Virus genome (UHGV): UHGV-0116607
Reading direction: 5' to 3' (one strand)
Length of the DNA: 25,764 nucleotides
DNA from: a virus
The notes below the pieces were generated by a model. That model saw nothing but the letters and a program-made list of their open reading frames with translations. It was not told the DNA's origin and made no database searches. Of this stretch, positions 1-25,764 are shown piece after piece. The number at the start of each line of letters is the position of its first letter. Within the stretch, counting starts at the first letter, position 1. Made by a program: the position numbers and the translations under genes.

Positions 1-55
1 GTTTCCTGGCATCCTTCCACTCTACACAAACAGCCCCCGTTTTTTCGGAGGTGAT

Positions 56-373
56 ATGGCTAAACGTATGCAAGATAAAGAAAGCATTGCCGGAGTGTCA
101 TGGCTGATAGTCCTTGCTCTGTCATGCTGGGGCGGCCTGGTCCGATACCTTATTGACGTTAAGCAGAACAAAGCCGCCTGGAGCTGGGTCAATGCGCTGG
201 CGCAAATTGCAGTGTCCGGCTTTACCGGTCTTATTGGTGGCCTAATCAGCGTTGAAAGCGGGCTTAGCCTTTACATGATCCTGGTTACTTCTGGTATCAG
301 CGGGGCGATGGGGTCCGTGGCACTGACGTACTTCTGGGAACGACTGACGGGGATGAAGAATGCAAACCAGTGA
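56..373 (+). CDS. Holin (class I-like, three predicted transmembrane segments)
   Basis: 105 aa; GGAGG ribosome-binding site 5-9 nt upstream of ATG; three hydrophobic stretches; N-terminus MAKRM has two in-frame Met separated by Lys-Arg (dual-start-like); sits immediately upstream of and overlaps the endolysin gene. Confidence 0.6.
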   Translation: MAKRMQDKESIAGVSWLIVLALSCWGGLVRYLIDVKQNKAAWSWVNALAQIAVSGFTGLIGGLISVESGLSLYMILVTSGISGAMGSVALTYFWERLTGMKNANQ

Positions 374-800
374 TAAAGGCATTGCCCTGATCAAGCAGTT
401 CGAAGGCTGCAAACTCACCGCCTACCAGGACAGCGTCGGTGTATGGACGATCGGCTATGGCTGGACTCATCCTGTAGACGGGAAACCAATCCGCGCAGGT
501 ATGACGATTAAGCAGGAGACTGCTGAGCGCCTGCTGAAGACCGGACTGGTCAGCTACGAAAGCGATGTGTCCCGCCTGGTAAAAGTTGGCCTGACTCAGG
601 GGCAATTCGATGCCCTGGTATCGTTCACGTACAACCTCGGCGCCCGGTCACTGTCGACATCTACACTGCTGCGAAAACTCAATGCAGGTGATTATGCTGG
701 CGCTGCCGATGAGTTCCTGCGCTGGAATAAAGCTGGCGGTAAAGTCCTGAACGGCCTGACCCGTCGGCGGGAGGCAGAGCGCGCTCTGTTCCTGTCGTGA
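360..800 (+). CDS. Endolysin, T4-type lysozyme (glycoside hydrolase family 24)
   Basis: 146 aa; N-terminal motif FEGCKLTAYQDSVGVWTIGYG with Glu/Asp/Thr spaced as in the T4 lysozyme catalytic triad (E-x8-D-x5-T); start overlaps the holin 3' end. Confidence 0.85.
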   Translation: MQTSDKGIALIKQFEGCKLTAYQDSVGVWTIGYGWTHPVDGKPIRAGMTIKQETAERLLKTGLVSYESDVSRLVKVGLTQGQFDALVSFTYNLGARSLSTSTLLRKLNAGDYAGAADEFLRWNKAGGKVLNGLTRRREAERALFLS

Positions 801-1183
801 TTACCGCGCTGCTAAGGCGTTACTGGCTGCAACTGATTGTGGTGGCGTTAATCGGCGTGCTGGCGCTCCTCGTGAACCACTACCGCGACAACGCCATTAC
901 CTACAAAGACCAGCGCGACAAGGCGACGGTCAGGGCAGACACATCGGAGGCGATCACCAGAAACGTGATCACCACGATGAACCTCATCCGTGACATCTCA
1001 CAGGCTACCCAGAATGCAAAGAACGAACTGGCCAAAAAAGGCGAGACACGCATTGTCTACATCAGGCAGGCGCTTGAAGGCGATCCGTGTGCTAACCAGC
1101 TTGTTCCTGCTGCCGCTGCTGACAGCCTGCGGGAATACCAAAACAGTTTACGTTCCGGCCCCGGTGGTGCCGATAAGCGCTGA
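797..1183 (+). CDS. Rz-like inner-membrane spanin (i-spanin)
   Basis: 128 aa; GTG start overlapping the endolysin stop (GTGA); N-terminal transmembrane helix (LQLIVVALIGVLALLV) followed by a charged, helical periplasmic region; position directly after the endolysin. Confidence 0.6.
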   Translation: MITALLRRYWLQLIVVALIGVLALLVNHYRDNAITYKDQRDKATVRADTSEAITRNVITTMNLIRDISQATQNAKNELAKKGETRIVYIRQALEGDPCANQLVPAAAADSLREYQNSLRSGPGGADKR

Positions 1184-1337
1184 CCTGACAGCTGACACGC
1201 CGATCCCCGGAATGACGGTTCCGTTCACGTGGCAGGCAAGTCTGGAGTTAAACGCTCAGCTCTACACGGCGCTGGGGCAGTGCAATCTGGATAAGGCAGC
1301 AATCAGGAAAATCGAATCATCAAGAGCCTCGCAATAG
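1074..1337 (+). CDS. Rz1-like outer-membrane lipoprotein spanin (o-spanin), +1 frame, overlapping the 3' end of the i-spanin gene
   Basis: Lipoprotein signal peptide with lipobox LLTAC|G (…KAIRVLTSLFLLPLLTACGNTK…), Pro-rich mature part and a C-terminal Cys. Start is uncertain: TTG at 1074 gives a canonical signal peptide; in-frame ATG codons at 1014 and 990 are alternatives. Confidence 0.5.
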   Translation: MKAIRVLTSLFLLPLLTACGNTKTVYVPAPVVPISADLTADTPIPGMTVPFTWQASLELNAQLYTALGQCNLDKAAIRKIESSRASQ

Positions 1338-1351
1338 CGGGGCTTTTTTAT
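1325..1351 (+). terminator. Putative intrinsic terminator after the lysis cassette
   Basis: Hairpin AGCCTCGC-AATA-GCGGGGCT (one mismatch) followed by TTTTTT; overlaps the Rz1 stop codon. Confidence 0.45.
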
Positions 1352-1389
1352 GCGTATCGTACACGCAAACCATCGAGAGTCTTTCAGTC

Positions 1390-1457
1390 GTGAGCCTGAG
1401 GAACGCCGTTAAAGGTGGCGACCTCTCTCGGGCGGCGTTCCTGTACGACAGGCTCAC
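1390..1457 (+). promoter_or_regulatory. Long imperfect inverted repeat (predicted stem-loop) in the leader of the orphan gene
   Basis: Arms GTGAGCCTG+AGGAACGCCG (1390-1408) and CGGCGTTCCT[gtacga]CAGGCTCAC (1433-1457): 19 paired positions with a 6-nt bulge and a 24-nt loop; ends 18 nt before the ATG at 1475; no U-tract follows. Confidence 0.35.
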
Positions 1458-1474
1458 ATCTAAAGGAAAACAGC

Positions 1475-2206
1475 ATGAAAGTTATCAAGTATTGGAAAGT
1501 TCAGCTTCTGCAGCTTTCTCAGCCTTCCGGCAAGCTTCCCGGCATTATCAACGCCCACAATCTGGTCGAAAGCCTGTTGTTTGAGGGGTACTCGAAAGAT
1601 AAACCGAAAATTAACCTCGGTTCCGGAGTAAATATTGAGTTGTTTACAGCGCCCGATTCGCTGGAAACCCGTATCTTTCGTAACCACCTCGTTGACAGTG
1701 TGCGTTGCTTCCCGGTGTTTGAATATGATGATGAAACTGACGGGACTCAGGAAGAGCAGACTAAGCCACCCTCACGCGAGGCCATGATTGAATATATCAA
1801 GCAGGCCATTGGGGAAGGCTATCAGCCTAAAATCTGCCATGAGCTCATTAGCAATCCTGATCTGCTTTGGCAGTTGCATGACGAGGCGGTCGATTATGAA
1901 TATCGCGCTTGTTGGCGCTGGTACCAAGAAGGCCATGGTTTTCATGAGACTTTTAGCGTCCCTGAGAAAATCCACGATCATTCCTGCGTTAACTGTTTTT
2001 CCGATAAAGGCCCATGCCTTGGTGACTGCCACGTTTCCGACGTTAATAAGGCTCGCAGCTCCTCCTTCGAAGACGTAGTGAATCCGGTAATCAAATGGCT
2101 TAACGAAAACGCCAACCCTCATACATCAGTGAGCATCGACGCAACCAGTGCTCAGCTGCTTACTGGTGAAATCGGCATTCACACGGAAGAGTTCATTAAG
2201 GACTGA
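1475..2206 (+). CDS. Hypothetical protein, acidic, Cys/His-rich C-terminal motif (putative moron / accessory gene)
   Basis: 243 aa from ATG with AAGGA ribosome-binding site; lower GC than neighbours; C-x2-C-x6-C-x3-C-H cluster (HDHSCVNCFSDKGPCLGDCH); lies between the lysis cassette terminator and terS; no family recognised by eye. Confidence 0.55.
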   Translation: MKVIKYWKVQLLQLSQPSGKLPGIINAHNLVESLLFEGYSKDKPKINLGSGVNIELFTAPDSLETRIFRNHLVDSVRCFPVFEYDDETDGTQEEQTKPPSREAMIEYIKQAIGEGYQPKICHELISNPDLLWQLHDEAVDYEYRACWRWYQEGHGFHETFSVPEKIHDHSCVNCFSDKGPCLGDCHVSDVNKARSSSFEDVVNPVIKWLNENANPHTSVSIDATSAQLLTGEIGIHTEEFIKD

Positions 2207-2271
2207 CCGGGCATTACAGGAGCCCTTCTCTATGAGGGGCTTCGATAATGTCAAACAGCAGGTGATTCAAC

Positions 2272-3315
2272 ATGGCAAAACCGGACTGGGGAGACCTCCA
2301 AAAACGGTTCCTGTCCGAGCATGCCAAAACCGGCATTTCTCCCAAAGAATGGTGCGAAGCGCAGGGACTGAATTACTCGACTGCAAAGCGCTATATCAAA
2401 ATTGCGAATGGTAGTGCGAATTCGCAAAAGAAAAGTGCGAATAAAACTGCGAATTCGCAAAAGGCGGATCATGCGAAAAGGAGTGTAAAGCCAGAGCCTG
2501 AGGCGCAAAAAAAAACTGCGTCAGAGTGCTCAATGCCTCCTCCTTCAGCTCCAGATGATTTCGGACTTTCCGACCAGCAGATGATATTTGCACAACACGT
2601 CGTCGATGGGAAAACCCGAGTAGATGCATATCGCCTTGCCGGTTATGCGGGGACGGGAAATGCCGCCTATGTGACTGCAAGTCAGCTCCTCAGAAACCCT
2701 AAGGTTTCACGCTACGTGCATCACCTGCGTAATGAGCGACAGAAGCGATACGCTGCAGAACTCGATGATGTGATCGGTCAGTTGACCGCAATCATTAACG
2801 CTGACCCAAACGAGATATCTCAATACCGTCGCGTTAACTGCCGGTACTGCTGGGGAAGCGATCACAAATATCAATGGCGAGATATCGCCGAGCAGCTATC
2901 CGCTGAGCGCAAGGCTGAATCGGATGGTACCGCGCCGCCAGATACATCCGGCGGAATTGGCTTTGTCGACAACGCCGATCCAAATCCTGAGTGCCCTCGC
3001 TGTAATGGCGAAGGGGTAGGAGAACCTTTCTTTGCTGACACTCGCGATCTTGAAGGTGACGCGCGCTATCTGCTGCAAGGTGTGAAGCTGGGCAAATTCG
3101 GGATTGAAATCCTGACTGCCGACAAAGACAGCGCCCGCAAAGAGCTGGCCAGACTAATCCTTTTGCGGAATACGAGCGAGCGTCAATCGCTGCTCGATGT
3201 AGAGCGTCTCGAGTTGCAGAACGAGAAACTACGTCACGAAATTAGTGCTCTGAGAGACGGCGACAAAGATAACGCGATCGTCGTACACAACACCCTGCCG
3301 ATACCTGGAAGATGA
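2272..3315 (+). CDS. Terminase small subunit
   Basis: 347 aa; AGGTGA ribosome-binding site; directly upstream of and abutting the large terminase; N-terminal region reads as a DNA-binding helix-turn-helix segment followed by a basic linker; C-terminal coiled-coil-like region. Family assignment not verified. Confidence 0.6.
   Translation: MAKPDWGDLQKRFLSEHAKTGISPKEWCEAQGLNYSTAKRYIKIANGSANSQKKSANKTANSQKADHAKRSVKPEPEAQKKTASECSMPPPSAPDDFGLSDQQMIFAQHVVDGKTRVDAYRLAGYAGTGNAAYVTASQLLRNPKVSRYVHHLRNERQKRYAAELDDVIGQLTAIINADPNEISQYRRVNCRYCWGSDHKYQWRDIAEQLSAERKAESDGTAPPDTSGGIGFVDNADPNPECPRCNGEGVGEPFFADTRDLEGDARYLLQGVKLGKFGIEILTADKDSARKELARLILLRNTSERQSLLDVERLELQNEKLRHEISALRDGDKDNAIVVHNTLPIPGR
2401..2466. 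repeat. 33-bp tandem direct repeat (2 units, about 25/33 identical), each containing the palindrome TGCGAATTCGCA
   Basis: Units 2401-2433 and 2434-2466; perfect 12-bp palindromes at 2415-2426 and 2448-2459; additional TGCGAAT copies at 2403 and 2436; encodes the duplicated peptide SANSQKK / TANSQKA within terS. Confidence 0.6.
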
Positions 3316-3316
3316 T

Positions 3317-4648
3317 ATGGCCGACATTTACCTCCCGACGCTGCATGACGGGCAGTTAAAGGTCTGGTCAGATTCCTGGGAAGGTCAACTGCACGCGGTC
3401 CGGTGTGGTCGCCGCTGGGGTAAGACCTTCATGCTTTCCAGCGCTGCGGTGACCTACGCTACAGCGCCGTTTAAGCGTCCGGGCATGGACATTGAACTCG
3501 GTGGCCGTGTCGGTATCTTCACAGCTGAGTACCGCCAGTATCAGGAGATCTACGACAAGCTCGAAGAAATCCTGCTGCCGCTGAAAAAGAGCTTCAGCCG
3601 GCAGGAAAAGCGCCTGCTGCTGAAGAACGGCGGGAAGATTGACTTCTGGGTCACCAACGACAACAAACTGGCCGGTCGTGGTCGTGAGTACGAAATTATC
3701 CTGATCGATGAGGCGGCGTTTACCAAGTCGCCTGAAATGCTGAAGGAAATCTGGCCGAAGTCGATTAAGCCGACGCTACTGACGACAAAAGGTCGGGCCT
3801 ACGTATTCTCAACGCCTGACGGTGTGGACGAAGAAAACTTCTTCTATGCCATCTGCCATAACAAAGACCTCGGCTTCCATGAGCATCATGCTCCGACGTC
3901 ATCCAACCCCTTCGTTCCTCCTGAGGAACTGGAGAAGGAGAGGGCCAACAACGACCCGCGCGTGTTCCGCCAGGAGTTTCTGGCCGAGTTCGTCGACTGG
4001 TCTGCCGCTTCGCTGTTCGACGTCCGCAAATGGTTCGAGGGTGAAAATCAGGATCAGCCTGTCGATTACCCTGAAATGTGCCAGGCCGTCTTCGCTGTCA
4101 TGGATACCGCCGTCAAAGGTGGATCAGAACATGACGGTACGGCTGTGGTGTATTACGCCGTCGACACCCGGCCCGGCATTCAGCGCCTCACCATTCTCGA
4201 CTGGGATGTGGTGCAGATTGACGGCGCACTGCTGGAGACGTGGATGCCGTCGGTGTTCGACCGCCTCAATGAGCTTTCCGGCCAGTGCGTTGCCATCAAC
4301 GGCAGCCTTGGCGTGTTCATAGAAGACGCCAGCATGGGCAGCATCCTCCTGCAGAAAGGCGAAAGCCTTGGATGGCCGGTCAACAAAATTGAGTCCGCCC
4401 TGACCAGCAAAGGAAAGGACGAACGCGCCATTATGGCCTCCGGTTATCACTACCGCGGGCTGGCGAAAATTTCCCGACACGCCTACGAGAAGACAGCCGT
4501 CTTTAAGGGCGAGACAGCAAACCATCTGCACAAGCAGGTTTCCCGATTCCACCTTGCCGACAAGAAAGCGCATAAGCGCGCCGATGACCTTCTCGATGAT
4601 TACACCTACGGGCTGATCATCGCCTTCGGCAGCGGCGACGCAATCTGA
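3317..4648 (+). CDS. Terminase large subunit (ATPase/nuclease)
   Basis: 443 aa; Walker A-like CGRRWGKT near the N-terminus; Walker B-like YEIILIDEAAF; immediately follows terS. Confidence 0.8.
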   Translation: MADIYLPTLHDGQLKVWSDSWEGQLHAVRCGRRWGKTFMLSSAAVTYATAPFKRPGMDIELGGRVGIFTAEYRQYQEIYDKLEEILLPLKKSFSRQEKRLLLKNGGKIDFWVTNDNKLAGRGREYEIILIDEAAFTKSPEMLKEIWPKSIKPTLLTTKGRAYVFSTPDGVDEENFFYAICHNKDLGFHEHHAPTSSNPFVPPEELEKERANNDPRVFRQEFLAEFVDWSAASLFDVRKWFEGENQDQPVDYPEMCQAVFAVMDTAVKGGSEHDGTAVVYYAVDTRPGIQRLTILDWDVVQIDGALLETWMPSVFDRLNELSGQCVAINGSLGVFIEDASMGSILLQKGESLGWPVNKIESALTSKGKDERAIMASGYHYRGLAKISRHAYEKTAVFKGETANHLHKQVSRFHLADKKAHKRADDLLDDYTYGLIIAFGSGDAI

Positions 4649-4659
4649 CGAGAGAACCA

Positions 4660-6078
4660 ATGAACGAAGACGATTTCGAAATCGGCAGCTGCTCTCCAGA
4701 GTTGATGGCATTGCTGGACAGCGACGATATTCAGCCTGGTTCCTCGGCTGGGTATCAGGCCTGCAAGACGATTTATCTCTTCCACCCCCTGGGCGGAAAG
4801 ATGGTGGATCGCCCGATTAAAATGGCGATGAATGAGCCGCGCACCGTGCATGTTGCCCAGTCGTACGGCCTTGAGCAGCGCCTGCGCGACGCGTTCGAGC
4901 GCGAATGGAAAGAGATGGGTGCGAACCAGCACATCGCCAACGCCGCGCGCATAGCCCGTATTTACGGCGTATCAGCGATCGCAATGCTGGTGGATAACCA
5001 GGAGCCGAATGAATCGCTGGACTACCGCACGCTGTACAAGCACAACGTCAGCTTTAACATTCTCGATCCGTTGAATACCGCGGGCAGTATCGTGCTGAAC
5101 CAGGACCCAAACGCCCATGACTTCCAGAAAGTCGAAGGCATTCGTGTGGCTGGCAAGCCATACCACAAATCGCGATGCATAGTCGCGCAGAACGAAGATC
5201 CTATTTATCTCGCGTACAACCCTGCGGCGTTCGGGTTCACCGGACGCAGTGTGTATCAGCGTGCGCTTTTCCCGCTGAAATCCTTTATTCAGACCATGCG
5301 CACTGATGACATGGTTGCGGTTAAAGGCGGACTGCTAATTACCAAAATTGCAGGCGCTGGCGCGGTTGTTAACAAAGTTATGCAGGCGCTGGGTGGATTC
5401 AAGCGCATGCTGCTGAAGCGGGGTAAAACTGGTGAGGTCCTGCAGATTGGACCGCAGGATGGTATCGAGTCAATCGATCTGAGTAATCTGGAAAAACCTC
5501 TCGACTCTGCGCGTAAGCATATTCTGGAGAACATAGCCGCCGCCGCCGACATGCCAGCGATCATCCTCAACTCTGAGACGTTCGCCCAGGGCTTCGGTGA
5601 AGGCACTGAAGATGCCCGTGCCGTAGCGGTGTACATCGACAATATCCGCGAGTGGCTGGACCCGCTTTACGCGTTCTTCATCCGCGTGTGCCAGTACCGC
5701 GCCTGGAGTATTGAGTTCTTCCAGTCTCTGCGTGCCGACCTCCCGGAGCTGAAAAACACCTACAGCGTTTATTTCGCGAGCTGGATAAACAACTTCGAAT
5801 ATCGCTGGCCGTCCTCCCTGAAAGAGCCGGAAAGCGAGAAGGTGAAGGTCGACGAGACGCGCTTTAAGGCGATCGTCAGCATGCTGGAAGTGGTGCTGCC
5901 GCAGCTCACGGCTGACCCGGAAAACCGCGCGACGCTTATCGAATGGGCGTGCGAAAACGCCAACGCCAACGAGAACCTCTTCCCCCAGCGGCTTAATCTT
6001 GATTACGACTCGCTGAAGGAAAACCCACCGCCGGAGCCGCCGAAAGCTGAAGAGCCAGGCGGCGGGATGATGCTATGA
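4660..6078 (+). CDS. Portal protein (putative)
   Basis: 472 aa; position immediately after the large terminase; size typical of portal proteins; no motif-level confirmation possible by eye. Confidence 0.5.
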   Translation: MNEDDFEIGSCSPELMALLDSDDIQPGSSAGYQACKTIYLFHPLGGKMVDRPIKMAMNEPRTVHVAQSYGLEQRLRDAFEREWKEMGANQHIANAARIARIYGVSAIAMLVDNQEPNESLDYRTLYKHNVSFNILDPLNTAGSIVLNQDPNAHDFQKVEGIRVAGKPYHKSRCIVAQNEDPIYLAYNPAAFGFTGRSVYQRALFPLKSFIQTMRTDDMVAVKGGLLITKIAGAGAVVNKVMQALGGFKRMLLKRGKTGEVLQIGPQDGIESIDLSNLEKPLDSARKHILENIAAAADMPAIILNSETFAQGFGEGTEDARAVAVYIDNIREWLDPLYAFFIRVCQYRAWSIEFFQSLRADLPELKNTYSVYFASWINNFEYRWPSSLKEPESEKVKVDETRFKAIVSMLEVVLPQLTADPENRATLIEWACENANANENLFPQRLNLDYDSLKENPPPEPPKAEEPGGGMML

Positions 6079-6899
6079 ACACTTTCACCCGAACAGTGAG
6101 AGACGCGGTGAAGTTCTTTCTCCGCAATGGCTACTCATCCCGGGAAGAGCTGGAACGCTGGCAGGCGATTATCCGCCAGGCGGCCGAAAGCGAAACCTCC
6201 GATGACTACATGGCGATGGTCACCCGCAACCTGACGAAAGCTTACGACCTGCAGGTTGGTCGCGCTGGCGCGCTGAAGCGCCACCAGGGCATATCCCGGT
6301 TTACGCTCAACTACCTTGAGCCGAAGCTGAGGACGGAACTCGACAGGCGGATCCTCGCCAGCGCTGACCTAATCCAGCTCAATCGCAAAAAAGCCATCGA
6401 CACTACGTTGTCGCGGTTTAGCGGCTGGGCCAGCAGCATTCCCTCAGCCGACAGCATTGCGCTGACCGGCATTCAGGGAACGATGCGGGAGACGGCAGCG
6501 CACATTCAGAAGGCCGCCGAGAAGGTGGACTATGAAGCGCGCCGGGTGATGATCGACCAGAACCATAAGCTGATAGCCAACATCGACAACGTGATCGCAA
6601 CGAGCAATAACGCGATTGCAGCGATATGGCACAGCCACTGGCGGCGGCCGGGTTATGACTTCCGGGAAGACCACAAGGAACGCGATCAGCTGTATTACCT
6701 GATTCGCGGGAACTGGGCGCAAAAAAACGGGTACGTGAAAGCAGGTCCTGCCGGCTACCTGGACGAAATCACTCAGCCAGGCGAAGAGGTTTTTTGCCAG
6801 TGCTACGTGACATACATCTACAACCTCCGAAGCATTCCTGAATACATGCTGACCCAGAAGGGGCAGAAGTTCATGGAGTCGATGAAGAAAGCAGCATAG
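6075..6899 (+). CDS. Head morphogenesis protein (MuF / SPP1 gp7-like, putative)
   Basis: 274 aa; ATGA start/stop overlap with the portal gene; conserved position downstream of portal. Confidence 0.4.
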   Translation: MNTFTRTVRDAVKFFLRNGYSSREELERWQAIIRQAAESETSDDYMAMVTRNLTKAYDLQVGRAGALKRHQGISRFTLNYLEPKLRTELDRRILASADLIQLNRKKAIDTTLSRFSGWASSIPSADSIALTGIQGTMRETAAHIQKAAEKVDYEARRVMIDQNHKLIANIDNVIATSNNAIAAIWHSHWRRPGYDFREDHKERDQLYYLIRGNWAQKNGYVKAGPAGYLDEITQPGEEVFCQCYVTYIYNLRSIPEYMLTQKGQKFMESMKKAA

Positions 6900-6908
6900 G
6901 AGCATTAA

Positions 6909-8531
<1,623 letters not shown>

Positions 8532-8546
8532 CGGGAGCTCTCAAGC

Positions 8547-9407
8547 ATGGCTAACTTATCTCTTAACCCGATGGCAACCACGAATGCGCTTGGCTCCTTC
8601 GGTGTGCAGTCCGACGGTTATATTCAGGGTGTGGCGCTGGATGACCCGGCCAACCGCTTTAACCTGGCGGCGGGTACCGTGGCGGCAACGGAAACCAAAC
8701 CACTGTGGGGCGGTCTGCCAGTTGCTGAGCTTCTGCCCGGCACCAGCTCAAGCCCGCGCGGTTCTTATATTCGTCGCGCTGTGTCTGTTGCCGAGCTGGA
8801 GGGCTTCACAGTCTTCAATCAGGCTCACAACGGCCTGACCACTCCGCAGTCTCCGGTCCCGCTGTACGCCTCCGGCATGAGCGTTTCGTACTACCGCCTG
8901 GGTTCTAACATGCGCGTTCCGCTGAAAGCTTCTGCGCAGGTTGTCGCGCTGGGCACTTCCGGCGCGTCGGTTAAAACGCCGCTGGCCTGGGATTTCGTGA
9001 ACAACCAGATTACCACCGCGGCGGCGGCCGGTTTCGCCGGTTCTGATATTGCGACAACCGCTGTGACCTATGCCAATGGTGTGGCGACAGCGGTAACCGC
9101 TTCAGCTCATGGCCTGACTGCTGGTCAGTACGTGAAAATCAGCGGCGTCGCTCCTGCTGCGTACAACGGCACTGTGGTCGTACTGTCAGTCGTTAACGCA
9201 ACAACCTTTACCTATGCACCGGCAACTGCACCGAGCGGCGCTGCAACCACGCAGGGCACCGTTGGCGCAGTTACGCTTTCCGACATCACGCTGCCGGTAA
9301 AAGTGCTCGCTATCGAATCAGGCAACTCCAAGACTGTCAGCTATGACAGCGCGACGGGCTTCCTGACCTGGAATAACACCGACAGCTGCGCGCTGGTCTT
9401 ACTTTAA
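8547..9407 (+). CDS. Head structural protein with C-terminal Ig-like domain (decoration/capsid accessory protein, putative)
   Basis: 286 aa; AGCTC-rich upstream region; C-terminal domain …HGLTAGQYVKISGVAPAAYNGTVVVLSVVNATTFTYAP… shared with the sheath and J-like proteins in this window. Confidence 0.4.
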   Translation: MANLSLNPMATTNALGSFGVQSDGYIQGVALDDPANRFNLAAGTVAATETKPLWGGLPVAELLPGTSSSPRGSYIRRAVSVAELEGFTVFNQAHNGLTTPQSPVPLYASGMSVSYYRLGSNMRVPLKASAQVVALGTSGASVKTPLAWDFVNNQITTAAAAGFAGSDIATTAVTYANGVATAVTASAHGLTAGQYVKISGVAPAAYNGTVVVLSVVNATTFTYAPATAPSGAATTQGTVGAVTLSDITLPVKVLAIESGNSKTVSYDSATGFLTWNNTDSCALVLL

Positions 9408-9423
9408 TCGGGAGCTGAATTAA

Positions 9424-10455
9424 ATGGCTGCAATTACCCCCAGCTACACCATCGTCAATCCGTCGTACATCGCGCCGGAAATGATCCTCGGTTACCAGCA
9501 GGCATCAGGTGCGTTTGAAACCATCGCCAGCGGTAACCCGCAAGTCCGTCTCGGCGTAGGCGACCAGTACGTCTACATGCGCCGCCTGGATATTCGCACC
9601 CAGACCACTTCCAGCCAGTCCGGTAACGGTAACCAGCTGCCGAGCGTGGCGCTGGATGCGAAGATGATTTCAACCCCAACCTACCTGTTCCGCTGCCGTG
9701 GTATCTACGATCACCATGACATGGCGGCTGCCGGTAACTGGAACTTTGCACTGCCGGAAGCCCAGCGTCTGGGTATGCGTCAGGGCATCTTCCAGCAACT
9801 GCGCTCTGCTCTGCTGTATGGCATGAACCCTGCTGGTGGTGAAGGCCTGCTGAACACCGCTGGCGCGACTACCGAGTCCCTGCCTCCTGACAGCAACAGC
9901 AACACCACCGTGCTAACCTATGACCACGGGCAGATGGCGGTATATCTTCTGGGCCACGTGCAGGCAGCACTGACCCGCACCATGCAGCTGGGTCGCCAGC
10001 AGCGTGTTGTTATCCTGGGGCCGCAGCGCGTCCTCGGTGCCATGGAGATTCAGCAGATCGTTCAGCTGACTTCTTACCAGCGTCCTGGTGGTGGTACTGA
10101 CACCGTCGGCGGCACGGTGAAAGAAGTGCTGAAAGGCGCAAACGTCCAGGTTGACTGGGTGTATGACGATACCTTGATCGGCGCTGGTGCTGGCGGTACC
10201 GATGCGGTGGTGATCACCATCCCTGAGGTCGAAGTGCCGATGGTCAACTCTACCGTGAACACCAACGAATTCGCCAAGCTGACCCCGTCTCTTGCCGCGA
10301 ACGCGCTGATGTTTACCGACATGGCCGCGCCGCGCGAAATCCCGACGCCGATCGCTGGTGGCGCCATCGATGTTCTGTCCGAAATGCGTTCAACCGCAGG
10401 CTGGGCAGTTCGTCCGGAAGCAATCACCATCCTGTCCATGGCGTACAGCGCCTGA
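9424..10455 (+). CDS. Major capsid protein (putative)
   Basis: 343 aa; position after scaffold-like genes; followed immediately by an intrinsic terminator-like hairpin, a common arrangement after highly expressed capsid genes. Confidence 0.5.
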   Translation: MAAITPSYTIVNPSYIAPEMILGYQQASGAFETIASGNPQVRLGVGDQYVYMRRLDIRTQTTSSQSGNGNQLPSVALDAKMISTPTYLFRCRGIYDHHDMAAAGNWNFALPEAQRLGMRQGIFQQLRSALLYGMNPAGGEGLLNTAGATTESLPPDSNSNTTVLTYDHGQMAVYLLGHVQAALTRTMQLGRQQRVVILGPQRVLGAMEIQQIVQLTSYQRPGGGTDTVGGTVKEVLKGANVQVDWVYDDTLIGAGAGGTDAVVITIPEVEVPMVNSTVNTNEFAKLTPSLAANALMFTDMAAPREIPTPIAGGAIDVLSEMRSTAGWAVRPEAITILSMAYSA

Positions 10456-10475
10456 TCCATTCTTTGAAGTGGTTA

Positions 10476-10512
10476 AGCCTCTGCCGGGGAAACTCAGCAG
10501 GGGCTTTTTTAC
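10476..10512 (+). terminator. Intrinsic terminator-like hairpin after the putative major capsid gene
   Basis: AGCCTCTGC-(12 nt loop)-GCAGGGGCT (one mismatch) followed by TTTTTT at 10505-10510. Confidence 0.5.
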
Positions 10513-10523
10513 GAGGGTAACCA

Positions 10524-11006
10524 ATGAAGCTCTATATCGCTAACACCACCAAACAGCGCCAGATTTTCGCCTATCGCAAGCTCGAGACCGGCCGCCTTAT
10601 TCAGATCCCGATTAACCACGGCGATCAGATGATGGTGCTGGATGGCACAACTGAAGAGATTGAAGCGGTGGTGCAGCACCACCAGGTTTATGGTCTGGTT
10701 GACTCAACCAAAATCGACCAGAGCCAGGCGTTTGTCGGCTTGTGCTACAGCCTGAACAAGCCTGTATCAGCGTCGGTAATCGAAAAAGCAATCCGTGATA
10801 ACGATATTCACCTGACCCGTGGCGCCCACGGCCGCCGCCAGGCATCTGTAGCGGCTCTGGATAGCGCGCTGCGTGAAAGCGGTACCGGCTATTCCGGCGA
10901 GATGGAAGTCAGCGCGGAGCAGGCGAAAGGCCGAGAAGACAACGAAGACACTCCGACGGTCAACGAAACAATCGTGACTGAGCAATCCGGGAGAAAGAAA
11001 AAATGA
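10524..11006 (+). CDS. Head completion / head-tail connector protein (putative)
   Basis: 160 aa; ATG with upstream GAGGG; position between capsid and tail genes; translationally coupled to the next gene (ATGA overlap). Confidence 0.35.
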   Translation: MKLYIANTTKQRQIFAYRKLETGRLIQIPINHGDQMMVLDGTTEEIEAVVQHHQVYGLVDSTKIDQSQAFVGLCYSLNKPVSASVIEKAIRDNDIHLTRGAHGRRQASVAALDSALRESGTGYSGEMEVSAEQAKGREDNEDTPTVNETIVTEQSGRKKK

Positions 11007-11431
11007 CAACGAGCCTGTCGGGATTCATCGAATTCGTTCGAACTGACATGGGCGTTACCGCCGCGCAGGTTCCCGACGACTCGCCGTCTTTCACCCTGGC
11101 GTATGGCGGCGCGGTTGAGTGGGTAAACCCTGATATCGCGTGCGTCACGCCGAATCTGTACACCGTTGCCGTGTACAACCTGGGCGCGTCATTCCTGGTC
11201 AACTATGGCACGGAATCGGTATTCGCCGAGTTCAGGAAAGAGTATGGCCTTAACAATTTCAAGGCTGGCGTGATAACGGGGGCCGGGGATAACTCAACCA
11301 GCGCGCAGCGTCTGGTGCCTGACTTCTTCAAAGATTTGTCTCTGGCCGATCTGCAAATGTTGCAGGACCCTTGGGGACGCCGCTATCTGATGATTGCCCA
11401 GCAGTTCGGTAGTTTGTGGGGGCTGTCATGA
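11003..11431 (+). CDS. Head-tail joining protein (putative)
   Basis: 142 aa; ATGA overlap with the upstream gene; position. Confidence 0.35.
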   Translation: MTTSLSGFIEFVRTDMGVTAAQVPDDSPSFTLAYGGAVEWVNPDIACVTPNLYTVAVYNLGASFLVNYGTESVFAEFRKEYGLNNFKAGVITGAGDNSTSAQRLVPDFFKDLSLADLQMLQDPWGRRYLMIAQQFGSLWGLS

Positions 11432-11862
11432 TCACCTTTCATCTTGGTGTTATCGACCTTCCCTACGAAGATGAGAACACCACGACAGGGGATGTTGCTG
11501 AATATCTGGAAGAAAAATACCAGATTATGCAGACCTTTTTTGACAGGTACGGAAACGACATCGCCGACCTGATGAGTAAAGACCTCGCCGCAAATCTTGA
11601 AAATATGCTGGCTGGCGCGCCGCCGTTAAGGGATCCGCTTGCGGAATCCATGTCACGCGTTCACGACCTGTTCGTGGCCTTTCTGGATAACGAAGAGATG
11701 AACGGCATGTCAGGTGTGCCAACCCGACGCGCGCTGCTGGGTATATCTAAGCGCTTTAAAAATAAGAAGGGCGATCCGCGGGCATCCTTTATCGATACAG
11801 GAAACTATCAGGCGGCAATGCGCGCCTGGGTAAGCGGGGTATTAAATGCCTTCCCTGAGTGA
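11428..11862 (+). CDS. Tail completion / neck protein (putative)
   Basis: About 144 aa from ATG 11428 (ATGA overlap with upstream stop); the ORF track's GTG at 11416 is an alternative start. Confidence 0.35.
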   Translation: MITFHLGVIDLPYEDENTTTGDVAEYLEEKYQIMQTFFDRYGNDIADLMSKDLAANLENMLAGAPPLRDPLAESMSRVHDLFVAFLDNEEMNGMSGVPTRRALLGISKRFKNKKGDPRASFIDTGNYQAAMRAWVSGVLNAFPE

Positions 11863-12787
11863 ACTACAGCAGAATGCAAAAACAGAGCTTAACGCGGCTC
11901 TGACGCAGGGGCTTGACGACCTCAGTCGCTTTCAGGTGGTTACGTTTACGAAGTATATCCGTAAGGTTCTCCCGCTTGATGGCTTCGTGTTCTGGGTGAA
12001 AGCCTCCGTCCTGTCTGATAACCCGGGCAACGAACCCGACACGGTAAACGTCAAAGGCTACCTTCATCTGACGACAGAAACCATCCAGGACGATGAACAA
12101 CTCTACGACCGAAACGTCGTTACGTTTACTGCGCAGGCCGATATAGACCCATTCAACGATATTGGATCGGACGTCCTGTACATCGGCGAGTTTTTTGGCA
12201 TTCAGTTTTCTTTCTCCCGTCGAACCGGACTGAACGAACCGGCCAATCTTTATCACTACACAGGGGAGGCGATCTATCCGCATATGCGGTCGCAGATTAT
12301 CAACTCTGCGGATGATATCGACCTGAGTGACGTTGTGGTTTCCAGTTCGTTGCCTGTATGGCTTGGGCTTAGTCAGTTTATGCCAATGTTTCCGGCGATG
12401 CTTTCCACGCAGAACCTGTCGCCTCCCTTCGCGACAATACGGTGCAGCAATGTCTCTCCGATCGCCGGGGCGTTTTATATCGATGAACGCGACAACCAGT
12501 ACCAGCTGGTTTCCGAGGATGTGACGATTTCGATTACAGGCCTCAGGAATGCCGTGGTTGAGGACTTTCTGCGATACGTTCAGCAGTACACCCTGCGCGA
12601 TGATGCAGAAATGGGCGTAATGAACATCCCCGTTGTGCAGGATGAGCGCGTTACGCAGAACGAACTGAACGTTATCGCCATGCGCAAGACCATCAAATTC
12701 AAAGTCAATTATTACCAGCAGCGGATGCGCAACGTAGCCCGCGGGCTGATCCTGTCTGCAATTCCGTCCATTTATCCGGAGAAATAA
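11846..12787 (+). CDS. Structural protein of unknown function (neck / sheath-proximal)
   Basis: 313 aa; overlaps the upstream gene by 17 nt; immediately precedes the sheath gene. Confidence 0.35.
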   Translation: MPSLSELQQNAKTELNAALTQGLDDLSRFQVVTFTKYIRKVLPLDGFVFWVKASVLSDNPGNEPDTVNVKGYLHLTTETIQDDEQLYDRNVVTFTAQADIDPFNDIGSDVLYIGEFFGIQFSFSRRTGLNEPANLYHYTGEAIYPHMRSQIINSADDIDLSDVVVSSSLPVWLGLSQFMPMFPAMLSTQNLSPPFATIRCSNVSPIAGAFYIDERDNQYQLVSEDVTISITGLRNAVVEDFLRYVQQYTLRDDAEMGVMNIPVVQDERVTQNELNVIAMRKTIKFKVNYYQQRMRNVARGLILSAIPSIYPEK

Positions 12788-12791
12788 TTAA

Positions 12792-14186
12792 ATGGCAATT
12801 GTTAACATTAACGTATCGGTGACCAATCCGCCGAAGCCCTCGCAGCTGCTTAAATCCGGCGCGATGATCTCCATGGGCGGGACGACTCTGGCGGCAGGCG
12901 AATATCAGTTGCTTACGTCAAAAGACGATCTGAAAGCTATCACCGCCCCGGGGAAAACGATATCAACCATTGTCTGGGCGGCCAATCTGGTCACTGTTAC
13001 CCTCGCATCGCCTCATGGCTGGACGAATGGCAGCACCGTGCCTGTTGTGATTTCTGGCGTGGCACCTGCGGCATACAACCGCTCTGCTGAGGCGACGGTT
13101 ACCAGCGCGACGGAATTTACTTATTCGCTGAGCAGCGACCCGGGGACGGCAACCACCATGGGCGTTGTTAAGACGGTTGTTGCTGGTGAAATTATCCAGA
13201 TGAACACCACGTACTGGGCGCAGGGTGCAGCTCGCGCGGTCTATGTGCTGGAACTTGGTGACATCACCATCCCGGCAGCCGTGGCAGCTCTGAGTGATTT
13301 TATCGACAAGGATATTTCCCTCGGCAACACGTACCAGAAATTCTTTTCGTATCTGGTACCTCGTGAGTGGGATTCTGAAGCGACTTTCAAAACGCTCACG
13401 GGTCAGTACACATCCCCCGGATCGCTGGTTTATTTCTTTGTCACAAGCACGATTGCCACCTATCAGTCATGGGTGACAACAAAGAATAAAACCGTATTTG
13501 CAGGGGTCGAAGCTCCGAATATTCCAGCTACTGAATTTTCGATGGCGGCAGCGTTCCAGTCCTCGCTGTCAAATGACCCCGGTTCGTCGAACATGGTACC
13601 GCCGATGGCGTTCCGCTTCATGTATGGGGTGACTGAATACCCGGTTGAGAACAACGGTACGTTGCTGAAAACGCTCCAGGAAAACCACGTCAACTACATC
13701 GGGTCATCTGCAGAAGGCGGCCTGAGCAACAAGATGCTGGTAGCCGGCCACATGCTTGACGGTAATCCGTTTAACTACTGGTATGCAGTAGCATGGGCCG
13801 CTATTAACCTTGAACTGGACCTGGCTAACGAAGTGATCAACGGGTCTAACACCACAACCAACCCACTGTATTACGACCAGAACGGTATTGACCGCCTGCA
13901 AAACCGCGCACTGAAAACGCTGCGTAATGGAATTAGCTATGGGCTGATTCTGGGCCGCGTTATCGGTACAAAACTTATTCAGTCCGATTTCAACACCGAA
14001 TACGAGAAAGGTTCTTACGCGGGTAATGCTGTTATCAACGCAGTGCCTTTTGCTAACTATTCCAGCCTGAATCCTTCGGATTACAAGGAGGGTAAGTACA
14101 ACGGGCTAGGTGCTGTTATCACGCCGCGCCGTGGCTTCGAGTCCATCACGTTTAACCTGAACGTTACCAATTTTGTAGGGGCATAA
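12792..14186 (+). CDS. Tail sheath protein (putative) with N-terminal Ig-like insertion
   Basis: 464 aa; followed directly by a 145-aa tube-like gene, chaperone pair and tape measure (canonical contractile-tail order); carries the shared …ISGVAPAAYN…FTY… domain. Confidence 0.5.
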   Translation: MAIVNINVSVTNPPKPSQLLKSGAMISMGGTTLAAGEYQLLTSKDDLKAITAPGKTISTIVWAANLVTVTLASPHGWTNGSTVPVVISGVAPAAYNRSAEATVTSATEFTYSLSSDPGTATTMGVVKTVVAGEIIQMNTTYWAQGAARAVYVLELGDITIPAAVAALSDFIDKDISLGNTYQKFFSYLVPREWDSEATFKTLTGQYTSPGSLVYFFVTSTIATYQSWVTTKNKTVFAGVEAPNIPATEFSMAAAFQSSLSNDPGSSNMVPPMAFRFMYGVTEYPVENNGTLLKTLQENHVNYIGSSAEGGLSNKMLVAGHMLDGNPFNYWYAVAWAAINLELDLANEVINGSNTTTNPLYYDQNGIDRLQNRALKTLRNGISYGLILGRVIGTKLIQSDFNTEYEKGSYAGNAVINAVPFANYSSLNPSDYKEGKYNGLGAVITPRRGFESITFNLNVTNFVGA

Positions 14187-14187
14187 C

Positions 14188-14625
14188 ATGGCAAACCCAT
14201 TAGTACCACAAGGATTCCTCAACCGCGTCCGTGGCGCGGTTTCCATCACTGATGTTCCGGCTCTGAATGTTACTGCATCTTATCTTGGTAAAGACGGGAT
14301 CAGCATGCGTCCGGACGGTCCCGCCACGGACATTCTGCCGACCATGACCGGCACCGTTGGCAGTCAGGTACCGTATCAGCAGGTTACCTTAACCGTCCAC
14401 ATGCTGCGCACTCAGGGTCTTGCCGCAAGCTATCAACAGCGCTTTACGACGGACACAGCGCTTGGCGAGGTGGTTGTTACCCCGGACGCAACCACATTTG
14501 GCAACTTCACCCTGCTTAACTGCTACCTGGTCAACTTTAACGAGATGCCATTTAACGGTATGGATGCCGGGTACGTGGTAACCATCAGCGGCTACCTCAT
14601 CACTAACGACAACATGTGGATCTGA
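14188..14625 (+). CDS. Tail tube protein (putative)
   Basis: 145 aa; position immediately after the sheath gene; size typical of contractile-tail tube proteins. Confidence 0.5.
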   Translation: MANPLVPQGFLNRVRGAVSITDVPALNVTASYLGKDGISMRPDGPATDILPTMTGTVGSQVPYQQVTLTVHMLRTQGLAASYQQRFTTDTALGEVVVTPDATTFGNFTLLNCYLVNFNEMPFNGMDAGYVVTISGYLITNDNMWI

Positions 14626-15203
14626 CCGTGAAAATCGATAAAAAACTAAATCTGGTCTGTTCGATCAGCCGTGATGACGGTGCTCTCATTTATGTTCACA
14701 CCTCACCTTTTCCCTATGAGGTGGTGGAAGAGCATTGCCTGATGCTCGGTAGCCTGTTTACCAGTTTCATTGCTCAGGTTGGTGGTCTTGGCGCGGCCCG
14801 GGTAGCGGCAATGATGCTTCGGAAGAAAATTAAAAAGGAACAGGAGGTAACCGGGCAGGATGGCCCAAACATTGTTGATGAAATCCAGCGCCAGACAACA
14901 GTCATTTTTAATGACAACGGTCAGTGGAAATCTGTGCCGTTAGATTCTGCGATGAAACAGGGCATTATTTCCGCTGACGAGTTTCGTGAGGTGGAAGGTG
15001 AAATCGTTTTTTTTATGGTTTCCTCTGCCATTCAGAAACCGGAACTCATCAAGCCAACGGTGGGGAGCGTGCTCGGTATGTTCGGTGGTCAGTTAACGTT
15101 ATCGACCGCTACGGAGTGGCGAGGTTCTTTACTGACGTCGAAAACGGATACCGATACCCCGAACCAGACTGCCCCGCAGGAAACGTCGTTTATACCCTCC
15201 TAG
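14616..15203 (+). CDS. Tail assembly chaperone (putative, G-like)
   Basis: 195 aa; located between the tube and tape measure genes; overlapped at its 3' end by a -1 frame ORF. Confidence 0.4.
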   Translation: MDLTVKIDKKLNLVCSISRDDGALIYVHTSPFPYEVVEEHCLMLGSLFTSFIAQVGGLGAARVAAMMLRKKIKKEQEVTGQDGPNIVDEIQRQTTVIFNDNGQWKSVPLDSAMKQGIISADEFREVEGEIVFFMVSSAIQKPELIKPTVGSVLGMFGGQLTLSTATEWRGSLLTSKTDTDTPNQTAPQETSFIPS

Positions 15204-15337
15204 ACTGGGCCTCTAACGAGGGGTTCAGGGACGTTGTAAGGGAAATAGCTGGCGAGGAATACGCCAGCCCATCCCAGTTCAGGCAGCGCTTTATCCTCTC
15301 CGCCTTAAAAGAAAGGGGTCATTTCAATGGCAGCTAA
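15116..15337 (+). CDS. -1 frame ORF overlapping the chaperone 3' end (possible frameshift extension, G-T-like)
   Basis: 73-aa ORF in the -1 frame relative to 14616-15203, ending at the tape measure start; arrangement matches the conserved chaperone frameshift locus, but no canonical X XXY YYZ slippery heptamer was found in the overlap. Confidence 0.3.
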   Translation: MARFFTDVENGYRYPEPDCPAGNVVYTLLDWASNEGFRDVVREIAGEEYASPSQFRQRFILSALKERGHFNGS

Positions 15338-17153
15338 ATCCATTATTGAAGTTGATGTAAATGACGAAAAGTTCTTGTCATTTATGGAAAAATTCAACGA
15401 ATACCAGGCTGCTCTTGAAGATCTTCCCGAAGCATGGCGGGCATCTGCGCAGGGTATTGGCGACACCGCCCGCGAAACGTCAAAAGCATCCTCAGAAGCT
15501 GAGGGGGTGACAAAGGCTTTTTTGGATGGCGTTGATGCTTTGAATATGATGGTGAATAACCTCGATCGCATCAACACCAGCCTTGACGATGCCAATAAGC
15601 GTCAGAGTGACCTGAATAAGAAAACTGCTGGCTCTTCCAGCATATTTGGCAAACTTAAAAAGGACTCAAAAGAGTTCGCCGGCCATATCAAAGACGCCAC
15701 AGTCAGCCTGCTGTCATGGGGCGGTATTGTAGGGTTGTTTACTGGTGTTCTCGGCGCTGGTGGGTTGTTCGGACTGAACCGCCTAGCATCCACCGCGAGC
15801 GCCCAGCGATTCACCTCTATGGGGTTGAATACCTCGATTGGTGCCCTGGATTCAACGGCCATTAACTACCAGCGTGCAGTGTCCAACCCAACCGCGACAC
15901 TGGGTGCCATTCGTGACACTCAGGCCGATTTATCCCAGCGCTGGAAATTCCAGGCTATGGGCATCAATAACCCTGACCGCTCCCCGGACCAGTTGCTGCC
16001 GGAGATGATTCGTGCCGCCAGGAGTATTTTCACGCAAACCGGCGGCACGTTGCAGGGGGCTAACGCCTACGGGTTGACCAGCTTCTTCAGTATTGATGAC
16101 CTCAATCGCTTTAAAAATATGAGCGATGCCGAGATCGACGCTATGGAGAAACGTGCGAAGCGTGACGCTCAGTTGCTGCAGATCACTGATGAGCAGGCCC
16201 GGCAATGGCAGGATTTCAATATTCAACTCGACTACAGCAGTCAGAGCATCAAAAACACGTTCATCCGTGGACTTGGCCCGCTTACCCCTGGACTGACAAA
16301 ACTCTCTGATGCGTTGTCTGGTGCTATCGATACCGTTATTCAATCTCCAGAACTTGGAAAATGGATCGACGGGCTCGCTGGTGGTATTCAGCGATTTGGT
16401 GATTACCTGGCCTCTCCCGACTTTAAAAATGATGTCGAAAACTTCATGGTAAAAGTCGAGAAGCTTGGAAAAGTAATTGGGAAGGTTGTCGACTGGATTA
16501 TTGGTAAAACAGACACCACAGGAATTATTGATGGTGTTAAATCAGAATCGACAATTCTTAATGCAAATCCAGTGACAGACCCTAAGACAGGAAAAACGTA
16601 TACACCTGGTAGCGAGGATGACCCGCATGTTTGGGGGTGGCTAAAAGGGGTAAAGCGATTCTTTTCTGGCGGAGACATTGCTCCTGTTGATCCTCTGCCA
16701 GCTAATGTCAACGCTAAAGGTCGCACGATTGCCGATCGGTTCAACAACCCCGGAAATCTGAGGTGGGCGGAAGGCTACGAGACTAGCAACACCAAAAGTG
16801 GGAAGTTCGCCGTATTTCCAACACTTGATGAAGGCGTTCTGGCGGCAACAAAGCAACTCCAGATATACGGCCAGCGCGGGACAAACACTGTAAGGGACAT
16901 CGTCAGTAAATGGGCTCCATCAAATGAAAACAACACGGAGGAGTATATCCGGCACGTTGTTCGCTCGACCAAATTTAATGAGAACGAAAAACTCAATCTG
17001 AACGATCCCTATGTGCTGGCGAAGTTAATTTCTGCAATAGCCTCAAAAGAAGGGGCAGGAAGCCGAGTTACAGAGGACCGGGTTATTCAGATTTACAACA
17101 ACACGGGGGGTAACGCGATTGTTACCGGATCACAGTTGGGGGCTATGGGATAA
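15327..17153 (+). CDS. Tail tape measure protein with C-terminal globular domain
   Basis: 608 aa; helical, Ala/Leu-rich N-terminal half; Gly-rich hydrophobic segment LSWGGIVGLFTGVLGAGGLFGLN; position after the chaperone pair; C-terminal about 170 aa (…FNNPGNLRWAEGYETSNTKSGKFAVFP…) looks like a separate folded domain. Confidence 0.6.
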   Translation: MAAKSIIEVDVNDEKFLSFMEKFNEYQAALEDLPEAWRASAQGIGDTARETSKASSEAEGVTKAFLDGVDALNMMVNNLDRINTSLDDANKRQSDLNKKTAGSSSIFGKLKKDSKEFAGHIKDATVSLLSWGGIVGLFTGVLGAGGLFGLNRLASTASAQRFTSMGLNTSIGALDSTAINYQRAVSNPTATLGAIRDTQADLSQRWKFQAMGINNPDRSPDQLLPEMIRAARSIFTQTGGTLQGANAYGLTSFFSIDDLNRFKNMSDAEIDAMEKRAKRDAQLLQITDEQARQWQDFNIQLDYSSQSIKNTFIRGLGPLTPGLTKLSDALSGAIDTVIQSPELGKWIDGLAGGIQRFGDYLASPDFKNDVENFMVKVEKLGKVIGKVVDWIIGKTDTTGIIDGVKSESTILNANPVTDPKTGKTYTPGSEDDPHVWGWLKGVKRFFSGGDIAPVDPLPANVNAKGRTIADRFNNPGNLRWAEGYETSNTKSGKFAVFPTLDEGVLAATKQLQIYGQRGTNTVRDIVSKWAPSNENNTEEYIRHVVRSTKFNENEKLNLNDPYVLAKLISAIASKEGAGSRVTEDRVIQIYNNTGGNAIVTGSQLGAMG

Positions 17154-17863
17154 TGGGGTTCACTCGTGAGATGTACAAGCTGGGGTTTGAAATATCCCCG
17201 GTTATCCTTTGTGACGGCATTGCCCAGGCAATACCAGGTGGCATGCTTCCGATCGTTGCCCTGACCCAAAGCGCCAGTTTTGTAACTGGTCTTTTGGGTG
17301 GCGCAATTAACCTCACCGATCTGGATAAATATTTTTGCCACTGGAAACCAGTTCAGGGCTCAACGCTTATTGATTACGACATTGCCCGCTACCCTTTTGC
17401 TAACCAGGTCGTGGCCGCCAATGCGTTACTGGCTCAACCTTTGCGCGTATCCCTGATTATGGAAGCGCCGGTGAATGAGAATACCGGAGCAATGACTAAG
17501 TTAGTAACGATCAGCGCACTACAGTCAGTTCTCCAGGCCCATGCCAGTCTCGGTGGAACATTCATCGTTGCCACACCGTCAGTTATCTATAACCGATGCA
17601 TATTGCGCACCGTGAAGGACATCACAGGCGGCAACGATGCGTTACCGCAACGGACGTGGATGTGGGACTTCGAACAGCCGCTGATTACCTTAACTGGTGC
17701 GGAGAAGGCAGTTAATAACTTCCTGAATAAGATTGGCGCTGGAGACGTGGTAACCGAGCCAGCATGGACAAACACGGTCAATGCTCTGGGCAACACCTCT
17801 CTTGGTGGTTCTGTTTCAGAGGCTATAACGGGCCTTCTTGGCAAACTTGGAATAGGCGCATGA
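17153..17863 (+). CDS. Baseplate/tail protein of unknown function
   Basis: 236 aa; start overlaps the tape measure stop (TAATG); position. Confidence 0.4.
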   Translation: MGFTREMYKLGFEISPVILCDGIAQAIPGGMLPIVALTQSASFVTGLLGGAINLTDLDKYFCHWKPVQGSTLIDYDIARYPFANQVVAANALLAQPLRVSLIMEAPVNENTGAMTKLVTISALQSVLQAHASLGGTFIVATPSVIYNRCILRTVKDITGGNDALPQRTWMWDFEQPLITLTGAEKAVNNFLNKIGAGDVVTEPAWTNTVNALGNTSLGGSVSEAITGLLGKLGIGA

Positions 17864-18135
17864 CAACTCAATATTTCCCATTCTCAGGTAATGAGCGTCA
17901 AAGCATAGCTTTTACGCCTGTTCTTGATGGTGCAGTTTATAACTGCCAGATTAAATGGAATATTGCCGCTCAGCGCTGGTATTTGTTTATTACTGATAAT
18001 TCAGAAAATGCAATTATTAACACAGCCTTGGTCGGATCGCCTGCCGCTGGTGGTATTAATCTCATCTCTGGTGTATTCAGATTCACAACTATGTACTGGC
18101 GGGAAAAGAACGGGCAAATTGAGGTAATAAGTTAA
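17860..18135 (+). CDS. Small baseplate-associated protein (hypothetical)
   Basis: 91 aa from ATG 17860 (ATGA overlap); AT-rich; the ORF track's 17764 start would overlap the upstream gene. Confidence 0.35.
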   Translation: MTTQYFPFSGNERQSIAFTPVLDGAVYNCQIKWNIAAQRWYLFITDNSENAIINTALVGSPAAGGINLISGVFRFTTMYWREKNGQIEVIS

Positions 18136-19154
18136 TGCGTTATTACGATATACAGATTTTCGATCCGTCAAAAGACGGAAAATCTGATGTGTTATTGAAG
18201 CAATATAGCAGCCACAAAAATGGAGCTTATAATCCCGGCGCATTAATGATTGAGTTTGACATTCTCAGGTTTGGTGAATCAACCCCACAGGGTGAAACGC
18301 ACCTGACTATATGGGGTATTGGACCGAAAGAAATGCAGCAGGCCAGACAGGACCTTTTCGGTAAAAGAATAAAAATCTTTCTCGGTATGAAGCAAGGTCT
18401 ACCACTAGCTGGGAACTTCAAAGCGCCAGGACTGGTGCTTGATGGTACGATTAATCAGGTTTTTGGTAACTGGCAGGGTACGGATTTAAGGCTGGATTTT
18501 GTGATTGTAACTGGTCCAGTAACGTTAAACCCTGATGAGAAACCAGCACCACTGCCGTTAACGTTTGACTGGAAAGTTGGGCAAAAATTATCTGTCGCCT
18601 TAACTAACTGCTTCCAGTTGATAGGCGGTTATACATTTAATATTAATATTAGTGATCGGCTGGTTCTTAATCATTACAGAGGGCTGTTTTGTCGCGATAT
18701 AGTTTCTCTGGCAAAGGACCTTAATGCCTTTTCTCGCTCATGGATTAAGGACTCAGGTTACACTGGTGTTGAAATGGCCATAGTTAACGGCAATCAAATT
18801 CGAGTCTGGGATAATGATGTCAATTACCATCCTGAAGGTTCAGAAGTTACAAGTATAACCGAGTTGAATTTTACTGATTTAATCGGTCAGCCGACATGGG
18901 TAGCCTTTAAAACCATTAGCCTGATGTGTGTTATGCGCAGTGATATTCAGGTTGGTGACCATATAAGCATGCCTAAAAAAACCGCCCCAGTAATAAGAGC
19001 CTCTTCATATTCTCAGTATCGGGATGATTCCGCTTTTACAGGTGAGTTTGTTGTTAGTTCAGTGCGTCTTATTGGTAATAGTCGGCAGCCAACTGCCGAT
19101 GCATGGGTAACAATTATTGAGGCATATCCATTTGTTAAGGCTGGTGGTAAATGA
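18135..19154 (+). CDS. Baseplate hub-like protein (hypothetical)
   Basis: 339 aa; TAATG overlap with the upstream gene; AT-rich relative to neighbours; located just upstream of the spike gene. Confidence 0.35.
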   Translation: MRYYDIQIFDPSKDGKSDVLLKQYSSHKNGAYNPGALMIEFDILRFGESTPQGETHLTIWGIGPKEMQQARQDLFGKRIKIFLGMKQGLPLAGNFKAPGLVLDGTINQVFGNWQGTDLRLDFVIVTGPVTLNPDEKPAPLPLTFDWKVGQKLSVALTNCFQLIGGYTFNINISDRLVLNHYRGLFCRDIVSLAKDLNAFSRSWIKDSGYTGVEMAIVNGNQIRVWDNDVNYHPEGSEVTSITELNFTDLIGQPTWVAFKTISLMCVMRSDIQVGDHISMPKKTAPVIRASSYSQYRDDSAFTGEFVVSSVRLIGNSRQPTADAWVTIIEAYPFVKAGGK

Positions 19155-19867
19155 GTATCGATCAAAAGCTTAATTTCGGCAGCAGCATGAATCGTTTTGC
19201 TGAAATAAAGGTCGAAGATGCCCTGCAAAAGGCGGGTAAGGTGCTTCCGGCCAGCGTGGTCAAACAGGACGGAAACATGATCACGGTGGCCTTTGAGTTG
19301 CGCGATATCCCTTATGTGCTTCCTCAGGTCACCGTTCCGTTATTTGGTCCGCAGTATATCCGCTATCCCATGCAGCCAGGCGACAAAGGCATTGTTATCC
19401 CGGCAGATACCTACCTTGGTGGTGTTAGCGGGCAGGGTGGCGGCATTGCTGACCTGACGCCGCCGGCGAACCTTAGCGCGCTGGTATTTTTGCCAATCAG
19501 TAATACAGAGTGGGAAGGCGTCGACGGTCAGGTTGTGACCATTTACGGGCCCGAAGGTGTCACCATTCGGGATGCTGGCAGCAACACAACGTTTTTACTT
19601 ACTCCTGACAGCATAACCATCGCCACTCCAACGCAGTTCAAAGTGACCGTAGGGTCAACAGTTTTCACACTTACGGACGGTATGTGGAATCTGACTGGTC
19701 AGGCAGGGAAGTTGCAGGACGGAACAGCCAGCACAAGCCCGGCGATCATGCACGAGGGCTGGAAGTCGCTTGTTTCCTGGTGCAACAGCCATGTTCACTC
19801 CAACGGAAACGGCGGCAGCAATACCGGGAACGCGACAATGCAATTTAACGGGAATATCACTGAATGA
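19151..19867 (+). CDS. Baseplate central spike protein (gpV-like, putative)
   Basis: 238 aa; ATGA overlap; Gly-rich beta-type sequence; C-terminal HVH motif (NSHVHSNGNGG) resembling metal-binding HxH spike tips; followed by W-, J- and I-like genes. Confidence 0.45.
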   Translation: MSIDQKLNFGSSMNRFAEIKVEDALQKAGKVLPASVVKQDGNMITVAFELRDIPYVLPQVTVPLFGPQYIRYPMQPGDKGIVIPADTYLGGVSGQGGGIADLTPPANLSALVFLPISNTEWEGVDGQVVTIYGPEGVTIRDAGSNTTFLLTPDSITIATPTQFKVTVGSTVFTLTDGMWNLTGQAGKLQDGTASTSPAIMHEGWKSLVSWCNSHVHSNGNGGSNTGNATMQFNGNITE

Positions 19868-20196
19868 GAACCTACGGCAGGAATTCAGATGGTAAGTGGA
19901 CTCTGGTCGAAACAGATGAGAATGGATTCAACGACGCGGTTTACCTGACTACTCTGGTGCAAAATCTTAAGCTTGCGCCGCAGGAGTCTCCGTTCTTCGC
20001 GAACAATGGTATTCCGGCTAACGGATCAGTAATACAGCAGGTATTGCCGACGTATTACGTTAACCGTCTGCAACAACAATTTAGTCCCTACTTTTCATCG
20101 CTACAAATTGCTTTGGTTAGTGATGATCCACCTGTTTATAACATTTCGGCGATAACCAACGCCGGTTCTAAAATTATCACAACGGTGAACGTATGA
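19864..20196 (+). CDS. Small baseplate wedge protein (gpW / gp25-like, putative)
   Basis: 110 aa; ATGA overlap; size and position between spike and J-like genes. Confidence 0.4.
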   Translation: MRTYGRNSDGKWTLVETDENGFNDAVYLTTLVQNLKLAPQESPFFANNGIPANGSVIQQVLPTYYVNRLQQQFSPYFSSLQIALVSDDPPVYNISAITNAGSKIITTVNV

Positions 20197-21611
20197 GTGA
20201 TTTGTCCGTTAGCTATGACGCAGCCGGGCCAGTGCCGAAAACATCCGAAGAGCTGCGCGCCGACTTAGTTTCAAGAGCCACAGAATTATCACCAGGCATC
20301 ACTACGGACCTCCCCGGATCACTTATCGAGGATATCGTCGGTACCGATGTTGGCGCGCTACTCATTGCCGATCAGATTCGTGTCGACCTCATCAACTCCG
20401 TAGGCCCGCTGAAAGCCAATATGTACATGCTGAACCTTCTGGCCCAGCAGTCAGGTATCAGCGAACAAAAAACTCAGGGGGCGACAACTGTACCTGTCGT
20501 GTTTGAGGGCCCGGTCGGCTTCGTAGTGTCACAGGGGTTTCTGGTCAGCGATGGCACGTATACCTACCAGATCGCCGATGCGACAGTGGTGCTGTCTTCC
20601 GGTGTCAGTTCGATGGTAACAGCCATTGCAACAAACACTGGTTCGTGGGCTGTACCGGTAGGATCGGTTAATCAGATACTGACCAGCCTGCCGTCTGGCA
20701 TTACTCTGACCTGCACCAACCCGGTTGCTGGCACCCCAGGTGGTGCGCCTGAAACTAACTTCGAATTTCGCGAGCGCGTCTGGGAAGCTCAGATGTCGAC
20801 TGTTCAGGGATATCCAGGCTTTATCCGCCAGAAATTGACAGACCTGAGTAATGTCCAGGCTCGTCTGGTTTCCGTTGTTCAGAGCGGTAATGCCTGGATT
20901 GTTATGTGTGGCGGCGGCGATATCTATGAGATGGCCGGGGCCATTTATAAGTCAGCCGGCGACATCAGCAGGCTAAAAGGGACTGACCTGAACGTCACCG
21001 GGATCACCAATGCGAACCCAGGAGTAGTAACGACCGACATCACGCACGGATTCAGCTCTGGCCAGGTAATTAATATCGCAGGTGTTACCGGCATGAGCGG
21101 GATTAATAACGTCCCTCTCACTATAACCGTGTTAAGTCCACATACTTTCTCAATAGGCATCAATACCACCTCGTCAGGCGCATGGACTGGTGGTGGAATA
21201 GTTACGCCGAACCTGAGGAATAATGTGGTTACGGTCAACGACTGGCCAGATAACTACCTGATACCGTTTGTTATACCATTTCAGCAACTGGTGACTATCA
21301 AGTTTCAGTGGGCAACCGAAAGCGCGAACTACCTGACAGACGCGACAATAGCCTCTCTGGTGACGCAACCGGTAATCAATTATGTAAACGGGATATTCGC
21401 AGGAAAGCCGATGAATATAAATAACGTCAAAGATGTCTTTCTTCAGGCGATTAACAGCACGCTCGATATGAGCCTGATTTCGACACTGAACGTTATTGTT
21501 ACGGTGAATGGTGTAATCACAGGAGTGGATGCCGGAACTAACATTATCAGCGGCGACCCTTACAGTTACTGGTTCATTGCCTCTGACGGGGTTATCGTGG
21601 ACGGGATATAA
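20193..21611 (+). CDS. Baseplate J-like protein with Ig-like insertion (putative)
   Basis: 472 aa; ATGA overlap; position in V-W-J-I order; contains the shared …HGFSSGQVINIAGVTGMSGINN…TFSIG… domain. Confidence 0.45.
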   Translation: MSDLSVSYDAAGPVPKTSEELRADLVSRATELSPGITTDLPGSLIEDIVGTDVGALLIADQIRVDLINSVGPLKANMYMLNLLAQQSGISEQKTQGATTVPVVFEGPVGFVVSQGFLVSDGTYTYQIADATVVLSSGVSSMVTAIATNTGSWAVPVGSVNQILTSLPSGITLTCTNPVAGTPGGAPETNFEFRERVWEAQMSTVQGYPGFIRQKLTDLSNVQARLVSVVQSGNAWIVMCGGGDIYEMAGAIYKSAGDISRLKGTDLNVTGITNANPGVVTTDITHGFSSGQVINIAGVTGMSGINNVPLTITVLSPHTFSIGINTTSSGAWTGGGIVTPNLRNNVVTVNDWPDNYLIPFVIPFQQLVTIKFQWATESANYLTDATIASLVTQPVINYVNGIFAGKPMNINNVKDVFLQAINSTLDMSLISTLNVIVTVNGVITGVDAGTNIISGDPYSYWFIASDGVIVDGI

Positions 21612-21612
21612 T

Positions 21613-22317
21613 ATGCTTGAAGATATCATTAAGTCTTACTTGTATACGCAGTATAACGACGATGATGATCTCCAGGCGTTCGTCACTGCGTATAACTCCA
21701 TGGCCCAGGAAATTTATTCATGGATGATTAACGCCAACCTTCCGATATTTGTCGGAGGGTATAATGCTGGTGACCAGTTAAAATGGATTGCCCGCGGGAT
21801 TTATGGCGTTAAGCCGCCGGTGCTGGTCAGTGGGAAGCGAACCGTTTACGGCCCTTACAACGCCGTCCTGTTCAACCAGTTACCATTCAATGGCAGAAAG
21901 GTAGTTAATCAGTCAGAGCAGGTTGTCGTTTCAGATGATCTTTTTAAGCGCATCATGACGTGGAATTTCTACAAAGGTGATGGGTATTACTTTACCATCC
22001 CATGGTTAAAGCGTCGGATAATGAGATTTCTTACCGGGGTTGATGGCGTTGACGTCGTTAACGATCAGAGGTGGAGTATTTCGGTTCTTTTTTCTGATTC
22101 TGGAGCGAGCATATCGATCATCAAAGGGTACAGGAAACTCACCGATGCCTCCATGTTCAATAACTTTTCCTACAATTCACAGACGCTTAATCAGAAGAAA
22201 AGCCTTCTGATAAAAAGTACGAACTACGAATATGCATCATTGTTCAAACAGGCCTTTGATAGCGGCCTGCTTCATATGCCATTTTATCAGCCTGTTACCG
22301 TAACCATTATCGGCTAG
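21613..22317 (+). CDS. Baseplate / tail-fibre-proximal protein (gpI-like, putative)
   Basis: About 234 aa from ATG 21613 (one nt after the upstream TAA); the ORF track's longer 21529 start would overlap the J-like gene by 83 nt. Confidence 0.4.
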   Translation: MLEDIIKSYLYTQYNDDDDLQAFVTAYNSMAQEIYSWMINANLPIFVGGYNAGDQLKWIARGIYGVKPPVLVSGKRTVYGPYNAVLFNQLPFNGRKVVNQSEQVVVSDDLFKRIMTWNFYKGDGYYFTIPWLKRRIMRFLTGVDGVDVVNDQRWSISVLFSDSGASISIIKGYRKLTDASMFNNFSYNSQTLNQKKSLLIKSTNYEYASLFKQAFDSGLLHMPFYQPVTVTIIG

Positions 22318-22555
22318 AGTTATCCCGGCGATCTATTGCCATGTCAGTGTAATACTTAAGACACTGGCATATAACAAGCAACATGATAATGGTAAAGAAC
22401 AGAGCGGCGCTGAACTTTATATTTTCAAATGGTGGGATTCCTTCCTGAATCCACATGTTGAAGATTAAAGCAATAAGGAAAGCCGAAAGCAAAATTGTTA
22501 TTGCGCTAACTGATGATAAAAGAAATTTTGTAATAGCAACTGACAGATTATTCAT
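22307..22555 (-). CDS. Small hydrophobic membrane protein (82 aa, two predicted transmembrane helices), opposite-strand accessory gene
   Basis: Only clear minus-strand gene outside the invertible segment; markedly AT-rich; GAGAGGG ribosome-binding site before ATG; hydrophobic stretches LLSSVSAITILLSAFLIALIF and ALFFTIIMLLVICQCL; extended -10-like TGgTAAAAT about 30 nt upstream on the minus strand. Confidence 0.5.
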   Translation of the reverse strand: MNNLSVAITKFLLSSVSAITILLSAFLIALIFNMWIQEGIPPFENIKFSAALFFTIIMLLVICQCLKYYTDMAIDRRDNSSR

Positions 22556-22583
22556 TCTGAAGCCCTCTCTAAAGTTTAATTAA

Positions 22584-22592
22584 TTTTACCAC
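22584..22592 (-). promoter_or_regulatory. Extended -10 promoter element (TGgTAAAAT) for the small membrane-protein gene
   Basis: Minus-strand TGGTAAAAT, about 30 nt upstream of the ATG at 22555; no good -35 hexamer, consistent with an extended -10 promoter. Confidence 0.3.
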
Positions 22593-22597
22593 TAAGA

Positions 22598-22621
22598 ACC
22601 CGCCTTGAGCGGGTTTTTTGT
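22598..22621 (+). terminator. Intrinsic terminator immediately upstream of the tail fibre gene
   Basis: ACCCGC-CTTGA-GCGGGT hairpin followed by TTTTTTGTT; about 20 nt before the tail fibre ribosome-binding site (GGAGGA). Confidence 0.55.
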
Positions 22622-22642
22622 TGCCCAAATCCCGGAGGATAA

Positions 22643-23593
22643 ATGGCACTCACACTTTTAGCTGCCAACAATGCGCAGACTGTGCTGGCGGCAGGAATTA
22701 GCGCATCAGCAACTTCTTTGACTGTTAACTCAGGAACCGGATCACTGTTTCCTGCGCCATCAGACGGAGTAAGTTTTTTTAAGTTAACCCTGATTGATGC
22801 GGCAACCGGGCAACTCACCGAAATCATGCATGTAACCGCGCGCACTGGTGACACCATGACGATCGAACGCGGCCAGGAGGGAACGACAGCCCGCGCATGG
22901 TCAGCGAATGATATCGCAGCAAACATGATGACCGCCGGCACTCTTAACTACATCCTGGACAATTTTCAACCCTTAGATGCAACCCTAACGGCATTGGCTG
23001 GGCTGGCAACCGGTGCAAATAAACTCCCGTATTTCACTGGAACTGATACAGCTGCGCAGACTGATTTAACTTCTGTTGGCCGTGACATTATTGGGAAAAA
23101 TACTATTGCTGACATTCTCACATACCTTGGTTTGGGAGAAGGTTCGGCATTACCCGTTGGTGTGCCTGTCCCGTGGCCTTCCGCCACTCCGCCAACAGGC
23201 TGGCTGAAATGCAACGGGGCTGCTTTTTCGGCTGAAGAATACCCGGAACTGGCAAAGGCTTACCCGACAAATAAATTGCCTGATTTACGCGGTGAATTTA
23301 TTCGTGGCTGGGATGACGGACGTGGTGTGGATGCCGGGCGACAATTATTATCTTCACAGGGGGATGCAATAAGAAATATTGAGGGATTCGCAGATGGCGG
23401 GATCGGCATGTCTTTTGATGCAATCAGAGGGGCTTTTTACGATGCAGGAACACGATCAGCGACAATGGCGAATAACACAACTGCTATAGGCAAAACCGAT
23501 GACCTTGGATTCGACGCCTCTCGTGTCGTGCCAACAGCTAATGAAAACCGTCCACGTAACATCGCCTTTAATTATATTGTGAGGGCTGCATAA
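22643..23593 (+). CDS. Tail fibre protein (constant N-terminal part + invertible C-terminal variable part with tail-collar-like domain)
   Basis: 316 aa; GGAGGA ribosome-binding site; C-terminal region has the tail-fibre collar signature (…GWLKCNGAAFSAEEYPELAKAYP…LPDLRGEFIRGWDDGRG…); a hix/gix-like recombination site lies within the coding sequence at 23115-23140. Confidence 0.8.
   Translation: MALTLLAANNAQTVLAAGISASATSLTVNSGTGSLFPAPSDGVSFFKLTLIDAATGQLTEIMHVTARTGDTMTIERGQEGTTARAWSANDIAANMMTAGTLNYILDNFQPLDATLTALAGLATGANKLPYFTGTDTAAQTDLTSVGRDIIGKNTIADILTYLGLGEGSALPVGVPVPWPSATPPTGWLKCNGAAFSAEEYPELAKAYPTNKLPDLRGEFIRGWDDGRGVDAGRQLLSSQGDAIRNIEGFADGGIGMSFDAIRGAFYDAGTRSATMANNTTAIGKTDDLGFDASRVVPTANENRPRNIAFNYIVRAA
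23115..23140. repeat. Left recombination site (hix/gix-like 26-bp site) inside the tail fibre gene
   Basis: TTCTCACATACC-TT-GGTTTGGGAGAA: two 12-bp half-sites around a 2-bp core; 15 bp (23127-23141) is a perfect inverted copy of 24944-24958. Confidence 0.6.
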
Positions 23594-24186
23594 TGAAACC
23601 TGTTTTTGATGAAAATGGGCTGGCTACAGTACCGGGTAATATGCGTTGTTTTTATTATGAGGCAGTTACGTATGAATATACTGGCTGGTCTGATGAATAT
23701 ATTAATACTGGCGTAAGTATGCCCGCCTGTTCCACTGGTATTGACCCGGGCGAATACATTCCGGGAAGAGTGGCAGTATTTACGGGTAAGGGATGGAGCC
23801 ATGAAGAAGACCATCGCAATGAGACTGTTTACTCAACAGAAAATGGCGTAGCTGTTACAGTGGATTATATCGGTGCCATCAAAGACGGTTATGTCACGCT
23901 TTCACCGTTAACGCCATACGATAAATGGGATGGTGAGAAATGGGTGACGGATACCGAGGCACAGCATAGCGCCGCACTAGACGCGGCAGAAGTAAAGCGC
24001 CAGTCGCTGATTGATGCTGCAATGGCTTCCATCAGTCTGATTCAGCTGAAATTACGGGCCGGGCGGAAGCTGACGCAGGCAGAAACCACCCGACTTAACG
24101 CTGTGCTGGATTACATTGACGCGGTGGAGGCAACAGATACCAGCCCCGCGCCTGATGTCATCTGGCCTGAACTGCCGGAGGCGTAG
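23593..24186 (+). CDS. Tail fibre assembly protein (U-like)
   Basis: 197 aa; TAATG overlap with the fibre gene stop; C-terminus …LDYIDAVEATDTSPAPDVIWPELPEA matches the conserved tail-fibre-assembly C-terminal signature. Confidence 0.75.
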   Translation: MKPVFDENGLATVPGNMRCFYYEAVTYEYTGWSDEYINTGVSMPACSTGIDPGEYIPGRVAVFTGKGWSHEEDHRNETVYSTENGVAVTVDYIGAIKDGYVTLSPLTPYDKWDGEKWVTDTEAQHSAALDAAEVKRQSLIDAAMASISLIQLKLRAGRKLTQAETTRLNAVLDYIDAVEATDTSPAPDVIWPELPEA

Positions 24187-24597
24187 GCCATTCAATATCT
24201 GGCGCACTGGAAGTATCGACCAGTTCCAGTGCGCCAGATAATCCAGCCACAAATTATATTGCACCAGTTCCTCACCTTTCAGGCGACCAATCGCCGCTTT
24301 ACCAGGCCATTGCTTACTGTTTATGTATTCGTTGACCTGATTAATCAATTGCTGCTTTTTCAGTTCGGCTGCGGCAATTTGTTCCTCATGAGTTGGCGGT
24401 GGAATATCAATCCATGCAGGCATTCCGTCGATGACACCTCTGTATTTTCCTTCTGGTGCTTCCTTCATAAATTCGGCGGCAACAGTGTCGTCAATTTCGA
24501 TTCCATCATCGGGCCATTCGCCGGATTCCTGATAAGCGATTTTAAGCTCCACAGGGAAAAACGCATTTTTATCGGCACTGAAAATATATTTCTGCAT
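24052..24597 (-). CDS. Alternative tail fibre assembly protein (U'-like); apparent frameshift near the 3' end (possibly a pseudogene or homopolymer sequencing error)
   Basis: ATG at 24597; as read the frame runs to 24052, but the conserved C-terminal signature LELVDTSSAPDIEWPTPP is encoded in a different frame (encoded at about + 24180-24225, stop near 24160); a single missing G/C at about 24234-24235 would restore a product of about 145 aa. Confidence 0.5.
   Translation of the reverse strand: MQKYIFSADKNAFFPVELKIAYQESGEWPDDGIEIDDTVAAEFMKEAPEGKYRGVIDGMPAWIDIPPPTHEEQIAAAELKKQQLINQVNEYINSKQWPGKAAIGRLKGEELVQYNLWLDYLAHWNWSILPVRQILNGLRLRQFRPDDIRRGAGICCLHRVNVIQHSVKSGGFCLRQLPPGP
24196..24240. repeat. 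17-bp perfect inverted repeat with 11-bp spacer at the convergence point of the two tail fibre assembly genes
   Basis: TATCTGGCGCACTGGAA (24196-24212) … TTCCAGTGCGCCAGATA (24224-24240); lies just downstream of the U-like stop and inside the 3' coding region of the minus-strand U'-like gene. Confidence 0.7.
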
Positions 24598-24599
24598 TT

Positions 24600-24958
24600 C
24601 TACCGTCCTATCGAAATATAACTGAATCTGTATTGCTGTGAGATATCACTGGTTGCCACACGCCACGCTGAATTACTGATATGTTCAAAATTTACAGACA
24701 AAACCTGCGGGGCAGGACTCGACGGGTCTGACTGAACGGCATCAGACATAACACTGACTGAAACCATCGGCTGATTAGGGAATGGTATAGGGAAGTGTCC
24801 ACTGATAAAGCGGGTCGTGTTTCCTGAAAAAGTGCCAAACTGAACAATATATCCACCTGGTAGCCTGAACCATCCCGAACCAGAAGCGAATGCTCCCATA
24901 TCCGGTATCTGATTATCTCCTGTGCCCACATCCCTTTTCGCCGCTTCTCCCAAACCAA
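24600..24958 (-). CDS. Promoterless alternative tail fibre C-terminal cassette (S'v-like), expressed only after inversion
   Basis: Minus-strand ORF in frame with the fibre constant region across the recombination site (…GLGE|AAKRDVGTGDNQIPDMGAFASGSGWFRLPGG…); stop 2 nt before the U'-like ATG; no start codon or ribosome-binding site of its own. Confidence 0.6.
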
Positions 24959-24970
24959 CCTTTTTTATAA
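24945..24970. repeat. Right recombination site (hix/gix-like 26-bp site) upstream of the invertase gene
   Basis: TTCTCCCAAACC-AA-CCTTTTTTATAA; from memory closely resembles the hixL-type consensus; inverted relative to the left site. Confidence 0.6.
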
Positions 24971-25000
24971 CCATCAAAAATCTGGTGATGCTTCGCCGTT

Positions 25001-25023
25001 TCTCCTGTTTTCATAACAGGAGA
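25001..25023 (+). promoter_or_regulatory. Hairpin / palindrome covering the invertase ribosome-binding site
   Basis: TCTCCTGTT (25001-25009), loop TTCAT, AACAGGAGA (25015-25023); the 3' arm contains the Shine-Dalgarno AGGAGA, 7 nt upstream of the ATG. Confidence 0.4.
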
Positions 25024-25029
25024 AATCCC

Positions 25030-25578
25030 ATGATTTACGGTTATGCCCGAGTATCAACAAACCACCAGGACACTGAATTGCAACTAACGGCGCTCAAGTC
25101 AGCGGGTTGTGAGAAAATTTTTGAAGAGCATGCCAGCGGGAGGAAATCGAATCGGCCGGTTCTAAAACGGCTGATCGCCACTATGCAGCCGGGGGATGAA
25201 CTGGTGGTCTGGAAGCTGGACAGGATAGGCCGCAACGTTCTGCATGCGCTGTTGATGTTCCAGCAGTTACAGGAAAAGGGTATCAACTTCCGCAGTATTA
25301 CCGATGGCGTGGATCTCAAAACAGCCAGCGGCCGCTATAACTTTCGTAACATCCTTTCCGCAGCACAATATGAATCTGATCTTAATAGCGAACGTACCTT
25401 AGCAGGGCTGGCCGTAGCCAGGGCAAAAGGGCGAGTTGGTGGTCGCAGGCCTAAGTTCACGGATGAGCAATGGCGGGAAATGGGGGAGCGGATGGCAACC
25501 GGTGAATCACGACAAAGCGTATCAAAAACGTATGGAGTAGGGCTCTCAACTCTGTATAAAAAGTTTCCAGCTAGCTGA
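25030..25578 (+). CDS. Site-specific DNA invertase, serine recombinase (Hin/Gin/Pin/Cin family)
   Basis: 182 aa; N-terminus MIYGYARVSTNHQD with the catalytic Ser in the resolvase/invertase motif; C-terminal helix-turn-helix (…SVSKTYGVGLSTLYKKF); adjacent to the invertible segment. Confidence 0.9.
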   Translation: MIYGYARVSTNHQDTELQLTALKSAGCEKIFEEHASGRKSNRPVLKRLIATMQPGDELVVWKLDRIGRNVLHALLMFQQLQEKGINFRSITDGVDLKTASGRYNFRNILSAAQYESDLNSERTLAGLAVARAKGRVGGRRPKFTDEQWREMGERMATGESRQSVSKTYGVGLSTLYKKFPAS

Positions 25579-25599
25579 TAACGGGAAAGAAACAGAGAA

Positions 25600-25640
25600 G
25601 GGCACAAATATTGTGTACTTTAATGTGCCCTTTAATTTAT
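25600..25640 (+). terminator. Putative terminator after the invertase gene
   Basis: GGGCACA-(17 nt)-TGTGCCC followed by TTTAATTTATT; long loop, so moderate confidence. Confidence 0.35.
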
Positions 25641-25764
25641 TGATTGGTGGTTGAATTGTTCGTAACTTTTTGATTTAAGTGCAAATTTCTAATAAATTAG
25701 AACACTTTCTTAAAAGACTTTCTCTTCCAGAACTTCTCTAACCTGTGTTATTATTAACACAGAT

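Follow-up and report, generated by a model that had tools for sequence, protein, structure and literature searches.

A stem-loop that buries the Shine-Dalgarno sequence of a PinL-type DNA invertase: a putative translational brake on tail-fibre switching

The invertase gene and the invertible segment

The window analysed here, a 25,764-nucleotide stretch of viral DNA (UHGV virus genome UHGV-0116607), includes a DNA invertase gene located directly downstream of the S-U tail-fibre genes and transcribed in the same direction. Its product can be considered a small serine recombinase of the Gin/Pin type: it matches the Gin structure 3uj3 over residues 1-181 (E = 1.4e-56), includes the Pfam domains Resolvase (residues 2-135, 3.6e-39) and HTH_7 (residues 138-181, 1.5e-9), has Ser9 within the sequence YARVST, and is 99.5-100% identical to the phi80 PinL and mEp237 invertases. 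The features of the locus are the following.

23115-23140, no strand assigned: left crossover site, TTCTCACATACC TT GGTTTGGGAGAA, inside the S tail-fibre gene
24945-24970, no strand assigned: right crossover site, TTCTCCCAAACC AA CCTTTTTTATAA
24964-24992, + strand: alternative promoter candidate, -35 TTTATA (24964-24969), 17-bp spacer, -10 GATGCT (24987-24992)
24966-24971, + strand: TATAAC, a weak -10 candidate (score 1.2) without a usable -35
24984-24997, + strand: small hairpin HP1, GGUGA-UGCU-UCGCC, -5.2 kcal/mol, followed by a U-rich stretch
24998-25026, + strand: main hairpin HP2, with 5′ arm (anti-Shine-Dalgarno) 24998-25009, loop UUCAU 25010-25014 and 3′ arm 25015-25026
25018-25023, + strand: Shine-Dalgarno sequence AGGAGA, wholly within the HP2 3′ arm
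25030-25578, + strand: DNA invertase gene, 182 amino acids

The recombination site that the original prediction had placed upstream of the invertase gene was confirmed at 24945-24970, and its partner was found at 23115-23140. These two inverted 26-bp sites have an AA/TT core and share a 15-bp perfect repeat, which matches the inversion repeat of the e14 P segment, TTGGTTTGGGAGAAGG (PMC12529663). When 51,506 positions were ranked with a half-site weight matrix built from 54 distinct real half-sites, half-sites of the crossover sites were found at ranks 2, 3 and 19, the 2nd and 3rd being those of the left site. Of the two halves of the right site the inner one is canonical and the outer one degenerate, having CC in place of GG beside the AA core; this outer half is conserved in all loci of the clade. 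Mosaic breakpoints fall inside the right site, as similarity to HK225 begins at 24947 and P2-like phage similarity ends at 24963. At the invertible segment, nucleotides 23128-24957, S (Collar domain) and U (Caudo_TAP) lie on the + strand and U' (Caudo_TAP) and S'v (Gp53-like_C) on the - strand. Both segment orientations occur among related prophages, and in related loci both adjoin the same type of invertase. The crossover sites together with the alternative tail-fibre C-termini and assembly genes fit, as judged from sequence, a DNA-invertase system like those of Gin, Pin, Cin and Hin.

A stem-loop over the ribosome-binding site

The invertase gene is preceded by an inverted repeat that the original prediction had described as 9 bp long and as burying the Shine-Dalgarno sequence. 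The repeat is real and longer: HP2 consists of an 11-bp perfect inverted repeat (24999-25009 / 25015-25025) with a 5-nt loop, or of a 12-bp stem when the closing wobble G24998-U25026 is counted, and the isolated stem-loop has a predicted stability of -15.4 kcal/mol. A search of all 25.7 kb for perfect inverted repeats with arms of 11 bp or more and loops of 3-10 nt returned HP2 alone; 0.125 such repeats are expected per shuffled window. The 89-nt leader folds with z = -5.25, and none of 200 shuffles folds as well. AGGAGA lies inside the 3′ arm, as had been claimed, with a spacer of 6 nt to the ATG at 25030-25032 (the 7 nt given previously applies if the Shine-Dalgarno sequence is taken as AGGAG), and the 3′ end of HP2 is 3 nt from the AUG. 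Pairing of this Shine-Dalgarno sequence to the 16S 3′ end is predicted at -7.4 kcal/mol. The calculated probability that it is paired within the leader is 1.00. For the window, phi80 and L003 leader types alike, none of 200 shuffles of the sequence upstream attained this value. [quoted passage not shown]

The coding status of the leader was also considered. A 1-nt indel between HP2 and the ATG is found in 9 of the 11 leader types, which excludes conserved coding sequence upstream of the ATG. An N-terminal extension or a coupled leader peptide, for which the frame is open from GTG 24922 with an in-frame ATG at 24988, was ruled out: ATG 24988 is absent from other leader types and the indel shifts the frame in the same 9 of 11. 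The 5-bp stem of HP1 is kept with variable loops among the leaders. HP1 is ambiguous and could be either an RNA stem or the -10 and discriminator of a candidate promoter.

Conservation and distribution

Thirteen distinct leaders were compared. All 20 columns of the inner 10 bp of HP2 are invariant, whereas of the 54 columns taken as near-neutral 5 are (Fisher p about 9e-14). At the near-neutral positions 11 of the 12 other leaders are 48-74% identical to that of the window, and L024 is 98% identical. Codon positions 1 and 2 of the invertase gene are invariant in 24/30 and 25/30 cases, i.e. below the inner stem of HP2, and the third positions in its 5′ part (around 25048-25115) are not unusually conserved (3/30 invariant). 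The pair T24999-A25025, U-A in the RNA of the window, is replaced by C-G in the phi80 type, a compensatory change of the outer pair, and in the L199 variant A25025 is replaced by G, which gives a U-G pair. The wobble pairs, G24998-U25026 and the U-G and G-U ones in HP1, exist on the + strand only. Ten of the 12 HP2 pairs never vary and a single event alters both sides; the observed number of doubly changed cells was matched by 8 of 500 shuffles. Conservation and the compensatory change together suggest that the HP2 stem is kept by selection, covariation by itself being weak. Because covariation is thin, comparison alone cannot tell an RNA stem from a DNA palindrome. Pairing alone would not require both arms to be invariant throughout, 3-4 of the pairs concerned lying outside the Shine-Dalgarno sequence.

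The exact HP2 palindrome is present in 89 viral contigs, of which 80 were examined. A script found it directly preceding the start of a MIYGYARVS-type invertase in 79 of these, and the 80th (L162) has the full leader, ending in ATG. Among Gin/Pin-type invertases HP2 is limited to a single clade, that of the phi80 PinL type, and a covariance model finds the element in that clade only. Members of this clade occur in 88 of the 5,426 complete E. coli genomes and in no fewer than 89 viral contigs, as well as in phages phi80, HK225 and mEp237. In the shuffle test of Shine-Dalgarno occlusion the window/phi80 clade gave 0/200, L042 gave p = 0.015 and L104 gave p = 0.07. A hairpin of this kind common to the whole family was rejected: the e14-type, L013 and L067 leaders had looked suggestive by eye, but significance versus shuffles was confined to the window/phi80 clade, and the leaders of Mu, P7, Fels-2, P88 and others are not significant. 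Rfam returned no family at the hairpin, its sub-threshold chance match being elsewhere (TMV_UPD-PK3, 25665-25706, 20.4 bits versus a gathering score of 34), and full-text literature searches on invertase promoters, autoregulation or a Shine-Dalgarno hairpin returned nothing relevant.

Promoter candidates

The original prediction had located the -10 of the invertase promoter in the TTTTTTATAAC end of the right crossover site, and this part is not supported. TATAAC has C at the highly conserved last position of a -10, its best -35 partner is TTCTCC at a spacing of 15 bp, and its weight-matrix value of 1.2 is equalled or exceeded at 3.7% of the positions in the window; a promoter scan of nucleotides 24500-25764 found no + strand site. 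The best + strand candidate between 24880 and 25032 is TTTATA-17-GATGCT, with a score of 5.0 (top 0.6% of window positions) and a predicted start at about 24998-25001. Of 10 other leader variants, 7 have a well-scoring match at this position, with GATATT or GACATT as the -10; the candidate was not found in the L004, L014 and L031 types. Since its -35 lies inside the outer half-site, a promoter overlapping the crossover site is possible on the grounds of consensus matching, and such an overlap might, as a conjecture, allow autorepression as at the res site of Tn3 and gamma-delta. The resolvases of these elements are small serine recombinases that repress their own promoter, which lies within the recombination site. 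The logic is the same as that proposed originally for the invertase, the difference being that here the overlap with the outer half-site consists of no more than a -35 candidate at consensus level. For every scoring candidate, whether the -10 is taken at 24966-71 or at 24987-92, transcription is predicted to begin at the 5′ arm or before it (position 25001 at the latest), and HP2 is retained in the mRNA from every plausible predicted start.

Predicted effect on translation

Translation initiation was modelled with our own simplified thermodynamic version of a published approach, the numbers from which are rough. The total initiation free energy of the invertase gene is +12.8 kcal/mol in this model, versus a median of +0.5 kcal/mol (range -5.0 to +5.5) for 19 other genes of the window, and initiation is predicted to be about 250-fold lower than for those genes. 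Replacement of the 5′ arm brings the value to -0.9 kcal/mol and raises the predicted rate about 470-fold, from 7.9 to 3752 arbitrary units. The native PinL-type leader is thus predicted to be nearly untranslatable, which concerns users of PinL-type invertases or of phi80-prophage inversion assays in laboratory strains. An RNA thermometer was rejected, as in the model the stem is still folded at 70°C (-6.4 kcal/mol). At equilibrium, a stem of this stability should allow almost no translation, although some enzyme has to be produced.

Proposed mechanism and alternative explanations

We propose, with a probability of roughly 0.6, that HP2 is a translational brake on the invertase and hence keeps switching rare. 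In the invertase mRNA, nucleotides 24998-25026 of the 5′ leader would fold into a stem-loop that buries the whole Shine-Dalgarno sequence. Given the high stability of this stem, loading of the 30S subunit on the leader would be rare, whatever the promoter, and the invertase would therefore be translated at a very low constitutive rate. Transcripts reading through from the tail-fibre late operon, which is oriented like the invertase gene, would be subject to the brake as well, and a low level of invertase would make inversion of the 23128-24957 segment infrequent. The proposal builds on the stem-loop itself, its exceptional conservation, its confinement to a single clade and the modelled initiation penalty; we infer that the 5′ arm is part of the transcripts, that translation is indeed throttled and that the switching rate is set in this way. 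Occlusion of the Shine-Dalgarno sequence, as read in the original prediction, is supported by the very stable fold, by the invariance of the stem with RNA-compatible variants and by the outlying value in the thermodynamic model. A translational brake is well supported and ordinary in kind: control by leaders that occlude the Shine-Dalgarno sequence is already known and the principle itself is standard. If HP2 throttles translation, it would explain how a widespread invertase clade keeps switching rare, and the brake would also shield the gene from strong late transcription entering it.

The same 25-27 bp palindrome could act as DNA, as an operator over the ribosome-binding site at which a dimeric protein, either the invertase (autorepression through a pseudo-crossover site) or a host factor, blocks transcription. 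The invariance of the arms (20/20) suggests a sequence-specific rather than a pairing-only constraint, the outer hexamers TTCTCC/GGAGAA are those of the real half-site TTCTCCCAAACC (13 bp apart versus 14 bp), and the element always accompanies the invertase gene, even in lambdoid phages without an invertible segment. However, the palindrome is unlike a pair of half-sites, which argues against the invertase itself as the protein bound in the operator alternative of the original prediction. It lacks the best-conserved half-site positions (AAA at 8-10 and C/G at 11-12), the scores of its two halves are -4.3 and -6.7 (5153rd and 9132nd of 51,506 positions) versus 8.8-15.7 for real sites, and its centre is 1 bp and not 2 bp; a pseudo-crossover site was rejected with the same half-site weight matrix. 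A LexA box was also rejected, the CTGT and ACAG arms being separated by N7, one base short of the required N8, which occurs in the single variant L199 only. Moreover, the variants seen are U-G wobbles, which are mismatched in DNA, and there is no known upstream promoter to block. We consider an operator unlikely.

Two other explanations were considered. HP2 may serve as insulation only, as in the fold-back inhibition of IS10, if the native transcript started inside or after the 5′ arm, and so was translatable, and the stem silenced the read-through transcripts of the late operon. Strong late read-through is expected from the S-U tail-fibre genes directly upstream in the same direction, IS10 and IS200 offer precedents (for IS200, PMC4513863), and an extended -10-like sequence, TGTTTTCAT (25006-25014), is found with a -35 GTGATG (score 3.0, top 1.8%). 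This promoter inside HP2 was nevertheless rejected: its start at about 25021, inside the Shine-Dalgarno sequence, would strip the latter from the mRNA, and it is not conserved, most leader types having C in place of its last T (loop TTCAC or TTTAC). In addition, a start between the arms would require a -10-like hexamer at 24998-25008, and there is none, and better-scoring promoter candidates lie upstream, so that insulation as the sole function seems quite improbable. The stem-loops might instead act on the RNA or on transcription, with HP1 and its U-rich tail as a weak terminator or attenuator that shields the invertase gene from transcription entering from upstream, for which a terminator scan flags 24983-24998 followed by TTTCTCCTGT, and with HP2 as a stabiliser at the 5′ end of the mRNA. 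HP2 would be 5′-terminal if transcription started at about 24998-25001, and a 5′-terminal hairpin is a known stabiliser against 5′-end-dependent decay. The left end of IS200 pairs a terminator with a Shine-Dalgarno stem-loop (PMC4513863). On the other hand, HP1 has just 5 bp (-5.2 kcal/mol) and is mismatched in 3 of 13 leaders, HP2 was rejected as an intrinsic terminator because no U run follows it on either strand, and stabilisation would leave the placement of the Shine-Dalgarno sequence unexplained and its occlusion unremoved. These roles are not exclusive of a brake; as the explanation of the element they appear very improbable.

It is also conceivable, with long odds against it, that HP2 is a regulated lock and not a fixed brake, the invariance of the arms reflecting sequence-specific recognition by a trans-acting factor. 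This factor could be a small RNA that pairs with the 5′ arm, in the way that DsrA opens the rpoS leader, an RNA-binding protein, or the invertase bound to its own leader. The invertase would then be made under particular conditions, e.g. phage attack or induction, and would drive tail-fibre switching or, from phi80-type orphan copies, inversion in trans of the segments of other prophages. Conditional control of such invertases is conceivable in view of a 2025 report in which T2 infection raised the expression of pinQ and pinR and the e14 segment was inverted in trans by PinQ (PMC12529663).

Comparison with known systems

The leader of phi80 pinL (GenBank JX871397) includes the same element as the window, an 11-bp repeat named IR3 (23919-23929 / 23935-23945) located 5 nt before pinL. 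The phi80, HK225 and mEp237 records give this repeat no function. Between 24947 and 25714 the window and HK225 are 99.6% identical. In these three phages the invertase is an orphan beside attP, without an invertible segment, phi80 keeping only a tail-collar pseudogene fragment, whereas in the window it adjoins a complete S/U-U'/S' segment and a myovirus-type tail module.

In IS200 the Shine-Dalgarno sequence of the transposase gene is sequestered by a leader stem-loop, and stem mutations raise expression 50-fold and restore 30S binding (PMC4513863). The likeness consists in an enzyme that rearranges DNA being held very low by a leader stem hiding a strong Shine-Dalgarno sequence. The recombinase family, the sequence and the stem architecture are unrelated, and IS200 adds control by an antisense RNA and Hfq; in the window, the - strand has just one promoter-like match, at 25057-25030, which is at chance level. 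A looser precedent is IS10 with its fold-back inhibition.

The system shares with Gin (Mu), Cin (P1/P7), Pin (e14) and Hin the enzyme family, the 26-bp crossover sites with a 2-bp core and the logic of tail-fibre switching, and in Mu gin lies just outside the right site, as does the invertase gene here. The leaders of Mu Gin, P7 Cin and e14-type Pin differ in that the probability of the Shine-Dalgarno sequence being paired is 0.4-0.8, not beyond shuffles, and the covariance model finds nothing in them. Other invertases seem to limit expression otherwise, by a GTG start in Mu, P88 and Fels-2 and by a weak Shine-Dalgarno sequence in P7. One recombinase family may thus have taken several routes to low expression: the hairpin described here, the GTG start of the Mu type and the weak Shine-Dalgarno sequence of P1/P7. 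In P7 cin is on the other side, so that cixL overlaps the 3′ end of the gene, and an annotated Fis-dependent recombinational enhancer is located at +19 to +86 of cin.

The leader hairpin and the Shine-Dalgarno sequence

The end of the window carries a classical phage tail-fibre inversion module, with the following features.

22643-23593, + strand: S, tail-collar domain
23593-24186, + strand: U, tail-fibre assembly
24597-24052, - strand: U', Caudo_TAP match
24977-24600, - strand: S'v, Gp53-like C-terminus
25030-25578, + strand: invertase, a 182-aa small serine recombinase (Pfam Resolvase and HTH_7)
23115-23140: left inverted site, TTCTCACATACC TT GGTTTGGGAGAA, segment boundary
24945-24970: right inverted site, TTCTCCCAAACC AA CCTTTTTTATAA, segment boundary

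The invertase matches the Gin structure 3uj3 at E = 1.4e-56, and the repeat common to both sites matches the inversion repeats that PMC12529663 gives for the e14 P segment. In related prophages both orientations of homologous segments are found beside the same invertase type.

The hairpin predicted in the invertase leader, here named HP2, is present and stronger than originally described. It is a perfect inverted repeat of 11 rather than 9 bp (24999-25009 / 25015-25025, 5-nt loop), extended to 12 bp by a G24998-U25026 pair, and the Shine-Dalgarno (SD) sequence AGGAGA (25018-25023) lies wholly within its 3' arm, as had been claimed, 6 nt upstream of the ATG at 25030. The isolated stem-loop has a calculated free energy of -15.4 kcal/mol and is predicted to stay folded to 70 C, and the 89-nt leader has a z-score of -5.25 relative to dinucleotide shuffles. 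No other perfect inverted repeat in the 25.7-kb window reaches 11 bp with a loop of 3-10 nt, and the expected number of such repeats is 0.125. Immediately 5' of HP2 lies another, small stem, HP1 (24984-24997, -5.2 kcal/mol). In our view HP2 is genuine, under strong selection and specific to its clade, and its most likely role is that of a constitutive brake on translation of the Pin-type invertase (probability about 0.6). Such a brake would work by standard SD sequestration, for which the closest functional parallel is the leader of the IS200 transposase, in which stem mutations increased expression 50-fold and restored 30S binding (PMC4513863). The phi80 GenBank record marks the same element as inverted repeat IR3, without a function; a full-text literature search, which did not cover the phi80 genome paper, found no study of it.

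Initiation was modelled by a simplified thermodynamic scheme that sums SD-to-16S pairing, start codon, spacing penalty and mRNA unfolding cost, and gives rough rates in arbitrary units. The predicted total free energy for the invertase was +12.8 kcal/mol (rate 7.9), and +11.2 for the phi80 type. Among 19 other + strand genes of the window the median was +0.5 and the values ran from -5.0 to +5.5 (rates about 200-24,000); the invertase is therefore a clear outlier, with predicted initiation a few hundred-fold poorer than that of its neighbours. Modelled values for 12 other invertase leaders were -0.8 to +6.4, and replacement of the 5' arm of HP2 brought the predicted value to -0.9 (rate 3752).

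Conservation of the hairpin

About 200 loci with invertase relatives, taken from genomes and viral contigs, were compared, together with Mu, P7, Fels-2, P88 and four further phages. The same leader precedes every invertase at least 79% identical to that of the window. The exact palindrome was found in 89 viral contigs, 80 of which were listed and examined; a script located it directly 5' of a MIYGYARVS-type start in 79, and the 80th (L162) also has the full leader, ending in ATG. Thirteen distinct leaders were aligned, and codon third positions, spacers and the HP1 loop were taken as near-neutral. Identity to the window at these positions was 48-74% in 11 of the 12 other leaders and 98% in the remaining one (L024). 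All 20 columns of the inner 10 bp of the stem were invariant versus 5 of 54 near-neutral columns (Fisher p about 9e-14); at codon positions 1 and 2 the numbers were 24/30 and 25/30. A conserved coding sequence upstream of the ATG is ruled out by a 1-nt indel in the stem-to-ATG interval, found in 9 of 11 leader types.

Changes within the stem are few. At the outermost perfect pair most leaders have U-A; the phi80 type has C-G there, which is a compensatory change, and U-G stands there in L199, a divergent clade member whose leader has no HP1; another leader, L200, has a single C-A mismatch in an otherwise identical sequence. The wobbles G24998-U25026 and, in HP1, U-G and G-U can pair only in + strand RNA. 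Formal covariation is weak and cannot by itself distinguish a stem in RNA from a palindrome in DNA, because 10 of the 12 pairs never vary.

The palindrome as a possible DNA operator

It had also been suggested that the palindrome could serve as an operator. Its outer hexamers, TTCTCC/GGAGAA, are the outer hexamer of the real half-site and lie 13 bp apart versus 14 bp in a real site, a match that prompted a test for a pseudo-crossover site. In a weight matrix derived from 54 distinct real half-sites, conservation is highest for AAA at 8-10 (87-96%) and C/G at 11-12, and the palindrome has neither. The two halves of the palindrome score -4.3 and -6.7, ranking 5153rd and 9132nd of 51,506, far below the 15.7, 11.5 and 8.8 of the three distinct half-site sequences in the two real sites; a pseudo-crossover site for the invertase was rejected on these scores. 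No further candidate binding protein for the palindrome was found. As the complete invariance of both arms is somewhat more than pairing alone needs, we retain a DNA operator at low probability; the hairpin as a regulated lock, likewise improbable, survives as a further reading.

A LexA box was rejected, the arms forming CTGT-N7-ACAG, one base short of the required spacing. In L199 (4155-4196, - strand) a 6-nt loop produces the exact LexA-box spacing, CTGT-N8-ACAG.

Candidate promoters

The proposal that the -10 of the invertase promoter lies in the end of the right site was not supported. TATAAC does occur there, at 24966-24971, but makes a poor -10: its final base is C, the best -35 partner is TTCTCC at 15-bp spacing, and the weight-matrix score of 1.2 is equalled or exceeded by 3.7% of window positions. 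A promoter scan of the + strand between 24500 and 25764 reported no site, and no promoter is assignable from sequence. The best + strand candidate within 24880-25032 is TTTATA (24964-24969), a 17-bp spacer and GATGCT (24987-24992), with a score of 5.0 (top 0.6% of window positions). Good scores recur at this position in 7 of the 10 other leader variants, with GATATT or GACATT, but not in the L004, L014 and L031 leader types. The candidate -35 falls in the outer half of the right crossover site. Were this promoter real, transcription would start at about 24998-25001, at the hairpin foot, the -35 could be occluded by site-bound invertase, and HP1 would belong to the promoter DNA instead of forming a stem in RNA. 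In Tn3/gamma-delta, the resolvase represses a promoter embedded in its own site. With every candidate worth considering, and with read-through from S-U, the anti-SD arm would stay in the transcript.

A candidate promoter within the hairpin loop (TGTTTTCAT) was discarded, since it is not conserved and would place the RNA start inside the SD. On the - strand, 25057-25030 contains a promoter-like match, TTGATA-16-AATCAT (9/12), with its -35 in the codons for the catalytic RVST motif and its -10 reverse-complementary to the region of the start codon; transcription from it would yield antisense RNA covering the hairpin. Matches of this kind are no more frequent in the region than chance predicts.

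Distribution among invertase families

The probability of SD pairing was compared, in 17 independent leader families (Fels-2 left out), with that in upstream-sequence shuffles that kept the SD in place. It was 1.00 in the window, phi80 and L003 types, a value that 0 of 200 shuffles attained; 0.86 in the L042 leader (p = 0.015); 0.74 in the L104 leader (p = 0.07); and 0.59-0.79 in e14-type Pin (p = 0.15-0.33). Mu Gin, P7 Cin, P88 and the remaining families were indistinguishable from shuffles in this test. The SD-occluding hairpin is thus not a family-wide feature, and matches to an HP1+HP2 covariance model were confined to the clade plus L199. The start codon is GTG in Mu (L097 3593), P88 (L100 401) and Fels-2 (L099 392), and P7 cin (L098 601) has a very weak SD (-2.4 kcal/mol); hairpin-less lineages appear to limit invertase expression by other means.

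L203, a distant invertase, has an unrelated CUCUCU/AGAGAG stem across its own SD. A TGGCAT(C/G)AT motif resembling an extended -10 is conserved about 35-45 nt 5' of the start in e14-type loci (L044-L096), Mu (L097), Fels-2 (L099) and P88 (L100), and is absent from the window's clade.

Relatives and mosaic structure

Nucleotides 24947-25714 share 99.6% identity with HK225, a lambdoid phage, and 94-97% with phi80 and mEp237; in all of these the same invertase (PinL in phi80) is an orphan adjoining attP. In phi80 (L001 2367-3153) and HK225 (L002 2584-3132) it has no adjoining invertible segment, phi80 retaining just a tail-collar pseudogene fragment, although leader and hairpin are intact. These segment-less invertases recall the trans-acting orphans PinQ/PinR (PMC12529663).

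Mosaic joints fall within the right site (24947-24963): similarity to HK225 starts at 24947, and that to the S'v module of P2-like Klebsiella, E. coli and Salmonella phages ends at 24963. At this point one invertase leader is joined to many different tail-fibre ends. The right site is not a proper dyad at its outer half (24959-24970, AA CCTTTTTTATAA), because CC instead of GG adjoins the AA core; CC is kept throughout the PinL clade, with CG in e14-type loci and GG in Mu.

Directly past the U stop, in the middle of the invertible segment, is a perfect inverted repeat (24196-24240) of 17 bp, its arms 11 nt apart. It is spanned by the U' ORF (24052-24597, - strand), which shares 135 nt with the 3' end of U. 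The Caudo_TAP match of U' (profile positions 2-111 of 131) ends at residue 122, so its C-terminus seems to have been replaced or truncated; an inverted duplication may be the cause.

The region 3' of the invertase (25579-25764) carries an attP arm of the phi80/HK225 type. The similarity shared with these phages, and with prophages located at yciI in E. coli, ends at 25714, the annotated attP core; the final 50 bases of the window probably come from the host or from the other att arm.

Follow-up and report, generated by a model that had tools for sequence, protein, structure and literature searches.

A phi80-type prophage end at the secondary glgS–yqiJ site very probably accounts for the AT-rich tail of a viral contig from uncultured Escherichia coli

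Introduction

In UHGV virus genome UHGV-0116607, a DNA invertase gene is followed by 186 bases, counted from its stop codon, before the sequence ends. The question raised by this tail (positions 25579–25764) is whether it belongs to the phage, to its host or to both, and what kind of element end, if any, it represents. The window, here and below, means the whole stretch of DNA that was analysed, 25764 nucleotides of one strand, and positions are numbered from its first base.

Results

The tail and the genes that precede it

The window is the entire metagenome contig ERZ651884 NODE_981 (25764 bp, 4.4x coverage). A Pin-type serine DNA invertase gene was identified in the list of open reading frames at 25030–25578 on the plus strand (ATG at 25030, stop at 25576–25578), and a protein identical to its product carries Resolvase and HTH_7 domains (Pfam). 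It is the final phage gene ahead of the attachment site, like pinL in phi80, which is annotated directly upstream of attP. Beyond it the base composition falls to 30.6% GC, compared with 51.9% for the whole window, and there is no ORF of 40 aa or more in the tail except for a 90-aa antisense ORF (25335–25607) that overlaps the invertase gene. The first-pass annotation, which was made from the sequence alone and described the tail as AT-rich and non-coding, is upheld in this respect, there being no credible ORF. ARAGORN gave no tRNA gene at the boundary (0 genes), and an Rfam scan of the tail gave no family at threshold, the sub-threshold matches being irrelevant.

Upstream of the invertase, two opposed tail-fibre-assembly ORFs, at 23593–24186 (+) and 24052–24597 (-), are accompanied by a gp53-like fragment at 24600–24977 (-). 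The layout of this region (23593–24977) is typical of a Pin-invertible tail-fibre segment, and both orientations are found amongst related genomes.

The phage half of the tail

Positions 25579–25714 are identical to the attP of phi80 at 135 of 136 bases, to the corresponding sequence of HK225 at 134/136, and to an attR at yciI throughout (136/136). An attP is annotated at this sequence in the records of phi80 (JX871397), HK225, mEp237 and mEpX1, and in all of these free phages the same sequence runs through the core into int/xis. In JX871397 the annotated order is pinL, IHF site, attP core, int and xis, and HK225, like phi80, has int and xis immediately past attP. The matching stretch in the window comprises the P arm of a phi80-type attachment site, which is AT-rich, non-coding phage DNA (25579–25698), and positions 1–16 of the 17-bp phi80 common core AGAACACTTTCTTAAAT (25699–25714, plus strand). 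The core was defined as the identity between phi80 attP and the empty attB of MG1655. Its seventeenth base (25715) is in the window a host A and not T, as is expected at a crossover.

Only two matches to the IHF consensus WATCAANNNNTTR are present in the 25.7-kb window, and both are in the P arm. These predicted sites, located on the minus strand by a consensus scan, are AATCAATAAATTA (25633–25645) and AATCAAAAAGTTA (25663–25675), the second lining up with the annotated IHF site of phi80 (JX871397, 24584–24596). The P arm also contains GAATTGTTCGTAA (25653–25665), which in inverted orientation matches TTACGAACAATTC in the phi80 P' arm at all 13 nt (3331–3343 of the phi80 piece compared); the pairing within phi80 itself is 12/13, and the copies bracket the core in the free phage.

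On the minus strand, the phage DNA at 25697–25714 reproduces the 3' end of yciI (codons FKKVF and a TAA stop) and is identical to the yciI end in lysogens. The window sequence here, TTAGAACACTTTCTTAAA, is the reverse complement of the final five yciI codons and the stop, and the HK225 record labels attP as similar to yciI. Upon integration at the primary site this phage copy restores yciI; at the secondary site occupied here it is orphaned. Primary-site integration also changes the yciI stop from the TGA of the host to the TAA of the phage copy (window 25697–25699; 2070–2072 of the MG1655 piece compared) and swaps the native yciI terminator hairpin for the phage P arm, and the displaced host version of the yciI end stays at attL (TCAGAACAC in E. 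coli TC24).

The junction with the host chromosome

A three-way comparison of the window, attP and the empty site locates the point at which phage DNA ends. The window reads ...ctaataaaTTAGAACACTTTC - TTAAA - AGACTTTCTCTTCC..., the free phage ...TTAGAACACTTTC - TTAAA - TTGTCATTTGG..., and the empty K-12 site ...aaaaaaCCATA - TTAAA - AGACTTTCTCTTCC... (the site may also be given as AAAAAACCATA-TTAAA-AGACTTTC). The segment TTAAA (25710–25714, plus strand) is the sole stretch common to phage attP and the glgS–yqiJ site, and therefore marks the junction. From here to the end, 25710–25764 is 100% identical to C600/MG1655 between glgS and yqiJ. On the basis of this identity to K-12, 25715–25764 (plus strand) is E. 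coli chromosomal DNA of the glgS–yqiJ intergenic region, corresponding to the B' arm of a secondary attB. The last 55 bases fix the window end uniquely in the E. coli chromosome, and the window stops 66 nt short of the yqiJ start codon.

The first-pass annotation had suspected a prophage boundary or attachment region, had considered that the window ended too soon to tell, and had suggested a search for a host junction or tRNA and a comparison with the empty site. Its suspicion was correct: the region is a phi80-type att, with the phage/host junction at 25710–25715. Its reservation no longer holds, as the junction and 50 host bases are inside the window. The empty-site comparison identified the host part as K-12 glgS–yqiJ DNA with the boundary at TTAAA, and the junction search located an E. 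coli junction within the window, without a tRNA.

When the window was compared by megablast with 5426 complete E. coli genomes, the region 24900–25714 was matched at 94–99.6% identity; all of these matches end at 25714, and the invertase abuts yciI in nearly all the genomes listed. When the last 205 bases were searched with greater sensitivity, 25694–25764 fell at glgS–yqiJ in almost every E. coli genome, the glgS–yqiJ region being detected in 5419/5426. Both junction halves were found together in none of the 5426 complete genomes. The attR-type junction of the window was not found in IMG/VR or in species-representative genomes, nor was the predicted attL (...AAAAAACCATATTAAATTGTCATTTGGCAT..., AAAAATAAAAAACCATATTAAATTGTCATTTGGCATATTACG) found in complete E. 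coli genomes or IMG/VR. The window itself contains no int, xis or attL, and one of the two junctions is visible in it.

By hand alignment, the glgS–yqiJ site shares 11 of the 17 core bases, TTAAA included; the yeeJ–yeeL and tsr–hpaR sites likewise score 11/17. A 13-nt direct repeat, 11/13 identical, spans the junction region: its first copy, TTAGAACACTTTC (25697–25709), is the phage yciI mimic and its second, TTAAAAGACTTTC (25710–25722), is host DNA. The secondary site thus resembles the core in a second register as well, and this likeness may help to explain the preference for glgS–yqiJ. The same spacer carries an IS1 in E. coli C10 (NZ_CP195940.1, about 3132250), approximately 15 bp to the right of TTAAA and equivalent to window position ~25728; the AT-rich glgS–yqiJ spacer has therefore been a target for mobile elements of different kinds.

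The primary site and the relatives of the module

The P arm is carried by 119 of the 5426 complete E. coli genomes, at 121 places, and lies at yciI in 60/60 carriers sampled. The exact window invertase protein adjoins yciI in all 10 contexts returned, and these contexts carry several different tail modules, indicating that pin-att is a mobile mosaic module. At yciI, tail architectures of at least three kinds are found joined to pin-att (lambda J-type siphovirus, Mu-type baseplate myovirus and E217/Wedge-type), which places a mosaic breakpoint just upstream of pin. A prophage between kch and yciI in E. coli TC24, with a copy of the core on either side, has 74% of the window's bases in common with it and encodes an Int identical to that of phi80 at 397/397 residues.

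Invertase modules lie near one end of Mu-type genomes, and the inverted repeat discussed below is at the very edge of the contig. From such features the first-pass annotation drew an analogy with Mu-like elements, in which case the tail would be the end of a Mu-like or other transposable phage and the 8-bp repeat a terminal or target structure. This is so improbable that it can be virtually dismissed. The sampled E. coli carriers use a single fixed site, the free-phage sequence continues into int/xis instead of ending, and E. coli without the phage already has the inverted repeat; the empty-site comparison refutes the proposal. In place of the Mu-like analogy, the data point to site-specific integration by a lambda-family tyrosine integrase.

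The inverted repeat and the hairpin

Both secondary structures described in the first-pass annotation are present. The inverted repeat at 25743–25762 consists of exact 8-bp arms, CTGTGTTA (25743–25750) and TAACACAG (25755–25762), separated by a 4-nt loop, ttat. Inverted repeats this good occur in 6.6% of composition-preserving shuffles of the tail, and there are seven in the window; the terminal one is only mildly unusual. It is host sequence, situated in the empty K-12 site 66–85 nt upstream of the yqiJ start codon, and its interpretation as a phage terminal structure fails, the repeat being chromosomal DNA of phage-free E. coli. It is perfect only in K-12-like alleles. In E. coli EC09 and in metagenome contig PPYF01462599.1 the repeat is imperfect (TAACGCAG), and O157:H7 and strain 190 have non-compensatory changes in both arms; in the strains aligned, the central GTTATTATTAAC is invariant and the outer three pairs vary without compensation. 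The exact repeat has 106 matches in species-representative genomes, mostly in unrelated taxa and at chance level, and amongst the Enterobacteriaceae representatives it occurs only in E. coli and Shigella. A CRP or LexA operator was also considered; in our own comparison the half-site spacing fitted neither consensus. The repeat shows no sign of a phage role, and the evidence for a conserved palindromic function, as read from these alignments, is weak.

The hairpin, placed at ~25600–25630 in the first-pass annotation, lies within the P arm at 25598–25632. Its 9-bp arms, AAGGGCACA (25598–25606) and TGTGCCCTT (25624–25632), pair perfectly around a 17-nt loop, giving a stem of 9–10 bp with a folding energy of -14.4 kcal/mol, and a T-rich run, TTTAATTTATT, is found 3' of the stem. 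It was not called in a consensus terminator scan of the tail, because its loop exceeds the length that the scan allows, and the 91 nt around it fold no better than shuffles (z = -0.76). The hairpin may represent a candidate weak bidirectional terminator. Its loop holds TGTGTAC (25612–25618), a motif with four copies in phi80 attP, three of them in the int-proximal arm just upstream of int. This pattern recalls the arm-type sites of lambda and makes the motif a candidate arm-type Int site.

It is conceivable, and compatible with a prophage end at this position, that the host repeat is an operator for a regulator of yqiJ or glgS, and that the hairpin of the P arm acts as an intrinsic terminator of pin transcription and, at the primary site, of yciI transcription from the opposite strand. 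The location of the repeat close upstream of yqiJ and its invariant centre are consistent with the former, as are the stable stem directly 3' of the pin stop and the T-rich run with the latter. We nevertheless consider this pair of functions rather unlikely. The uncompensated outer pairs, the chance-level count, the restriction to E. coli/Shigella within the Enterobacteriaceae and the spacing that suits neither CRP nor LexA argue against an operator. The long loop, the negative scan and the unexceptional fold argue against a terminator, for which the copies are near-identical and hence provide no covariation signal to assess.

A published insertion at the same position

Three phi80 prophages have been described in the Gerdes delta7–delta10 K-12 deletion strains (Goormaghtigh et al., 2018; PMC6016239). 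Phi80-1 is at the canonical site, MG1655 1310570; phi80-2, confirmed by PCR, is "between glgS and ygiJ" at 3192087; and phi80-3 is between yeeJ and yeeL at 2052027 (PMC6016239). Polylysogeny at secondary sites is attributed to Kholodii & Mindlin (1985), as cited in PMC6016239. In MG1655, TTAAA occupies 3192088–3192092, and the published 3192087 is the base just before it; similarly, 1310570 is the base preceding the 17-bp core, so that the coordinate convention is equal for phi80-1 and phi80-2. The site and crossover in the window are therefore those of phi80-2, to the base. The published PCR primers gave no guide to the orientation of phi80-2, as there is no match to the glgS primer in the 3 kb around the site and only an imperfect one to the phi80 R primer, inside pinL; the comparison therefore rests on the published coordinates. 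The boundary in the window is the result of a known mechanism at an already published site.

A second junction and the quality of the contig

An identical junction is present in an independent metagenome contig, PPYF01462599.1. The two sequences differ at five positions, four of them within the P arm and one on the host side, and the host flank of PPYF01462599.1 shows 100% identity to E. coli EC09.

The stretch of the window from the start of empty-site identity to the contig end (25710–25764) measures exactly 55 nt, and in PPYF01462599.1 exactly 79 nt precede the point of divergence from the canonical yciI junction (its positions 1–79). Both 55 and 79 are common assembler k-mer sizes. As the host part matches such a size, the window probably stops at an assembly-graph branch between the occupied and the empty site. 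The two lengths suggest that both samples also held an alternative path, either the empty site or a canonical lysogen.

The low coverage of a complete SPAdes-style contig, together with an end that suggests a graph branch 55 nt past the start of empty-site identity, could indicate an assembly artefact in which a phi80-type prophage end was wrongly joined to an unrelated region of E. coli. Such an error is highly improbable, as the joined sequences share just five identical bases, far fewer than any assembly k-mer, the same junction with different SNPs is present in an independent contig from another project, and its position equals that of the PCR-confirmed phi80 insertion in K-12.

Double lysogeny and rearrangement

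E. coli TC24 (NZ_CP171637.1, 4244892–4290640) is a natural double lysogen, in which a second prophage, with an identical phi80 Int and pin-att module, lies between tsr and hpaR. The junctions of this second prophage are ...AAAAACTTTATGAAAT|tgtcatt (attL) and ...AGAACACTTTATGAAAA|ggtgtaac (attR), and in both of them core positions 11 and 13 hold A and G (ATGAAA), which are not the phi80 bases. A and G on both sides are not what segregation of a heteroduplex overlap, if simple, should give; either mismatch repair acted, or the attP core of that phage was itself a variant.

Double lysogens of this kind, with two identical att modules, offer a route by which the right end of a yciI prophage could have been moved beside yqiJ, whether by inversion or translocation via an att-like sequence or by recombination between related prophages. 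With a single junction seen, insertion and rearrangement at the same crossover look alike in the window. We regard rearrangement as improbable all the same. Recombination between two prophages still needs prior integration at glgS–yqiJ, and lambda-family integrases are not known to carry out integration normally from an attR that has no P' arm. In addition, a complete phi80 insertion is documented at exactly this coordinate (PMC6016239).

Discussion

The tail is very probably the place where a lambdoid mosaic prophage with a phi80 pin-attP-int-xis module, inserted at the secondary site between glgS and yqiJ, meets host DNA on its right (an attR-type, P-O-B' junction). The identity of both halves, the position of the junction, its second occurrence and the fit with the phi80-2 coordinate were established directly. 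The boundary is an ordinary prophage end belonging to a well-known system.

The event may be pictured as follows. In the free phage, the order is the invertase, an AT-rich P arm with predicted IHF sites and a probable arm-type Int site, the 17-bp core, the P' arm and int. Normally, phi80 Int and IHF recombine the core AGAACACTTTCTTAAAT with its exact counterpart in the 3' end of yciI. In the source bacterium the same reaction, presumably also catalysed by Int and IHF, would have taken place at a degenerate secondary attB between glgS and yqiJ, with the crossover within TTAAA. The window accordingly contains the P arm and core positions 1–16, followed by host DNA. If the insertion at glgS–yqiJ is complete, as we infer, the reciprocal attL, with int, would adjoin glgS at a distance of some 20 kb or more on the left side.

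We tentatively suggest, though on balance the proposal is slightly doubtful, that the TTAAA between glgS and yqiJ is a recurrent secondary att80 site in wild E. coli, used perhaps when yciI is already occupied (polylysogeny). The two independent metagenome junctions would fit such recurrence, as would the double lysogen TC24, in which another secondary site is used. If this is true, insertion splits the divergent glgS/yqiJ control region and could alter expression of GlgS, a regulator of surface composition, or of YqiJ. The secondary phi80 site, known so far from contaminated laboratory K-12 strains, is now seen in uncultured E. coli with a different mosaic phage, which suggests that in nature phi80-type integrases bring about secondary-site lysogeny, and possibly polylysogeny, at a low frequency. 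For annotation, the contig should be treated as the right half of a phi80-att-type lambdoid E. coli prophage with its boundary at 25714/25715, and the inverted repeat at 25743–25762 should not be taken as a phage feature.

Amongst known systems, the phi80 attachment site (JX871397) has the same P arm and core, the same order of invertase then att, an IHF-consensus match at the same position and the same yciI-mimicking core. It differs in that the window contains the integrated attR form and not attP. Furthermore, the structural genes of the window are not those of phi80 but belong to a different mosaic lambdoid phage, related to the TC24 prophage. The phi80-2 lysogens share the chromosomal site, with the crossover the same to the base (MG1655 3192087/3192088), but arose from laboratory phi80 infections of K-12, whereas the window derives from an uncultured metagenome E. 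coli and a different mosaic phage. At lambda secondary sites, a tyrosine integrase recombines a degenerate core, and the crossover falls in a short stretch that matches the overlap region. The same logic applies in the window, although integrase specificity, core and primary site differ. In Mu (gin), P1 (cin) and e14 (pin), as here, a serine invertase for tail-fibre variants comes last before the prophage end. The ends of Mu are substrates of its transposase and are joined to near-random targets, whereas the end in the window is a site-specific att site.
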